Below are positions 1-64,000 of a stretch of 64,000 nucleotides of DNA, in pieces. The position numbers and the translations under genes were made by a program. Position 1 is the first letter of the stretch. Each line of letters starts with the position of its first letter. The notes below the pieces were generated by a model. The model did not search any database. It was not told the origin of the DNA and worked only from the letters and a program-made list of their open reading frames with translations. This DNA comes from a virus, in IMG/VR virus record IMGVR_UViG_3300021963_000051, positions 32,001-96,000 of that record, one strand, 5' to 3'.

Positions 1-902
1 TTGGTAACAGAAAATTGCTGCATTTCATTTCTACTATATACGGGTAAGACTGTTACAGAGATAGTGCTTAACACTGGTACACTCGATACTGTGTCTGATC
101 CAAATTCACCTTGTGAATTAGCTTTTTTATAGGTAAAATAATCTACACTATCTGGATATTCAAATCTAAAATTTTGGATTACCACAGGTACATTATCAAA
201 CATAAAAGATCCATGTCCATTTAATCTACATACAGGAGGAGGAGCTCCTCTATCTACGTCGCTACCAAAACGCATTTTAGTTAAAGATCGAAGACAATGC
301 ATGGTGCTAATAAGAATATCAGCATCGTTTTCATTTGATACAGTGAATTTACCAGTTATAGAAATAGGATTTACCTTGCTTCTTTGATAAAAATATACAG
401 TATAATTACTGTGAATAGGTGCAGATGTACCATAATCAGCCCCTACTTCAAATTGAATCTGAGGTGTATAAGGGAATAAAATTCCGTGATGTAGGCTTAA
501 AGGTGCTGCTATTCCTTCTAAATATTTAGGTGGTACTTTTATTTTAACACGCAGATCTTTGCCCAATTTATTACCGCGTCTATCAATAAAGCTAGTTGTA
601 GTTTTGAAATCAGTTACTTTTTCTGCTCCAGCGGTAACTCCCGGAGGCAGTCTTTCCTGTATATTAAAAACTTTATTATTATTAGAAACCCTAGATTCAA
701 AGCCATTAGTAAGGTCGACTACTGAAGCATTTGAATATCTATCTGCTGTTTCTGCTTCACTGGCACTGGCATTTGTAGATGCTATACGATTTGTAGCCTG
801 CTGATCAGCTACTCGTTGTTCCTGCTGTTCTACGCTTATAGGGGCAGGATCTACCGATGTCGCGAGCTGTGTAGTAACTGATATAGGAGACAATGTGGAC
901 AT
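1..902 (-). CDS. Baseplate/tail-tube initiator-like protein (T4 gp48/gp54-like), partial, runs off the window start
   Basis: Not in the ORF track. Hand translation from ATG at 902 gives MSTLSPISVTT...GILFPYTPQI...HSNY...GAPPPVCRLNGHGSFMFDNVPVV, open to base 1. These motifs are typical of myophage tube-initiator proteins. Minus-strand TAAATA at 923-928. Confidence 0.6.
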   Translation of the reverse strand, partial: MSTLSPISVTTQLATSVDPAPISVEQQEQRVADQQATNRIASTNASASEAETADRYSNASVVDLTNGFESRVSNNNKVFNIQERLPPGVTAGAEKVTDFKTTTSFIDRRGNKLGKDLRVKIKVPPKYLEGIAAPLSLHHGILFPYTPQIQFEVGADYGTSAPIHSNYTVYFYQRSKVNPISITGKFTVSNENDADILISTMHCLRSLTKMRFGSDVDRGAPPPVCRLNGHGSFMFDNVPVVIQNFRFEYPDSVDYFTYKKANSQGEFGSDTVSSVPVLSTISVTVLPVYSRNEMQQFSVT

Positions 903-922
903 GATAAAAATTTGTTATTTTT

Positions 923-939
923 TATTTACCATATAAATA
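923..939. promoter_or_regulatory. Back-to-back late promoters: minus-strand TAAATA (923-928) and plus-strand TATAAATA (932-939)
   Basis: Match to the T4 gp55-dependent late promoter consensus TATAAATA, between divergent genes. Confidence 0.6.
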
Positions 940-954
940 AAGTGCGTTTTTCCA

Positions 955-983
955 TTGACAATCCCTACATTTTCTAGTACAAT
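955..983 (+). promoter_or_regulatory. Sigma70-type early promoter for the late sigma gene
   Basis: TTGACA (955-960), 17 bp, TACAAT (978-983). AAGGAA precedes the ATG at 1009. Confidence 0.75.
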
Positions 984-1008
984 TCCAAAAAAAAGGAATA
1001 ATAATACG

Positions 1009-1902
1009 ATGACTGTACCTAATAAAAGAGTCAAATATCTAAACAATCGAGATCTACTATCAGAAATTCACAAAAGCAAATGCTCTTTCAGCAGTTTTTC
1101 ACAAAAAGACTTTAGTCAACACGATATTATTGTTGCTGATCTCAAAAAAATTACACAAAAAATTATATTAGAAGCCAAAAAAAATCGTGCCAAGCGAATA
1201 GGAATTAAAAATTTTATCATAGAACGTGATCAGGGAAATAAAAAAGTCAAATTAGCAGACCTAATACCAGATTATAAAAAAATCCCTAAAACTGATATTA
1301 TCTTCAGAATAATGACCTACGATCATATTCCACTTAGCCCAGGTAGAAAAAAAAGCACCAAAACAACTTCCGATGCTCACGAAAAGATAAACTTCCCCCC
1401 GTTTCAACACTGGAAATTTAACGAAGAAGATGAGCTTGTTTGTGTAGGTAAAAGTCATTGGAAAGGCGGAATGAAAACTGGAAAATTTTCTAAAGAACAT
1501 GGACGCATTACCGAAGAACTAGGTAAGATGTTTATCAAACTTTCAGAAAGGTATGCTCAACGTAGCAACTGGCGTGGCTATACTTACATTGACGAAATGC
1601 GCGGGCAGGCTATTCTGCAACTCAGTCAAATTGGTCTACAGTTTGATGAATCAAAATCAGAAAATCCATTTGCTTACTATACAGCAGCGGTGACAAATTC
1701 ATTTACTCGTATTTTAAATATTGAAAAGAAAAATCAAAATATCAGAGACGACATGTTGATAGAAAACGGATTAACTCCAAGCAGTACAAGACAGCACGCT
1801 CATGAGTTCGCAGAAGAAACAGCTAGACAAGCTAATTTATATAAAAATACAAGATTACCGAAAGCCGAAGAAAACATAGAAGATGAAGAGGAAACTACTT
1901 GA
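1009..1902 (+). CDS. gp55: Late-transcription sigma factor (T4 gp55-like)
   Basis: YLNNRDLL, NWRGYTYIDEM and FDESKSENPFAYYT motifs; lies next to gp47/gp46 as in T4. Start moved to ATG 1009 because TTG 955 is the -35 box. Confidence 0.85.
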   Translation: MTVPNKRVKYLNNRDLLSEIHKSKCSFSSFSQKDFSQHDIIVADLKKITQKIILEAKKNRAKRIGIKNFIIERDQGNKKVKLADLIPDYKKIPKTDIIFRIMTYDHIPLSPGRKKSTKTTSDAHEKINFPPFQHWKFNEEDELVCVGKSHWKGGMKTGKFSKEHGRITEELGKMFIKLSERYAQRSNWRGYTYIDEMRGQAILQLSQIGLQFDESKSENPFAYYTAAVTNSFTRILNIEKKNQNIRDDMLIENGLTPSSTRQHAHEFAEETARQANLYKNTRLPKAEENIEDEEETT

Positions 1903-1927
1903 CATTTATATCTGTAGTTGCTATTAT
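1899..1927 (+). promoter_or_regulatory. Sigma70-type promoter for the gp47-gp46 operon
   Basis: TTGACA (1899-1904), 17 bp, TATTAT (1922-1927) with extended TG; GAGGAG RBS at 1934-1939. Confidence 0.75.
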
Positions 1928-1944
1928 GCCACTGAGGAGTTTCT

Positions 1945-2958
1945 ATGGCATTGTTTAAAAAGGTAGCATGTTTCACAGACTTACATGTAGGTGCTAAATC
2001 AAATAGCACAGTCCATTTACAAGACTGTGAAGAATTTGTAGATTGGTTTATTGAAAATGCCCAACGTGAAAATTGCGAAACCGCAATCTTTCTCGGAGAT
2101 TGGAGCCATAACCGAAACAGTCTAAATTTATACACATTAGATACAAGTTTGAGATTATTAGAAAAACTTGGCGCAGCATTTGAACAATTCTTTTGGTTTC
2201 CAGGCAATCACGATCTGTTCTATAAAGATAAACGTGATATTCACAGTTCAGCATTTGGCAGGCATATTCCAGGCGTTACTGTCGTAGACACTGTGACCAC
2301 TCTAGGTGATGTAACTTTAGTTCCCTGGTTGATAGGTGACGAATGGAAAGCAATGAAAAGCGTAAAGAGCAAATATGTGTTCGGACATTTTGAACTACCG
2401 AAATTTATGATGAATGCCATGGTTCAGATGCCCGATCACGGCGAACTTCGTGCTGAAGATTTTCGAGGTCCTGACTATGTGTTTAGTGGGCACTTTCATA
2501 AACGTCAACAGAACGGTTGTGTGATATATATAGGCAATGCCTTTGCTCATAATTATTCAGATGCTTGGGATGATGATCGAGGAATGATGACCTTAGATTG
2601 GGGTGGAGAGCCAAAGTTTCACAACTGGGAAAATGCTCCGAAATTTAGAACAATCAAACTCAGTGACCTCATTGATCGCAAAGATGAACTGATGAAATCA
2701 AAAATGTATCTAAGAGTGAACCTAGATATAGATATAAGTTTTGAAGAAGCTAACTTCATTAAAGAAGAATTTACAAAAACATATGATATAAGAGAAATGA
2801 GTCTTATTCAAGATAAAAGTAACTTAGAAGCTTCTTATGAGGACAATCCAGATACTAAATTTGAAAGCATAGATCAAATTGTATCCGAGCAACTGACCAA
2901 TTTAGACAGCGGTAATTTTGACAAAAAACTATTAATGGACATTTACAATGACCTTTAA
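1945..2958 (+). CDS. gp47: Recombination endonuclease subunit (Mre11/SbcD-like)
   Basis: Metallophosphoesterase motifs DLH, GD, GNHD, GHF, SGHFH. Confidence 0.92.
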   Translation: MALFKKVACFTDLHVGAKSNSTVHLQDCEEFVDWFIENAQRENCETAIFLGDWSHNRNSLNLYTLDTSLRLLEKLGAAFEQFFWFPGNHDLFYKDKRDIHSSAFGRHIPGVTVVDTVTTLGDVTLVPWLIGDEWKAMKSVKSKYVFGHFELPKFMMNAMVQMPDHGELRAEDFRGPDYVFSGHFHKRQQNGCVIYIGNAFAHNYSDAWDDDRGMMTLDWGGEPKFHNWENAPKFRTIKLSDLIDRKDELMKSKMYLRVNLDIDISFEEANFIKEEFTKTYDIREMSLIQDKSNLEASYEDNPDTKFESIDQIVSEQLTNLDSGNFDKKLLMDIYNDL

Positions 2959-4735
2959 AATTCAATCATTAACAGTGAAGAATTTTATGAGTGTGGGCAA
3001 TCAAACTCAAGCCGTTGATTTTGATCAAGAGCAGTTGACCCTGGTGTTAGGATCTAATCTTGACCTGGGTGGCGATGACACAGGTTCCAGAAATGGCACA
3101 GGCAAGACCACAATAATCAACGCCTTGAGTTATGGCCTATATGGTCAGGCATTGACCAACATTAAAAAAGAAAATCTAATCAACAAGATCAATAATAAAC
3201 ATATGTTGGTCACAGTTGAATTTGAAAAGAACAATCTAAATTATCGCATCGAACGTGGTCGTAAACCCAACATTCTCAAATTATTTGTCAACAATCAAGA
3301 AATTACCGCAGACAATCAAGGAGACGATGAAAGCCAAGGTGACAGCAGAGAAACACAAAAGTCAATTGAACAAATGTTAGAAATGAGTCATACCATGTTC
3401 AAACACCTTGTGGCTCTCAATACCTATACCGAACCTTTCTTGGCCATGCGGGCTGCTGATCAACGTGAAGTTATTGAACAACTGTTAGGCATAACCCTAT
3501 TGTCAGCAAAGGCAGAAGAATTAAAAAATCGTATAAAAGAAAACAAAGATTTAATTGCCAGAGAAAATTTTAGAATTGAAGGTATCAAATCAGCCAACGA
3601 AAATGTTCAGAAGAGTATAGAAAGTCTAAAACTAAAAAGTTCGGCGTGGTTCAATAAACATGACCAAGAATTAGAATCATTAGGTCGTGCCATTGTTAAT
3701 CTTGAAGCAGTAGATATTGAAGCGGAGATACAGGCGCATACAGCCTTAAAAACGTGGTCGGACAATGATAAAAAATTAACCGGCTTAAGAAAACAAAAGG
3801 CAACTTTGGAAACTGCTGTCATGCAGGCAGAAAAGACTGTGAAAAAATACACAGCAGAAGTAGAAAAATTAAAAGATCATAAATGCCATGCTTGCGATCA
3901 AAAACTTCAAGATCATAAACATAAAGAAATGTTAGATGATGCTATCAAGCATAAGATAGAAGCAGATGAATATGCTTTAAAAGTAGTCAATGACTACGGA
4001 CTTGTTGTCAATGACATTGAAAAAATCGGCAACCAAGGAGCAAAGCCTACTACATTTTACGAAACTGAAGCAGAAGCATTAGGTCATAAAAACAATTTAG
4101 GCAACTTAGAAAAGGCACTGATACAAAAATCAGAAGAATCCAATCCCTATGAAGAACAAATTGATGAACTAAAAAATTCTGCCATACAAGAAATAGACTG
4201 GACAGTAATAAACGAATTGACCAAGTTGCGTGATCATCAGGACTTTCTTTTGAAATTGTTGACAAATAAAGATAGTTTCATACGAAAGCGTATTATCGAT
4301 CAAAATCTTTCATATCTTAATAAAAGGTTAAGTTATTATATTGACAAATTAGGATTACCGCATCGTGTGGTGTTTCAAAATGATCTCACAGTGGAAATAA
4401 CTCAACTGGGACAGGATTTAGACTTTGATAATCTCAGCAGGGGTGAACGTAATAGATTAATTTTGAGTATGAGTTTTGCCTTTAGAGACGTATGGGAAGG
4501 ACTATACCAACCTATCAACTTATTATTCATTGATGAACTTGTCGATTCGGGCATGGATTCAGCTGGTGTAGAAAGTGCTTTGGCAGTATTGAAAAAAATG
4601 GGCAGGGAACGTAATAAGAATATATACCTTATCAGTCACAAAGATGAGCTACAGGGCAGAGTAAACAACGTACTAAGAGTAGTAAAAGAAAATGGATTTA
4701 CTAGTTACTCAAACAGTTTAGAATATGTCAACTGA
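2948..4735 (+). CDS. gp46: Recombination ATPase subunit (Rad50/SbcC-like)
   Basis: Walker A NGTGKT, coiled coil with CHAC zinc hook, LSRGE signature, Walker B LLFIDE, ISH. Confidence 0.93.
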   Translation: MTFKIQSLTVKNFMSVGNQTQAVDFDQEQLTLVLGSNLDLGGDDTGSRNGTGKTTIINALSYGLYGQALTNIKKENLINKINNKHMLVTVEFEKNNLNYRIERGRKPNILKLFVNNQEITADNQGDDESQGDSRETQKSIEQMLEMSHTMFKHLVALNTYTEPFLAMRAADQREVIEQLLGITLLSAKAEELKNRIKENKDLIARENFRIEGIKSANENVQKSIESLKLKSSAWFNKHDQELESLGRAIVNLEAVDIEAEIQAHTALKTWSDNDKKLTGLRKQKATLETAVMQAEKTVKKYTAEVEKLKDHKCHACDQKLQDHKHKEMLDDAIKHKIEADEYALKVVNDYGLVVNDIEKIGNQGAKPTTFYETEAEALGHKNNLGNLEKALIQKSEESNPYEEQIDELKNSAIQEIDWTVINELTKLRDHQDFLLKLLTNKDSFIRKRIIDQNLSYLNKRLSYYIDKLGLPHRVVFQNDLTVEITQLGQDLDFDNLSRGERNRLILSMSFAFRDVWEGLYQPINLLFIDELVDSGMDSAGVESALAVLKKMGRERNKNIYLISHKDELQGRVNNVLRVVKENGFTSYSNSLEYVN

Positions 4736-5063
4736 AAAAATAGACGAATATAGAAGACTTTACTCAGAATACATCAGCCTAAGTGTAGATTTACATAACT
4801 ACCATTTAAGTTTTCTAAAATACAAAGGAGGAGAGACAGGAAGATCTTGTAAACGTACAATTAAAAAAATGAGGAAAATATTGTACTACATGGATAAAAT
4901 AAACTTTTTTGTTAGACGAGAACATTTAGATAATTGGAAAGCAGAAGTGGAAAGTAGAAAAACCATACAACCAGATGGTACAATTAAAGTAAAAAGAAAA
5001 ACACCCTACAAGAGAAAAGCAAAAAATGGAAACAACAACAACACAGCTACAAAAATTGTTTGA
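4725..5063 (+). CDS. Basic hypothetical protein, possibly a diverged paralog of the downstream Hc1-like protein
   Basis: 112-aa Lys/Arg-rich ORF overlapping both neighbours. Confidence 0.55.
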   Translation: MSTEKIDEYRRLYSEYISLSVDLHNYHLSFLKYKGGETGRSCKRTIKKMRKILYYMDKINFFVRREHLDNWKAEVESRKTIQPDGTIKVKRKTPYKRKAKNGNNNNTATKIV

Positions 5064-5223
5064 AGAATTTATAAAAGAAGATACTAAATTTACCAGCGGC
5101 AATGCAGCAGCAGGAACTCGTGCTCGTAAAGCTCTAGCAGAAATTTCTAAAACCGCCAAGGCTAGACGCAACGAAATTACAGAAGAAAAAAATGCTCGTA
5201 AGGAAGCTAAGGCAACCAAATGA
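5026..5223 (+). CDS. Histone H1-like (Hc1-like) small DNA-binding protein
   Basis: 65 aa with GNAAAGTRARKAL motif and a basic helical tail. Confidence 0.65.
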   Translation: METTTTQLQKLFEEFIKEDTKFTSGNAAAGTRARKALAEISKTAKARRNEITEEKNARKEAKATK

Positions 5224-5945
5224 TTGAAAATAAATTCAACGACTTATGTTGCAAAGTATGCGGTGGAAACACTAAAGTTTATGGTATAGTAGACTTCAAC
5301 AAAAGTTGCGAGGAATTGAATGGTAAATTTTTACCTTACTCAGGGCAAGCTGTTTATTATCATCAATGTACCAACTGCCAATTTATTTTCACAACAGACT
5401 TTGACAATTGGACATTGACAGATTTCTCAGATAAAATCTACAACGATGATTATGAATTAGTTGATCCCGAATATTGGGAAACTAGACCTAAAAATCTAGC
5501 TAAATGGATTCAACCCTTACTTAACGGTAACAAAGAACTAAACATTTTTGATTATGGTGCAGGAACCGCGGTGTTTGGTGATGAATTAGAAGATCAGGGA
5601 TATACAGTTGATTCTTGGGATCCATTATGGGAAGACCCGTTAGACGAAAGTAAAAAAAATTCTTATGATGTTGTTACAGCATTTGAAGTCTTAGAACATA
5701 GTCCTACTCCTTTTGAAACAGCTAAGGAAATAGCTGATTTCAGTAAAAAAGGAGAAGGACAATTAGTTATTATGACTTTAGCTAATGATATCATTAGAGG
5801 TGAAGGGGTAAACTATTGGTATTTGGCTCCAAGAAATGGACACGTTTGTATGCATAGTAATAAAAGTATAGAAATTTTATTCGACAAATTAGGAATGTAT
5901 GTTCAACATCTAGCTCCAAATACTCATATAGTTTCATGGAAATAG
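5220..5945 (+). CDS. Class I SAM-dependent methyltransferase with N-terminal Zn-binding region
   Basis: CKVC...CTNC; motif I IFDYGAGTA; YDVVTAFEVLEH. Confidence 0.8.
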   Translation: MIENKFNDLCCKVCGGNTKVYGIVDFNKSCEELNGKFLPYSGQAVYYHQCTNCQFIFTTDFDNWTLTDFSDKIYNDDYELVDPEYWETRPKNLAKWIQPLLNGNKELNIFDYGAGTAVFGDELEDQGYTVDSWDPLWEDPLDESKKNSYDVVTAFEVLEHSPTPFETAKEIADFSKKGEGQLVIMTLANDIIRGEGVNYWYLAPRNGHVCMHSNKSIEILFDKLGMYVQHLAPNTHIVSWK

Positions 5946-6380
5946 ATGTCATGGTATTATAAAAATGAAATAATAACCGAATTACCTGACACCACTGTAG
6001 GATTTGTATATATTATAACAAATAAAATTACAGGCAAAAAGTACATAGGCAAAAAATTATCTAAATTTAGCAAAACCACATACAAAACAATAAAATTAAA
6101 AAACGGCACAAAGAAAAAGAAACGAATCAAATCAAAAATAGACTCAGACTGGCAGACATATTACGGCTCAAACGATCAACTTTCAAAAGATGTAGCACAA
6201 TTAGGCACAGACAAATTTCATAGAGAAATATTATATTATTGTAAATCAAAAGCAGAATGTTCATACATTGAGGCACGAGAACAATTCACAAGAAAAGTAT
6301 TAGAATCAGACGAATATTACAACGGACAGATTTCTGTTCGTGTCCATGGCTCCCATATTAAAGGCAAATTACTCGGTTAA
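5946..6380 (+). CDS. Small GIY-YIG family endonuclease
   Basis: GFVYIITN...KKYIGKK, YYGS, later E and YYN residues typical of the GIY-YIG core. No obvious appended DNA-binding domain. Confidence 0.8.
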   Translation: MSWYYKNEIITELPDTTVGFVYIITNKITGKKYIGKKLSKFSKTTYKTIKLKNGTKKKKRIKSKIDSDWQTYYGSNDQLSKDVAQLGTDKFHREILYYCKSKAECSYIEAREQFTRKVLESDEYYNGQISVRVHGSHIKGKLLG

Positions 6381-6793
6381 AGGCTAGCGCAGGCTAAATT
6401 CATGCGCCCTAGACCTGGACTTCGTGTCGCAGGGATGGATCGCTCACCGCCGAAGTGAGAACTCAACCACTACCCTACCCGGATGAAGATCACTAATCGC
6501 CGTGATTTGGTTGTTTGAATAGGTTAAACCCAAGGCAAAAAGACGCTCTTAATAGAGCACGTTTTACAAGTATGATAGCGTATACGTGTAAAGCCGCCGT
6601 TGTATGAAGACTGGGATGGAGGTACCGGACAACCGCCTCTGCTAAACACCCTAACGCTGTGTGACTATGCTACTCAGATGATGCCAAACTTCGCCCGCCC
6701 TGGGCGAAGTGTGACCACTTAATCTAGATGATACTAAAAGACAAAAACGCTTCGAGTCTCGTAGACGAAGAAGCGAACGAACGCAGTTCGTTC
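6381..6793 (+). ncRNA. Candidate large structured non-coding RNA (or structured DNA element such as an origin)
   Basis: About 50% GC by my count in an AT-rich genome, no credible ORF, at least 9 hairpins (e.g. 6414-6433, 6443-6459, 6464-6513, 6563-6592, 6688-6710, 6748-6775, 6775-6793), G-U pairs on the plus strand, and a 7-bp pseudoknot. Confidence 0.65.
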
Positions 6794-6794
6794 A

Positions 6795-6800
6795 TAAATA
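6795..6800 (+). promoter_or_regulatory. Late promoter (TAAATA)
   Basis: Lies 20 nt upstream of ATG 6821, right after the last hairpin. Confidence 0.55.
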
Positions 6801-6820
6801 TTAAAATATCAATACAAAAA

Positions 6821-8233
6821 ATGAAATTATCAAATATTATTATAGAACAACATTTAAAAGATGGATTAATTCTATTAGAGTCTGTATGTCAAAATCTGAC
6901 TGAGGAACAATCTAGGATTATTAAGGGAATTTATAATGAATTTAAACCTTTAATAGAAGCAAGTTTAAGCCAAGATCAGATACTACAAGTATTCACAGGT
7001 GTTGAACAACAGGCAACAGGATCGGGTAATAATAGGACACTGATAGGTAAAGGGGTTGATCTTAAAAATCAAGTAAACGATATAATCAATAAAACAGGGC
7101 AATGGCTTCAAAATACCGCTCCGGTACAGTTCGCTGATCAGAAGTTTGAAGAACTTAAAACAAAAGTTGCTGCTAAGTTCCCTAACTTAGATCGTCAACT
7201 TACTGATCTTGGTACCTGGATGAAAGACAATCCAGGTAAAAGTGCTGCTATCATTGGCGTATTAACTGCTATTGCTTCATTGGCGGGTGGACCTGCAGGT
7301 GGTGCTATAGCTGGACAGGCTCTTAGGGGTGCTGCTGAACTTATAAAAGGTGAAAAACTTTCAACTGCTGTTGGAAAGGGTATTAAAACTGCGGCATTAG
7401 GTTATCTTTCAGGTAAAGCATTTCAGATGCTTGGCGACTGGGTAGGTAGTTTTAGAGAACAATCAATACCATTTGGTCCGGAAAATACTGGCCTTGAAAA
7501 AGTTAGTTGGGGTGCTCGCAGTTCGATTACAGGTCCTGGAATGGAATGGACAAGGACTACACAGGGATTTAACGCATTAGTTCGTCCTCAAGAAGCAGAA
7601 GTCATTAGAACAGCAATGGCAGGAATCAAAGCAGGAGAACCTGGTGCATTTGATACATTGTATAAGGTAGCAAGAGAAGTAAACTCAAAAGAATATAAGC
7701 AGGCCTTAAATGGTGTAGTTCAAGGAGCCTGGGAAGCAGCTAAGTCTAATGATAGTATACTTCAATTTATTAACGTTACAAAACAAGGATTGCAAGCAGG
7801 TGCGCAAGGTGCTGTTGCAGCGTCAACTGGCAGCAAATCTACTACAAAAACAGAAAGTTTAACTAAATCCACAATAAACAAATTATTTTATAATGTAGAT
7901 CGAGCCAATATGGTATTAGATGAAGGTATATTTGATAAGATTAAACAATTTGGTCAAAACTTAACCACTAAGATCACCGCAGATAAATTAAAAACAGCGT
8001 GGACTAAGGCAGGGTCTCCTACAGATAGCGATCAAGTTGCACATTTTTTAAAACAGGCCGGTGTAAATGACACTATAATTTCTAAGGTGTTTGGTGATAT
8101 GAATATTTCTTATTCGGGAAAAACAACACCTTCAACTAACAATCAAACGGTAAATACCAATGATATTGTAGTGAGAATACAAAAACTAACTCCTGCGCAA
8201 CAAAAAGAAATTTTAGCCTTACTAGGGAAATAA
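6821..8233 (+). CDS. Hypothetical protein, putative internal head/ejection protein
   Basis: Start moved from 6728 (inside the structured element) to ATG 6821. Has a hydrophobic Gly-zipper AAIIGVLTAIASLAGGPAGGAIAG and hydrophobic-x-E motifs (LLLES, LIEAS, VLDEG). Confidence 0.6.
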   Translation: MKLSNIIIEQHLKDGLILLESVCQNLTEEQSRIIKGIYNEFKPLIEASLSQDQILQVFTGVEQQATGSGNNRTLIGKGVDLKNQVNDIINKTGQWLQNTAPVQFADQKFEELKTKVAAKFPNLDRQLTDLGTWMKDNPGKSAAIIGVLTAIASLAGGPAGGAIAGQALRGAAELIKGEKLSTAVGKGIKTAALGYLSGKAFQMLGDWVGSFREQSIPFGPENTGLEKVSWGARSSITGPGMEWTRTTQGFNALVRPQEAEVIRTAMAGIKAGEPGAFDTLYKVAREVNSKEYKQALNGVVQGAWEAAKSNDSILQFINVTKQGLQAGAQGAVAASTGSKSTTKTESLTKSTINKLFYNVDRANMVLDEGIFDKIKQFGQNLTTKITADKLKTAWTKAGSPTDSDQVAHFLKQAGVNDTIISKVFGDMNISYSGKTTPSTNNQTVNTNDIVVRIQKLTPAQQKEILALLGK

Positions 8234-8234
8234 C

Positions 8235-9089
8235 ATGAGAATAACTGAAATATTAAGTGAAAATCAAATTGACGAAGGATTCAAAGACGCCCTAGCAAAA
8301 GGAGTAGGTGGAGTAGCACAAGGTATTGGAGCCACAGCAGGTGGATTGGCAGGGGCTTGGGGACGTATGAAACAAGGTTATCAGGCAGGAAAAGCAGCCG
8401 TAGCTAATCCCGATGCTTACTTTGCTCAGCAAGACCAGCAGCCTATTGCAGCGAATACTGCTACAAATGCTTCTTCAACAACACCACCTACAGGTTCTGC
8501 TACAACACCTCCAGCAGGCGCTCCGGCACCAACTCCTGCTACAACTACAGCTCCTGCTCCTCAAGCCACGCCTGACGAATTACAAGACCTTAAGAATATT
8601 ATTGGAAAATTAAATCCTGATCAAAAACAAGACATAGCAGCACAATTGACCAAACCTGAAATACAACAACCTTCAGAGCCTGCAGCTACACCAGCTCCTG
8701 CAGCTACACCAGCTCCTGCAGGTACAAGTGTAGACATAGGACAGGTTAAACAACAAAGTGCTCAAAAGGCACAGGCAGCACAGGCTGACAAACAAACAGC
8801 TCAACAACAAATTGCCGCGACTCAAGCAGCTAATGCAGCAAAAGCCAAACAAGATGCGGCTGTAAAAGCAGCAAAGGACACTGCTATGGCAAAACCAGGA
8901 TTCCAACAGACAGCAGCGGACAAGTTAGCCATACAAAAAGCACAGCAAATGGGCATCAGAGAAGCAGTTAAGGAAAGCAAACAACCTAAAAAACCTGCTC
9001 CTAAACAACCAGCCAAGAAACCTGTTCCAGGTAAGAAGAAAAAAATAGTTGTAGAATTTAACAGTAAATTTTTAGGACAAAAGATTTAG
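8235..9089 (+). CDS. Ala/Pro/Gln-rich hypothetical protein, putative internal head protein
   Basis: N-terminus MRITEILSENQIDEG, Gly-rich amphipathic segment, low-complexity linker. Confidence 0.6.
   Translation: MRITEILSENQIDEGFKDALAKGVGGVAQGIGATAGGLAGAWGRMKQGYQAGKAAVANPDAYFAQQDQQPIAANTATNASSTTPPTGSATTPPAGAPAPTPATTTAPAPQATPDELQDLKNIIGKLNPDQKQDIAAQLTKPEIQQPSEPAATPAPAATPAPAGTSVDIGQVKQQSAQKAQAAQADKQTAQQQIAATQAANAAKAKQDAAVKAAKDTAMAKPGFQQTAADKLAIQKAQQMGIREAVKESKQPKKPAPKQPAKKPVPGKKKKIVVEFNSKFLGQKI
8679..8721 (+). repeat. 18-bp tandem repeat (CCTGCAGCTACACCAGCT x2.4) encoding PAATPA
   Basis: Exact copies at 8679-8696 and 8697-8714, plus a partial copy. Confidence 0.9.
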
Positions 9090-9304
9090 AAGAAAGGTAG
9101 TCCTGTTTCTTTAGTTGTGGCTAGATTAGCTTCTACAAGTTTACCAATAAGTTCTCTATCTTCTGGTGTTAATAAATGAGCCTGATTAAAATCTAATCCT
9201 CCCCTCATAAACCAACTTAATTTTAAGAGCTCCTCTTTTAAGGCTTTTGTATTTTTTTCATAGCTCTTTACTAGATCCTCGATTTCACTTACATCGAGGT
9301 ACAA
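9086..9304 (-). CDS. Small baseplate-hub/tail-assembly chaperone ORF (gp51-like), probably reached by -1 frameshift
   Basis: Only a TTG start with no well-spaced SD. It lies in the -1 frame of the slippery site at the end of the upstream gene. Confidence 0.55.
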   Translation of the reverse strand: MYLDVSEIEDLVKSYEKNTKALKEELLKLSWFMRGGLDFNQAHLLTPEDRELIGKLVEANLATTKETGLPFF

Positions 9305-9309
9305 AAGCC

Positions 9310-10173
9310 TTATACGAAAAAAGTTGCTGGATCAAAGGTTAGTGGAATTGTAATAGTTTCCCCTTGCGCTCCCTGTTCGCGCATTTGTTCAGTTACAGGT
9401 ATAGTTATAGGTTTGATTGTATTTTGTTCTTGAAGTTGTTGAATATGAGTTTGAATTATACTGAATATTTCTTTATCTGTGTTTTCGACAAATTCTCTAA
9501 TGAATTCTGGATTATCAACTGATCCTTCATTAGTATCAATTCTAAAAATGCTATTAGCTACCATACCTAATGTAACTTCTGTTAATTTTGAAAAACTGGT
9601 TTTAAAAATTTCCTGTTTTTGTTCTTCAGTTAACTTTTCATCATTCACAGCCTGCATTATCTTTTGTGTTTCAAAAGTTTGGATGGCATTTTTTGTCATT
9701 TCTTTATAAAACAACGGTCTAACATACACAGTCATATTTTCATGAACAGGTATAACTGTATTCCAGGATACATTATTTAGAATATCGTCCATAACAAGTC
9801 TTAGATCGACTTGATAATCATATTCTATATCTTCACTAATCTTCACAGGCGTAGACATCATTTCACCATAGGTAGCTAGCCTGATTGACAGCAGTAATAA
9901 ATCTAAATCAATGCTAGGGACGTACCAAGCATTTTTTATAGATGGGATACAATGTTGAATAACATCTACCACTGCTTGACCATTCATTAAGGCATCAGGA
10001 ATATTGAGTAATAATTCATCTTTAGCTGTCATACTATATACAGCAATCTGTTGATTTTCGGGCAAATCTAAAGTACCGTCGGGCCAAAATTGACCTTGAC
10101 TAGGTAAACTGATATATACCTTAGGCTGACGCATGAAAGATGTCAGCGGATTTTTAACCATATTTTGAACCAT
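9310..10173 (-). CDS. Baseplate hub assembly protein (T4 gp26-like)
   Basis: RQPKVYISLPSQG, MTAKDELLL, DLDLLLLSIRLATYGE; ends in FFV. Start at 10173 has a GGAG RBS and a minus-strand TATAAATA at 10211-10218. Confidence 0.7.
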   Translation of the reverse strand: MVQNMVKNPLTSFMRQPKVYISLPSQGQFWPDGTLDLPENQQIAVYSMTAKDELLLNIPDALMNGQAVVDVIQHCIPSIKNAWYVPSIDLDLLLLSIRLATYGEMMSTPVKISEDIEYDYQVDLRLVMDDILNNVSWNTVIPVHENMTVYVRPLFYKEMTKNAIQTFETQKIMQAVNDEKLTEEQKQEIFKTSFSKLTEVTLGMVANSIFRIDTNEGSVDNPEFIREFVENTDKEIFSIIQTHIQQLQEQNTIKPITIPVTEQMREQGAQGETITIPLTFDPATFFV

Positions 10174-10185
10174 CTGCAACTCCGA

Positions 10186-10218
10186 TAAATAAGTTGTACC
10201 CCTGTGGATATATTTATA
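10186..10218. promoter_or_regulatory. Crossed divergent late promoters
   Basis: Plus-strand TAAATA at 10186-10191 (tape measure) and minus-strand TATAAATA at 10211-10218 (gp26-like). Confidence 0.65.
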
Positions 10219-10241
10219 TACTAACATAACCGGCAAAAATA

Positions 10242-12599
10242 ATGGCAGACGTAACTGGACGAATAGGTGGAGAAGATGTAGTTCTTAATAATGCAGCCAC
10301 TGAGGCTACGTTAAAACTCTTGCTTCAAGCCACAATGGCTGCAAATAAGCAGAGCCTGAGCACCATTCAAAATCTAGCTCAAAAAAGCGGGCTCAGTCCG
10401 GAAGCAGTACAGGCAGCTAATTCTGCTCTTAATCAAACGCAAGCGGCTGGCAGTAAAGTAGGTAAAGCCTTTGAAGCACTGGGATTTGTAGCAGGTGCTC
10501 TCAGCAGTACATTTCGAGAAGCAGCCAACTTAGGTGAAAAGATTGCCAGCGGAACGTCGCAGGCTAGTGATGTATTCAATAGTTTTAGTAAGATTAGCGG
10601 GCCAGTTGGGGTTGTAGCAGGACTGTTTCAAAAGATGTCGCAATTCCAACAGGATCAGTTGGCTAACTATCAGGAATTATCTAAGGTCGGTATATCATTT
10701 GGCGGTAGTCTAACTGATTTAAGAATGCAGGCTAGCCTCACCTATATGACCATGGGTGAATTTAATAATGTTGTAAAGACCAACGGTGAGACCTTTGCTC
10801 GAATGGGAATTACGGCAAATGAAGGTGCTAAGGCGTTCGTTAGACTGAGCAATGAATTATTAAAAAGTCAAGCGGGAACCAATCTTCAGGCATTAGGTTA
10901 CACTACTCAAGAAGTAAATCAAGGCATGTTAAATTACATATCTATGACAGGTGGTAGAACACGCCAAGAAATGCAGGATCAAAAGGCATTAACAGCGGGC
11001 ACAGTAACTTATCTGCAGGAACTAGATCAGCTGGCGCAGATAACAGGTAAAAACAGACAGGAGATGGAAAAGAAGCTTCAGGAAGAAATGAATGAGGCAG
11101 AATTTCAATTATTTTTAGGATCTAAGTCTAGAGAAGAACGAGAAGCCATTGAACAAAATGTCAAGAGAGCTACAGCTCTCTATGGAAAAGGCGGAGCAGA
11201 TATCGCCAAGGCTAACGCAATGGGAGTGGCAACACAAGGAGAAGCAGGTAAGAAACTTGAAGCGGTAAGTTCTGATACTGCCGAAGCTGTTCGTCGCGAT
11301 TTGGAATTAAGAAAACAATACGGAGCAGATAGTAAACAAGTACAAGACAATGAGATAGCAGGTAGAAAAGCCAATGCTAAGAGTATGGGGGAACTAGCCG
11401 GTCCTGTTGGATATTACAGCGGTATTTTGAAAGATAACGGCGATGCTGTAAAACAAGCCAATAAAGATAGGCTGCTAGCAGACGGTGAAATAGAAGAACA
11501 ATATAGTAAACAAGCTAAAGAACGAGAAGAAAGAGAAAAAAGTCAAGCCAAGTCTGCTGTAGAAACTAAAAAGGCTCTTGATGAATTAGGACAAGAAATA
11601 CTAGCGGCTACATTACCTGTAATAGAAGCCTTTAGTCCTTTAATAAAAACTTTTATTACAGGACTTACTGGACTACTTACTCCTGTGGCTAAATTGGCAC
11701 AGGCAATTACTCAAAGTGAAGTTTTAATGGGTGTACTTAAGACAGCAGTAATAGGTTTGACTGCTGTCTTTGTTGCTGCTAAGGTGGCTCAATTAGGTAA
11801 AACGGTGGCTACGGGTGTTGGAAACATCTTTAAAAGTGGTACAAATATAGCGTCAGGCGCCATTGAAGGATTTAAGAAAGGCGGCATAAAGGGAGCATTA
11901 GCTGGAGGATTATCTGCAGGAGTAGGAGAAGCTACCGGAGCACTAGCAGGTCCTTTAGGGTCAACACCCCAAAATCCAATGTACGTATCTATAGTATCGG
12001 GTGGAGCAGGTGGCGGTGTTTTTGATCAACTGATAGATAAGTTAGGTCCCAAAGGCGGTGGTGGCAGCAAAATAGGAGATCTAGCTGGAAAAATTGGAGA
12101 AAAATTAAGCGGTGGACCCGGTGGTAGCCTTGTAGAAAAAATAGCAGGTAAAGTAGGTGGATCCCAAGGCCTTAGTAAAATACTAGGAGGTGCTGGATCA
12201 TTGTTAGGCAAAGTAGCTGCGCCTTTAGCTATAGGAATGACAGCCTATGATGCCTTCAAAGGATTTACAGCAGATAAAAACGCCAGCTTCGGAGATAAAA
12301 TGATGAACGCTGGTAGTAGTGCATTAAATGGACTGACCTTTGGATTATTAGGTTCTAGTCCGGAAGAAATAGCGGCTAAGGCTACAAAGTCTAAAGAAAA
12401 GGAAGAAGTATCTGAATCTACTCAATCAGAAAAAGAAAAGTCAGCCAATCAACAATCTATAGAATCTCTAGCAGAAGAAATAAGTGACCTTAACAAAATT
12501 ATGACAGAATTGTTAAAACATACAAAAGATATGGCTGAATATAGTAGGAGAACTAGTGATGGTGTGAAATCACTTAATCCAAACTTATTCCCAAGTTAA
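10242..12599 (+). CDS. Tail tape measure protein
   Basis: 785 aa, helical Ala/Gln/Glu-rich first half, hydrophobic segment and Gly-rich C-terminal half; adjacent to the hub/chaperone genes. Confidence 0.7.
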   Translation: MADVTGRIGGEDVVLNNAATEATLKLLLQATMAANKQSLSTIQNLAQKSGLSPEAVQAANSALNQTQAAGSKVGKAFEALGFVAGALSSTFREAANLGEKIASGTSQASDVFNSFSKISGPVGVVAGLFQKMSQFQQDQLANYQELSKVGISFGGSLTDLRMQASLTYMTMGEFNNVVKTNGETFARMGITANEGAKAFVRLSNELLKSQAGTNLQALGYTTQEVNQGMLNYISMTGGRTRQEMQDQKALTAGTVTYLQELDQLAQITGKNRQEMEKKLQEEMNEAEFQLFLGSKSREEREAIEQNVKRATALYGKGGADIAKANAMGVATQGEAGKKLEAVSSDTAEAVRRDLELRKQYGADSKQVQDNEIAGRKANAKSMGELAGPVGYYSGILKDNGDAVKQANKDRLLADGEIEEQYSKQAKEREEREKSQAKSAVETKKALDELGQEILAATLPVIEAFSPLIKTFITGLTGLLTPVAKLAQAITQSEVLMGVLKTAVIGLTAVFVAAKVAQLGKTVATGVGNIFKSGTNIASGAIEGFKKGGIKGALAGGLSAGVGEATGALAGPLGSTPQNPMYVSIVSGGAGGGVFDQLIDKLGPKGGGGSKIGDLAGKIGEKLSGGPGGSLVEKIAGKVGGSQGLSKILGGAGSLLGKVAAPLAIGMTAYDAFKGFTADKNASFGDKMMNAGSSALNGLTFGLLGSSPEEIAAKATKSKEKEEVSESTQSEKEKSANQQSIESLAEEISDLNKIMTELLKHTKDMAEYSRRTSDGVKSLNPNLFPS

Positions 12600-12601
12600 A
12601 G

Positions 12602-12607
12602 TAAATA
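12602..12607 (+). promoter_or_regulatory. Late promoter, leaderless portal transcript
   Basis: TAAATA ends 4 nt before ATG 12612. Confidence 0.6.
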
Positions 12608-12611
12608 CTAT

Positions 12612-14330
12612 ATGTCATGGAAAAAATATTTTACGCCTGTTAAACAACAGGGAGGTACACTAAGTGTTATAAGTGGAACTTCAGGTTACCATACTAACCC
12701 AGCACACAGAAACTACTCTAGCTATCTCCCAGATGTATATTCTGGTCATCCTAATCGTTTAGAACGTTACGGTCAATACGACACTATGGATAGTGACAGT
12801 GAAGTTAATGCGGCATTAGACATCTTAGCCGAATTTTGTTCCCAACAAAATGAAGAAAATGGAACTCCGTTTAGAGTATTCTTTAAAGATCAGGCAACTA
12901 ATGCTGAGATAACAGTCATAAAAAAATATCTACAGCAATGGTCAAAATTAAACAAGTTTCAATTAAGAATTTTTAAAATTGTTCGTAATGCTTTTAAGTA
13001 TGGAGATGCTTTTTTTGTAAGAGATCCTGAAACGCAAAGTTGGTTATTTGTCGATTCTGCAAAAGTTGATAAAATTATTGTAAATGAATCAGAAGGTAAA
13101 AAACCTGAACAATATTTTATTAGAGATTGGAATCCTAATTTAGAGACTTTGGCAACTACTGCTATAAATCCTAGTAATGTTACAGGAGGGGGTAGTCAGT
13201 ATGCAAGTTCCTATGCTGGAAATGCAGGAGGAGCTGGCTATAGTAGAGGAATGACTGGTGCTTTCCCTACAAACATTTCCGGTACACGGTTTGATAAACA
13301 TCAAAATCAATTTGCTATAGATGCTAAACATGTAATTCATATAAGCATGAGTGAAGGATTAGATAATAATTATCCCTTCGGAACAAGTTTATTGGAAAGC
13401 ATCTTTAAAGTTTATAAGCAAAAGGAATTACTAGAAGATGCGATTATTATATATCGTATTCAACGAGCTCCAGAACGTCGTGTATTTTACATTGATGTAG
13501 GTAATATGCCTAGTCATATTGCTATGAGTTTTGTAGAACGAGTTAAGAACGAAGTTAATCAGCGTAGAATTCCTAGTATAACTGGCGGAAGTCAGTCAGT
13601 GATTGATGCTGGTTACAATCCATTATCTATTAATGAAGACTATTTCTTTCCGCAGACAGCAGAAGGTAGAGGATCAAAGGTAGAAGTATTGCCTGGTGGG
13701 ACCAATTTAGGAGAAATCGATGATCTCAAATACTTTACCAATAAGTTATTCCGTGCTTTGCGCATACCTAGCAGCTACCTACCTACAGGCCCAGATGATG
13801 GAGGTAGTAATTTCAACGATGGAAGAGTTGGAACTGCTTATATTCAAGAACTTAGATTTAACAAATATTGCGAACGATTACAAAGTTTAATAAATGAACA
13901 ATTTGATACAGAATTTAAATTGTTTATTCACAATAAAGGACTAAATGTAGATCCTAATTTATTTGATATTAAATTTAATCCACCGCAAAATTTCGCTGCC
14001 TACCGTCAAGCAGAAATGGATACTGCCCGAGTAAACACATTTAATACAATGGTAGCTATACCATTTGTTAGTAAGAGATTTGCTATGAAACGTTTCTTAG
14101 GTATGACTGCAGAAGAAGTTGCCGAAAACGAACGTATGTGGAAAGAAGAAAATATCGATATTGGTACAGAACTTCCTGCTACTGCTGAACTTAGAAGTGT
14201 GGGTGTAACCAATGCCGGGATTACCAATGATTTAAGCAATATTAGCGGAGCAACGACCCCGCCTCCTCCTACTGCTAATGCTCCTGAGGCAGGCGCTGCA
14301 ACCGCAGCACAACCAGAACCTACTGTATAA
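12612..14330 (+). CDS. gp20: Portal vertex protein
   Basis: LLEDAIIIYRIQRAPERRVFYIDVGNMP, EDYFFP, LPGGTNLGEIDDLKYF: T4-type portal signature. Confidence 0.95.
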   Translation: MSWKKYFTPVKQQGGTLSVISGTSGYHTNPAHRNYSSYLPDVYSGHPNRLERYGQYDTMDSDSEVNAALDILAEFCSQQNEENGTPFRVFFKDQATNAEITVIKKYLQQWSKLNKFQLRIFKIVRNAFKYGDAFFVRDPETQSWLFVDSAKVDKIIVNESEGKKPEQYFIRDWNPNLETLATTAINPSNVTGGGSQYASSYAGNAGGAGYSRGMTGAFPTNISGTRFDKHQNQFAIDAKHVIHISMSEGLDNNYPFGTSLLESIFKVYKQKELLEDAIIIYRIQRAPERRVFYIDVGNMPSHIAMSFVERVKNEVNQRRIPSITGGSQSVIDAGYNPLSINEDYFFPQTAEGRGSKVEVLPGGTNLGEIDDLKYFTNKLFRALRIPSSYLPTGPDDGGSNFNDGRVGTAYIQELRFNKYCERLQSLINEQFDTEFKLFIHNKGLNVDPNLFDIKFNPPQNFAAYRQAEMDTARVNTFNTMVAIPFVSKRFAMKRFLGMTAEEVAENERMWKEENIDIGTELPATAELRSVGVTNAGITNDLSNISGATTPPPPTANAPEAGAATAAQPEPTV

Positions 14331-14333
14331 ATA
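14326..14333 (+). promoter_or_regulatory. Late promoter TATAAATA
   Basis: Perfect consensus ending 5 nt before ATG 14339. Confidence 0.7.
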
Positions 14334-14338
14334 TTCTT

Positions 14339-14578
14339 ATGTTTTTAAGAGAATTTATATATTTCAACAATAAGACTCCTAACATGGTGGATGATGGCCG
14401 CTACCTATCTGATAATGATTCTTCTATTCTAAACCCTGACGATTTAAGAAAAACAAGATTAACATTAAAAATGTTAAAAGAACTTAGATTAGCAGGTGAA
14501 GCCAGAGAAAAAGAATATAAAGAAGAAATGGGCCTTGTTAGAAAAATGTATGCTGTTCCTCCCCCCCAACCTACTTAA
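14339..14578 (+). CDS. Small hypothetical head-module protein
   Basis: 79 aa between portal and prohead core genes, with its own late promoter. Confidence 0.65.
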   Translation: MFLREFIYFNNKTPNMVDDGRYLSDNDSSILNPDDLRKTRLTLKMLKELRLAGEAREKEYKEEMGLVRKMYAVPPPQPT

Positions 14579-14692
14579 AATTAATTTTTTTATTCAAAAA
14601 TGCCTATTTTAGGCCTATTTTCTACCGAGTTTTTAATCAATTTGTAAATATCCTTACAGCCTTGCCGCTACCATTTAAGGAGAATACAAGTC

Positions 14693-15727
14693 ATGACGAA
14701 GTTTGAACAACTTCTAGACTACATTGTGAACGAAGAACATGATAAGGCCAATGAGCTTTTCCATGAAATCGTTGTAGAAAAATCTAGAGAAATTTACGAA
14801 AATTTAATTGCTGAAGAAGAAGATGAAGAAATGGATGAAACTGCTGATGAAGAAGCAGATGAATCCGTAGATGAAGCAGCCGATGAGGAAATGGATGAGT
14901 CCGATGAAGAAATGGATGAATCTGCTGACGAAGATATGGATGAAGCAGCCGATGAAGAAGCAGACGAAAGTATGGATCTAGAAGATTCATATATGATGGA
15001 CGGTGATGACGAAGAACCAATGGGCGGTATGGACGACATGGGCGGTGACGCTACAGATGATCTAGAAGGTGATGTCAGTGCTGACAGTCCAGAAGAAGAA
15101 TTAAAGATGAGCATTAAAAATGCTATGGCAGAATTACAAGCAGCATTCGATGCAGCTAAGGATATATCTGGCAACAGTATGAGCGGTGATGATGAATTTG
15201 CTGCGGGTGCTGACGATGAAATGGGTTCAGACGATGATGAAAAATTAGAAATGATGGGTTTTATGGAAGGTCGTCGCTTGACTCGCGAATATGTTGAAAA
15301 AGTAGGAAATGACTGGGATAAAGGTAGTAACATGAAGCAGCAGGCCAAGCACGTAGGTGCAGGTTCTGGTGATACTGAAAGCGCTCCAGTAGAAGGTCGT
15401 AGCCCAATTAGCAGCGGTTCAGGAAAGCCTAACACAGGTGCTAATGCTAAAAACCTAAATCAAAGCCATCACGAAGGCGGTAGCCCAACTGGTACAAGTC
15501 CAGCAGGAAAAGCCGGCGGATTCTTAAGCAATGCTAAAGAGGACAACGGTGGTAACGGAAACGTCCCTGGTGGAAAGATGGGTGTAAAGAATCTTAAGAA
15601 GGTCAGCGGGGGTCACGGTGCTGAAAAGAAAGGTTCTGGTCCAGGTCCGGTAGGTTCAGGAACAGGTGATAAAGCAGGTCAAACAAGCATGGGTAACCAA
15701 GCACAATTGATTAAGCATATCAAGTAA
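14693..15727 (+). CDS. Acidic prohead core/internal protein (gp67/gp68 position)
   Basis: Very acidic N-half with DEEMDE(S/A) repeats, Gly/Lys-rich C-half, strong AAGGAG RBS, late promoter at 14645-14650; lies just upstream of the protease. Confidence 0.65.
   Translation: MTKFEQLLDYIVNEEHDKANELFHEIVVEKSREIYENLIAEEEDEEMDETADEEADESVDEAADEEMDESDEEMDESADEDMDEAADEEADESMDLEDSYMMDGDDEEPMGGMDDMGGDATDDLEGDVSADSPEEELKMSIKNAMAELQAAFDAAKDISGNSMSGDDEFAAGADDEMGSDDDEKLEMMGFMEGRRLTREYVEKVGNDWDKGSNMKQQAKHVGAGSGDTESAPVEGRSPISSGSGKPNTGANAKNLNQSHHEGGSPTGTSPAGKAGGFLSNAKEDNGGNGNVPGGKMGVKNLKKVSGGHGAEKKGSGPGPVGSGTGDKAGQTSMGNQAQLIKHIK
14822..14977 (+). repeat. Degenerate coding tandem repeats (GATGAAGAAATGGATGAA...) encoding DEEMDE(S/T/A)A
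   Basis: About 6 imperfect 21-36 bp units. Confidence 0.8.
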
Positions 15728-15740
15728 ATAGAGAATTTGG

Positions 15741-16370
15741 ATGAAATTAACTTACCTACGTGAGCATTTAAGTTTTGATCAAGCTCAAGCTGTTTTGGAA
15801 AGCGATGACAAAGAAGGTCGTAATCTTTACCTAAAGGGCATTGCTATTCAAGGTGGTATTCGTAATGCTAATCAACGGATATATCCAGTTGATGAAATTG
15901 AGAGTGCAGTAAAAACGTTAAATGATCAAATACAAAGTGGTTACAGTGTTTTAGGTGAAGTAGATCATCCAGATGACCTAAAAGTAAATTTGGATCGTGT
16001 CAGCCACATGATTACACAAATGTGGATGGAAGGTCCTAATGGATATGGGAAGATGAAAATTCTTCCCACTCCCATGGGCAACTTGGTTCGGACTATGTTA
16101 GAAAGCGGTGTAAAACTTGGTGTTAGTTCAAGAGGCAGCGGAAACGTTGATGATTATTCTGGCAAAGTATCCGATTTTGAAATCATTACAGTCGACATAG
16201 TAGCCCAACCAAGCGCCCCAGGTGCTTACCCCACTCCTGTTTATGAGCATTTGATGAATATGAGAGGTGGAAGTAAGGCATTAAAGGTAGCACAAGAAGT
16301 TAAAGAAGATCCAAAGGCCCAGAAATATTTGAAGGAAAGTCTCCTTCAGATCATCAAAGGTCTAAAATAA
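15741..16370 (+). CDS. gp21: Prohead protease
   Basis: NANQRIYP, LGEVDHP, GVSSRGSG, DIVAQPSAPGAY (His/Ser/Asp motifs). Confidence 0.95.
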   Translation: MKLTYLREHLSFDQAQAVLESDDKEGRNLYLKGIAIQGGIRNANQRIYPVDEIESAVKTLNDQIQSGYSVLGEVDHPDDLKVNLDRVSHMITQMWMEGPNGYGKMKILPTPMGNLVRTMLESGVKLGVSSRGSGNVDDYSGKVSDFEIITVDIVAQPSAPGAYPTPVYEHLMNMRGGSKALKVAQEVKEDPKAQKYLKESLLQIIKGLK

Positions 16371-16388
16371 GCCCGAGGAGAAATATAA

Positions 16389-17480
16389 ATGTTGGACGCA
16401 TTCAAAAAATTAGTTGAAAGTGGAGCGATTTCGGAAGATGTAAGTTCCGAATTACAATCTGCTTTTGATACTAAGCTTCAAGAGAATCGCGACCAAGTTA
16501 CTGCTGAACTTCGTGAAGAATTCGCTAAGAAATACAACCATGATAAGTCTCTTATGGTTGAAGCGATCGACAAGATGTTAAGTGACAGATTGGCCGCAGA
16601 AATGGCTGAGTTATATGAAGACAAAAAAGCACTAGCCGAAGTAAAAGCGCAATACACAAGACGTATTAGCGAAGATGCCAGAAAGCTAGAAGGATTTGTA
16701 ATCAAACAACTAGGCAAAGAACTCGTAGAATTTCAAGGTGATAGAAGGAAAGTATCTGAGAATTTTGCGAAATTAGAACAATTTGTTGTACATGCTTTGG
16801 CAAAAGAAATAAACGAATTTGCTATTGACAAGCGTGATTTAGCTGAAACTAAAGTAAGACTTATTAGAGATGCAAAAATTAAATTTGAAGATATTAAATC
16901 TAAGTTTATTAGTCAAAGTGCGAAAATTGTAGAAAATGTTGTAAAAGAAAAATTATCTTCTGAAATTTCACAATTGAGAGAAGACATAGAAAGTGCTCGT
17001 AATAATGATTTTGGTCGTAGAATTTACGAAGCATTTGCGCAAGAATATGCCGGTTCATATCTAAATGAAAAGTCTGAGACAAGCAAGTTGTTAAAGATAA
17101 TTCAGAAAAAGGATCAAGAACTAGCAGAAGCACAAGAGGCTATAGCTGTTAAACAAACTCTAGCTGAATCTAAGGACCGCGAATTGCGTGTTACTAAAGA
17201 TTTAATGGAACGTAAACATGCTATGTCCGAATTGCTGGCACCATTAGGTGCTGATAAAAGGGAGCTGATGCATACGCTTCTTGAGTCTGTACAGACAAAA
17301 GATCTTGCAAAAGCATATGAGAAATACCTACCAACAGTAATGGAAGGCGAAACAAGAAAAGTAGAAAAGAAAACTACTCTTAAGGAAAGCACTGAAGTGA
17401 CTGGAAATCGTGAAGCAAAGCCCGAGGTAGGCTTCGACAACATTATTGATATCCGCAAACTTGCGGGGTTGTCAAAATAA
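16389..17480 (+). CDS. gp22: Prohead scaffolding protein
   Basis: Coiled-coil Glu/Lys-rich protein between protease and capsid genes; GAGGAG RBS. Confidence 0.8.
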   Translation: MLDAFKKLVESGAISEDVSSELQSAFDTKLQENRDQVTAELREEFAKKYNHDKSLMVEAIDKMLSDRLAAEMAELYEDKKALAEVKAQYTRRISEDARKLEGFVIKQLGKELVEFQGDRRKVSENFAKLEQFVVHALAKEINEFAIDKRDLAETKVRLIRDAKIKFEDIKSKFISQSAKIVENVVKEKLSSEISQLREDIESARNNDFGRRIYEAFAQEYAGSYLNEKSETSKLLKIIQKKDQELAEAQEAIAVKQTLAESKDRELRVTKDLMERKHAMSELLAPLGADKRELMHTLLESVQTKDLAKAYEKYLPTVMEGETRKVEKKTTLKESTEVTGNREAKPEVGFDNIIDIRKLAGLSK

Positions 17481-17501
17481 TATTCAAGGAGAAGACATAA
17501 A

Positions 17502-18677
17502 ATGTCAAAACTTTTAAATGAAAGATGGTCAGAGACCAAAGACGCTCTGCTTGAAGGCCTACAAGGTAACCGTCGTCAATCCATGGCAGTTTGCTTGGAA
17601 AACACACGTCGTTATTTGGCTGAGGCTGCAACAGCAGGTGCAACCAGCACAGGTAACATCGCTACATTAAACCGTGTGATTCTGCCAGTAATCCGTCGTG
17701 TTATGCCAACAGTTATTGCTAACGAAATCGTTGGTGTTCAGCCAATGACAGGTCCAGTTGGTCAAATTCATACTCTACGTGTTCGTTACGCTGACAGCGG
17801 TGACGGCGTTGTAGCAGGTGAAGAAGCACTAAGCCCATTCAAGATTGCTGCTGCTTATTCTGGAAATAACGTAGATGCTACACCTAAGGCTGCTGTAACA
17901 AGCCAGTTAGAAGGTGCTCCAGGTAAGCGTATGAGCATTCAAATCTTGAAGACACCAGTTGAAGCTAAGAGCCGTAAGCTATCAGCTCGCTGGACATTCG
18001 AGGCTGCTCAAGATGCACAGGCACAACAAGGTATCGACATTGAGGCAGAAATTATGGCCGCTCTAGCTCAAGAAATTACAGCTGAGATCGACCAAGAAAT
18101 CCTAGCTTCTTTACGTGGTCTTGCTGCTGTTGAAGAAACATATGACCAGTCATTAGTTTCTGGTACAGCTACATTCGTTGGTGACGAGCACGCCGCTCTT
18201 GCTATTCAGATCAATCGTGTAAGCAACTTAATTGCTCAGCGTACACGTCGTGGTTCTGCTAACTGGGCAGTTGTTTCTAACCAAGCTCTTACAATTCTAC
18301 AGAGCGCAACAACTAGTGCTTTTGCTCGCACAACAGAAGGCACATTTGAAGCTCCAACAAACACCAAGTTTGTAGGTACATTGAATGGAGCAATGCGTGT
18401 ATATGTAGATGCATACATGAGCGACACAGTTGATAACAACCAAGTTTTAGTTGGTTATAAGGGTTCAAGCGAAGCCGATGCTGCTGCTTTCTACTGCCCA
18501 TATATTCCTCTAATGAGTTCTGGTGTTGTTCTAGATCCAGCAACATTTGAACCAGTAGTTGGCTTCTTAACACGTTATGGCTATGTTGAGCTAACAAACA
18601 CAGCTAGCTCTCTAGGTAACGCTGCTGACTATCTAGGTAAGGTTGCAATTACATCTGCTAATGTAAGCTTCAAGTAA
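17502..18677 (+). CDS. gp23: Major capsid protein
   Basis: GVQPMTGPVGQIHTLR, AKSRKLSARWTFEAAQD, FYCPYIPL, GFLTRYG; strongly biased codon use. Confidence 0.97.
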   Translation: MSKLLNERWSETKDALLEGLQGNRRQSMAVCLENTRRYLAEAATAGATSTGNIATLNRVILPVIRRVMPTVIANEIVGVQPMTGPVGQIHTLRVRYADSGDGVVAGEEALSPFKIAAAYSGNNVDATPKAAVTSQLEGAPGKRMSIQILKTPVEAKSRKLSARWTFEAAQDAQAQQGIDIEAEIMAALAQEITAEIDQEILASLRGLAAVEETYDQSLVSGTATFVGDEHAALAIQINRVSNLIAQRTRRGSANWAVVSNQALTILQSATTSAFARTTEGTFEAPTNTKFVGTLNGAMRVYVDAYMSDTVDNNQVLVGYKGSSEADAAAFYCPYIPLMSSGVVLDPATFEPVVGFLTRYGYVELTNTASSLGNAADYLGKVAITSANVSFK

Positions 18678-18701
18678 TAGTTTATATACAGATGATACAC
18701 G

Positions 18702-18725
18702 AAGCCCGCTAAATGCGGGCTTTTT
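18702..18725 (+). terminator. Intrinsic terminator after the capsid gene
   Basis: AAGCCCGC-TAAAT-GCGGGCTT followed by a T run. Confidence 0.9.
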
Positions 18726-18799
18726 GTTAAATATAAAGTCTTTATGATTTATGCGGCACCCACCGCGTAGGGCATAGAACGCTCAATAAGGAGAAACAA

Positions 18800-19225
18800 A
18801 TGGGACGTCCATTAAAGAAAAAATTTTTTAGCGCAAATGCTAATAATAACATTAAAGTACAATTTCATAACGGTACTTCAAGCGTAGCTGGTTACATTGT
18901 TCACCAAGTAGGTGCTCGTAGATTTCAGTGTAGTGACGGAACAAATCGAAGAGTATGTAAATTAGTGAACAAAGCCTCTGCAGCTATTGCGGCTGGGGAA
19001 ATGACCATTACAGTGAAACAAGATGATGGTACTATAGATCAAGTTCTTAAAATTTCAGGAAGAATGCTAACAACCTTAAATGCTGGTGGCAATACGATTC
19101 GTAGACCTTGGAATTTCAGTACTTCAACTAGTGACAGTTATGTGCAAGTTGAAGAAGCTGGTACTTCGACTAGCGCAGTTACAACAGCAACTGGTGCAAC
19201 CAACCTTGAAGGTGATGCTCAGTAA
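18800..19225 (+). CDS. Hypothetical protein, likely abundant virion (head decoration?) protein
   Basis: Stand-alone unit: late promoter 18728-18733, structured leader, AAGGAG RBS and its own terminator. Confidence 0.6.
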   Translation: MGRPLKKKFFSANANNNIKVQFHNGTSSVAGYIVHQVGARRFQCSDGTNRRVCKLVNKASAAIAAGEMTITVKQDDGTIDQVLKISGRMLTTLNAGGNTIRRPWNFSTSTSDSYVQVEEAGTSTSAVTTATGATNLEGDAQ

Positions 19226-19240
19226 TTCCTAAGCATCTAT

Positions 19241-19265
19241 AAAAGGGGGCTAGACCCCCTTTTTT
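19241..19265 (+). terminator. Intrinsic terminator (possibly bidirectional)
   Basis: AAAAGGGGG-CTAGA-CCCCCTTTTTT. Confidence 0.88.
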
Positions 19266-19283
19266 CATAAGGTAAATAAAGGT

Positions 19284-19808
19284 ATGGCAAGTAATTGGGC
19301 TCTCCCTAACACAATTATTCAATATGCTGAATCAGGATTTGAAAATATTCATGTAGCCTGGGATAACAGCAGGCAGTTTTCACCTCTAAAAAATAAAGAC
19401 GGTATTCATACAAAGACTGTTAGAGACCTTATTCACATAGCTAGAGATCCTAAACATGACATTGTAGAAAAAACCTATTTTTTAAAACTTACAGGTTTTA
19501 ATTTTACAAACATACCTATTTTTCTATCAGGAATAGAAGTTAAGGTAACTATGAACAGATACGGTAGAATTACCGACGACGAAATAAATCTTTGCTTAAA
19601 CAATGAAACAATAGGTACAAATCAAGCAGATAGAGAATTAAGTCCTATTAAAATTTATGGTGGTCAATCTTATCTATGGGAAACAGGTTTGACTATAGCA
19701 GATTTATCAAATAGTTCTTTTGGCTGTGTATTTAGATTTCAAAGTCATCCAAATTGGCCTCATAAGTGTAGTGCGCTAATTGATGCTGTTGAGATAAGAG
19801 TTCATTAA
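19284..19808 (+). CDS. Hypothetical late protein
   Basis: 174 aa, beta-rich; TAAATA (19273-19278) ends 5 nt before the ATG. Confidence 0.65.
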   Translation: MASNWALPNTIIQYAESGFENIHVAWDNSRQFSPLKNKDGIHTKTVRDLIHIARDPKHDIVEKTYFLKLTGFNFTNIPIFLSGIEVKVTMNRYGRITDDEINLCLNNETIGTNQADRELSPIKIYGGQSYLWETGLTIADLSNSSFGCVFRFQSHPNWPHKCSALIDAVEIRVH

Positions 19809-19835
19809 AAAATAAATACACTGAGGATCAATTAA

Positions 19836-22800
19836 ATGGCAACCAGCGTACAACAATATCCAGGGAATCTTAAAGTATCTGTATATAACGGATTCATTGT
19901 TATTGATGCTAAAGATCAAATTTCAATAACTTCCCAATTTGGATACATAAGAACAGAAGCAGGACTCTATATTACCAACGAAGCCACTGGGGGTTATCTT
20001 AGAAATATAGCATCTCAAGAAGTCTTAATAAGATCAAATTTAAGTTATGTAGAGGTAGATGCTAATGATTATATAAGATTAACATCCAATAGTAATTATA
20101 TTCAATTAAATGCTGCTCAATACGCTAGAATTTCAGCAGGCGATTATGTAGAGTTAAAGCCTCAAAGTTATTTAAAATTTGATGTAACTACGTATCATCA
20201 AAGTCAAATAGGTGATTATTCTGTCAGTGTAATCGGGGGTTATCAAACTGTTGATGTTGCACAATATATTGAACAGTCTGCTGGTAATTATTATAAAATA
20301 TCAGCATTAGGTGGAAGAATTACATTAGAAGCTAATAGCTTTGTAGAGATTGACGCCCAACAGCAAGTCACAATTACTTCTCAAGGAAGTTTTATAAATT
20401 TAACCGCTGTATCTGTTATTGGCACAGATGCTCAAGAAATTGAATTAGGAGCTAATGATACTCAAGATGTTATTCCTAATGCAAAATTTAAAAAGGATCT
20501 CTTTGTTAGAGATTCTACAACATATGATATAGGAGCATCTGGGGAGACATGGAGAGGACTCCACATTGAAACAATTGACAGTTATGATCAAGGCAATGTT
20601 CAAAATCCTTATTTCAGAGTATTCGATCCAAATGATGTTTACGGCGCCGCAATAGGTAATGCTGGTCAAATAGCCATAGCGAATGCTCAACGAGCATCAG
20701 CACCTGTGTATTTTAGAGGTGGTGTAGGTATAGCAAAAGATTTAAATGTTGGCGGATTCATTTATGGTAGAATTGAAACAGCTAATACCAGTTTAAGTAT
20801 TAATGTAACTGCTACAAATATTGATCAAGTTTTTTACAATACCTTTGCAGTAAGTACGGGTAATCAATTTTTATTCATAGACTCTACAGGATTACAAGGA
20901 GGATATACCTATAATCCAAGTCGAGGTCTACTTACTGTTGAACGGGGGAGAGTAGTAGCTACAGATCAAAGTGTTAGTACTACAACAGGTGCATTTACTG
21001 TAACAGGCGGAGTTGGTATTGGCAAAGATGTTTATATTGGTGGCAATATTTTACCTGGAACTGCTAATACTAGCAGTATAGGCCTACAAGATTTAGAATG
21101 GGCTACAGGATTTATCAATAATTTATATTCCGAATTTATTGGGAATACCAATACTAATATAATTATGCAGCCAGATATCACTGCAAATAAAGGCAGAGTT
21201 GATATTTTCGGTGACATTAGAGTACGCGGTAAAGATCCTGTAGGAACTGCTCCAGTTGTAAGGAATACTCTATATGTCACTATGGATGGTAATGACACTA
21301 ATGATGGTAGAGCAATGGATGCCAGTCGTGCTTGCAGAACAATTAGTGGAGCTGTTAAGAGTCCGTATTACCAAGAAGGAACACAAATTCTAGTTAGTGC
21401 AGGATTTTATCTTGAAGATAATCCTATAAGGATGAAGCCTTACACTAGTATAAGAGGTAGTGATATTAGAACTACCTTTATTGAACCAATCAATAAAACG
21501 CAGGATTTATTTCATGTAGAAAGTGGTTGTTACCTAAACTATATGACCTTTTTAAATGGAAGAAGTGGCTTACTTGAAGGTCCATATGAACAGGGCTTTA
21601 ATAGAGGAGCGTATTGTACAGCATTTCCTCCATTAGAAGGTGATGACAGAATAGACTTGTTCCATAGTCCTTATATTCAAAACTGTACAAATCAAAGCGG
21701 TCCTTGGCTCAAAGACGGAACAATGTTTATACCGAATTCCACTGTACAAATTCCAAGAGCTGTAGGAACAGGAACATGGGAAGCAAACACTACAACTATA
21801 GTAGTAAAAGCTAATACAGGCACAATTGCCAAAGGCATGAGTATAAACGCAGGTAATCAAAATCCAGGATTTTTTGATGCTCGTACGTTAATGTTGGCAA
21901 ATAAGGCATTCATTCAAGAACAGGTAGTTGCTTTTGTAGATCAAACATTTAATAGTGGAAATTTTGTCTACGATCAAATTAAATGTGCTAGAGACACAGG
22001 TTTGATTTTAGAAAGTATTGCCATTGATATGCTTCAAGATAGCACAAGCGAAAGCATTTTTGCCGGCCTTCAGTACTGGAGACAGAGCGGATATGTAGAT
22101 GCTATAGGTAGTCAATTTACAGCAACAATAAATTCTATAGGATATCTAGCTACTCTTGCTGTTACTACAGCATCTAATGCAGGTGGTGGCGCACAAGGAT
22201 CTATTGTCAATCAGCGTTTTCAAAATATTTTAACAATTCTTAATACTAGTACAGCAACTTTAGCTAATGGTTCATTTAGTGAATGGATAACAAATAGTAT
22301 TGTAAGTAATGGTACCGCTACAAATAATGTCAATACTGTCTTGGCCTACAATGCTTTATTAGCCGCTAAAAATAGTTTAAAAGAAGGCGTAATATCTTAT
22401 ATAACTAGTAATTTTCCAACATTGGTATACAACTCATCTACATGTCGAAGAGATGTAGGATTTATAATAGACAGTGTAGCATTTGACCTATTACATGGCG
22501 GAAACAAACAAAGTATTAAATCTGGAGTTTACTATTTTGGCTATACTTCAACCATTAGTGAAATTAATACAGGTTCTAGTAATATTACGAATGAAATTCC
22601 ACAAACAACTGCTGCTTATAGATTCTTGAAAGGTATCGTTTCAAATGTCGTTCAAGGAATTCCTGTACCTACAAAATATCAAAATTCTATCCTACAAACT
22701 ATCGCAGGATATAACAGCGGTACTATTCATCAGGCTGAAGATTTATCAGATAGGATAGATATTATCACAGGTATAATTAGAAATGGCCCTTCTGATTATG

Positions 22801-25800
22801 CCGAAACTGGTAAACGTATTCCTATTAGTCTTGAAACAAATACTACGACGCAAGTTTCAAATGCCTATAATTTATTACAAGCTAATAAAAATTTTATAGT
22901 TGCTGAAACTATTGCTTATATTAATTCAACATCAAATTACTTCGAATATAATAGAGAAAAATGTAGACGTGATGTTGGAATTTTAGTAGAAAATATAAGT
23001 TATGATGCTACATTTGGTGGTAATGAAAAAGCTGTAGAAAGTGGACTTGCCTATTTCGATGGTGTAATAAGCAAAATTTCCGGACAAGAAGTTCAAACTA
23101 TTTCAGCTATAGATTATCTAAATTCTTTAGCTCAAAAAATAATAAGAAATCAAACCTGTACAAATCTTTTAGGATTTACTGCAACTCATGTACAAGTAAT
23201 TAATACAGCATTAACTGGAGGAGCAGTAAGTTCAGATACTATAGATTATCTATTTGATATAGTTACAACAATTATAGATAATGGTCCTACCGCAGCACCT
23301 ACCATTTATAATAGCCCAGGACCGGATAGCGCATTTGTAAGTGCTCAAACTCTTATTCAATCTAATAGAGCATTTATACAACAAGACACGATAAACTATG
23401 TTAATAATGTTTTATTACCTACTTTATATCCAGGATATTTTTCATACAGTGAAATAAAATGCCGTAGAGACACTGGATTAATTATTGATTCTATCGCTAT
23501 TGATTTATTGTATCCAACTGCGGCAAGAAGTCAAAGTACATTTGCCGGATTACAATACTGGAATCAAGATGCATATGTTGGAGCTATTGCAGATCAATTA
23601 AATCCTACTGTAGATGCTATTAAGTACCTTAAAGATCTAGCAAGAAAAATTGTCTTATGTATTACACCTAGTGATGATTTAGTTAATAGATATCAAACAG
23701 CCATTCCCCAGGTTACAAATTTAGAACCAGGAACAGATAACGAAGTAACTATTTTAAATGCTAGATTTGATGAACTTATAGAAATAGTAAACGGAAATAA
23801 ATCAGGTTGGACAAACAGAATTATTCCCAATGGAAAAACAAATAGTTTATTAAATTACAAAAATGCTTACAATCTATTAATAGCAAATAGAGCATACTTA
23901 GGTGCTGAAGTAAATGCCTATGTCCAGGCAACAAATTTTGGATTTACTTATGATACAGCCAAGTGTGCTAGAGATGTGGGATACCTCACAGAAGCTGTAG
24001 GCTTTGATATGCTTCACGGAGGAAATAGACAAACTGTTCAAAACGGTTTATATTATTACGGATTTACTTCAACTACAAACATTTATAATGAAACTACTCA
24101 GACTGTTGCTGCCTTCAACACGTTAAGTTATATCATAAGTCAAGTTGTACTTAATACTCCTGTTAATCGTAGACAGTTTAAAAAAGTTCAAACATTTTTT
24201 ACAACTACTGCTACAATAAGCGAAGTTAATTTTATTAATACTACTGTTAATACAATTACAAGCATCATTTTAAATGGACCAAGTGTAGCAGCATTACCAG
24301 CTGGTGTAGCAATGACAGCCAGTAATTCCGCAAGTGTAATCACAGCCTATGATTTAATTTATGCTAATAAAGATTTTATTATCGAAGAAGTAATTAGTTT
24401 TATAGATCAAACTTATAATGCAGGTAGATTTAACTATGATGAAGCTAAATGTTTTAGAGATGTTGGGTTAATTTTAGACGCTGTTACTCAAGATGTAATT
24501 TTAGGGGGAAATAGTAAAAGTATTGAAGCAGGATTGGCATATTGGAGTGGAGGTTATAATTCTGTAGGAGATCAAATTACCACTACAACTATGGCAATTA
24601 ATCACGCACGAGATATGGCGATCACAGTGGCTAAAAATCAAATATTTACAGCTACTACTGGTACATTACTAACGCAAAACATTATTCCATTTTTTCAATA
24701 TGGTGATGAATACGGTCCACAAGAAGCTATTCGTAGAAACTTTAATATAATTACTACTATTATAGAAAAAGGTCCTTTATATGCTCCGCCAACTTATGCT
24801 GGAGGAGGACTCTTTAGTCTTGTTGGTATTAACGGTGCAGATGTTAAGATTGCTCCTAAAGTTATTAGTGTTTCTACTATTACTACAGGCACATATAGGA
24901 TCGGGCTTGATATACCTACTATAGGATTCGGTGTTAATTCTACTCTATACTTTGGAGATACACAGATATTTCCTTTAAGAGATAAAGAAGTAGATGAGCA
25001 AAGTTTTGAATACGCAGGAAACACTTCAACATGGGCACTTAGAAAAATAGACCCAGTCGGTGGTATGGGAGGCAGTTTAGTAGATGGTGGGGTGATAAGT
25101 GATAGATCTCCTATTCAATCATTTGTGTATGATGCCTTTACTCAACTTACACAGGGCGGCCGTGGCGTTCATATCATTAGAGATGGTTATGCTCAGTTAG
25201 TTTCGGTCTTTACTATTTTTGCTTCTAAGGGTGTAGAAGTTGAAAGTGGTGGTATAGCCAGTATTGTTAACAGTAACGCTAACTTCGGAGACATCTGTTT
25301 ACAGGCTAAGGGCTTTGGCAAACGTAAATTTACAGGGCATATTTACAATCCTTCATTTAAGTCTTATCCAGAAAGTCCAAATTTAATAGGAGGGGAATAT
25401 TTAAATCAATATTATCCTAGCGGATTTTGGCCTAACAATGCGCAGGTTATGGTCTTTTTACCAGATTTAGATGATCGTCCGCACATTTCTTTAGTAATGG
25501 AGGTTATTCCTCCGGAGACTGTACGAGATTATACAGGAGAACTTGTAGCACAGGTTAATGAACAAGGCTTTCCGGGATTTTTAAATGCTAGTCCTACTAC
25601 AAGCACTTTGTCTACAGGAAGTATAACTATCTCTGGAATAGACACAACTAATATCTTTGTGGGTAACCGTGTATATGCTAGAGATCAATTTGGAAGAAGC
25701 ACAAGCTCGAATATAGATGTTAATGGTGACTGGATACCATATGTAGATGACGAGACATTTGTTACTGGGTTAGAATATCAAACAGTTACACTGAGTAAGC

Positions 25801-26894
25801 CATTATTATCGGGTGGCGCTGATCCAGATAATACTGCTTTGAGTATAAATGATAATTATTTTGATTTGTATTTTTGTGGTAATGCATATTATACAGTATT
25901 AAGTAGTGAGGTTGGATCAAATCCGCAATATGCCGGCACAGGAACAACTTTAATACCTGATGGAGAAAATATTCTATCTGCTATAAGTCTAGGTTTACCT
26001 GTTGGTCAAATTAATGAACATATAGCTACACTAAATTACCTTAATACAATCACAAATAGAGTGATAAGTAACCTTCCAGTTACAAGTTTACAGACAGGAA
26101 CAAGTACAACAACTCAATATATTAACTTGTTAGTACAAGGTGGGGGGGAAGCTACATCGTTCATAGATTTAAGGTTTGATGATTCTATAAACATCATAGG
26201 AGCAGCTAATCTTACTGCGGCAGAAGCAGTGGTTAGACCTAGTCTTAGAACTACCTCTGGAGCACCTGTACAAGGGGCAGGTAGTGCTGTCAGTTTAATA
26301 GAACAAAATATAGAATTTTTAGCAGACGAAGTCAGCGCATTTGTACGAAATAATTATTTTTCAACAAATTTTGTAACATTAAGTCAAGCAGACAAAGATA
26401 AAATTTTCTACAAGTGTCAGCGAGATACAAAAATTATTCTACAAAGATTAATATACGACATAGAAACTGGAGGCAGGTACAATATGGTAATGGTTGGTCT
26501 TAGCTATTGGAGAAGACAGGGTACCTATCATATTGTTAGTTTGGGAGAGGCAGTGACAAGAACTGATTTATTCCCAGACGGTGCTACAGTTAATTTCTAT
26601 CAAAGAAGCTATATGAGTGCCAGTGGTTACGTATTTGAATATGTAGGAGCGGGTATCGATTACGGAGCACTTCCACAGCGTGGGGTAGCAGATCCCCAAC
26701 AAGGTAGAGAAGTAGTTCAGCTAAATGCCGGTAAGGTATTCTTTACTTCAACTGATCAAAACGGTGACTTTAGAATAGGTCCAGGATTAGTTATTAGTCA
26801 AGCAACTGGTGTGCTTAGTGGTAGAACATTTACACGATCATTATTTGCTAATTTAACACCCTTTATTTTAGCTATTGAAGCAGGTGGGGGCTAA
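19836..26894 (+). CDS. Giant virion structural/appendage protein with beta-helix regions and seven phycobiliprotein-like repeats
   Basis: 2352 aa; late promoter 19813-19818. N-terminal 8-residue-period repeats, GGVGIG fibre repeats, a pectin-lyase-like beta-helix (SPYIQNCTN...GYAQLVSVFTIF), and seven (K/T)CxRD repeats. Confidence 0.75.
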   Translation: MATSVQQYPGNLKVSVYNGFIVIDAKDQISITSQFGYIRTEAGLYITNEATGGYLRNIASQEVLIRSNLSYVEVDANDYIRLTSNSNYIQLNAAQYARISAGDYVELKPQSYLKFDVTTYHQSQIGDYSVSVIGGYQTVDVAQYIEQSAGNYYKISALGGRITLEANSFVEIDAQQQVTITSQGSFINLTAVSVIGTDAQEIELGANDTQDVIPNAKFKKDLFVRDSTTYDIGASGETWRGLHIETIDSYDQGNVQNPYFRVFDPNDVYGAAIGNAGQIAIANAQRASAPVYFRGGVGIAKDLNVGGFIYGRIETANTSLSINVTATNIDQVFYNTFAVSTGNQFLFIDSTGLQGGYTYNPSRGLLTVERGRVVATDQSVSTTTGAFTVTGGVGIGKDVYIGGNILPGTANTSSIGLQDLEWATGFINNLYSEFIGNTNTNIIMQPDITANKGRVDIFGDIRVRGKDPVGTAPVVRNTLYVTMDGNDTNDGRAMDASRACRTISGAVKSPYYQEGTQILVSAGFYLEDNPIRMKPYTSIRGSDIRTTFIEPINKTQDLFHVESGCYLNYMTFLNGRSGLLEGPYEQGFNRGAYCTAFPPLEGDDRIDLFHSPYIQNCTNQSGPWLKDGTMFIPNSTVQIPRAVGTGTWEANTTTIVVKANTGTIAKGMSINAGNQNPGFFDARTLMLANKAFIQEQVVAFVDQTFNSGNFVYDQIKCARDTGLILESIAIDMLQDSTSESIFAGLQYWRQSGYVDAIGSQFTATINSIGYLATLAVTTASNAGGGAQGSIVNQRFQNILTILNTSTATLANGSFSEWITNSIVSNGTATNNVNTVLAYNALLAAKNSLKEGVISYITSNFPTLVYNSSTCRRDVGFIIDSVAFDLLHGGNKQSIKSGVYYFGYTSTISEINTGSSNITNEIPQTTAAYRFLKGIVSNVVQGIPVPTKYQNSILQTIAGYNSGTIHQAEDLSDRIDIITGIIRNGPSDYAETGKRIPISLETNTTTQVSNAYNLLQANKNFIVAETIAYINSTSNYFEYNREKCRRDVGILVENISYDATFGGNEKAVESGLAYFDGVISKISGQEVQTISAIDYLNSLAQKIIRNQTCTNLLGFTATHVQVINTALTGGAVSSDTIDYLFDIVTTIIDNGPTAAPTIYNSPGPDSAFVSAQTLIQSNRAFIQQDTINYVNNVLLPTLYPGYFSYSEIKCRRDTGLIIDSIAIDLLYPTAARSQSTFAGLQYWNQDAYVGAIADQLNPTVDAIKYLKDLARKIVLCITPSDDLVNRYQTAIPQVTNLEPGTDNEVTILNARFDELIEIVNGNKSGWTNRIIPNGKTNSLLNYKNAYNLLIANRAYLGAEVNAYVQATNFGFTYDTAKCARDVGYLTEAVGFDMLHGGNRQTVQNGLYYYGFTSTTNIYNETTQTVAAFNTLSYIISQVVLNTPVNRRQFKKVQTFFTTTATISEVNFINTTVNTITSIILNGPSVAALPAGVAMTASNSASVITAYDLIYANKDFIIEEVISFIDQTYNAGRFNYDEAKCFRDVGLILDAVTQDVILGGNSKSIEAGLAYWSGGYNSVGDQITTTTMAINHARDMAITVAKNQIFTATTGTLLTQNIIPFFQYGDEYGPQEAIRRNFNIITTIIEKGPLYAPPTYAGGGLFSLVGINGADVKIAPKVISVSTITTGTYRIGLDIPTIGFGVNSTLYFGDTQIFPLRDKEVDEQSFEYAGNTSTWALRKIDPVGGMGGSLVDGGVISDRSPIQSFVYDAFTQLTQGGRGVHIIRDGYAQLVSVFTIFASKGVEVESGGIASIVNSNANFGDICLQAKGFGKRKFTGHIYNPSFKSYPESPNLIGGEYLNQYYPSGFWPNNAQVMVFLPDLDDRPHISLVMEVIPPETVRDYTGELVAQVNEQGFPGFLNASPTTSTLSTGSITISGIDTTNIFVGNRVYARDQFGRSTSSNIDVNGDWIPYVDDETFVTGLEYQTVTLSKPLLSGGADPDNTALSINDNYFDLYFCGNAYYTVLSSEVGSNPQYAGTGTTLIPDGENILSAISLGLPVGQINEHIATLNYLNTITNRVISNLPVTSLQTGTSTTTQYINLLVQGGGEATSFIDLRFDDSINIIGAANLTAAEAVVRPSLRTTSGAPVQGAGSAVSLIEQNIEFLADEVSAFVRNNYFSTNFVTLSQADKDKIFYKCQRDTKIILQRLIYDIETGGRYNMVMVGLSYWRRQGTYHIVSLGEAVTRTDLFPDGATVNFYQRSYMSASGYVFEYVGAGIDYGALPQRGVADPQQGREVVQLNAGKVFFTSTDQNGDFRIGPGLVISQATGVLSGRTFTRSLFANLTPFILAIEAGGG

Positions 26895-26905
26895 AAGGAA
26901 AAATT

Positions 26906-27322
26906 ATGGCATTAATTCCATTAAATAAATTTGTTACGAAAACAGTCATTTTAAATACATCTAGTTTTTATTATAATTATTCTGGAGTGAGTACAACAAC
27001 TGTATATACCGCTCCAATTGGTGTAACTAGTATTGTATTGATGGCTCAAGTATCTAATATCAGTACAGGTACACAAGCAGTGAATTTTATTCATCACAGA
27101 AATAGACCAATTTTAGCAGACGCTCAAGGTAACGGTGCTCAACCTGCCAATGTAGATAGCTTTCTTGTTAAGAATTTTGAAATTCCTAGCGGTGATGCCG
27201 GTACTGTTTTGTCAGGTAAACTCGTAATTGAAAGTTTAGATAGTTTAAGAGCATTTGTCAGTTCTAACAACTCCAACACTGTACAACTTGTTCTAAGCGT
27301 TTTAGAAACAGCAAATAATTAA
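26906..27322 (+). CDS. Small virion-associated protein (fibre-cluster partner)
   Basis: 138 aa beta-rich, VYTAPIGVTSIVLMAQVSN...LVLSVLE; AAGGA RBS. Confidence 0.65.
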   Translation: MALIPLNKFVTKTVILNTSSFYYNYSGVSTTTVYTAPIGVTSIVLMAQVSNISTGTQAVNFIHHRNRPILADAQGNGAQPANVDSFLVKNFEIPSGDAGTVLSGKLVIESLDSLRAFVSSNNSNTVQLVLSVLETANN

Positions 27323-27332
27323 AGAGAAATTT

Positions 27333-29021
27333 ATGCCAAAACTTTTAAGTGGATCAGTTCTGAGAACAGGAGGTAGCGGAGACTTTATTGATCTAGCTAA
27401 TTCTCAACCTCAACTGCCGGCTACTGAAACAACTGCTACAGGGTTTACTGTAGCAACTGATGGACTTCTAAGAACAACGTATAGATCAGCGTTAGGTTTC
27501 GTAGAATTTAGAACTGCTACAATTTGGAGTGGGTTGCCTGAGGGTACCATTAGAATAAATGCTACTGGTACAGCATTCTTATCAACAACCACAAGCACCG
27601 GAAATCTTGTAGTCCAAGGGGGTATAGGCGTAGGCGGTAATATGAGAATCGCCCGAGATATTACTGTAAACGGACTAACAATAGGACAGGGAATAGAAGG
27701 AAAAAATAATATTATTTTTAGAGGTACAGCTTCGGCTCAAGCAACTGCCTTTGAAGATGGACAAGAGTCAATAGCAATAGGCTATGATACATTAACTGGA
27801 TTAATAACAAGTTATAAAAATATTGCCATAGGAAGATATGCTTTAAGTTCAGGCTCAAATATTTCTAATACCATAGCTATCGGTGACAGTGCTCTACGCC
27901 TTATGGGTACAAATAATTATCCATTTTTAGCTACTGTTACTAATGTTACTAGAGTAAATTCAAGTACAATTACTGCTGCTACAAATGCTAGTCCTATAGT
28001 AGTAACTGCTGCTAGCCATGGTTTAACTACAGGTAGTCAAATATTAATTTCTAATGCTGTAGGTATGACCACAGCTACCGGTAGTGTCAGCGTTTTAAAC
28101 AATACCAAGTATTGGGTTAATGTATTAGATCCTAATTCTTTAGCCTTATATACAAATAAGTCTTTAACAATAGCTTCTAACGGGACTTCAACAACTGTTT
28201 TTGGTGTTTTATATACTCTTACCAGTTATGTAGGAAGTGGAACTATAATTAGTCCCACTCTTGTTACCTACACAGGCACAACAATTAATACCGGAAGTGG
28301 AGTGTACATTGACGGTATAAATGGTACAGTACAATTAAATCAACGTAATTTTTATGTTGATTATATAAATTCTAACACAGTAAGTCTTTTTCAAAACAGT
28401 ATTCTTCTTACACCAATAGATGGTAGCGGTTACACTGCCTATACGTCTAGTGGTACAATTTATCGTTATATTACCAATGATGATAATATTGCCATAGGTA
28501 ACGATGCTGCTAAAATTTTAGTTAATGGTAATGACAATTTCTTTTTTGGAAATAATGTTGCTGTAAACTTGACCACTGGTTCTAATAATACCATAATAGG
28601 TCATAATGTAGCCAATAACTTAACTAATGTAAACGGTACTATCGCACTAGGCGGTGATAATCTTGTTGATAATAGAGATAATCAAGTTAATATAGGTAGT
28701 GTATTTTATTATGATGGTAGAGGAAATACAGATTTAAACACAGACGTCCGTGCTGGACTAGGAACAGATAGCACTGGAACCAACTCAGGAGCAATGGTAA
28801 TACTAGGTGGGCTAGGTGTAGCCGGTAAAGTTTTTAGTCAAGGTAGTGGGGTAGCCGGAGAAGATTATGAATTATATACCCCAACGATAACTATAACAAC
28901 AGGTACAGCACCTGCAAATCCTAGACTAGGTGATGTTTGGATCAACACTGGAATATTTGCCTATCTTCAATATATACAGGATGGTACAAGCACCATTTGG
29001 TTACAAATTGTTCAACTATAA
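27333..29021 (+). CDS. Tail-fibre-like protein
   Basis: Thr/Gly/Asn-rich; GGIGVGG repeats, NIAIG autotransporter-head-like repeats, ITAATNASPIVVTAASHGL module, C-terminal PANPRLGDVW motif. Confidence 0.7.
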   Translation: MPKLLSGSVLRTGGSGDFIDLANSQPQLPATETTATGFTVATDGLLRTTYRSALGFVEFRTATIWSGLPEGTIRINATGTAFLSTTTSTGNLVVQGGIGVGGNMRIARDITVNGLTIGQGIEGKNNIIFRGTASAQATAFEDGQESIAIGYDTLTGLITSYKNIAIGRYALSSGSNISNTIAIGDSALRLMGTNNYPFLATVTNVTRVNSSTITAATNASPIVVTAASHGLTTGSQILISNAVGMTTATGSVSVLNNTKYWVNVLDPNSLALYTNKSLTIASNGTSTTVFGVLYTLTSYVGSGTIISPTLVTYTGTTINTGSGVYIDGINGTVQLNQRNFYVDYINSNTVSLFQNSILLTPIDGSGYTAYTSSGTIYRYITNDDNIAIGNDAAKILVNGNDNFFFGNNVAVNLTTGSNNTIIGHNVANNLTNVNGTIALGGDNLVDNRDNQVNIGSVFYYDGRGNTDLNTDVRAGLGTDSTGTNSGAMVILGGLGVAGKVFSQGSGVAGEDYELYTPTITITTGTAPANPRLGDVWINTGIFAYLQYIQDGTSTIWLQIVQL

Positions 29022-29032
29022 TGAGATTATAA

Positions 29033-30070
29033 ATGGCACTATTTAATTTTCCCCCTAATCCTACTATAGGACAGACATATCAAGTAGGAAATAGAACTTA
29101 TGTATGGACTGGGTCAGCTTGGGTAATAGGCCCTAGTCCGACAAATTTTACTTCTGGTACTGGTGTAACATTGATTTTAACATCTACCACAAATGCTGTG
29201 GGTTTAAACACAGGTGGTACATTAACAGTTCTAGGTGGAGCTGCTATTTCAGGAGATTTATATCTCGGAGGTAGTTTAATAGGTATTAGTACAGGAACTG
29301 GTGGCGGAGCAGGAACTGTTAATGCAGGTACAGGAACGTTTACAAGAGTTTACATCAATGGAGGATTTCAATCCACAGGAACAAATAGCGGCGCATTACA
29401 AGTATTAGGAGGTGTGGGCATAAGTGGAAACCTTTGGATAGGCGGAATTTTATACTCTGCTGGTGCTCCGGTTTTAACAACTGCTAGCTTTAATGAAACT
29501 CTATTCGACGGTGTTGATATAGATATTACAGACATCGGGGGTGGAGTTTTGCAATTAAATAATATCTCAACTCTTCAATCTGTAACAGGCAGAGGTAATG
29601 CTACCAATAATGATGTAAGAATAACTGCTTCAACAATATCTACAGGTACAAACTCAGGTGCTTTAGTTGTCACAGGAGGTGTAGGAGTAGGTGGACGTAT
29701 CAATTCTGAAAGTCTTAAGATCGCTGATGCGGTTTATGATTCAACTGTCCAACTGGTAAATAGTACTGTCTTGACAGTAATAGATGAATTTAGTTTTAAC
29801 CAATTTAGATCTGCCAAGTATATGGTACAGGTCAGCGAAGGAAATTCTAGTACTCATAGATGTCAAATTACAGAATTATTAGCACTGGTCTCAAACACAG
29901 GTACAGTTATTTTAACAGAATATGCTACGATTAATACGGATGTAGATTTAGGTAATTTTGATGCATTGGTAACAGACACAGGAAGCGACATAGTTGTAAG
30001 ATTATATTTTTTAGCTACAGATAGTATTCCAAAAACAGTAAAAGTATTGAGGACTGCTATCGCCAAATAA
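29033..30070 (+). CDS. Fibre-like virion protein
   Basis: FPPNPTIGQTY N-terminus, three GAL.V.GG.G repeats, C-terminal FRSAKYMVQ...EYA domain. Confidence 0.7.
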   Translation: MALFNFPPNPTIGQTYQVGNRTYVWTGSAWVIGPSPTNFTSGTGVTLILTSTTNAVGLNTGGTLTVLGGAAISGDLYLGGSLIGISTGTGGGAGTVNAGTGTFTRVYINGGFQSTGTNSGALQVLGGVGISGNLWIGGILYSAGAPVLTTASFNETLFDGVDIDITDIGGGVLQLNNISTLQSVTGRGNATNNDVRITASTISTGTNSGALVVTGGVGVGGRINSESLKIADAVYDSTVQLVNSTVLTVIDEFSFNQFRSAKYMVQVSEGNSSTHRCQITELLALVSNTGTVILTEYATINTDVDLGNFDALVTDTGSDIVVRLYFLATDSIPKTVKVLRTAIAK

Positions 30071-30082
30071 AGGAAGTGGAGC

Positions 30083-32647
30083 ATGCCGATATTTTCGCAA
30101 AGTAGGGATTTCCTTACTAAAAATGGTATCATAACCGAAGGGACAGGTGAAGTAACTAGTTCAACAGGTAATACCAACGCAATTCAGTCAGCGGGCGGTA
30201 TTGCCGCAGCTAAAAATATCATAGTAGGCACCACGGCTACAATTTATGGTCCGTTAATAGTTAACAACTCAGCAACGCTAGGAAATACATTTGTAACATC
30301 TATCACAGCCACTAGTACTTCTGGATTCGTTGATTTATATGTAAGAGATATTACAGCTAGTGGAATTATTTTCGGAACCATTACAGGCAATATTAATACA
30401 GCTACTAATCTAGCGAATGGTTTAGCTGGACAACTTGTTTATCAAACCAACCCAGGTCAAACGGCCTTTGTTACTCGCGGTGCCACAGGCACTATTCTTA
30501 CCAGTAACTTTGCCGGTGCTCCCAGTTATAATGATTACCTAACATTGGCAAATGTTACAAATGCCAGTTCCACACTTACAGGAGCTTTACAGGTAAGAGG
30601 TGGGGCAGGGATTGGCCTTAATTTATATGTCGGTGGTGACTTATCTGTAAGCGGTGGTGACATAATTACAGATGCTACAACATTTAATCTTTTAAATGCC
30701 AATGCTACTACGATCAACTTCGGTGGTGCTGCTACCTCTTTAACAATTGGTAATACAACAGGTGAAACTACTGTTCGAAATAAATTTACAGTCAGTAATA
30801 TCACCAATGCTGCTTCTACAGTAACAGCAGCCCTGGTCGTTTCTGGTGGAGTTGGTATAGGTAGAGATCTTGTAGTAGGCGGAACCATATATGGAACTAT
30901 AAGCGGTATTATTACCACTGCCACATTTGCTCAAACTGCTCAAACTGCTACAAATATAGCAGGCGGTTCTGTAGGCAGCATACCTATCCAAACAGCAGCT
31001 GGGTTGACAGCACATATACCTTTAGGTGCTGTGGGATATGTTCTAACTGCCGCAGCCAGTACAGCTAGTTGGCAAAGTTTAGCAGGACTAAGTGCAGGCA
31101 GAGCCACCACATCAACTCATTTAGATCTAGGATCAGCTGGGCAAGTACCATTTCAAACTGGTGTGGGACTCACAGGCTTCACTGGGCCTGGTTTAGATGG
31201 AGAAATATTAGTTAGCAGAGGTGCTGTGGCTTCCGGTCCAGTATTTCAAAACACTCTTACACTAAACAGCACTATCGCAGCAAGTTCTACACAGACCGGT
31301 GCTTTACAGGTTAGAGGTGGTGTTGGCATAGCTCAAAATCTTTATGTAGGAGCTAATGCTAATATTGGCGGTACAGTTATTGTTAATAGTACAGCGTCTA
31401 GTACAGGCACAGGTAATAGTAATGCCCTGTATGTAGTAGGCGGTGCCTATATTGATAAAACATTAGTCGTAAAGGAGCAAGCAAGATTTGAAGGGGCTGT
31501 AGTTTTTGCCGGTACAGCCACATATGCCTATTCTACTGTTACAGTCTTTACAGATAATTTATTAAGTGTACACGCACCGTCAGGAACAACACCTCCTGAT
31601 CATACTTGGACACTAGACGATGGTAAAGACATTGGCCTATTGTTTCATTACTACAAAAGTGCCACAGATAAAGATGCCTTTTTAGGATTTAAGAACAGTT
31701 CCGGATTTTTAGAATGGTATGATAATGGTACAGAAAGTGGTGGTGTATTTACAGGTACTAGTTATGGTACTTTTAGAACAGGTGGAATACGACTTGTAGG
31801 CGGCAATGCCAATACAGAAAATACTACTTCTGGAGATCTACAGGTCCTGGGTGGAGTGGGTATTGGTGGTAAAATTTATGTAGGTAGTTCAGGAACATTC
31901 GCCGGTGATATATTACCCGCTTCTAATGGCACAGTAAACCTAGGTAGTCCAACAAGGCGATTTGGTACCTTATATGTTACAAGTTCTACATTAGATGTTG
32001 GTGGGTTAGTAATCGCCAGTGACGGAACTTATGTAACAATACCAGCTGTGAAAATTACAAATTCTACAGCGTCAGCTTCAACTTTAACAGGTGCATTTGT
32101 TGTAGTAGGTGGTGTTGGTATCGGTGGAGCTACAAACATAGGTGGTGTAGTTAAGGTTTTAGATACAACTAATGCCACAAGTACAACCACAGGTGCTTTA
32201 CAAGTTTCTGGCGGGGCTTCGATATCCAACAACCTATATGTGGCTGGTAATAATTATGTATCAGGTGCTTCTAGTCTAGGGACAACTGCTACAGGTGTAG
32301 TGGTTAGAGGATTTGTTAGCAATAATAGTGAATACGCTACATACACAAGTAATCCAATCACAACAACTGTACAGACAGTATTAGACACATTTAGTACCAG
32401 TTCGTTTAGAACCTGTAAGTATGTAATTCAAATGGTTGACGGCACTAGTACACATATACAAGAACTTCTAATGTTCCACAATGGTAGTCAAGTATTCAAG
32501 ACAGAATATGGACTTGTTGTAAATAATTCTGAATTAGGTACTTTTGATGCAGAAGTAACTACAGGCACAGTTCGACTGTTATTTACTGCCAATCCAACTC
32601 CTAGTAATCTTGTAGTTAAACTAATTAGATTAGCGATTACCGGATAA
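30083..32647 (+). CDS. Fibre-like virion protein
   Basis: About 8 TGALQVxGGxGIG repeats, 3 ATNLAGG..GQ..YQT repeats, C-terminal FRTCKYVIQ...EYG domain paralogous to the upstream gene. Confidence 0.7.
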   Translation: MPIFSQSRDFLTKNGIITEGTGEVTSSTGNTNAIQSAGGIAAAKNIIVGTTATIYGPLIVNNSATLGNTFVTSITATSTSGFVDLYVRDITASGIIFGTITGNINTATNLANGLAGQLVYQTNPGQTAFVTRGATGTILTSNFAGAPSYNDYLTLANVTNASSTLTGALQVRGGAGIGLNLYVGGDLSVSGGDIITDATTFNLLNANATTINFGGAATSLTIGNTTGETTVRNKFTVSNITNAASTVTAALVVSGGVGIGRDLVVGGTIYGTISGIITTATFAQTAQTATNIAGGSVGSIPIQTAAGLTAHIPLGAVGYVLTAAASTASWQSLAGLSAGRATTSTHLDLGSAGQVPFQTGVGLTGFTGPGLDGEILVSRGAVASGPVFQNTLTLNSTIAASSTQTGALQVRGGVGIAQNLYVGANANIGGTVIVNSTASSTGTGNSNALYVVGGAYIDKTLVVKEQARFEGAVVFAGTATYAYSTVTVFTDNLLSVHAPSGTTPPDHTWTLDDGKDIGLLFHYYKSATDKDAFLGFKNSSGFLEWYDNGTESGGVFTGTSYGTFRTGGIRLVGGNANTENTTSGDLQVLGGVGIGGKIYVGSSGTFAGDILPASNGTVNLGSPTRRFGTLYVTSSTLDVGGLVIASDGTYVTIPAVKITNSTASASTLTGAFVVVGGVGIGGATNIGGVVKVLDTTNATSTTTGALQVSGGASISNNLYVAGNNYVSGASSLGTTATGVVVRGFVSNNSEYATYTSNPITTTVQTVLDTFSTSSFRTCKYVIQMVDGTSTHIQELLMFHNGSQVFKTEYGLVVNNSELGTFDAEVTTGTVRLLFTANPTPSNLVVKLIRLAITG

Positions 32648-32712
32648 GTGGGAGAATAGTAAACGGATCAATGATCTAGTAATCAAAAACCAATTAGTGG
32701 AAAGGGAAACTA

Positions 32713-35676
32713 ATGGCAGTCGATAAAGATTTTAAAGTTAAAAATGGCCTTGTGGTAGTTACGACTGCTAGTTTGTTATCAGGAGTTGACTCGGCATCTA
32801 CTAGTACAGGCGCTCTTCAGGTAGTAGGTGGTGCAGGAATAGGAAAAAATCTTTATGTAGGTTCTGCAGTATATATTGCCGGAAGCACTGCTCTTACCGC
32901 TGCTAATTTTACCACATTCGTTAATCAGACCTATATTTTTGCCGGTACTGACACCGCTGTAAATACCAGTTCGGGTAATGTGACGATTTGGAGCACTTCA
33001 ACATTACAAAGTATTACCAATAGAGGTGCTACAACTAATAATGCTATAAGCATCACCAACGCTACAAGTTCAACAACAACAGCAACAGGAGCCTTGATTA
33101 TTACAGGTGGTCTTGGTGTTGGTAGAACTATAAATGCTTTGGAACACCATACTCCTACAGGACTAGCAAATAGACCAAGCTCAAATTATGATATAACCGG
33201 AAATTTAGGTCATTTTCAAAATGCTGTCAATATAGGTAGGGTAGGAGGAGGATCAATATCTTTTGGTGATGGCAATACACCTTCTATAATTCAAGGCTTT
33301 CCTGGTCTAGGGTTTATAAGAGCATATATTAACAATGATTCTACTAATAATCAACTATGGTATGGAAACAGTACAGGATTAGTTGTAGGTAATGGAACAA
33401 GTCCCGCGGCAAAATTAGATGTTGTTGGATCAGTAAGAATCAGCGGCATAACCACTATAACCAATACAACAGCAGCATCGTCCACTCAGACTGGTGCTCT
33501 ACAGGTCAGCGGTGGAGTTGGTATTGGTGGTAATACCTATGTAGGTGGCAATTTGAATGTAAGTGGTGAGATAGTCGCTACAAAATTAACAATAGAATTG
33601 ACCACTGTTACTACTACATTAGTAACAACTGATGACATTATTCAAACCGCTAATACAACTAATTCTACTGTGACAAATTTAGGTGCCCTTGTAGTAGCGG
33701 GCGGTGCGGGTATAGGAAAAAGACTAAGCGTAGGTGAAATTTTAAAGGTTTTTGATACCACTTCAGCTACCAGTAGTCTAACCGGTGCTCTTCAGATAGT
33801 AGGCGGTGCTGGTATTCAAGGCAGTTTATTCGTAGGCGGCAATCTCAATGTTGGTGGTACAATAACCGGTAGCATATCGGGATCATCTAATACTGCTACT
33901 AATCTTGCTGGTGGCGTGTCTGGACAACTATTATATCAAGTAAATGTAGGACAAACTGGATTTGTTGCCACAGGTACTGATGGTACAGTTCTTGTTTCTA
34001 AAGGGTCCAGCCAACCAGTATATCAAAATACTCTTACTCTTGCCAGTTCATTGGCATCAAGTTCGACTCAATCAGGAGCACTACAGGTCATAGGTGGAGT
34101 TGGTATAGGTGGAGACCTATTTGTATCAAGAGTGAGAATCACAGCGAATACCACAGCTTCATCTACTAACAGCGGCGATCTTGTTGTAACTGGTGGAGTG
34201 GGAATCGGTCGTGATACATTTATAGGCGGGGCACTTACTGTAGGAGGAACAAGCGGAGGTATAATTACCGGACTATCTGGACTTACAACTACCAACGCTG
34301 TAATTTCTGGAACAGCTACAGCGGTTTCGACTCAAAGCGGAGCACTTCAGGTAGTAGGTGGAGTAGGAATCGGGCGGGATTTATATGTTGGCGGAAATAT
34401 AACCATTGCGGGCGCTATTCAAGGAACTTTGATCGCCGATCAAATCAAGACTCAAAGCGTTTCAGCCGCTGCTACTTACTATCCGGCTTTCGTTGACAGC
34501 AACAATGCCACAGTATCGACTGAAACAGTCTATACCACTAGCACTTTCAATGTAAACCCAGCAAGCGCATTGGTCACTGTGGGTAATCTTTCAGCTACAA
34601 ATATAGCTACAATTTTGTCTACTCAAGCAGCCAGCTCAACAGCAACTGGTGCTTTACAGGTTAGGGGTGGAGCTGGTATCGGCGGTGAGCTTTATATAGG
34701 TAATAATTTATACCTTAATAAATCAATAGGGAATTCTATTGTTTTAATAAATTCTAACTCTGGTGGGAATCTAGGTAGTGAAGTTGTTTTTAAAAATGCT
34801 ACTACTTTTAGTTCCTTAGGAGATCAAGGAATACTCGGTAGTTTAATTATTGCAGATTCAACAGATACCAGCAGAGGATCTATAAGATTTTCAAAAAATG
34901 GCAACGGTATTGATATTGGATTATGGTCAAGCGGATTTGCTACAACATCTACAGCAAATTTATTAATAAGACCTACTCAATCTCAGTTTACAACAGAATT
35001 ATTAATAACAAGTACTTCAAGTTCTGTATCTACCCAAACCGGAGCTCTTCAGGTCGTTGGCGGTGTAGGGATTGGCGGTAAACTATTTGCTAGAGGATTG
35101 GTAAATTCAACTGGTACGCAAATTGTATATTACAATAGTTCTACTGGTGAGTTGAGCTTCGGTGCTAATTTTGCTTCCGGTGGTGGAGGAATAACCAGTC
35201 CCTACGCTGGTATTTTTACTATAACAAATACTTCAAATGCTACTTCTATTGCCTCAGGAGCACTACAAGTAGCAGGCGGTGTAGCTATTGGCCAAGATAT
35301 ATATCACAATGGAAGTGCTTACCTTTCACAAAACGTCTTCGGCGACGTGGTAAGATTCGGTAGCGGAATTAATGCAATTCTCTTTAATAATTCGAACCCG
35401 CCAAGTATTAGGCCTGGCGGCGCAGTGCCGTTTAATTTATATACAAGTAATCAAAACGGCGGACTAACAGTATTATCAACAGGTGAAGTATTATTAAATT
35501 CCGCATCTGCGGCAAGTTCTACCTCTACAGGTGCGCTAAGAGTAAATGGGGGCGCAGGTATACACGGCAACATTTATGCTTCTGGTAGAATTTATTCAGG
35601 TGGGTTTGAAGTATCAACCGCCACCGGTGCCGGTGTATCAGAAGCTTTGGTTATTGCCTACTCTGTAGTGTTATAA
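32713..35676 (+). CDS. Fibre-like virion protein
   Basis: About 12 S/T-rich TGALQVxGGxGIG repeats. N-terminus KDFKVKNGL resembles RDFLTKNGI of the previous gene. Confidence 0.7.
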   Translation: MAVDKDFKVKNGLVVVTTASLLSGVDSASTSTGALQVVGGAGIGKNLYVGSAVYIAGSTALTAANFTTFVNQTYIFAGTDTAVNTSSGNVTIWSTSTLQSITNRGATTNNAISITNATSSTTTATGALIITGGLGVGRTINALEHHTPTGLANRPSSNYDITGNLGHFQNAVNIGRVGGGSISFGDGNTPSIIQGFPGLGFIRAYINNDSTNNQLWYGNSTGLVVGNGTSPAAKLDVVGSVRISGITTITNTTAASSTQTGALQVSGGVGIGGNTYVGGNLNVSGEIVATKLTIELTTVTTTLVTTDDIIQTANTTNSTVTNLGALVVAGGAGIGKRLSVGEILKVFDTTSATSSLTGALQIVGGAGIQGSLFVGGNLNVGGTITGSISGSSNTATNLAGGVSGQLLYQVNVGQTGFVATGTDGTVLVSKGSSQPVYQNTLTLASSLASSSTQSGALQVIGGVGIGGDLFVSRVRITANTTASSTNSGDLVVTGGVGIGRDTFIGGALTVGGTSGGIITGLSGLTTTNAVISGTATAVSTQSGALQVVGGVGIGRDLYVGGNITIAGAIQGTLIADQIKTQSVSAAATYYPAFVDSNNATVSTETVYTTSTFNVNPASALVTVGNLSATNIATILSTQAASSTATGALQVRGGAGIGGELYIGNNLYLNKSIGNSIVLINSNSGGNLGSEVVFKNATTFSSLGDQGILGSLIIADSTDTSRGSIRFSKNGNGIDIGLWSSGFATTSTANLLIRPTQSQFTTELLITSTSSSVSTQTGALQVVGGVGIGGKLFARGLVNSTGTQIVYYNSSTGELSFGANFASGGGGITSPYAGIFTITNTSNATSIASGALQVAGGVAIGQDIYHNGSAYLSQNVFGDVVRFGSGINAILFNNSNPPSIRPGGAVPFNLYTSNQNGGLTVLSTGEVLLNSASAASSTSTGALRVNGGAGIHGNIYASGRIYSGGFEVSTATGAGVSEALVIAYSVVL

Positions 35677-35679
35677 ATA
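35672..35679 (+). promoter_or_regulatory. Late promoter TATAAATA
   Basis: Perfect consensus overlapping the upstream stop codon. Confidence 0.7.
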
Positions 35680-35701
35680 GATAATAACGGAATGTTCAAA
35701 T

Positions 35702-38700
35702 ATGGCAAAGAAACAGATTATTGATTATACATTTTTACCTGCATTTGCACCGAGTGCTAATGCCTATCCTAACGCCTACAATAGATTAGTCAATAATAAA
35801 AATTATATAACCAAAATGGCCAGTGCCTTTATTGCCAATCAAGTTGCTAACAATACTGCCCCATTTGTAAATTTTACCTATAACGCAGAAAAGTGTGAAC
35901 GAGATGTAGGTTATGTATTAGATGCCATAATAAATGATTTGAGATATGGTGGGGATGCAGATACCGTATTGGTAGGAAGTTTTTACTGGTTTGAAGGTAT
36001 TCCTCAGGTCGACGGTGATAGGCAACCAGAAGTTGTTACGCAAAATTATATAAGAGATTTAATCAACAATTATATTTTTACAGGGACAGCAGCAAGTCCG
36101 GCTTACCAAACAGTTGTACCGCAGAGCACAACTGGTTCGAATGCCGAGGCTGGTGCTAGTGGCAGAATAACAACTCTGTATGCTACTCTCACAAACATTA
36201 TTTCAACAGGTGTAGTACCAGCAGCTACAGCCAATCCTAATTACAAAGGCACTGTTGAAATATTAGGAAATATACCTATAAAAGAACTGCTGCTGATTAT
36301 TAATGTAACAAGAAACATTATTATCTATAACTTTGCAGACACCACTAAAGGTGGTCAATCCATCTATAACTTTAACACAAAACGCACAAGATATAGATTA
36401 GATTTTGATACTTCATCAATGATAGCCACTGACAAGCTGATCATTTATGTAGAGCGAGACAACGAAACAATTAAACCACATCCTACCTATCAAGATCCTG
36501 TTGAAAAGATGCGTGTATCAACACCGCAGGCATTGATGGATACCGACTTTGAGTATAGTCTACAAGGTACAAAGTGGGAAACTCTTACATTAATGAGCAA
36601 TGTGCCCAGTGTATATAGTAAAGCCAATGAGCCTTCTTTTACAGCGCAACAGATTAACTCAATACTTCCTGTTCCTGGTGGTGGTCCTGCTGCGGCAGTA
36701 AGTTATATAACATATGCTCCAAACGGGACCACAGGCCTTACTTTGTTACGAAACGGTGCTTACTACGCTGATGATTATAACGAACCATTAAATTTTCCTT
36801 GGACAGTACAATTCTTAGGTGATAATTATAGTTTAGCCTATTTCGGCAGTAATGGATATTTTACATTTGGATCAGGTTCTAATCAATATAGCGGCTATAA
36901 TCAATTTGCACCACCAAGGGGTATTGGTTACGCCCCTGCGGATAGAACACTTTGGCAATTTTGGTACGGACTTGTAAACTCCAATTTATTCATTGTTAAA
37001 ATCAGTGGAGGTAATTGTTGTAGCGGCCCGCAAGTGTATGATACCGAAATGCACTTTAACAGACTAACACCTAGTATAATTGATATTCATATGGTATATA
37101 AGAATACAGGTGATAGTGTAAGTCCTTGGGTTAAGACTGATAGTGCTTATCTTTTTCAAGGTGGCTTGGCTACTGGACAAGCCTGGCGTGTGGTCACGGG
37201 TGCAGGAACTTCTAGAGATGTAACATTAAATGTTAATACCACTCCCCCGACACCATTCTATGTAGGACAACCTATAATTTTTAAAGAGACCCAAAATTTA
37301 TATCTTGACGGATCATATCTAGTCAAAACAGTAGTGAGCAATACACAGGTTACTATAGGTACAGGTAAGGCTTTGACAGCAGGATTTGATTATAAATCAA
37401 ACTATACCACTGTGTATACGGGCGGATTTTTTACAGGTGCTGAGCTACCTCTTAATTTTGTTCAAACCATTTCAGGTACGCTTAATGCAGACATTTTCTT
37501 TAACAGTCCTCACGCACTATATCCTGGACAAACAATCTATGTAGTAGATAGTACTCAAAACAACGCAGATTGGGTAGGATCTTTCCAAATTTTTCAAGTT
37601 GTAAGCTCTACACAGGTAAGGTTTATCACCGCGAGATTAACTAATTGGCCATCAACAGCCACAGTAAGCGGTGCCAATACTAGAGTGTATGTTAGACCTA
37701 CAGGGGTTGCCAACCATAGGTTTGCCGATGGTGGAGTATCTATTAGTCCAGGTGGCTCTGCGCCTAATACACAGATAATTAGACAGACTAGAAAATATTT
37801 TAGATATCAATCTGGTAAAGGTATTCAATTTTCCACTGGCGTATTATTTTTACCAACCTATGATATTAATTCAGTAAGTGTGACGACCAATGTGTACAGT
37901 GTTTCTAATCCCTTTTATGATCTAAATATTTTATGCGATCAAGAGCATGGCTTCGCACAGCCTGATAGTTTTAGACAAGGTGCTTACATTTTATTATCCG
38001 GATTTACTGTAAGCACTGGCCCAAACTTCTATAATGGACTATATTATGTAAGTGGTATTGCCAGTGAACGACAATTTACAGTTAAAATAAATCCTGCAAT
38101 CACAGATTTGAATCCCGGTGGTATTGCTAAGGTCAGTGTTGTCAGCTGGTATGATTGTACTATTCGTGATGGATTGTTTGATGATCAAAATGGAATTTTC
38201 TTTGAGCACGACGGACAACAATTAGCCGTCGTCAAAAGAGCAAGTACTCAGCAGCTAACTGGCACAGTAAATGTAACAAATAACAGTTCTACAATTACAG
38301 GAAACGGTACTAAATTTCTAACTCAACTGAGTGTAGGCAATTACATAGTAATAAAAGGAATGAGTTATTTGATTACCAGCAAACCTTCAAATACATCTGC
38401 TACGATTGCCCCTGATTTTAGAGGAATAACTGAGTCAAATTTAAGAATATTAAAAACCATAGATGATAGAACACTTCAATCTAACTTCAATTTAGATCGT
38501 ATGGATGGAACAGGTCCTAGTGGTTATGTTTTTGATAAAAATAAAATGCAGATGGTGTTTATAGATTATAGTTGGTACGGAGCCGGTAAGATTCGTTGGG
38601 GTATGAGGGGACTAGATGGTAGTATCCTATACTGTCACGAAGCTCCTCAAAATAATAGAAATACAGAAGCATACATGCGTTCAGGTAATTTACCTGGACG

Positions 38701-39577
38701 CTTTGAAATTAATACCACAGCCAAAATTGGGTTGTTAACTAGTAACTTAACTACAGTATCTACTTCATTTACTATGGGTGCGGCAGATGCTACACAATTT
38801 CCACTAACCGGAAGAGTAGTAATTAACTATGAAGTTATTCGCTACACTAAAGGAAATACAAACTCTGGACAAACTACATTCAATATTAATCTAAGAAATG
38901 AATATGGACTTGCCTCCAACGCTACAGGTACAGCGGGTATTGACAGTGTTATTAGTTTTAATCAAAATTGCGGGCCTTCATTGAGTCATTGGGGTGTTAG
39001 CGTTATGATGGACGGTATGTTTGACAGTGATAAATCATATCTATTCACCGCTCCTACTAATAATGTTATTAGCATTCCGTCTAGTACTGAATTACCTTTG
39101 GTTAGTATTAGATTAGCACCTAGCGTTGATAATGGGATAGGTAGAGAATTTGGTGTCAGAAATTTAATTAATAGATCTGCTATCATTTTAAGATCAATTG
39201 GTGTAGGATGTAACGGGCAGTTTATTTTAAGTGTTAGAATTAATTCAGAATCTACATTATTCAGCACCCAGGCAAACTGGCGAGTTGTTGCCAATGGAAG
39301 TATCAGTCAATATCTAGATCATAGTATTACAGGCACATCCCCCGTGCCAACAGCAGGTGATACTGTATTTTCATTTTTAGCTGAAGCAGGTAGCGGTGGG
39401 GCCCAGGCAGTAACAACTGTAAATATTGACGAAATCAGAGAATTGGGCAATAGTACAATCGGTGGGCAAAATGTATATCCAGATGGTCCTGATGTTCTAA
39501 CCCTATTTGCTAGAAATCTAGGCGGAGCTTCTGCTAACATTAGAGGGCGCATTTCTTGGACAGAATCACAAGGGTAA
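35702..39577 (+). CDS. Large virion structural protein with one N-terminal phycobiliprotein-like repeat
   Basis: 1291 aa; KCERDVGYVLD at residue ~65; RVSTPQALMDTDFEY, RQTRKYFRYQSGKG and IDYSWYGAG motifs of the kind seen in T4-like phage structural proteins. Confidence 0.7.
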   Translation: MAKKQIIDYTFLPAFAPSANAYPNAYNRLVNNKNYITKMASAFIANQVANNTAPFVNFTYNAEKCERDVGYVLDAIINDLRYGGDADTVLVGSFYWFEGIPQVDGDRQPEVVTQNYIRDLINNYIFTGTAASPAYQTVVPQSTTGSNAEAGASGRITTLYATLTNIISTGVVPAATANPNYKGTVEILGNIPIKELLLIINVTRNIIIYNFADTTKGGQSIYNFNTKRTRYRLDFDTSSMIATDKLIIYVERDNETIKPHPTYQDPVEKMRVSTPQALMDTDFEYSLQGTKWETLTLMSNVPSVYSKANEPSFTAQQINSILPVPGGGPAAAVSYITYAPNGTTGLTLLRNGAYYADDYNEPLNFPWTVQFLGDNYSLAYFGSNGYFTFGSGSNQYSGYNQFAPPRGIGYAPADRTLWQFWYGLVNSNLFIVKISGGNCCSGPQVYDTEMHFNRLTPSIIDIHMVYKNTGDSVSPWVKTDSAYLFQGGLATGQAWRVVTGAGTSRDVTLNVNTTPPTPFYVGQPIIFKETQNLYLDGSYLVKTVVSNTQVTIGTGKALTAGFDYKSNYTTVYTGGFFTGAELPLNFVQTISGTLNADIFFNSPHALYPGQTIYVVDSTQNNADWVGSFQIFQVVSSTQVRFITARLTNWPSTATVSGANTRVYVRPTGVANHRFADGGVSISPGGSAPNTQIIRQTRKYFRYQSGKGIQFSTGVLFLPTYDINSVSVTTNVYSVSNPFYDLNILCDQEHGFAQPDSFRQGAYILLSGFTVSTGPNFYNGLYYVSGIASERQFTVKINPAITDLNPGGIAKVSVVSWYDCTIRDGLFDDQNGIFFEHDGQQLAVVKRASTQQLTGTVNVTNNSSTITGNGTKFLTQLSVGNYIVIKGMSYLITSKPSNTSATIAPDFRGITESNLRILKTIDDRTLQSNFNLDRMDGTGPSGYVFDKNKMQMVFIDYSWYGAGKIRWGMRGLDGSILYCHEAPQNNRNTEAYMRSGNLPGRFEINTTAKIGLLTSNLTTVSTSFTMGAADATQFPLTGRVVINYEVIRYTKGNTNSGQTTFNINLRNEYGLASNATGTAGIDSVISFNQNCGPSLSHWGVSVMMDGMFDSDKSYLFTAPTNNVISIPSSTELPLVSIRLAPSVDNGIGREFGVRNLINRSAIILRSIGVGCNGQFILSVRINSESTLFSTQANWRVVANGSISQYLDHSITGTSPVPTAGDTVFSFLAEAGSGGAQAVTTVNIDEIRELGNSTIGGQNVYPDGPDVLTLFARNLGGASANIRGRISWTESQG

Positions 39578-39580
39578 AGA

Positions 39581-39835
39581 ATGGTAAAATATTTCTATAT
39601 TGATAAAAATTATCACGATTTGGTCAGAAGCGCAGCCGTACCAATGACTAAAGATAGTTCAGGGGTCGGTGAATCTCTATTTAAAATTATGAGAGAACTT
39701 GCCTATGAATATGAAAGTAAAACTAGACAAAGAATAGACTATGAAATTACAGACGAAGAATTATTAGAAGTACAACAGAAATTTCTGCTAGCGAGAGATA
39801 ATTTTGTCAAATGGATAGACTCACAACCAAAATAA
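39581..39835 (+). CDS. Hypothetical protein
   Basis: 84-aa ORF starting 4 nt after the upstream stop. Confidence 0.55.
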   Translation: MVKYFYIDKNYHDLVRSAAVPMTKDSSGVGESLFKIMRELAYEYESKTRQRIDYEITDEELLEVQQKFLLARDNFVKWIDSQPK

Positions 39836-39878
39836 TTATGTTAAAGTTCTTTTTTTATTCTAGTCTATTATATGCTCA

Positions 39879-39886
39879 TATAAATA
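39879..39886 (+). promoter_or_regulatory. Late promoter TATAAATA
   Basis: Perfect consensus upstream of a three-gene unit ending in a glycosyltransferase. Confidence 0.7.
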
Positions 39887-39907
39887 CACTTGCTCTAAGG
39901 TGGTAAT

Positions 39908-40132
39908 ATGGCCTTTATAACCCCAGCCACAGGACAAGCGATTACATTTGGTAAGGTGAATAAAGCCTTTACGAATAATTATCCTAATACTGGTGGTAAT
40001 GCTCCTAGCGGAGGTAAAAATATTAAACTTAGTGCAGTTTTGGGAACATTTGTTAGTATATCAACAGGAACACAAATTAGATTTAGTCAACAACTAGGCG
40101 GTAGACCTACACCATACGATTACGATACTTAA
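39908..40132 (+). CDS. Small hypothetical protein
   Basis: 74 aa, AAGGTGG RBS, late promoter. Confidence 0.65.
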   Translation: MAFITPATGQAITFGKVNKAFTNNYPNTGGNAPSGGKNIKLSAVLGTFVSISTGTQIRFSQQLGGRPTPYDYDT

Positions 40133-40137
40133 AAAAA

Positions 40138-40608
40138 ATGAAATATGACCAAATAGAAAAGCTACTTAAAACAGCGCATATAGGACCTAGTAAATGGGAA
40201 TTAGACACTATAATCTATCATGACAGAACAACTAATCCATCAACCCTAATAAGTTTTTTCAATAGAATAATAAATCTAAAAAGCGTCCAAAATCCTAGCG
40301 CTTTAGAAACCGCTGAATTGAAAAAATTATTAGAACTACTAGCAGATCTTGATCAAAAAGAATGTAATGAACTTTTATCAAATTCAGATAATGATGCAAA
40401 AGATCATTTCATAGAATCTCTAGCTAGAAACAGCGCCATTGAAATATTGACCAAAGGAAGATTGGATAAAGAAACAATGGAAACCGCTTGCAAACTGAGT
40501 CCCAGCGACTTTATACTTTGTGCCAAAAGAACACAAGATTTGATCAATGCCATACAGGGTCTTGTAATCAAAGGCGAAAATCTTAGCAACGATGTGGCCG
40601 GAGCATGA
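40138..40608 (+). CDS. Hypothetical protein
   Basis: 156 aa helical; ATGA overlap with the next gene. Confidence 0.65.
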   Translation: MKYDQIEKLLKTAHIGPSKWELDTIIYHDRTTNPSTLISFFNRIINLKSVQNPSALETAELKKLLELLADLDQKECNELLSNSDNDAKDHFIESLARNSAIEILTKGRLDKETMETACKLSPSDFILCAKRTQDLINAIQGLVIKGENLSNDVAGA

Positions 40609-41270
40609 AAAAGAAAACCAGTGTTTTTAGTTCTTCAAAGTGGTCATCAAAAAAAGGTAAATTAGCAGTCTGTATTCCAACTAGGGATGTTCTTCATTCG
40701 GCTCATGCTTTATGTCTAACAGAAATGATTAAATTCAATACAATGAACGATATAGATACGCATGTGTTTATGGATGCTAGTACAATTTTACTAACTCAGA
40801 GAGAACGATTGGCCACTGAAGCACTAGAGTTGGGAGCTGAATATACACTTTGGCTAGATAGTGATATTACATTTCCAGCAACTACTGCTATTAGATTACT
40901 AGCACACAATGAAGATATAGTAGCTTGTAACTATATTAGAAGACAATTGCCCCCAAAAGGTGTTGCCTATGAAGTCATAGGAGATTGGCAAAATCCGTTG
41001 TCTTGGGATATGTATGATGAACTCGTTGAAGTTCAAGGTGTAGGAATGGGTTGTATGTTGATGAAAACAGAAATATTTTCAAAATTACCTAAACCTTGGT
41101 TTGAATTTGGTTGGAATCCCGGCAATAATGATCATTTAGGTGAAGATATGATCCTGTGTCAAAAAATGGCAGCAAAGGGATATACTATAAAAATTGATAC
41201 GGTTCTCAGTCACGATCTTAGACATTTAGGAACCTGGGCTTTCGGACCAGAATTATTAGATCATTTCTAA
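40605..41270 (+). CDS. GT-A fold (family 2-like) glycosyltransferase
   Basis: LAVCIPT, WLDSD (DxD), GVGMGCMLMK, GEDMILC, terminal H. Confidence 0.8.
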   Translation: MKKKTSVFSSSKWSSKKGKLAVCIPTRDVLHSAHALCLTEMIKFNTMNDIDTHVFMDASTILLTQRERLATEALELGAEYTLWLDSDITFPATTAIRLLAHNEDIVACNYIRRQLPPKGVAYEVIGDWQNPLSWDMYDELVEVQGVGMGCMLMKTEIFSKLPKPWFEFGWNPGNNDHLGEDMILCQKMAAKGYTIKIDTVLSHDLRHLGTWAFGPELLDHF

Positions 41271-41681
41271 TAATATATCTAACTTTGCCCGAATAATTTT
41301 ATTATTAAAACTAGACGATACTCTTTTATGTAGTGGCCTAGGCCATTTATTGTAATCACACCATGCATAGGCAGAATGTTCAGAATTTAGTTTTGGAATA
41401 AATTCACCTTCAACAAGTATTACAAATGTATTATATTGAAAATGTAGATCGTCACTAAGATAAAGCTCAAGCGGTATTATTTTTTTAATAGGCGGCACTA
41501 TTCCTAGTTCTTCTTCTATTTCTCTAGTTAAAATATCAAAGCTTGTTATATCGGCAGGCTCTTTTCTACCTCCCACAAAACCCCAAGTACCGGCAGTTTT
41601 TCCATTATTTCTCAATAAAAATAAAAAGCGTTTTGTTTCTACTGATAATATTAGACCTCCACTACAAATAATTTCATTCAC
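41256..41681 (-). CDS. NUDIX hydrolase
   Basis: WGFVGGRKE...TREIEEELG Nudix box and LNSEH. Likely GTG start overlapping the gp15 stop (GTGA). Confidence 0.85.
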   Translation of the reverse strand: MNEIICSGGLILSVETKRFLFLLRNNGKTAGTWGFVGGRKEPADITSFDILTREIEEELGIVPPIKKIIPLELYLSDDLHFQYNTFVILVEGEFIPKLNSEHSAYAWCDYNKWPRPLHKRVSSSFNNKIIRAKLDILLEMI

Positions 41682-43078
41682 AGGATGAGACGCCAAAGTT
41701 TTTTATCATAAATTCCTTCAAAACTTTTAAACCAATCATTATCTGAGAACTGATATTGTACATTAGTATAAACATTGGTTATGTAAATTGTACTAGTAGG
41801 CAGAGTAGAGTCAAAGATTTTCACCCAATTAGTCCCATTCCATTCTATAATATCGTTGGCCTTGGCTTGGAAGTCAGAATTGTCACTGTTTTTCCAAGCA
41901 ACTGGTCCAGAATATCCAGGATCTCCAAAATTAGAATTATCGTTTAGGCCTTCTACAAGTAGATATCTAGTGCCAGCATTGAGGCTAGCCGGCCTAAAGG
42001 TTATGGGATTTACAATGGCATCAACTGTGCCTCTACCTTGAATTATAGTGTTTGTAGGAACAGTATCGTTATCAATATTTAGTATCATTTCCTTTTCATT
42101 AATAGCATTTAAGCTGAGTCTGGCTATTATCTCTGTTTGTCCTTCCCTAGAAAATCTTAATTGACTTATGCCTACTCTAAACTTTCCAGGATAAAGATCT
42201 AATATTTTTAACCACGAATGAGAATTTCTGGGATCTGTGATATCTATATCGTCGCCTTGATAATTTGAATAAACTAGTCTGGCTGTGCCATTTAAAATAA
42301 GTAGATCAAAATCACCGGGAGTAATTGTTATATTTTCATCAGGAGTTACTTCATTAAAAATGTTTGACGCATTATCTATACGATAATCATTTTTTATCAT
42401 ACCTTCTGTATTACTTGAAAATATATTACTAATAATTTTTGTAACTATGCCTAATTTTTTAACCTTAGCAGGAGGCGTAATCCATATAGGTGCAGAAAAA
42501 GTCAGTGTTTGAATATCGATATCTTCATTTAAACCTTGAGGAATCGCTCTAGAAGTAAAAACTTGAGTTTCTAAAGTTAATGTACTTAGACTGGTCCAGT
42601 CTATATAATTGTCTGTAGTTTGTATTTCAAAACTAGGATTAAAGAATACAACGATTTGTTCCCATATCTGTAATTTTTGATCTATACTAGTACTCCATAT
42701 ATCTGCATTCAGTGTAAGCAAATATGGACTAGGCATAATTCTTTCCACGGTGTAGTTGTTGCCTTGATTATTTAGGTACTGACCTGTTAAATCGTTTATG
42801 TCTCTTTCTCTAATGTTTATCTTACTAACAAAGGTGGGATCCTGTAGTCTAGGTCTATCAAATTGTAAATCCTTAATATAACAGGCAATAAAGGGAGCCG
42901 ATGGTACTGAATTCTCACTGTTCTTTCTCAATACCTGTGCTACCTGCCTACTCATATCGCCATATCTTACCGGTACTGTAACAAGATTTCCTCTATTATC
43001 CTTATAACTAAAATTGCTGAGGATGTTGATAAATTGAGCAAGATATCTTCTAACTTGACCGTCGTAAAAATAATCCAT
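41678..43078 (-). CDS. gp15: Tail sheath stabilizer/completion protein (gp15-like) with C-terminal extension
   Basis: YFYDGQVRRY, VPVRYG, PSPYLL, QIWEQIVVFFNPS; follows gp14. Confidence 0.75.
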   Translation of the reverse strand: MDYFYDGQVRRYLAQFINILSNFSYKDNRGNLVTVPVRYGDMSRQVAQVLRKNSENSVPSAPFIACYIKDLQFDRPRLQDPTFVSKINIRERDINDLTGQYLNNQGNNYTVERIMPSPYLLTLNADIWSTSIDQKLQIWEQIVVFFNPSFEIQTTDNYIDWTSLSTLTLETQVFTSRAIPQGLNEDIDIQTLTFSAPIWITPPAKVKKLGIVTKIISNIFSSNTEGMIKNDYRIDNASNIFNEVTPDENITITPGDFDLLILNGTARLVYSNYQGDDIDITDPRNSHSWLKILDLYPGKFRVGISQLRFSREGQTEIIARLSLNAINEKEMILNIDNDTVPTNTIIQGRGTVDAIVNPITFRPASLNAGTRYLLVEGLNDNSNFGDPGYSGPVAWKNSDNSDFQAKANDIIEWNGTNWVKIFDSTLPTSTIYITNVYTNVQYQFSDNDWFKSFEGIYDKKLWRLIL

Positions 43079-44268
43079 TATATATCAGCCCTTGGTTTTA
43101 ATGCCTTACTGAGAGCCTGTTTCTCTTGAACTACATTACCAGCAATAGTAGACGTATTTAAATTATTGACAAAACTTGATTTTAATTTTAGTCTGATTAG
43201 ATCTGGATCGTTAGTCTGAGTAGCACCAAGCGTACTTGTGGTCATCCTAACATTATCCTCAAATCTAATCCAATGAACTCCATCATATCTGTACATTCTG
43301 TTCGGTAGATAATCAGTTCTTAGGAAGAACTCACCATTAACAGGATTACCTGGAAAACTTATACCAAATCCATAAGGTGCTCCATTGGGAGGAACGCCAT
43401 CCCCAGTTAGATAACCAACGTAGTAATTTTTTGTAGGAGTTGATAATACAGCACTGGTATCAAAAAAGTCATCAGTGGTATCAACCTCGGTATTTGTAAC
43501 ATCTTCTGTCTCAGCAAAGCCTGTTTCTTTATTTGTAGGAATAATGTAAAGATGTCTAGTCTCGTATCCACTCTTATTCACATCTTCCTCTGCTTGTAGA
43601 ATAACCTGGTTGTTTACTTCAATAGATTTTTGATATTCTGATAATAGATCTCTTAAATTTGATCCATCTTCAGCCCCACTATCTTTATCAAAAATCTCTT
43701 TGAACTCTTGACGATCAACTAAAGGCTGACATTTAGCCCTAACTAGGTGTGGGTACCAGGTTTGACTGTATCCTGTAGCAGGTCTTGTAACTTCTGATAC
43801 TACATAAAATCTTTTTAATGCTATTAAACTGTCATCTAGAGCATACTCGTCCTTTTGATGAGGCAATTCGATTACATCTCCTGCCATTATCTTTCTACCT
43901 AATGCTTCAAAACTAGATCGCAGATGAAAGGTAATCATTATATTATCATTTTGTAGGAACAGCCCAAATTGACTGAGGTTAAAATCAATATCTTGTAGTG
44001 TATAAATTCCTCTTATTATATAGACATCTTCTGAATAATGTCTATCTCTATTTTCTAAAAATAATAAATCTTGAATTCCTAATTCCGGAATAGCATTAGT
44101 TTGATTAGGTAACGTAGCAGAACTTTCTCCTGCTTGGGGATTTACCGGTCCTAGATATTTGTGAATGAACACATCTGTGCCACCAATTTGGAATTGTTCA
44201 TTGATAGCTCTGTCTAAAAACTTAAAATCATTGCCTTTTTCTGGTTTATAAAGAGATAAGCGTGGCAT
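43078..44268 (-). CDS. gp14: Neck protein (gp14-like)
   Basis: DLLFLENRDR, LSQFGLFL, GDVIELP; divergent from gp13. Confidence 0.72.
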   Translation of the reverse strand: MPRLSLYKPEKGNDFKFLDRAINEQFQIGGTDVFIHKYLGPVNPQAGESSATLPNQTNAIPELGIQDLLFLENRDRHYSEDVYIIRGIYTLQDIDFNLSQFGLFLQNDNIMITFHLRSSFEALGRKIMAGDVIELPHQKDEYALDDSLIALKRFYVVSEVTRPATGYSQTWYPHLVRAKCQPLVDRQEFKEIFDKDSGAEDGSNLRDLLSEYQKSIEVNNQVILQAEEDVNKSGYETRHLYIIPTNKETGFAETEDVTNTEVDTTDDFFDTSAVLSTPTKNYYVGYLTGDGVPPNGAPYGFGISFPGNPVNGEFFLRTDYLPNRMYRYDGVHWIRFEDNVRMTTSTLGATQTNDPDLIRLKLKSSFVNNLNTSTIAGNVVQEKQALSKALKPRADI

Positions 44269-44275
44269 AGTCTTA

Positions 44276-44292
44276 TATTTATAGCATAAATA
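44276..44292. promoter_or_regulatory. Back-to-back late promoters for gp14 and gp13
   Basis: Minus-strand TATAAATA (44276-44283) and plus-strand TAAATA (44287-44292) fill the 29-bp intergenic gap. Confidence 0.75.
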
Positions 44293-44297
44293 CCCTT

Positions 44298-45056
44298 ATG
44301 AGTGATACTGAAATTGAAAGAAAAAAAGTTGTAGATTATATTAAAGCTATGTTAGGTGATGGCATGGTTGATGTTGAACTCGACCCTATACACTATAATA
44401 CTTCTATTGATCGTGCTTTAAGTAAATTTCGTCAACGAAGCAGCAATTCAGTTGAAGAAAGTTATGCTTTTATTACAGTTGAAGTTGATCAAAATGAATA
44501 TACATTGCCTAAAGAAACAATGGATGTTAGACAAATTTTTCGTAGAAGCATAGGTAGTAGGTCAGGAGGAGGTCAGGGAGGAACCTTATTCGAACCATTC
44601 AATTTGGCCTATTCTAACACTTACCTCCTAACTGCTACAAATATGGGGGGGCTAGCTACCTACTATGCTTTTGCCAGCTATCAAAAACAAGTCGGAAAAA
44701 TGTTTGGCAGTGAAATTAATTTTACTTTTAATAGAACTACAAAAAAATTAACACTCATGCAACGTCCTAGAAGTGAAGAAGAAGTTCTATTATGGATATA
44801 TAACTATAGACCCGATTTTAACCTGCTTCAAGACAATTTTGCCGGACAATGGTTATTAGATTATAGTTTAGCTACCTGTAAAATAATGCTAGGTGAAGCT
44901 AGAGAGAAATTTGCTCAGGTGGCTAGTCCTCAGGGTGGTACCAGCCTAAATGGAACAGCATTGAAAAACGAAGGTAAAGCAGAAATAGAAGTTTTAGAGC
45001 TAGACCTTATCAATTATAAAGAAGGCGGAACACCTCTTACATTTGTAATTGGCTAA
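44298..45056 (+). CDS. gp13: Neck protein (gp13-like)
   Basis: LGDGMVDVELD, WLLDYSLATCKIMLGEAREKF, PQGGTSLNG, terminal FVIG. Confidence 0.85.
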   Translation: MSDTEIERKKVVDYIKAMLGDGMVDVELDPIHYNTSIDRALSKFRQRSSNSVEESYAFITVEVDQNEYTLPKETMDVRQIFRRSIGSRSGGGQGGTLFEPFNLAYSNTYLLTATNMGGLATYYAFASYQKQVGKMFGSEINFTFNRTTKKLTLMQRPRSEEEVLLWIYNYRPDFNLLQDNFAGQWLLDYSLATCKIMLGEAREKFAQVASPQGGTSLNGTALKNEGKAEIEVLELDLINYKEGGTPLTFVIG

Positions 45057-45063
45057 TAAAAAC

Positions 45064-45092
45064 TTGACAATGTAATTTAATGATAATAAATT
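45064..45092 (+). promoter_or_regulatory. Sigma70-type promoter for the dNMP kinase gene
   Basis: TTGACA (45064-45069), 17 bp, TAAATT; GAGG RBS. Confidence 0.55.
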
Positions 45093-45113
45093 AAAGCATC
45101 TTGAGAGGTTGCT

Positions 45114-45752
45114 ATGATTATAGGTTTCGTTGGGTTCATAGGTTCAGGCAAAGACACAGCCGCTGATTATTTGGTTAATTTTCACGGTTTTAGACGAGAT
45201 TCTTTTGCTAACACTTTGAAAGATGCCGTGGCCGCGGTATTCGGATGGGATAGAGTTCTCCTGGAAGGACGTACAAATGAAGCTAGAACGTGGCGTGAAG
45301 AAGTAGATAGCTGGTGGGCTGAACGCCTAAATATGCCTAATTTAACTCCTAGGTGGGTTTTACAGTATTGGGGTACTGATGTCCTTAGAAATCAATTTCA
45401 CGACGATATTTGGATTGCCAGTATAGAAAATAAATTACGTAAAACTAAAGATCATATTGTGATAAGTGATGTAAGATTTCCTAACGAAATACAGGCAATA
45501 CATAATGCTGGTGGATTAGTGGTTAGAGTTCAACGAGGTCCAAATCCCGAATGGTACAATGATGCGTTGAATATGAATCAAGGTCCAACTAATATGAGTT
45601 GGGCTATCAGCAAGCAGAGAATTTCTGAATTAAAAATTCACGCTAGCGAAACTAGTTGGGTAGGAGATAAGATTGATCACGTTATTTTAAATGATTCTAC
45701 TATAGACGAATTATTCAATCAGCTAGAACAACTAATTAAAGATCGGGTTTGA
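45114..45752 (+). CDS. gp1: Deoxynucleoside monophosphate kinase (T4 gp1-like)
   Basis: GFIGSGKDT P-loop, TPRWVLQYWGTD, ISDVRFPNE, HASE. Confidence 0.9.
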   Translation: MIIGFVGFIGSGKDTAADYLVNFHGFRRDSFANTLKDAVAAVFGWDRVLLEGRTNEARTWREEVDSWWAERLNMPNLTPRWVLQYWGTDVLRNQFHDDIWIASIENKLRKTKDHIVISDVRFPNEIQAIHNAGGLVVRVQRGPNPEWYNDALNMNQGPTNMSWAISKQRISELKIHASETSWVGDKIDHVILNDSTIDELFNQLEQLIKDRV

Positions 45753-46071
45753 TATTACCTCGTTTCCATTTGAAAAGTTCTTTAGTTAAAATTCGTTGAC
45801 AATTGGCACATACTGTTTTTAAATTTGAATGACGAGAATTTAATAAGTTGCCATCAACGTGAAACACATCAAATTGTTCTGTATGTATAGAACTATAACT
45901 ACATTTATCGCATAGGTTTTTCTTTTTATATCCGCTTTTTTCCCAAAGCGACACCCCTGTTTTTCTATTTTTAGCGCAGGTATCACAGACTGTTCTATAG
46001 AAAATTTTTTCGTCTTTACGGTAGTTGATAGCTACCTGACGCTTACTACATTTAGAACAAATTTTCCTCAT
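45736..46071 (-). CDS. Zn-finger/HNH-like protein
   Basis: Four CxxC pairs; VFHVDGNLLNSRHSNLKTVCANC is HNH-like. Confidence 0.7.
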   Translation of the reverse strand: MRKICSKCSKRQVAINYRKDEKIFYRTVCDTCAKNRKTGVSLWEKSGYKKKNLCDKCSYSSIHTEQFDVFHVDGNLLNSRHSNLKTVCANCQRILTKELFKWKRGNIKPDL

Positions 46072-46168
46072 TAGCGCCCTTTTCGAATCCCTTTAGGCTT
46101 ATTTAAGCCTAAATTTTTTACTCCAATCCGCTAAATATATCAAAGTATTCCATTGAGGAGATTGTATA

Positions 46169-49141
46169 ATGGCAACATTAAATTCACCAGGTGTATCAGT
46201 AACAGTTATTGATGAAAGTTTTTATACACCTGCAGCAGCAGGGACTACACCATTTATCGTTGTGGTTTCTGCCCAAGACAAAGTAAATCCTAGCGGCACA
46301 ATCGCTGTAGGTTCAGAAAAAGCCAACGCTGGTAAACCATACCTAATAACCAGTCAAAGAGATCTTACTGATACATTCGGTACCCCATTATTCTATACAG
46401 ATACAAGTGGCAATCCTTTACACGGTAATGAATTAAATGAATATGGATTACAGACCGCCTATAGCGCACTCGGTGTAAGCTCAAGATCTTATGTCGTTCG
46501 TGCAGACATTGATTTATCTGACCTCGCCCCTCAATCATCACCCCCAGAAGGAATGCCAGTATCTGGAACTTATTGGATTGATACAGCTTCTACTGTATTT
46601 GGTATTAAAACATGGAATACTACCACACAAAAATTTACATCTGTTACACCTATTGTCCTTGATGATACGGCAGATCCGATCAATTTTGTAGGATCATCTC
46701 TCGTCCCTAGTAATTCAGTCGGTTTGACTGGAAATTTCTGTATGGTGGTTACTAATGATAACTTCAATAAACTTTACTATAAGGATGCTACTAATAGTTG
46801 GATACCTGTTGTAAATGGTTTTGATACTAGTGGAAAAGCTCTACAAATTAGCCCTCATTATACCTACCCAACATGGAACGCTAGTACAGCTACAGGCAGT
46901 GTATGGATTACTACTACATCACCATCAAATGGTGCCAAATGGAATGTAAAATATTACGACGGGGGATCTGAAACCTGGTCAACTGTTAGTGCTCCTATCT
47001 ATAATAGTTTTGAAAGTGCTACCTATTATGGTGATACAACAGGTGGTGGTAAAAATATTCCTATTGGATCTCTCTTTGTTGACAACAATGTCTTAGATCA
47101 ATTAATTCCTATAGCAGACTTTAAAATTCATAGACGTTCTAGAACAGGTGTTACAACAATTAGTTCAGATGTAGTAACTCAGTATCCAACAAACGGTACA
47201 ACTTATACCTTTGAGGTTAGAGAATCCATAACAGGTCAAGAATCATTTAATCCTTTCTACACTGTTACATTTACAGCAACTAGTGGCAGTACTTTATTAG
47301 GAAGTTATGTACCTGCTGCTATTAGTGCGCAAGTTGGACTTACAAATTTATCTGCTAACTTTAATACCTCTACAGGGGTTTTAACCATAACTCATAGGAA
47401 TGGTGGAGATTTTAGATTTAGAAATATATCTACAGTGACTCAGAGTTTACTAGGATTTGCACCTTACAACACAAATACCGGATTAGGAACAACGAATTTA
47501 TACCTTGTTGAAAATACAAACACAAGTTTTATTGCTACAAACTGGAAACCATTAGCTTATGAAGCACGACCAGATGCCCCTTCTACAGATCCAGCAGATG
47601 GTACTTTATGGTACAGCAATGTTGTAGACCAAGTAGACATAATGGTCAACACAGGAACAGCTTGGGTGGGTTATGCTACAGCTTATCCTTTAACTGATGC
47701 CAATGGTCCTTTAATTCAAGCAACTAAACCAACTACTCAATCTAATGGTAACGCTTTACAAACTGGAGACATATGGGTTAATACAAGTGACCTAGAAAAC
47801 TATGGTAAAAATCTCTACGTGTATAACAGTGCCGCCACAGGTGATAAATGGGAATTACAAGATACTTCAGATCAATCTTCACCAACAGGTTGGTTGTTTG
47901 CTGATGCACGTTGGGCTACATCAGGTGCGGCTATAGAGCCATCTACTATTGTAGCCCTAAGAAGTTCTAGCTATGTAGATCCAGATGCACCAGATGCTAG
48001 ACTTTATCCTACAGGGATGAAACTCTGGAATACCCGCAGATCAGGATTTAATGTTAAAAAATATATAAAAGGTTATATTAACGTTCTAGCCAATAACGGA
48101 CAGAATTTACGTTATCAGAACCAAGCTATGGCTCTTTATAATGTAGATCGTTGGGTAAGTCAATATCCTACAGCAGAAAACGGTTCTGGTGTGTTTGGAA
48201 GAAAGAGTCAACGTCAAGTTATAGTTAAAGAACTTAAACAGCTAGTAGATACTAATACTGTTATTAGAGATACAGATAGTCTTAACTTCAACTTAATTTT
48301 ATGTCCAGGCTATCCTGAACTAATCAGCAACATGGTACAGTTTAATAATGATAGAGGTATCACAGCTTTTGTAGTTGGAGATACTCCAATGCGTCTAAGA
48401 CCTGTAGGCCAAACCTTAACATCATATGGTTCAAATGCTGCTGGGTCGCTCGACACAGGTGAAGATGGTGCCGCAACATATGACGAATATATGGCTATGT
48501 ATTATCCAAGCGGATACACAACAGATAACAGCGGTAATAATATTGTAGTACCACCTAGTCATATGATTTTAAGGACCATCATTAATAGTGATGCTAAGAG
48601 CTACCAATGGTTCGCACCAGCGGGAACAAGACGTGGTGGAGTTGATAACGCTACACAGATAGGTTATCTAGATAGTGAAGGAGAATTTAGATCACAAACT
48701 ATTCCTCAAAATTTAAGAGATGTATTGGATGATGTGTCAATTAACCCAATAAGTAACTTAACTGGGGTTGGATTAACAGTCTATGGTCAAAAAACTAGAG
48801 CAAGAAATGCCAGCGCCTTAGATCGTGTAAATGTCGCTAGACTAGTAGCATACTTACGTAAACAATTAGACGTTCTATCAAGACCGTTCTTGTTCGAACC
48901 AAACGATGCTCAAACAAGGCGTGAAATTAAAGCAGCCGCAGAAAGTCTCATGTTAGAGTTAGTAGGACAAAGAGCACTATATGACTTTATTGTAGTATGT
49001 GATGAAACAAATAATACACCTTCAAGAATAGATCGTAACGAATTATATATGGACATTGCTATTGAGCCAGTAAAAGCGGTTGAATTCATTTATATTCCTT
49101 TAAGATTGAAAAATAGAGGGGATATTGAGGCAGGGCTATAA
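46169..49141 (+). CDS. gp18: Tail sheath protein with large inserted domains
   Basis: LNSPGVSVTVIDES, WFAPAGTRRG, SALDRVNVARL, FEPND, IEPVKAVEFIYI; late promoter 46132-46137. Confidence 0.95.
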   Translation: MATLNSPGVSVTVIDESFYTPAAAGTTPFIVVVSAQDKVNPSGTIAVGSEKANAGKPYLITSQRDLTDTFGTPLFYTDTSGNPLHGNELNEYGLQTAYSALGVSSRSYVVRADIDLSDLAPQSSPPEGMPVSGTYWIDTASTVFGIKTWNTTTQKFTSVTPIVLDDTADPINFVGSSLVPSNSVGLTGNFCMVVTNDNFNKLYYKDATNSWIPVVNGFDTSGKALQISPHYTYPTWNASTATGSVWITTTSPSNGAKWNVKYYDGGSETWSTVSAPIYNSFESATYYGDTTGGGKNIPIGSLFVDNNVLDQLIPIADFKIHRRSRTGVTTISSDVVTQYPTNGTTYTFEVRESITGQESFNPFYTVTFTATSGSTLLGSYVPAAISAQVGLTNLSANFNTSTGVLTITHRNGGDFRFRNISTVTQSLLGFAPYNTNTGLGTTNLYLVENTNTSFIATNWKPLAYEARPDAPSTDPADGTLWYSNVVDQVDIMVNTGTAWVGYATAYPLTDANGPLIQATKPTTQSNGNALQTGDIWVNTSDLENYGKNLYVYNSAATGDKWELQDTSDQSSPTGWLFADARWATSGAAIEPSTIVALRSSSYVDPDAPDARLYPTGMKLWNTRRSGFNVKKYIKGYINVLANNGQNLRYQNQAMALYNVDRWVSQYPTAENGSGVFGRKSQRQVIVKELKQLVDTNTVIRDTDSLNFNLILCPGYPELISNMVQFNNDRGITAFVVGDTPMRLRPVGQTLTSYGSNAAGSLDTGEDGAATYDEYMAMYYPSGYTTDNSGNNIVVPPSHMILRTIINSDAKSYQWFAPAGTRRGGVDNATQIGYLDSEGEFRSQTIPQNLRDVLDDVSINPISNLTGVGLTVYGQKTRARNASALDRVNVARLVAYLRKQLDVLSRPFLFEPNDAQTRREIKAAAESLMLELVGQRALYDFIVVCDETNNTPSRIDRNELYMDIAIEPVKAVEFIYIPLRLKNRGDIEAGL

Positions 49142-49172
49142 TAGGTAAATAATTGAAAGAAGGAGCATTTTC

Positions 49173-49823
49173 ATGCCAATCGCAAGTTTAAGAAATTTCA
49201 CAGTTCCAATCGCGGGGACACAGGCAAGTTCCACACAAGGCCTATTGATGCCAAAGCTAAAGTATCGTTTTAGAGTAACACTCGATGGCTTTGGAGTTGC
49301 TGGAGCACCTACTACAGAATTGACCAAGCAGGTTATGAATGTGACTCGCCCAGATGTTACTTTTGAAACTGTGGTTCTACCGGTTTATAACAGTCAAGTA
49401 AAAATATTAGGCAAACACAGTTTTGCAGATGCTAAATTGACAGTAAGAGACGACGCAAGTGGTGTAGTAAGCCGTAAGGTAGGTGAACAGTTACAGAAAC
49501 AATTTGATTTCTTTGAACAAGCCGCAGCTCAGAGTGCTATTGATTATAAATTTAGAATGAGAGTAGAAATTCTAGATGGCGGTAACGGAGGATTTGAACC
49601 AGTTACCTTAGAAAGTTTTGAATTTTTAGGTTGTTTTGTAAAACAAGCTACCTATGCCCAAGGCGATTATAACAGTAATGAAGTAATGGATATCGGTTTA
49701 ACTATAAGTTACGATAATGCAATTCAATTAGAAGCACCGGGGGGAGCGGCGAGCGGAGTAGGAGTTAATGTTGGAAGAGTAGTAAGGCCAGCAAATGCCC
49801 AAGGTTTAGCCACTGGCGGATAA
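49173..49823 (+). CDS. gp19: Tail tube protein
   Basis: Follows the sheath gene; PKLKYRFRV, ISYDNA; AAGGAG RBS; late promoter 49146-49151. Confidence 0.85.
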   Translation: MPIASLRNFTVPIAGTQASSTQGLLMPKLKYRFRVTLDGFGVAGAPTTELTKQVMNVTRPDVTFETVVLPVYNSQVKILGKHSFADAKLTVRDDASGVVSRKVGEQLQKQFDFFEQAAAQSAIDYKFRMRVEILDGGNGGFEPVTLESFEFLGCFVKQATYAQGDYNSNEVMDIGLTISYDNAIQLEAPGGAASGVGVNVGRVVRPANAQGLATGG

Positions 49824-49838
49824 TTTATTCTAGCTCCA

Positions 49839-49866
49839 AAAAAAGCCTGGAATTTCAGGCTTTTTT
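49839..49866 (+). terminator. Intrinsic terminator after the tail tube gene
   Basis: AAAAAAGCCTG-GAATTT-CAGGCTTTTTT. Confidence 0.9.
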
Positions 49867-49884
49867 AATGGATAAATATTCTGT

Positions 49885-51129
49885 ATGAGTAAATCAAACA
49901 ATTTCCTAGCCCTAGCTAATCTTGACGTTAATCTCCAAGATTATAAACACGCATCTAGATTTTATGTTGACGATAATCAAAAACGTGCTCCAAAGTTTGG
50001 ATTTTTATACTTTGTAAATTTTATAATTAATTCAGATGCTAAGATAAGTGATATTGATAAAAACATAGGGATGTTTGTTAAAAAAATTGATTTACCAAAA
50101 TTTACCTTAAAGACGGAAGTTTTAAACCAATATAATAGAAAAACTCAGGTAACAACAGGGTTAACTTATAATCCCATTAATATAGAATTTCATGACGATT
50201 CGTCAGATATTACAAATAACTTATGGGTAAATTATTTTAAAAATCTTATAGCAGATCCAAATTATGATACTGAAACTACAAATAATCCTAGACAGTTCGG
50301 TGATACAAAATTTGAAGAAACGGATTATGAATATGGTATATATAGCAGAGGAGTAAAAGGTAACTTCTTTGAAAGAATAGATATCTACACATTAAATGGA
50401 ACTCAACAAACAAATACACAAATTAGTCTTATTAATCCAAAAATAACAGAATGGAAACATGACACATTAGATCAATCACAGGGGAATAAAGTCTTAGCAA
50501 ATAGTATGACTATTGTTTACGAAAATGTTTTATACTATAAAGGTGGCAGAAATAGTAAAATAGATGGATTTGTAAATGAATTTTATGATACTACGCAAAG
50601 TCCGCTAAAAATAGGAGGTAATCCTCAAAATGATCCCGGCGTTACTAATAATTTGGATCTTAGACCTAGCAACGCTGTAATTTTTGATCGTGCTACCGCA
50701 CCAATTCAATCAGGAAACCCATTATTCGACAAAGCAGGTAAAGCTAGAACTTATACTATTCCAGGAAGACAAGTACAAAATTTATTTGATAGATCAGGTA
50801 AACCAAGACAATACGGATTGGTCAATGCCCCAAATACCCTTAATAATCCGTTCTTAGATATAGTAGCGATATTAGCTAAAGATTATGTTAATAAAAATGG
50901 ATTAGGTAGAGTAGGACCAAAAGGGTATAATATTGCTTCTAGTGCCTTAAATGCTTCTATAGCATCACCTGCAGGAAAATATTATGAACCGCCCAGCTCT
51001 CAAACTGTACCAGGTATTTTCAGGTTACCTGGTGGATTAGGTATAAATGTCTTTAAGGCATACAATACAGGAGTTGATGGAAAGATAAGAGTAAATCCTG
51101 CTGCTATTGTGTTTCCACCTAAGAGGTAA
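49885..51129 (+). CDS. Tail-tube-like protein (gp19/gp54-like paralog)
   Basis: VKKIDLPKF, NQYNRK, INIEFHDD, LINPKITEWKHD, MTIVYENV. Confidence 0.65.
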   Translation: MSKSNNFLALANLDVNLQDYKHASRFYVDDNQKRAPKFGFLYFVNFIINSDAKISDIDKNIGMFVKKIDLPKFTLKTEVLNQYNRKTQVTTGLTYNPINIEFHDDSSDITNNLWVNYFKNLIADPNYDTETTNNPRQFGDTKFEETDYEYGIYSRGVKGNFFERIDIYTLNGTQQTNTQISLINPKITEWKHDTLDQSQGNKVLANSMTIVYENVLYYKGGRNSKIDGFVNEFYDTTQSPLKIGGNPQNDPGVTNNLDLRPSNAVIFDRATAPIQSGNPLFDKAGKARTYTIPGRQVQNLFDRSGKPRQYGLVNAPNTLNNPFLDIVAILAKDYVNKNGLGRVGPKGYNIASSALNASIASPAGKYYEPPSSQTVPGIFRLPGGLGINVFKAYNTGVDGKIRVNPAAIVFPPKR

Positions 51130-51131
51130 CA

Positions 51132-51500
51132 ATGAGAGATAATTATACAAATATACCGAAAAATCTATCAAAAAATAATACTTTGGAAGAATTTAACGGA
51201 TACCAAAAGTTAAAATCAGGAACTGATTCGGCTACTTATGCTGCTATGACAGGTTTCTTTAGTTTAAGGGGATTTGATAAAACCGCCGGTGAGTTAATTT
51301 CTGAAACAATTATCACACAGGCCAAACAAGACGGTTATAACCCCATGCAGATATTGGATACCCTAAAAGGATTATCATCTGTTGAAATTTCAGGAATAGT
51401 TGCAGAAATTTTAAATTTCAACAGATATAAGAGCAGTAGCTTAGGTTTCAGCCCTGTAATTGAAATAAATCCCTATGTTGCTAGAAACATTATTCCATGA
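51132..51500 (+). CDS. Hypothetical protein
   Basis: 122 aa; GAGG RBS; ATGA overlap with gp4. Confidence 0.65.
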   Translation: MRDNYTNIPKNLSKNNTLEEFNGYQKLKSGTDSATYAAMTGFFSLRGFDKTAGELISETIITQAKQDGYNPMQILDTLKGLSSVEISGIVAEILNFNRYKSSSLGFSPVIEINPYVARNIIP

Positions 51501-51937
51501 GCTTGAAGTTTTCAAAAGATATTTACAGAGTAAAAAATCCTGAAAAATATGTAGGTTCTAAACTACCTGTTTATCGCAGCAGTTGGGAAATGACTTTTAT
51601 GATGTTTTGTGATAATAATCCATCAATACAAGAATGGTCTAGCGAACCTGTTAAAATCCCATATAGAGATCCTTTAACAGGTAAACAAAGTGTATATGTC
51701 CCTGATTTTTTAATAAGATATATTGATAAAAACATGAAGGAACACGCCGAGCTTATAGAAATTAAACCTGTTAACCAAATGATTTTAGAAAAAGTTGGAA
51801 AGAATCCTTACAACCAAGCTCAGTATGTAAAAAATATGGCAAAATGGGAAGCAGCAGGGGTGTGGGCACGAAATCACGGAATTCGGTTTCGTGTTATAAA
51901 CGAAAATGACATTTTTCATAAACCTGGTAAAAAATAA
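51497..51937 (+). CDS. gp4: Head completion nuclease (gp4-like, TnsA-type PD-(D/E)xK)
   Basis: NPEKYVG, YRSSWE, WSSE, YVPDF, IEIKP, KWEAA. Confidence 0.9.
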   Translation: MSLKFSKDIYRVKNPEKYVGSKLPVYRSSWEMTFMMFCDNNPSIQEWSSEPVKIPYRDPLTGKQSVYVPDFLIRYIDKNMKEHAELIEIKPVNQMILEKVGKNPYNQAQYVKNMAKWEAAGVWARNHGIRFRVINENDIFHKPGKK

Positions 51938-51953
51938 GAATAAGTAAGTTATC

Positions 51954-52436
51954 ATGACTAAAAAATTAGAATCTATACTTAATTTACCCGAAACTGATGA
52001 GCCTTATATAGATGCGAAATCAACTAAGACTACAGTAATTCCTGAAACTATAGACCTACAGGAAAAATTAGAAGAATTTGATAAAATAAGTTCTGCTTTA
52101 CCTAGAGTAAAGGGATTAGGTGATATGGCTGACTCAGAATTAGATGCTCTGGCAACTAAGGCAGAGCAGGCCTATGACGATCTAATGGACTTAGGAATGA
52201 ATGTAGAGGTAAGATATGGTGCTCGTATGTTTGAAGTTGCTGCCAATATGATGAATGCTGCTATTCAAGCTAAAAGTGCTAAAATTGATAAAAAATTGAA
52301 AATGGTTGAACTACAATTGAAAAAGCTAGCTATTGATAAGAAAAACAGCGAACCAGAACCTACTGTTCAAGCAGATGGTTATATTATTTCAGATAGGAAT
52401 AGCATCCTAGAAAAACTAAAGTCTTTGAATAAATAA
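51954..52436 (+). CDS. Probable terminase small subunit (gp16-like)
   Basis: 160 aa, helical core ARMFEVA, C-terminal ISDRNSIL; near the large terminase gene. Confidence 0.5.
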   Translation: MTKKLESILNLPETDEPYIDAKSTKTTVIPETIDLQEKLEEFDKISSALPRVKGLGDMADSELDALATKAEQAYDDLMDLGMNVEVRYGARMFEVAANMMNAAIQAKSAKIDKKLKMVELQLKKLAIDKKNSEPEPTVQADGYIISDRNSILEKLKSLNK

Positions 52437-52440
52437 AACT

Positions 52441-53034
52441 ATGAAAAACTTTAAAGAATACCTTACCGAAAGTCAAAAACGTTACGATTTTAAAATTAAA
52501 ATCGCTGGCGAAATGACTAATGAACAAGAGGCAGCACTAAAGTCTAGTCTAGAAAGATTCGTAACAAATACTTTTAAGAAAGCAGGTAAAACTCCTATTC
52601 AAGAACTTCCATTAGATTTTCCCAACATAAAAAATGCAGAAGTTAACATATATGAAGTCAGTTTAGACTATCCTACAACACAACACGAACTTACTGAATT
52701 TGTTGCTCAGGCCGTAAAAAAACACGCAAACTATGTAGTTGTAAGAAGACCGGGTGAACCAAGTGAAGAGTATCAAACACCTGCAACAGTACGTAAGGGC
52801 GCACTATTAGATGACCCAGATTATAAAGAATCGCCAAATGCTAAATTTGAAGATTATTACGGTGACAAATACAATTCGGGGTTCGTCAAAGAATTAAACG
52901 ATATCTTGAAACTTCAACGTAAAGAGCGTGGAGAGCAAAGACCTAGTGAGGGTGATGCTAAATTTAATACAGATTCCCCTGCTGGTACGCAAAGTCCAAT
53001 ACAGCCAACGGACTATAACCCGTTAAGGAAATAA
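52441..53034 (+). CDS. Hypothetical late protein, putative internal head protein
   Basis: N-terminus MKNFKEYLTES resembles T4 capsid-targeting leaders; TAAATA at 52430-52435. Confidence 0.6.
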   Translation: MKNFKEYLTESQKRYDFKIKIAGEMTNEQEAALKSSLERFVTNTFKKAGKTPIQELPLDFPNIKNAEVNIYEVSLDYPTTQHELTEFVAQAVKKHANYVVVRRPGEPSEEYQTPATVRKGALLDDPDYKESPNAKFEDYYGDKYNSGFVKELNDILKLQRKERGEQRPSEGDAKFNTDSPAGTQSPIQPTDYNPLRK

Positions 53035-53036
53035 CT

Positions 53037-53795
53037 ATGCAAATGTTAGATGTATTAAAAAGATTAGCAGAACTTGATTCTGATAACCCTAGAGTTTACA
53101 ATGATACTCCTACTCTAAACAATGAAAGCAAAGATGTAGAAGAAGAAAAAGCCGAAGAGGGTCCTGAGATACTAAAAATTAAGTCAGACCAGGCTAAGTC
53201 AAAAGGTGAAAAATCTTTCAAAGTAGGCGACAAAACTTTTCCGGTAAAAGAAGGCGAAGACGAACAAGTTGAAGAATGTGGTATGATGCCCACAATAGGC
53301 TCAATGAACGACCACCATACTCCGGCCAGTATAAACATTTCAGCAGATAGTGGTGATGAACTAAGTGCTATGCTACGTGATATTATGACACTAGCAGGTC
53401 GTGATCATTACGACGATGCCGATATAGGTATGGCAGAACCCTCAACCAATATGCCTCCACCTGCAGAAGTAGATACAGATAGTAGTAATGATATGGGCAT
53501 GGATGAACCCTCAATGATGCGTAGTATGATCGATAAATTAAACCCAGGCGACGATGAAGGAGGTGACCAAGACGGCGACCAAGGAGACGATCAAGACGAA
53601 GTTAAAGAATATGATAATGAGCCTGCACCAGAAACATCTGGATATGCTAGTATGACTCCAACTGGCAATGACCTTAATTCAAAAGGTGATAACGAAGCTG
53701 GCAAGGTAAATGGTGGCGGCAACCCCTATACCAAAACAATGGAGCAAGTAGAAAGAGACTTATTTGCAGAATATCGCAAATTTGTAGGTGAATAA
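53037..53795 (+). CDS. Acidic hypothetical protein, putative internal head protein
   Basis: Low-complexity acidic sequence with VKEG, VEEC and VKEY motifs, plus DIMTLAG. Confidence 0.6.
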   Translation: MQMLDVLKRLAELDSDNPRVYNDTPTLNNESKDVEEEKAEEGPEILKIKSDQAKSKGEKSFKVGDKTFPVKEGEDEQVEECGMMPTIGSMNDHHTPASINISADSGDELSAMLRDIMTLAGRDHYDDADIGMAEPSTNMPPPAEVDTDSSNDMGMDEPSMMRSMIDKLNPGDDEGGDQDGDQGDDQDEVKEYDNEPAPETSGYASMTPTGNDLNSKGDNEAGKVNGGGNPYTKTMEQVERDLFAEYRKFVGE

Positions 53796-53812
53796 AAAAT
53801 AGTAAATTCACC

Positions 53813-53840
53813 AAATAGCCCCTAAGGGGGCTATTTTTTT
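53813..53840 (+). terminator. Intrinsic terminator
   Basis: AAATAGCCCC-TAAG-GGGGCTATTTTTTT, preceded by a second stem GGTGAAT/ATTCACC (53787-53812). Confidence 0.9.
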
Positions 53841-53854
53841 CAGTAAATAATGAT

Positions 53855-55435
53855 ATGGCCGTAACAAAAGATTATAAATTGGTAAAAAATGCCAATATCC
53901 AGCAAAAATGGACGCAGCAACATATTGACGATCTTATAGCATGCCAAGATGAAACGCAAGGCCCGCATTATTTTCTTAATAACTTTTTCTATATTCAACA
54001 CCCTGTAAGGGGCAAGTTGAAATACGAAGCATTTGATTATCAGCGTAGATTAGTTGATAGTTATCATAATCATAGATTTAACATCAACTTACTGCCGCGT
54101 CAAACAGGTAAAACTACTACAGCCGCGGGTTATTTGTTATGGTTCGCAATGTTTATACCCGACAGCACTATATTAGTAGCAGCACACAAATATACAGGTG
54201 CTCAAGAAATTATGCAGCGTATTAGATATGCTTATGAATTGTGTCCTGACCATATTCGCTGTGGAGTTACAAGTTATAACAAGCAAAGTATAGAATTTGA
54301 TAACGGAAGTCGTATTGTAGCACAGACAACAACAGAAACAACAGGCCGTGGTATGAGTATTTCCCTACTCTATGCTGACGAGTTTGCCTTCGTTGAACCA
54401 AATATAGCTACAGAATTTTGGACTTCAATTCGTCCTACATTGGCCACAGGTGGTAAGGCCATACTTACATCTACACCAAACTCAGATGAAGATCAATTCG
54501 CTCTAATTTGGAAAGATGCCAGTTATAGGTTTGATGAACACGGTAATACTACCACAGTGGGACGCAATGGATTCTTTCCATTCAGGGCCCACTGGAGTGA
54601 GCATCCTGAGCGTGATGAAAAGTGGGCAGAAGTAGAAAGAGCAAGTATTGGTGAAGAACGATTTCGCCGTGAACACGAATGTGAATTTTTAGTATTCGAT
54701 GAAACACTTATAAACAGTATTAAATTAGCGACTCTTGAGGGCAAAGAACCCTATATGAAAATGGGCCAATGCCGTTGGTATAAAAAGATTAAAACAAATT
54801 CAACTTATATCGTTGCTTTAGATCCAAGTTTAGGAACAGGTGGTGATCCTTCTGCAATTCAAGTGATAGAAATTCCGAGTTTCGAACAGGCGGCAGAATG
54901 GCAGCACAACTTAACAACTATTCAAGGTCAGGTTAGAATATTAAGAGATATATGTAATTACATAAATGACGAATGTGCTAGACAAGGAAATCAAGCTAGT
55001 TTGTATTTCAGTGTTGAAAATAATGCTGTGGGAGAAGCAGCATTAGTAGCAATATCCGAAATTGGAGAAGAAACTATTCCCGGTCTATTTTTGAGTGAGC
55101 CTATAAAGAAAGGACATATACGTAGGTTCCGCAAGGGATTTAATACTACTCACTCAGCAAAAATATCAATCTGTGCCAAATTAAAGCATCTTATAGAAAG
55201 TGATAGATTAAAAATTTATAGTAAGGCATTAGTAAGCGAACTTAAAACATATGTGGCCAAAGGTATAAGTTTTGCTGGTAAAACAGGATCTACAGATGAT
55301 TTAGTAAGTAGTATGTTGTTAGCCCTACGTATGATAATGATGCTACAAGAATGGGATCCTGCTATATACGATAAAATGCGTGAAGAACGAGAAGATGAAT
55401 GGATTATGCCCATGCCTATTTACATAACGCACTAA
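53855..55435 (+). CDS. gp17: Terminase large subunit
   Basis: PRQTGKTT Walker A, LYADEFAF Walker B, TSTPNS, LDPSLGTGGD and DDLV nuclease motifs; no intein; TAAATA at 53844-53849. Confidence 0.95.
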   Translation: MAVTKDYKLVKNANIQQKWTQQHIDDLIACQDETQGPHYFLNNFFYIQHPVRGKLKYEAFDYQRRLVDSYHNHRFNINLLPRQTGKTTTAAGYLLWFAMFIPDSTILVAAHKYTGAQEIMQRIRYAYELCPDHIRCGVTSYNKQSIEFDNGSRIVAQTTTETTGRGMSISLLYADEFAFVEPNIATEFWTSIRPTLATGGKAILTSTPNSDEDQFALIWKDASYRFDEHGNTTTVGRNGFFPFRAHWSEHPERDEKWAEVERASIGEERFRREHECEFLVFDETLINSIKLATLEGKEPYMKMGQCRWYKKIKTNSTYIVALDPSLGTGGDPSAIQVIEIPSFEQAAEWQHNLTTIQGQVRILRDICNYINDECARQGNQASLYFSVENNAVGEAALVAISEIGEETIPGLFLSEPIKKGHIRRFRKGFNTTHSAKISICAKLKHLIESDRLKIYSKALVSELKTYVAKGISFAGKTGSTDDLVSSMLLALRMIMMLQEWDPAIYDKMREEREDEWIMPMPIYITH

Positions 55436-55447
55436 TAAATACACATT

Positions 55448-57571
55448 ATGAAACCTATACAAATTATCAGCCAAGATCTATTTGACAAAGTTCGCTCACG
55501 TTTTAGCAATTTAGAAATGGGCGACGAAACCGGTGCTGTGACCATTGATCCAGCAGAAGCACGTTTTTTCGACTTTGACTTTGTGAGAGAAGGTGTAGAT
55601 CTTGGTCGTGTCAGTATCAGTCTAAATGATTTAGGTAGTCTCAAAGTATACTACAGCCAAGGTATCACAGAAGGTCAAGATATTATGGGCAAGAAATTAT
55701 GGTATGATTTTCTCAAAGAAATGCGCTATTTCGCCATGCGCAGACTATTGAGATTTGATACCAGAGACATAGCCAAGACCAACTTAGACAAAAACGATTT
55801 TCAACATTTAGCAGCCACGCAGGGCCCCAAGGAAGAAGATATGGCAAACATAGCAGAAGGACGTTGGAACGGTCGCAGCAGTTCCAAAACCAGTCGTGCT
55901 GTCAAGGGACGCACAGAAGTTATCATTAGACATAATAAACCTGTGGAAGAAACATTCCCAGGTGCTCGCAGCCAACGTAAAAACATCAAGGCAATTTTTA
56001 TACAGAACAGAGATGGTGAAAGATTCAAGTATCCTTTCATTCATCCCGCAGGCGCATTTGCCATGGCTCAGCATGTAGATCATGGTGGAGTACCGCATGA
56101 TCCAGCAGGCAAGGCCATTATACGTATGAGCGAGGAAATTGCTCAATTGGCAGAATTTCAAAAAACAGTAAGGGGCGCTACTTTACACGATGACGCACTA
56201 GGAATAACAGAGAGGGCCATAGGCCGACTACAAGAATTAAAGGCACAGATTGAAAGTTTGAGCAAGCGCCCACATTATGAATCATGGATGGCAGAATTTA
56301 CAGCAACAGAAGATGATGGCTTACAGGCAGAATTAGATGCTGTTACAATGGAAGATTATAAGGCAAAATTTACAGAAAAAAATTATCAAGAATCACTTAG
56401 TCAATATTTTCCCCTACTACATCGCATAATGAGTGAGGCTAACAAGGTAGATTTAGAATCATATGTCAGTGAGACAGACAGCGAAGAAGACGACGAAATG
56501 AGAGAAGAATACGACTTCTCTAACGGTATTAAAGGTCCAATATTACCCCCAGGCAAATTAGATCAGGCATTCACAGAGTGGGCAGAAGACGCCGTCAGTA
56601 TGGAATTCGATGCGGCAAAATTAGCACAGGCTCTCCAGGAACTTCCACAACCATTGACACTTAGTGATGAAATGGCAGCAGATGAGGTAGTGCGTTTCTT
56701 CAGCGAATACGGCGTCGAAAGTCCAGAATTAGCAGACAATCTCAAAGACCAAGCAAGAATCAATCCCGGTGCAGATCCTATTCAGGATGTCATAATGCCC
56801 TGGGCAATAAAACCAGAAAATCAAGACAAGTTTCCAGGATTAGCAGACATATTTCAAGCACCTGCTCCGGAACAACCTCAGCCTGTGGCAGAAGATCGCG
56901 ACATGAAGGCCATGATCGGTGAAGTCGCTCGCATTGTAAAAAGTTTCTATAATAGAGACAATCCCAATGTGGGACCATTCCGTTCAGAAGAAGGCATTGC
57001 CATTGATGTTGAAAAAGAAATCTCAGAAAAGTTCGGCGATGAGGCTGGCCAACATGCTCGTATGCTAGCAGAAAAGTTCATGGCCAAACTTACCCAAGAA
57101 TGGGCACAGCGTCATAAGGGTGATAGCCTAATGGGTGAAAAAGGTGTAGCGGAAGGCTCTAGAGAAGCAATTTTATCAAAGATTGCCGCAAGCGGTGACG
57201 ATGCCTATGATATGGTCTATGATGGATTAAGCGGTAAATTCGGTGACGAAGTTAGAAATCAACTTCAAAATATGTATGACCAAATCTCCAGCCAATACAG
57301 ATTACATCCAGACGATGATTTTGAGGAAATACAAAGCCGTATGGTTGATCAGATAGGACAGGAATACGGTATGTCAGAAGATGATGCTGCCTTAGAAGCA
57401 ATGAGTCGCCATGCCAAAGGTTGGGAAAAATATGGACCAGGCATGAAAGAATTAGCCAAGGCAGGCAAGGAAGGCGCTAGCGAAAAAGAAATGGATCGCA
57501 TACGCAAAAAACACGACCGTTATGATGAAGAAATAGAACTTATTCGTAAACTTTCGGGAATGGCAAAATAG
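55448..57571 (+). CDS. Large acidic hypothetical late protein with a modular C-terminal half
   Basis: 707 aa; TAAATA at 55436-55441; modules bounded by VAE/MSE motifs; ends IRKLSGMAK. Confidence 0.7.
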   Translation: MKPIQIISQDLFDKVRSRFSNLEMGDETGAVTIDPAEARFFDFDFVREGVDLGRVSISLNDLGSLKVYYSQGITEGQDIMGKKLWYDFLKEMRYFAMRRLLRFDTRDIAKTNLDKNDFQHLAATQGPKEEDMANIAEGRWNGRSSSKTSRAVKGRTEVIIRHNKPVEETFPGARSQRKNIKAIFIQNRDGERFKYPFIHPAGAFAMAQHVDHGGVPHDPAGKAIIRMSEEIAQLAEFQKTVRGATLHDDALGITERAIGRLQELKAQIESLSKRPHYESWMAEFTATEDDGLQAELDAVTMEDYKAKFTEKNYQESLSQYFPLLHRIMSEANKVDLESYVSETDSEEDDEMREEYDFSNGIKGPILPPGKLDQAFTEWAEDAVSMEFDAAKLAQALQELPQPLTLSDEMAADEVVRFFSEYGVESPELADNLKDQARINPGADPIQDVIMPWAIKPENQDKFPGLADIFQAPAPEQPQPVAEDRDMKAMIGEVARIVKSFYNRDNPNVGPFRSEEGIAIDVEKEISEKFGDEAGQHARMLAEKFMAKLTQEWAQRHKGDSLMGEKGVAEGSREAILSKIAASGDDAYDMVYDGLSGKFGDEVRNQLQNMYDQISSQYRLHPDDDFEEIQSRMVDQIGQEYGMSEDDAALEAMSRHAKGWEKYGPGMKELAKAGKEGASEKEMDRIRKKHDRYDEEIELIRKLSGMAK

Positions 57572-57584
57572 TATATTAGATAGC

Positions 57585-57613
57585 TTGACAAATCTAGAAA
57601 TTTATCATAGAAT
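57585..57613 (+). promoter_or_regulatory. Sigma70-type promoter
   Basis: TTGACA (57585-57590), 17 bp, TAGAAT (57608-57613); ATG follows 5 nt later. Confidence 0.75.
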
Positions 57614-57618
57614 AAGGT

Positions 57619-58395
57619 ATGGACATTATATTTTATTCACATGAATTACAAGATGAATTCGTAACAAATCTTTTTGGATTAGAACATAAGGGCATATTTT
57701 TAGATGTTGCTTGTTGGCATCCTATACAAGGATCTAATACCTATACATTAGAAAATTATCTAGGATGGACTGGTAATTGTTTTGATATCATAGACGCAGA
57801 ACAACAGTGGTCTTGGAGTAATCATCGATCAGCAAAGTTTAACCACTGTAATATTGCATCTGGCAAATTTGTAGAAATTTTAGAATCTATTAGAAATGAA
57901 ACTCCTATCGTAGATTATGCCAGTGTTGATGTAGATTCTTCACTTACTGTAGTTGCTCTAGATAAAATTATAAAATCAGGAATAGAATTAAAAGTTATAA
58001 CATTTGAACATGAATTTTATTTGTACGATAATTTATATCAAAAAGAATCTGAAAAAATATTATACAACCAAGGTTTGGTCAAACTTTTTTCAAATGTAAG
58101 ATTACTTACAGCAAATCAAACTTCCCCTAATCTCAAAAATCAAACTGAAAGTTTTGAAGATTGGTGGATCAATCCTAAATATTTTGATTCTAATATTTTA
58201 GAAATTCAAAGTGATGGTTTATATTATCATAATTGTGTTAACAAATTGAAGAACTATTCAAATCTTACATATAAAGGGACCCATGCCTGCAGCAGAGCAT
58301 TTCCAGATGAATATTCACTCCATGTTCTTCCAGGAGAAAAAGAGAACACAGAAAAAATTCTAGAATTTGTACGCTCAAATAACTTGAATGTATAA
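57619..58395 (+). CDS. FkbM-like methyltransferase
   Basis: GIFLDVAC...GSNTYTLE..LGWTG, VDYASVDVD, VITFEH, EDWWINP; more AT-rich than its neighbours. Confidence 0.7.
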   Translation: MDIIFYSHELQDEFVTNLFGLEHKGIFLDVACWHPIQGSNTYTLENYLGWTGNCFDIIDAEQQWSWSNHRSAKFNHCNIASGKFVEILESIRNETPIVDYASVDVDSSLTVVALDKIIKSGIELKVITFEHEFYLYDNLYQKESEKILYNQGLVKLFSNVRLLTANQTSPNLKNQTESFEDWWINPKYFDSNILEIQSDGLYYHNCVNKLKNYSNLTYKGTHACSRAFPDEYSLHVLPGEKENTEKILEFVRSNNLNV

Positions 58396-58398
58396 ATA
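58391..58398 (+). promoter_or_regulatory. Late promoter TATAAATA upstream of gp32
   Basis: Perfect consensus followed by a ~90-nt structured leader. Confidence 0.7.
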
Positions 58399-58495
58399 CA
58401 ATTGTGTAGTATTACAGCTACACACTTTTTCTTTTTAGTCAGTGGGCTAAGAAGAAGTGGCAAATACAAAGGCATAAACATTAAGGAGAAACATT

Positions 58496-59494
58496 ATGGC
58501 AACTTTGGCAGAGATTCGTGCGAAACTTCAACAGGCTTCCCAACAACAAGGCGGAAGCACAGGCGGTGACAACGCTATTTTCCCTCACTGGAATATTCAA
58601 GAAGGAACAACTACTACAGTTCGTTTCCTACCCGACGGTGATCCAAACAATACCTTTTTCTGGATTGAACGAGCAATGATTAAATTGCCATTCGCCGGCA
58701 TCAAAGGTGAAACTAATTCAAAACCAACTCAGGTTCAGGTTCCTTGTATGGAAATGTGGAATGAGTCTTGTCCAATCCTTACAGAGGTGCGTCCTTGGTT
58801 CAAGGACAAATCACTTGAGGATATGGGTCGTAAGTATTGGAAGAAAAAGTCTTATCTGTTTCAAGGTTTTGTTGTTGATACAAAATTATCAGAAGACAAG
58901 ACTCCAGATAATCCTATCCGTAGGTTTATCATTGGCAGTCAGATTTTTAACATTGTTAAAAATGCTCTAATGGACAGTGAGATTGAAGAACTACCCACTG
59001 ATTTTGTCCGTGGTTTAGATTTTAAAATCGCTAAAACATCCAAAGGTGGTTATGCTGACTATTCCACTTCTACATGGGCTCGTAGAGAACGTGCTCTAAG
59101 CGAAATGGAACAGGCTGCTATCAAGCAATATGGTCTGTTCAAACTCAGTGACTTCCTACCCAAGAAACCAGGTGAAGTTGAACTCAAGGTAATGAAAGAA
59201 ATGTTTGAAGCATCAGTAGATGGTGAAGCATTTGACATGGAACGTTGGGGTCAATACTTTAAACCAGCAGGCATGGGAGGCGGTGGTAGTGCTACAGGCA
59301 GCGGAACCGCAGTCAAAGCCAGTGCTCCTGCTGCTTCGGTAGATGAGGAAGAAGCCCCTTTTGAATCAGCGGCTCCAGTAACCGCTAAAACTGCTGTGAA
59401 AGAAGAAGAAAAATCTGCATCAAGTGGTGGTGATTCATCAAGTCGTGCTGCTGATATCATTGCTATGATTCGTAAGCGTAATAATCAGCAATAG
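58496..59494 (+). CDS. gp32: Single-stranded DNA-binding protein
   Basis: VRFLPDGD, CME...CPIL, YWKKKSY, DFKIAKTSKGGYADYSTS; heads the uvsX-uvsY-uvsW cluster. Confidence 0.88.
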   Translation: MATLAEIRAKLQQASQQQGGSTGGDNAIFPHWNIQEGTTTTVRFLPDGDPNNTFFWIERAMIKLPFAGIKGETNSKPTQVQVPCMEMWNESCPILTEVRPWFKDKSLEDMGRKYWKKKSYLFQGFVVDTKLSEDKTPDNPIRRFIIGSQIFNIVKNALMDSEIEELPTDFVRGLDFKIAKTSKGGYADYSTSTWARRERALSEMEQAAIKQYGLFKLSDFLPKKPGEVELKVMKEMFEASVDGEAFDMERWGQYFKPAGMGGGGSATGSGTAVKASAPAASVDEEEAPFESAAPVTAKTAVKEEEKSASSGGDSSSRAADIIAMIRKRNNQQ

Positions 59495-59504
59495 GGGATA
59501 AATC

Positions 59505-60563
59505 ATGGGTAAGGCATTCGATATTAGTAAATTTCGAAAAAGCCTTACCAAGTCCATTGATGGGCTTGGTATTGGCTTTAATGATCCCACTGACTGGGTT
59601 TCTACGGGCAATTATGCTCTAAATTACTTGATCAGTGGAGACTTTTTCAAAGGTGTTCCTTTGGGCAAGGTCACTGTATTCGCTGGTGAAAGTGGTGCTG
59701 GAAAAAGTTATATCTGTAGTGGTAACCTCATTCGCCATGCTCAAGATCAAGGTATTTTTGTAGTTCTTATTGACTCAGAAAATGCTCTTGACAAAGATTG
59801 GTTAGTGAGATTGGGTGTAGATACAGACGAATCTAAACTGCTCAAACTTAACATGGCCATGATTGATGATGTGGCAAAGACTATCAACGAGTTCATGAAA
59901 GAATACAAGGCCATGCCTCAAGATGAAAGGCCCAAGGTTCTTTTTGTCATCGATAGTTTGGGTATGTTATTGACACCCACTGATATCAATCAGTTTGAAG
60001 CAGGAGATCTAAAAGGTGACATGGGTCGTAAGCCCAAGGCATTGACAGCATTGGTTCGTAATTGTGTTAATATGTTTGGCAGTCACAATGTTGGTTTGGT
60101 CTGTACCAATCATACCTATGCCAGTCAAGACATGTTTGATCCAGATGACAAGATCTCAGGTGGTCAAGGTTTTATCTATGCGTCATCAATTGTTGTGGCA
60201 ATGAAAAAACTCAAACTCAAAGAAGATGAGGACGGCAACAAGGTCAGTGATGTATTGGGCATTCGTTCAGCCTGTAAGATCATGAAAACTCGCTATGCCA
60301 AACCTTTCGAAAGTGTTCAAGTTAAAATTCCTTACTCAACAGGCATGGCACCTACTTCAGGGTTAGTGGATATGTTTGAAAAGATGGGGGTATTGACAAA
60401 ACAAGGAAATAAGTTACAATATATCAGTAGGCGAACAGGTGAGATTTCAGCAGAATTTCGTAAGAATTGGACTGAAGAAAAACTCATGATGATCATGGCA
60501 GAGTGGGATCACACTGCTCAGGTTGTACCTATCACTAACGAAGAAACCACAGAGGCAGAATAA
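59505..60563 (+). CDS. uvsX: RecA-like recombinase
   Basis: GESGAGKS Walker A, IDSENA, VIDSLG, NHTY, SGGQG. Confidence 0.93.
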   Translation: MGKAFDISKFRKSLTKSIDGLGIGFNDPTDWVSTGNYALNYLISGDFFKGVPLGKVTVFAGESGAGKSYICSGNLIRHAQDQGIFVVLIDSENALDKDWLVRLGVDTDESKLLKLNMAMIDDVAKTINEFMKEYKAMPQDERPKVLFVIDSLGMLLTPTDINQFEAGDLKGDMGRKPKALTALVRNCVNMFGSHNVGLVCTNHTYASQDMFDPDDKISGGQGFIYASSIVVAMKKLKLKEDEDGNKVSDVLGIRSACKIMKTRYAKPFESVQVKIPYSTGMAPTSGLVDMFEKMGVLTKQGNKLQYISRRTGEISAEFRKNWTEEKLMMIMAEWDHTAQVVPITNEETTEAE

Positions 60564-60823
60564 TGGAAGAAGCACTAATCATTGAAGTTTGGGACACTTT
60601 TAAAGATTATATTCCTGAGAAAAATCGAGATACAGCAGCAAATCATTTTGTAGATTTTTTATTAGGTAGAGATGTTGATACCAAGACCTTAGAAGGTATC
60701 ATGGGATTTGACCCTCATCTAGACAATGCTATCGAATTAGTCATTGAAGAACAAAACCAAGACGATGACAAAGACGAATATGATGAGGACGGTTATGACT
60801 ATGAGGATGATGAGGACTATTGA
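60563..60823 (+). CDS. Small acidic hypothetical protein
   Basis: 86 aa; TAATG and TGATG coupling with both neighbours; acidic tail. Confidence 0.7.
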   Translation: MEEALIIEVWDTFKDYIPEKNRDTAANHFVDFLLGRDVDTKTLEGIMGFDPHLDNAIELVIEEQNQDDDKDEYDEDGYDYEDDEDY

Positions 60824-61278
60824 TGAAATGGTATTCAAGAGTCAGCAAGGATCTCCAATTCTTGCCTGACTGTATTGACTATTTCTATCAAGAACTCGAC
60901 TCAGCCAAAAAAGAATCCAAGATACAGGGTAATATTGAAAAGGCATCTGCGGCCCTTCCTGGTATTGTTGAACATAGATTCAATCAACTTCAAGAAATTG
61001 AAGCAATATTAGAATATCTTAATATTGAACTAAGAAGGACTCGCAGCCGTGTCTTCAAAAAATATTTGGAAAACTATCAACGGGCTCTTAGTTCCAGAGA
61101 TGTCGAAAAATATGTAGATGGAGAAGATGATGTTGTTGATATGGAAAAAATCATCAACGAATTGGCCCTGCTACGCAATCAATGGCTGGGCATTATCAAA
61201 GGTTTAGACATTAAACAGTGGCAATTGAGTAACATTATCAAATTAAGGACTGCTGGTCTTGAAGATATCTCACTCTAA
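60823..61278 (+). CDS. uvsY: Recombination mediator (UvsY-like)
   Basis: Helical ~150 aa with KYVDGEDDV and KGLDIKQWQLSNIIKLR; located between uvsX and uvsW. Confidence 0.8.
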   Translation: MKWYSRVSKDLQFLPDCIDYFYQELDSAKKESKIQGNIEKASAALPGIVEHRFNQLQEIEAILEYLNIELRRTRSRVFKKYLENYQRALSSRDVEKYVDGEDDVVDMEKIINELALLRNQWLGIIKGLDIKQWQLSNIIKLRTAGLEDISL

Positions 61279-62485
61279 TCGACTTTCTATAGAAAACATG
61301 GTTCATGCCGTGGCTACTCAGGCATCATCTGTGCTGAAACCCTATGATTATGTTTTTATACAAAGTTTAAGTCAACAAATTTCTTACAACCAATATGGAC
61401 TAACAGAAAAACAGGCTTCACTGTGTCTTAAAATTCTCAAAAAAAACATAAATTGGTTGAATCAATTTTATCACCGTGATGTTCTTGGGGATATTGAAAA
61501 TCCCACCTATCTTTTTCCTTTGAGAACCATATCTATACAGCATAAAATTAGCTATATGGCGGACAAGGACATCAATGAACGCATCAAACTACAATTTCCC
61601 TACAATGAAGAAATTGTAACCTATATTAAATCTCAACGCAACAAGATTTATAACTATACATGGGATGCCACTGAAAAATGTTGGTATCTCAGCCTGGATA
61701 CGCAGTCATTAGAAATTTGTCATACGCTACATAAGAAATATAAGTTTGAATATGATCCAGAATTTCAAAATTATTTTGATCAAATGGCAGAAATCTATAG
61801 CAATTTAGAAAAATATGTGCCTATGCTGGATAAAATTCAAGCAAGGTATCAGTTACGCAATGTTAGCCCTAAAATTCCTGAATTTTCTGGTGAGGATTTA
61901 GTCAAAAGTCTATTCCAAGCAAGACGCTATGGTATAACATCTTGGTCAGATTCAGTAGAAAATGACACTATTGAACAAAACATAGACACAGTTACAATGA
62001 ATTTTTTAAGGCATACAGAAAAGAAGGAATTTCCTGTAAATTTAGAAGAAATTGATCAAAAAAGCCTAGAAAATTTGGTAAAAAATCTACTTCCTTGTGT
62101 GTTTTTTATCCCAGCAGGCAGCGAACTGTCAAAGACCACACATGCCTTTAACATGCTAAAAAATATCGGCGTGGAAAATAATAATATCAGTGTGCTTTTT
62201 AGATTGCCTAATGACACAAACAGCAATTTCAATATTTTTGTCAGAGAAAATGGCCTAAACACACCGCTTACAGGAGATACGCAGGCAGTGTTCATCAGTC
62301 AAAAAATTCCTAAGACATTTTTCCCCACTGCTCATAGGTTTAAAACTGCCGTAATGTATAATAAGTATCATGCTCACTACGCTACCAGAGATTTTTTGAA
62401 GTGTTTTTCTAATACTATAGAAATTTGTGATAAAAACTCAAAATCTACATCAGAAAACAGCATGGATTGGTTACAGGATGTCTAA
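61259..62485 (+). CDS. Hypothetical protein
   Basis: About 400 aa; LTEKQ motif and a FPYNEEI...WDATEKCWY segment that may be HARP-like. Start uncertain. Confidence 0.65.
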   Translation: MKISHSNRLSIENMVHAVATQASSVLKPYDYVFIQSLSQQISYNQYGLTEKQASLCLKILKKNINWLNQFYHRDVLGDIENPTYLFPLRTISIQHKISYMADKDINERIKLQFPYNEEIVTYIKSQRNKIYNYTWDATEKCWYLSLDTQSLEICHTLHKKYKFEYDPEFQNYFDQMAEIYSNLEKYVPMLDKIQARYQLRNVSPKIPEFSGEDLVKSLFQARRYGITSWSDSVENDTIEQNIDTVTMNFLRHTEKKEFPVNLEEIDQKSLENLVKNLLPCVFFIPAGSELSKTTHAFNMLKNIGVENNNISVLFRLPNDTNSNFNIFVRENGLNTPLTGDTQAVFISQKIPKTFFPTAHRFKTAVMYNKYHAHYATRDFLKCFSNTIEICDKNSKSTSENSMDWLQDV

Positions 62486-63932
62486 AACTACACAGTTAAG
62501 AATCATCGACGAAGTCAATTGTAAGTTTCTAAACCTCGATTTAGATACTCGCAAGGCCTTGGTCAAAAAATTCAAGTTAGAAGACCCCACAGCCAGGTTT
62601 AGACCAGCCTATAAACTGGGTAGATGGGACGGAACGGTGAGTTTTTTCGGTCTGGGCGGCACTACCTATATTTCAATTCTTCCTCGTATCTTAGAGTATC
62701 TGGAAGAACACAACTATTATGTAGAGATTGAAGATCAGCGCTCACCCATTGACCTACAATTTCCTGAAATTTCCGGTGATTTTTGGGGTGAAAAGTCTTG
62801 GCCAAAAGGACATAGATTTGAAGGACAACCTATTCGCCTGCGTGAAGATCAGGTTGAAGTGATCAATAAGTTTTTACAAAATCCGCAGAGCCTACAAGAA
62901 ATTGCCACAGGCTTTGGAAAAACAATAACCACCGCAACTTTGGCAAAAATCTGTGAAAAATATGGTAGAACAATTACCATTGTGCCAAATAAAAGTTTGG
63001 TAGAACAAACCGAAGAAGACTTTCGTAACTGTGAATTAGATGTTGGAGTATACTATGGTGATCGTAAAGAATTAGGACGAACTCATACCATAGCAACTTG
63101 GCAAAGTTTAAACATTTTAGAGAAAAAATCACATGATGATGACGAACTTTTAACACTTGCTGAATTTTTAGATGGTGTTGAAGCAGTCATAGTTGATGAA
63201 GTTCATATGGCCAAGGCTGATGTATTGAAAAAATTGCTGACACAGAATTTAGGCAAGACTCCTATTCGTTGGGGACTTACTGGAACCATACCAAAAGCCG
63301 AAATTGACTTCGAAAATATTCGTTGTTCCATAGGAGATGTAGTTCACCGTGTGGCAGCACATGAATTACAAGAAAAAGAAATCTTAAGTCGTTGTCATGT
63401 TCAAATTATTCAAACAGCAGAACATAAAGAATTCCGAAGTTACGCTGAAGAATTGAAATTTTTAGTTACAGATGAAGACAGAATGACCTATATTGCTAAT
63501 ATTATTCAAGGTGTAGCAGAATCTGGCAACACACTAATTTTAGTAGATCGTATCGAAAGTGGTAATTTTTTACAGGACAGGTTAACAGACAGTGTATTCA
63601 TATCAGGAAGAGTTAAAACCAAAGATAGAAAAGAAGAATATGATGAAGTGGCGGTTGCTGATAACAAGATCATTGTGGCGACTTATGGTGTGGCCGCTGT
63701 GGGTATTAATATCCCTCGTATTTTTAATTTGGTTCTTTTGGAACCCGGAAAGAGCTTTACAAGAGTTATACAATCAATTGGGAGAGGTATTAGAAAGGCT
63801 GAAGACAAGGACTTCGTCCGAATCTGGGACTTGACAGCATCGACCAAATATGCTAAAAAGCATTTAACAGAGAGGAAACGTTTCTATAAAGAAGCACAGT
63901 ATCCTTTTACAATAGACAAGGTAAAATATTAA
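62478..63932 (+). CDS. uvsW: SF2 DNA helicase
   Basis: ATGFGKT, VDEVH, GLTGT, VIQSIGRGIR. Start moved to ATG 62478. Confidence 0.92.
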   Translation: MSKTTQLRIIDEVNCKFLNLDLDTRKALVKKFKLEDPTARFRPAYKLGRWDGTVSFFGLGGTTYISILPRILEYLEEHNYYVEIEDQRSPIDLQFPEISGDFWGEKSWPKGHRFEGQPIRLREDQVEVINKFLQNPQSLQEIATGFGKTITTATLAKICEKYGRTITIVPNKSLVEQTEEDFRNCELDVGVYYGDRKELGRTHTIATWQSLNILEKKSHDDDELLTLAEFLDGVEAVIVDEVHMAKADVLKKLLTQNLGKTPIRWGLTGTIPKAEIDFENIRCSIGDVVHRVAAHELQEKEILSRCHVQIIQTAEHKEFRSYAEELKFLVTDEDRMTYIANIIQGVAESGNTLILVDRIESGNFLQDRLTDSVFISGRVKTKDRKEEYDEVAVADNKIIVATYGVAAVGINIPRIFNLVLLEPGKSFTRVIQSIGRGIRKAEDKDFVRIWDLTASTKYAKKHLTERKRFYKEAQYPFTIDKVKY

Positions 63933-63934
63933 TA

Positions 63935-64000
63935 ATGCAGATACTAACATTAGAAGATCAAACATTTTTTCTCAATGAGCTTCCGGAAGAAATAGAAAAT
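63935..64000 (+). CDS. Hypothetical protein, partial (MQILTLEDQTFFLNELPEEIEN...)
   Basis: ATG 2 nt after the uvsW stop, open to the window end. Confidence 0.55.
   Translation, partial: MQILTLEDQTFFLNELPEEIEN

What the first reader, a model, noticed from the sequence alone, without database searches (positions are those of the whole stretch)
5946..6793. Minimal GIY-YIG nuclease followed directly by a ~410-nt highly structured non-coding element
Seen: the element starts at the nuclease stop codon and is ~50% GC. It is the largest non-coding gap in an otherwise tightly packed window. Helices: GCGCA/TGCGC (6387-6407), CCTG-GAC/GTC-CAGG (6414-6433), CTCAC/GTGAG (6443-6459), CAACCA/TGGTTG (6464-6513) enclosing GATCAC/GTGATT, GCTCT/AGAGC (6545-6558), TTTACA-GTAT/ATAC-TGTAAA (6563-6592), GGAGG-CGG/CCG-CCTCT (6618-6640), and a perfect 9-bp stem at 6688-6710. 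The loop ATAGCGT (6575-6581) can pair with ACGCTGT (6654-6660), giving a pseudoknot. Several G-U pairs favour a plus-strand RNA. The nuclease lacks the C-terminal DNA-binding domain of homing GIY-YIG enzymes but has a very basic hairpin (KTIKLKNGTKKKKRIK). Inference: a nuclease-RNA ribonucleoprotein (possibly RNA-guided, by analogy to OMEGA/HEARO systems), a new ribozyme or large ncRNA, or a nuclease-linked replication origin. I do not recognise it as a known family.
Basis: partly seen in the sequence, partly recalled or inferred. Interest (0 to 1): 0.85.

Follow-up and report, generated by a model that had tools for sequence, protein, structure and literature searches.

The report
Twin-box phage RNA behind swappable nuclease
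The gene-free stretch behind a small nuclease gene of this uncultured giant T4-like freshwater phage is a real, triply knotted non-coding RNA of about 415 bases; its first third is the orphan Rfam motif Polynucleobacter-1, its tail carries one fast-changing 7-letter word twice, and the nuclease is an interchangeable neighbour, not an RNA-guided partner.

Summary
Window 6382-~6797 (+) is a structured RNA gene. Positions 6382-6516 match Rfam RF01718 (Polynucleobacter-1) at 105.7 bits. The rest (6517-~6797) is uncatalogued but conserved in more than 160 phage contigs. On 55 sequences, 72 base pairs in 14 helices, including three pseudoknots, are 95.8% paired, and 46 pairs show compensatory changes.

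Two 7-nt boxes (6676-6682 and 6726-6732) are identical in 102 of 106 loci. They changed together at least 26 times, and no covarying partner was found in cis.

The RNA-guided-nuclease reading is not supported:
- The GIY-YIG family occurs without the RNA in cultured phages.
- The RNA occurs without it in Polynucleobacter islands, there beside DUF6641 and a short tyrosine recombinase.
- In other phage contigs the same slot holds an unrelated PD-(D/E)XK resolvase-like nuclease.
- Nuclease type switched at least 8 times on the RNA tree.
- The swap breakpoint lies at the RNA's 5' end.

Best reading: an autonomous RNA gene of unknown trans function, flanked by a cassette slot for mobile or interchangeable endonuclease genes, as with T4 segB in the tRNA cluster.

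This scan had already found the twin-box RNA on other genomes.

The parts
2948..4735 (+). gp46/SbcC-like recombination nuclease subunit. It is the left landmark of the variable slot that ends at the RNA.
   Evidence: phrog_77 E 7.9e-98 and SMC_N/AAA_23. In L157 vs L123, homology upstream of the nuclease slot resumes in this gene.
5220..5945 (+). Methyltransferase gene, a variable occupant of the slot
   Evidence: PF13489 E 2.5e-21. Among the related loci it is present only in L013.
5946..6380 (+). Small GIY-YIG endonuclease gene (144 aa, SegE-type catalytic domain only). It is a swappable cassette directly 5' of the RNA.
   Evidence: PF19835 E 1.8e-31; phrog_447. A homolog ends 31-73 nt before the core motif in about 109 of 118 assessable contigs. 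Motif residues are conserved in 84 distinct homologs. One copy per record.
6382..6516 (+). 5' domain of the RNA, equal to Rfam Polynucleobacter-1 (RF01718). Helices: P1 6387-91/6403-07, P2 6409-20/6426-38, P3 6441-46/6456-60, P4 6464-69/6508-13, P5 6488-93/6502-07. Small pseudoknot: 6382-84 x 6393-95.
   Evidence: cmscan 105.7 bits, model 1-141 of 141. Pair counts.
6517..6562 (+). Conserved single-stranded linker (UUGUUUGAA, AAGGCAAAAAGA) and variable hairpin P6 (6545-49/6554-58)
   Evidence: Alignment A1. The hairpin is kept with different sequences in 78 of 81 RNAs.
6563..6592 (+). Hairpin P7; its loop 6575-6581 forms pseudoknot PK1
   Evidence: All 10 pairs covary.
6575..6660 (+). Pseudoknot PK1: 6575-6581 pairs with 6654-6660
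   Evidence: 7 of 7 pairs with compensatory changes, 97.6% paired.
6599..6651 (+). Knotted core: P8 6599-6603 x 6629-6633 crosses P9 6613-15 x 6649-51 and P10 6620-22 x 6636-38. Contains the near-invariant GGUACCGGACAACCGCC.
   Evidence: P9: 3 of 3 pairs covary; P8: 3 of 5. The anchor is present in nearly all viral loci.
6659..6683 (+). Module A: GUGUGAC, spacer, head ACUC, 7-nt box 1 (6676-6682 AGAUGAU)
6689..6709 (+). Hairpin P11 between the two boxes
   Evidence: 8 pairs, 94.3% paired, 3 with double changes.
6709..6733 (+). Module B: GUGUGAC, spacer, head AUCU, 7-nt box 2 (6726-6732 AGAUGAU), identical to box 1
   Evidence: Boxes identical in 102 of 106 loci with 10-11 words. MI between copies 0.92-1.0, against at most 0.6 for any other column. 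At least 26 concerted changes on the tree.
6749..6793 (+). 3' tail hairpins: 6749-53/6770-74 with an inner mini-stem, and 6775-82/6786-93. Probable 3' end region of the RNA.
   Evidence: Fold -20.2 kcal/mol, z -3.35. The conserved block between distant loci runs to +415..+470 from the motif. A similar 'GAG-minihairpin-GAA' hairpin was seen by eye in most tails.
6821..8233 (+). Downstream gene (470 aa, no family); not part of the element
   Evidence: No Pfam or PHROG hit. Present downstream in only 4 related loci.

Best explanation
Window 6382-~6797 (+) is an autonomous gene for a non-coding RNA of about 415 nt. It is the full-length form of the orphan Rfam motif Polynucleobacter-1.

Shown:
- The RNA folds into 14 or more helices with three pseudoknots.
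- Its 3' domain, not the catalogued 5' domain, is the more widely conserved part.
- That domain displays two single-stranded copies of one 7-nt word, each behind a GUGUGAC-spacer-A(CUC/UCU) module, on either side of hairpin P11.
- The two copies are kept identical through many changes of the word.

Inferred:
- One reader, a short complementary nucleic-acid loop or a dimeric protein, reads both boxes. The RNA therefore acts in trans as a rigid scaffold that holds two copies of the same partner.
- The RNA is probably made as the 3' part of the nuclease transcript. No promoter-like site lies just upstream of it, and the stop codon abuts it.

The GIY-YIG gene is not its partner in an RNP. It is one of at least two unrelated small endonuclease genes (GIY-YIG, or an Hjc/RusA-annotated PD-(D/E)XK) that occupy, one at a time, a cassette slot between the gp46-like gene and the RNA's 5' end, and they have replaced each other repeatedly. 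The most likely relation is at the DNA level. Either a free-standing homing-type nuclease parks beside a very conserved RNA gene and drags it along, as T4 segB does in the tRNA cluster, or interchangeable junction-cutting nucleases are exchanged by recombination at this hot spot.
For: RNA gene:
- RF01718 hit at 105.7 bits.
- Conserved block 6382-~6735 and beyond in about 100 loci.
- 95.8% pairing; 46 of 72 pairs with compensatory changes; 0 of 500 shuffles as good.
- P6 kept in place with different sequences.

Twin boxes:
- Identical in 102 of 106 loci and in 42 of 46 PD-linked RNAs.
- Same rule in the bacterial copies, with other words.
- At least 26 concerted changes with the boxes masked from the tree.
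- No third covarying column.

Independence from the nuclease:
- Four cultured-phage homologs of the nuclease (the three Kyanoviridae records and BUCT-ZZ01) lack RF01718 downstream; three of these homologs sit beside nrdA/B instead.
- Bacterial copies have DUF6641 upstream (divergent) and a 188-204-aa tyrosine recombinase downstream, with no nuclease.
- L108 and L121 carry PF24608 PDDEXK_15 in the same slot, with the stop 36-38 nt before the motif.
- 46 of 78 PDDEXK loci have the RNA downstream and none has a GIY-YIG.
- The two families are single-copy and mutually exclusive in 5 + 5 long records, with positive controls.
- At least 8 switches on the RNA tree against 17-20 in shuffles, several inside strongly supported clades.
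- Homology between PD-type and GIY-type loci starts 20-51 nt before the motif, at the RNA's 5' end, and resumes upstream in the gp46-like gene.

Precedent: T4 SegB, a GIY-YIG homing endonuclease in the tRNA gene cluster (PMC2330249; PMC13096335).
Against: - No transcript ends are known. Only small contigs of relatives in two metatranscriptome libraries touch the nuclease gene and parts of the RNA, and DNA carry-over is not excluded.
'Trans-acting scaffold' is inference from single-strandedness and concerted change.
- The nuclease has no C-terminal DNA-binding domain of the kind Seg homing enzymes carry.
- A nuclease is nearly always present beside the RNA in phages (about 109 of 118), which is not the patchy pattern of a young homing gene.
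- The two nuclease families could instead be functional analogues (junction resolvases) of the phage itself.
- Three different DNA-breaking or DNA-joining enzymes beside one RNA (GIY-YIG, PD-(D/E)XK, tyrosine recombinase) could still hint at a functional tie.
Confidence: 0.6

Rival explanations
1. RNA-guided nuclease: the RNA binds the minimal GIY-YIG enzyme, and its variable 7-nt boxes guide it to DNA, as in OMEGA or HEARO systems.
For: The nuclease has no DNA-binding domain. The stop codon abuts the RNA in about 109 of 118 contigs. The boxes are short, single-stranded, fast-changing and kept identical. Every neighbour is a DNA-cutting or DNA-joining enzyme.
Against: The nuclease family occurs without the RNA, and the RNA occurs without a nuclease in bacteria. 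An unrelated nuclease fold takes the same slot at least 8 times with no change of the RNA scaffold. Box words overlap between GIY-linked and PD-linked RNAs. No column of the nuclease gene covaries with the boxes. No 11-mer complement exists in the 112 kb of the own record. Two identical guides would address one strand only.
Confidence: 0.03
2. Replication or recombination signal: the transcript, or the folded DNA strand, marks or primes DNA synthesis as T4 origin R-loops and ColE1 RNA II do, with the twin boxes acting like iterons for an initiator.
For: It lies in the replication/recombination block behind gp46/47. It is single-copy per genome. It is also carried by very small bacterial islands whose other conserved genes are an integrase and DUF6641. 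Direct repeats flank a hairpin and change in step, as iterons do with their initiator.
Against: The helices contain many G-U pairs and three pseudoknots, typical of a folded RNA rather than duplex DNA sites. No initiator gene is linked. No AT-rich unwinding element or GC-skew evidence was examined. The iterons would be only 7 nt and only two in number.
Confidence: 0.15
3. Cis-acting 3' UTR of the nuclease mRNA: a structured tail that stabilises the upstream message or regulates the upstream nuclease gene.
For: There is no promoter-like site directly upstream and no gap between the stop codon and the RNA. The same position is kept behind both nuclease types.
Against: In bacteria the RNA stands alone behind its own intergenic region, divergent from DUF6641. 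About 415 nt with three pseudoknots and invariant single-stranded stretches is far more than a stabiliser needs. In several loci 0.7-1 kb of other genes separate it from the nuclease.
Confidence: 0.1
4. Codon-display RNA: each box shows a codon-like triplet followed by an invariant A (phage AUG/AUA + A; bacteria CGA/CAA + A) and binds the anticodon loop of one tRNA species twice, in the manner of a T-box specifier.
For: Position 6 of the box is A in all phage and bacterial words. Positions 3-5 are AUG or AUA in phages and CGA or CAA in bacteria.
Against: This is pattern-reading on a dozen words. Positions 1, 2 and 7 are also kept identical between the boxes, which a 4-nt codon contact does not explain. 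There is no Rfam T-box match. No K-turn or T-loop platform was identified.
Confidence: 0.07
5. Not an RNA at all: a missed small protein gene or chance folding.
For: ORFs of 30-41 aa exist in the region.
Against: Compensatory changes occur in 46 pairs. Hairpins are conserved in place with unrelated sequences. Indels are not in multiples of three. The Rfam hit has E 7e-22.
Confidence: 0.01

Closest known systems
Polynucleobacter-1 RNA motif (Rfam RF01718; Weinberg et al. 2010, PMC2864571)
   Same: Window 6382-6516 matches the whole 141-position model at 105.7 bits.
   Different: The catalogued motif is only the 5' third. The real unit is about 415 nt, with two further pseudoknots and the twin boxes. 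The 3' domain also occurs with a different 5' domain that RF01718 does not detect (19 loci). The 2010 paper found no example in a purified phage; here it is in more than 160 IMG/VR phage contigs.
T4 segB, and seg/mob free-standing homing endonuclease genes of T4-like phages (PMC2330249; PMC13096335)
   Same: A small GIY-YIG gene sits directly beside conserved structured-RNA genes in a T4-like genome. It behaves as a cassette between conserved landmarks and has been replaced by another nuclease family at the same site.
   Different: The enzyme here is the catalytic domain alone (144 aa) with no C-terminal DNA-binding domain. It is near-universal in RNA-bearing contigs rather than patchy. Cleavage of a nuclease-less allele is untested.
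OMEGA / HEARO systems (IscB, TnpB with omega-RNA)
   Same: A large structured RNA is encoded next to a compact nuclease gene, and short variable single-stranded segments are present.
   Different: There is no RuvC or HNH effector, no transposon ends, no obligate linkage, no guide that matches flanking or target DNA, and the nuclease fold is interchangeable.
Large orphan phage-associated RNAs (ROOL, GOLLD; from general knowledge, not tested here)
   Same: Several hundred nucleotides long, ornate, with pseudoknots; phage- or island-borne; function not derivable from neighbouring genes.
   Different: No sequence or model match. Multimer formation is untested. The twin identical boxes have no described counterpart.

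Membership tests
Rfam RF01718 Polynucleobacter-1 | Covariance-model score at or above the gathering score (37 bits) over the full model | tested here: met
   105.7 bits, E 7e-22, model 1-141 of 141, window 6382-6516 +.
Rfam RF01718 Polynucleobacter-1 | The model's helices are supported by compensatory changes | tested here: met
   Helices 2-8: 99-100% paired, with double changes in P1, P3, P4 and P5.
Rfam RF01718 Polynucleobacter-1 | Lies downstream of the GOS11034 gene family (Weinberg 2010 supplement) | not tested
   It lies downstream of one conserved gene family, the GIY-YIG. Whether that family is GOS11034 / PSSM2_218 was not checked.
GIY-YIG nuclease superfamily (PF19835 SegE_GIY-YIG) | Profile match and conserved GIY / YIG / Arg / Glu / Asn motif residues | tested here: met
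   E 1.8e-31 over residues 3-129. G19-V-Y22, Y33-I-G-K, F-x-R93, E109 and Y-Y-N126 are conserved in 84 distinct homologs.
Free-standing homing endonuclease (Seg type) | C-terminal DNA-binding domain behind the catalytic domain | tested here: not met
   144 aa, of which 127 are the catalytic domain. There is only a basic insertion, KTIKLKNGTKKKKRIK.
Free-standing homing endonuclease (Seg type) | Cassette-like presence or replacement between conserved landmarks in related genomes | tested here: met
   At least 8 GIY/PD switches on the RNA tree. Breakpoints lie at the RNA's 5' end and in the gp46-like gene.
Free-standing homing endonuclease (Seg type) | Cuts the nuclease-less allele near its own insertion site and is copied in | not testable with these tools
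   Needs enzyme assays or co-infection crosses.
RNA-guided nuclease systems (OMEGA/HEARO-like) | Obligate co-occurrence of effector and RNA | tested here: not met
   Nuclease without the RNA; RNA without a nuclease; RNA with another nuclease fold.
RNA-guided nuclease systems (OMEGA/HEARO-like) | A guide segment complementary to a definable target or to the element's flank | tested here: not met
   No covarying partner within -480..+520. No 11-mer complement in the 112 kb of the own record, and the 7-mer is not enriched. None in the bacterial islands.

The most novel reading that the evidence does not exclude
The twin boxes are a programmable address. The RNA pairs through its two identical 7-nt words with two copies of a nucleic-acid site, for example the identical crossover or branch sequences of two DNA partners. 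It thereby recruits or positions whichever junction-processing enzyme is encoded beside it: GIY-YIG or PD-(D/E)XK in phages, and the short tyrosine recombinase that lacks an N-terminal DNA-binding domain in Polynucleobacter islands. That would make it an RNA specificity factor for recombination enzymes of several folds.
Probability: 0.05. Interest if true: 0.95.

Novelty: new variant of a known kind. Interest (0 to 1): 0.6.

Why it matters
Large, multiply knotted RNAs with invariant single-stranded stretches have in most past cases turned out to be ribozymes, riboswitch-like sensors or RNP scaffolds. This one is abundant in freshwater giant T4-like phages and is shared with tiny mobile islands of culturable Polynucleobacter, so it can be studied at the bench.

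The catalogued motif is shown to be only an accessory third of the real molecule. The twin 7-nt words changed in step at least 26 times, which gives a sharp, testable handle on an unknown reader.

The repeated exchange of two unrelated nuclease genes exactly at the RNA's 5' edge is a clean natural example of cassette competition beside a conserved RNA gene. It also removes an attractive but wrong 'new RNA-guided nuclease' reading.

Tried and rejected
- Rfam at E up to 10 on 6300-6900: nothing but RF01718. No tRNA or tmRNA in the window.
- blastn of the locus against 50,697 phage records: no match.
- RF01718 downstream of the GIY-YIG homologs of Melnitz, C48C1, S-SRM01 and BUCT-ZZ01: none. The 148-nt gap in Melnitz shows no twin boxes by eye.
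- Cis partner for the boxes: MI scan of -480..+520 found none. The U-rich strand 6511-6518 can pair with most phage words through G-U wobble, but it does not compensate the C variants and has no bacterial counterpart, so it was dropped.
- A third AGCGAAA copy in one bacterial RNA is a coincidence with a constant GCGAAAC segment.
- Trans complement in the own 112-kb record: none.
- The boxes read as att-like core sites with inverted arms, as a DnaA box, as a CsrA site, as a C/D box, or the tail hairpin as a hammerhead core: each fits only some variants, and all were rejected by eye.
- DUF6641 fold (pLDDT 78): no PDB match at E <= 0.001.
- PHROG and Pfam searches on the genes inserted between nuclease and RNA, and on the L057 upstream ORF: no family.
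- No DUF6641 and no integrase in the own (30% complete) record.
- Expression: only assembled contigs were available. Two metatranscriptome runs hold short contigs of relatives over the nuclease gene and pieces of the RNA. There are no ends, no strand information and no depth that can be read as transcription.
- Literature: no paper on an RNA-guided GIY-YIG or tyrosine recombinase of this kind was found in the held library.
Full report
WHAT IS THERE

The window is part of a 111,966-base IMG/VR virus record (CheckV completeness about 30%), so the genome is probably well over 300 kb. Its T4-type genes include gp46/SbcC-like at 2948-4735 and a baseplate-hub-like gene.

ORF 5946-6380 encodes a 144-aa protein that is essentially one SegE-type GIY-YIG catalytic domain (PF19835, E 1.8e-31). 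From its stop codon to the next credible start (ATG 6821) there is no ORF of note. The stretch is 48.9% G+C, against 37.3% for the window and 30.6% for the nuclease gene. It is the largest ORF-free gap of the window.

KNOWN PART

cmscan places Rfam RF01718 (Polynucleobacter-1) on 6382-6516 (+) at 105.7 bits (gathering score 37), covering the whole model. Nothing else in Rfam 15 matches 6300-6900, even at E 10.

The only paper in the held library that names the motif is Weinberg et al. 2010 (PMC2864571). Its supplement says:
- the motif occurs in environmental samples and in Polynucleobacter;
- its 3' half is not always detected;
- most examples lie downstream of one gene family;
- none was seen in a purified phage.

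THE REAL UNIT IS THREE TIMES LONGER

Nucleotide conservation runs from 6382 to about 6735 in roughly 80-100 of them. Anchors such as GGTACCGGACAACCGCC are present in nearly all. Between more distant loci the conserved block spans -29 to +415..+470 from the motif. In the window that reaches the two tail hairpins 6749-6774 and 6775-6793.

STRUCTURE

I tested a structure of 72 pairs in 14 helices on a 55-sequence alignment with at most 90% pairwise identity (A1). Results:
- 95.8% of cells form standard pairs, against 82.2% in shuffles and 35-43% with slid partners.
- 46 pairs have changes on both sides, in 527 cells.
- None of 500 shuffles reaches any of the five measures.

Three pseudoknots are supported:
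- 6382-84 x 6393-95.
- 6599-6603 x 6629-33, which crosses 6613-15 x 6649-51 and 6620-22 x 6636-38.

Hairpin P6 (6545-58) is kept in place with unrelated sequences in 78 of 81 RNAs. The many G-U pairs fit a plus-strand transcript.

TWIN BOXES

Near the 3' end two modules repeat: a helix end, then GUGUGAC, a 6-8-nt spacer, A, CUC (module A) or UCU (module B), and a 7-nt word. The words sit at 6676-6682 and 6726-6732, on either side of hairpin P11.
- The word is identical in both modules in 102 of 106 loci, with 10-11 different words.
- Per-position agreement is at least 98% although four positions are polymorphic.
- Mutual information between the copies is 0.92-1.0. No other column from -480 to +520, nuclease gene included, exceeds 0.6.
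- With the boxes masked from the tree, the word changes at least 26 times among 111 RNAs (shuffles about 74). The same substitution was therefore fixed in both boxes again and again.
- Bacterial copies obey the same rule with other words: AGCGAAA, AACAAAA, AUCGAAA.
- Position 6 is always A. Phage words read R-N-A-U-R-A-N.
- I found no complement in cis, none in the islands, and no 11-mer complement in the 112 kb of the own record.

The identity must be kept by selection through a single reader, or by an unknown copying process.

IS THE NUCLEASE THE RNA'S PARTNER?

In about 109 of 118 assessable viral contigs a GIY-YIG homolog (62-85% identical) ends 31-73 nt before the motif, while the genes further out differ. 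That looked like a module. Five results argue against a ribonucleoprotein.

1. The same nuclease family is present once per genome in 491 cultured-phage records. The four homologs examined have no RF01718 downstream, and three of them sit beside nrdA/nrdB, a classic neighbourhood of free-standing homing genes.

2. Bacterial copies lack the nuclease. They form another conserved module:
   - a divergently transcribed DUF6641 gene (PF20346, 145 aa) upstream;
   - the RNA;
   - in three genomes, a 188-204-aa tyrosine recombinase (catalytic domain only) downstream.
   The RNA is single-copy, was found in 3 of 151 sampled genomes of the family, and lies in different chromosomal places in different Polynucleobacter species.

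3. The viral contigs L108 and L121, which have no GIY-YIG, carry a 171-172-aa PD-(D/E)XK nuclease in exactly the same slot, with the stop 36-38 nt before the motif (PF24608; phrog_244, annotated 'RusA-like Holliday junction resolvase'). A search with that protein gave 78 viral loci:
   - 46 have the RNA downstream, 18 of them full length starting 10-30 nt after the stop;
   - 42 of the 46 have twin boxes;
   - none has a GIY-YIG within 2.5 kb.
   In five long records of each type the other family is absent, and positive controls ring once each.

4. On a tree of 114 RNAs the nuclease type needs at least 8 changes (shuffles 17-20), several of them inside clades with at least 97% SH-aLRT support.

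5. Pairwise comparison of PD-type and GIY-type loci with closely related RNAs shows homology that begins 20-51 nt before the motif, at the RNA's 5' end. It runs through the RNA and resumes upstream only in the gp46-like gene.

The nuclease genes are therefore cassettes in a slot bounded by gp46 and the RNA gene. An RNA scaffold that stays the same while its supposed protein partner flips between two unrelated folds is very hard to reconcile with a guide RNP or an RNA antitoxin.

WHAT THE NEIGHBOURHOOD MOST LIKELY MEANS

The closest precedent is T4 segB, a GIY-YIG homing endonuclease that lives inside the tRNA gene cluster. It secures preferential inheritance, and even amplification, of that RNA-gene region (PMC2330249, PMC13096335).

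A very conserved RNA gene is an ideal landing and target site for such genes, and two families competing for one site would give the pattern seen.

An alternative is that both enzymes are the phage's own junction-cutting nuclease, functional analogues exchanged by recombination. Their single copy, mutual exclusivity and the 'resolvase' annotation fit this. I cannot separate the two readings without enzymology. Both put the relation at the DNA or gene-order level.

A further observation bears on the catalogued family. Nineteen PD-linked loci have the 3' twin-box domain but no RF01718 hit, and a different, shorter 5' domain. The 3' domain is therefore the core, and the catalogued motif is an accessory.

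HOW THE RNA LIKELY WORKS (inference)

I infer a rigid, knotted scaffold that displays two identical single-stranded 7-nt words about 50 nt apart. It would act in trans by holding two copies of one partner: a short complementary loop of another nucleic acid, or the two halves of a dimeric protein. I put this at roughly 35-40%.

A replication or recombination signal (about 15%), a cis-acting 3' UTR (about 10%) and a codon-display tRNA binder (about 7%) remain open. The guide reading is about 3%.

Transcription is not shown. Only assembled contigs could be laid. Two metatranscriptomes contain short contigs of relatives over the nuclease gene and parts of the RNA, which is a hint at most. No sigma-70-like site lies directly before the RNA and no T-run terminator follows it, so co-transcription with the nuclease gene is likely in the phage. 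In bacteria the RNA has its own intergenic region.

EARLIER NOTES OF THIS SCAN

The same 'twin-box / extended Polynucleobacter-1' RNA was reported many times on other genomes. Those reports included its presence in nuclease-free Polynucleobacter islands, and a later check put the guide reading at 2/100. I re-derived these points independently.

- the non-homologous nuclease replacement, with mapped breakpoints and a switch count;
- the DUF6641-RNA-short-integrase module;
- the finding that the 3' domain outlives the Rfam domain;
- the count of concerted box changes.

VERDICT

Relative to the literature it is a new, much larger variant of a known orphan motif with an unexplained twin-box feature.

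Noticed in passing
window 18731-18802 (+): A second Rfam hit, freshwater-2 RNA (RF02980, 55.8 bits, gathering score 49.9). It lies in the second largest ORF-free gap of the window (18678-18799).
   Followed up: no
L139 10740-10990 (Polynucleobacter genome G001, just downstream of the DUF6641 gene): A GC-rich stretch of about 250 nt packed with hairpins (for example GGGGCGCACCGCAAGGTAGCCCC and GGTGGCGATAGCTGTCGCCACC), with no Rfam match at E <= 1. It is conserved with the island in G174 (query 3213-4591). It may be a second structured RNA of the island.
   Followed up: partly
L139 11313-11379: A 65-nt unit with two short hairpins (GTCCTTTAAAAGGAC, GTCGTTTAAAACGAC) recurs several times per genome at 82-100% identity in many Polynucleobacter genomes. 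It lies at the right edge of the island. It is REP-like and a possible landing site.
   Followed up: partly
L139 8035-8601 (-), L140 10600-11196 (+), L141 3693-4307 (+): The island's tyrosine recombinases are only 188-204 aa, that is the catalytic domain alone with no N-terminal DNA-binding domain. They are 45-79% identical across three genomes.
   Followed up: partly
L157 vs L109/L123, +420 to +2215 from the motif: The 3' flank of the RNA gene is also an insertion hot spot: about 1.8 kb of extra DNA in L157 before homology resumes.
   Followed up: no
L016, L023, L029, L084 (between GIY-YIG and RNA); L057 (151-aa ORF in the nuclease slot): Genes of 228-340 aa with no Pfam or PHROG family are inserted between nuclease and RNA in four contigs. 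In L057 an unassigned 151-aa ORF takes the slot; it may be a third kind of occupant.
   Followed up: partly
window 8235-9089 (+): A 284-aa protein with long low-complexity Ala/Pro/Thr/Gln-rich tracts and no family match.
   Followed up: no
window 6441:6460 vs 6680/6730: Base pair 6441:6460 (G-C or A-U) tracks box position 5 (G or A) in about 80% of RNAs (MI about 0.6). This is either shared ancestry or a tertiary contact.
   Followed up: no
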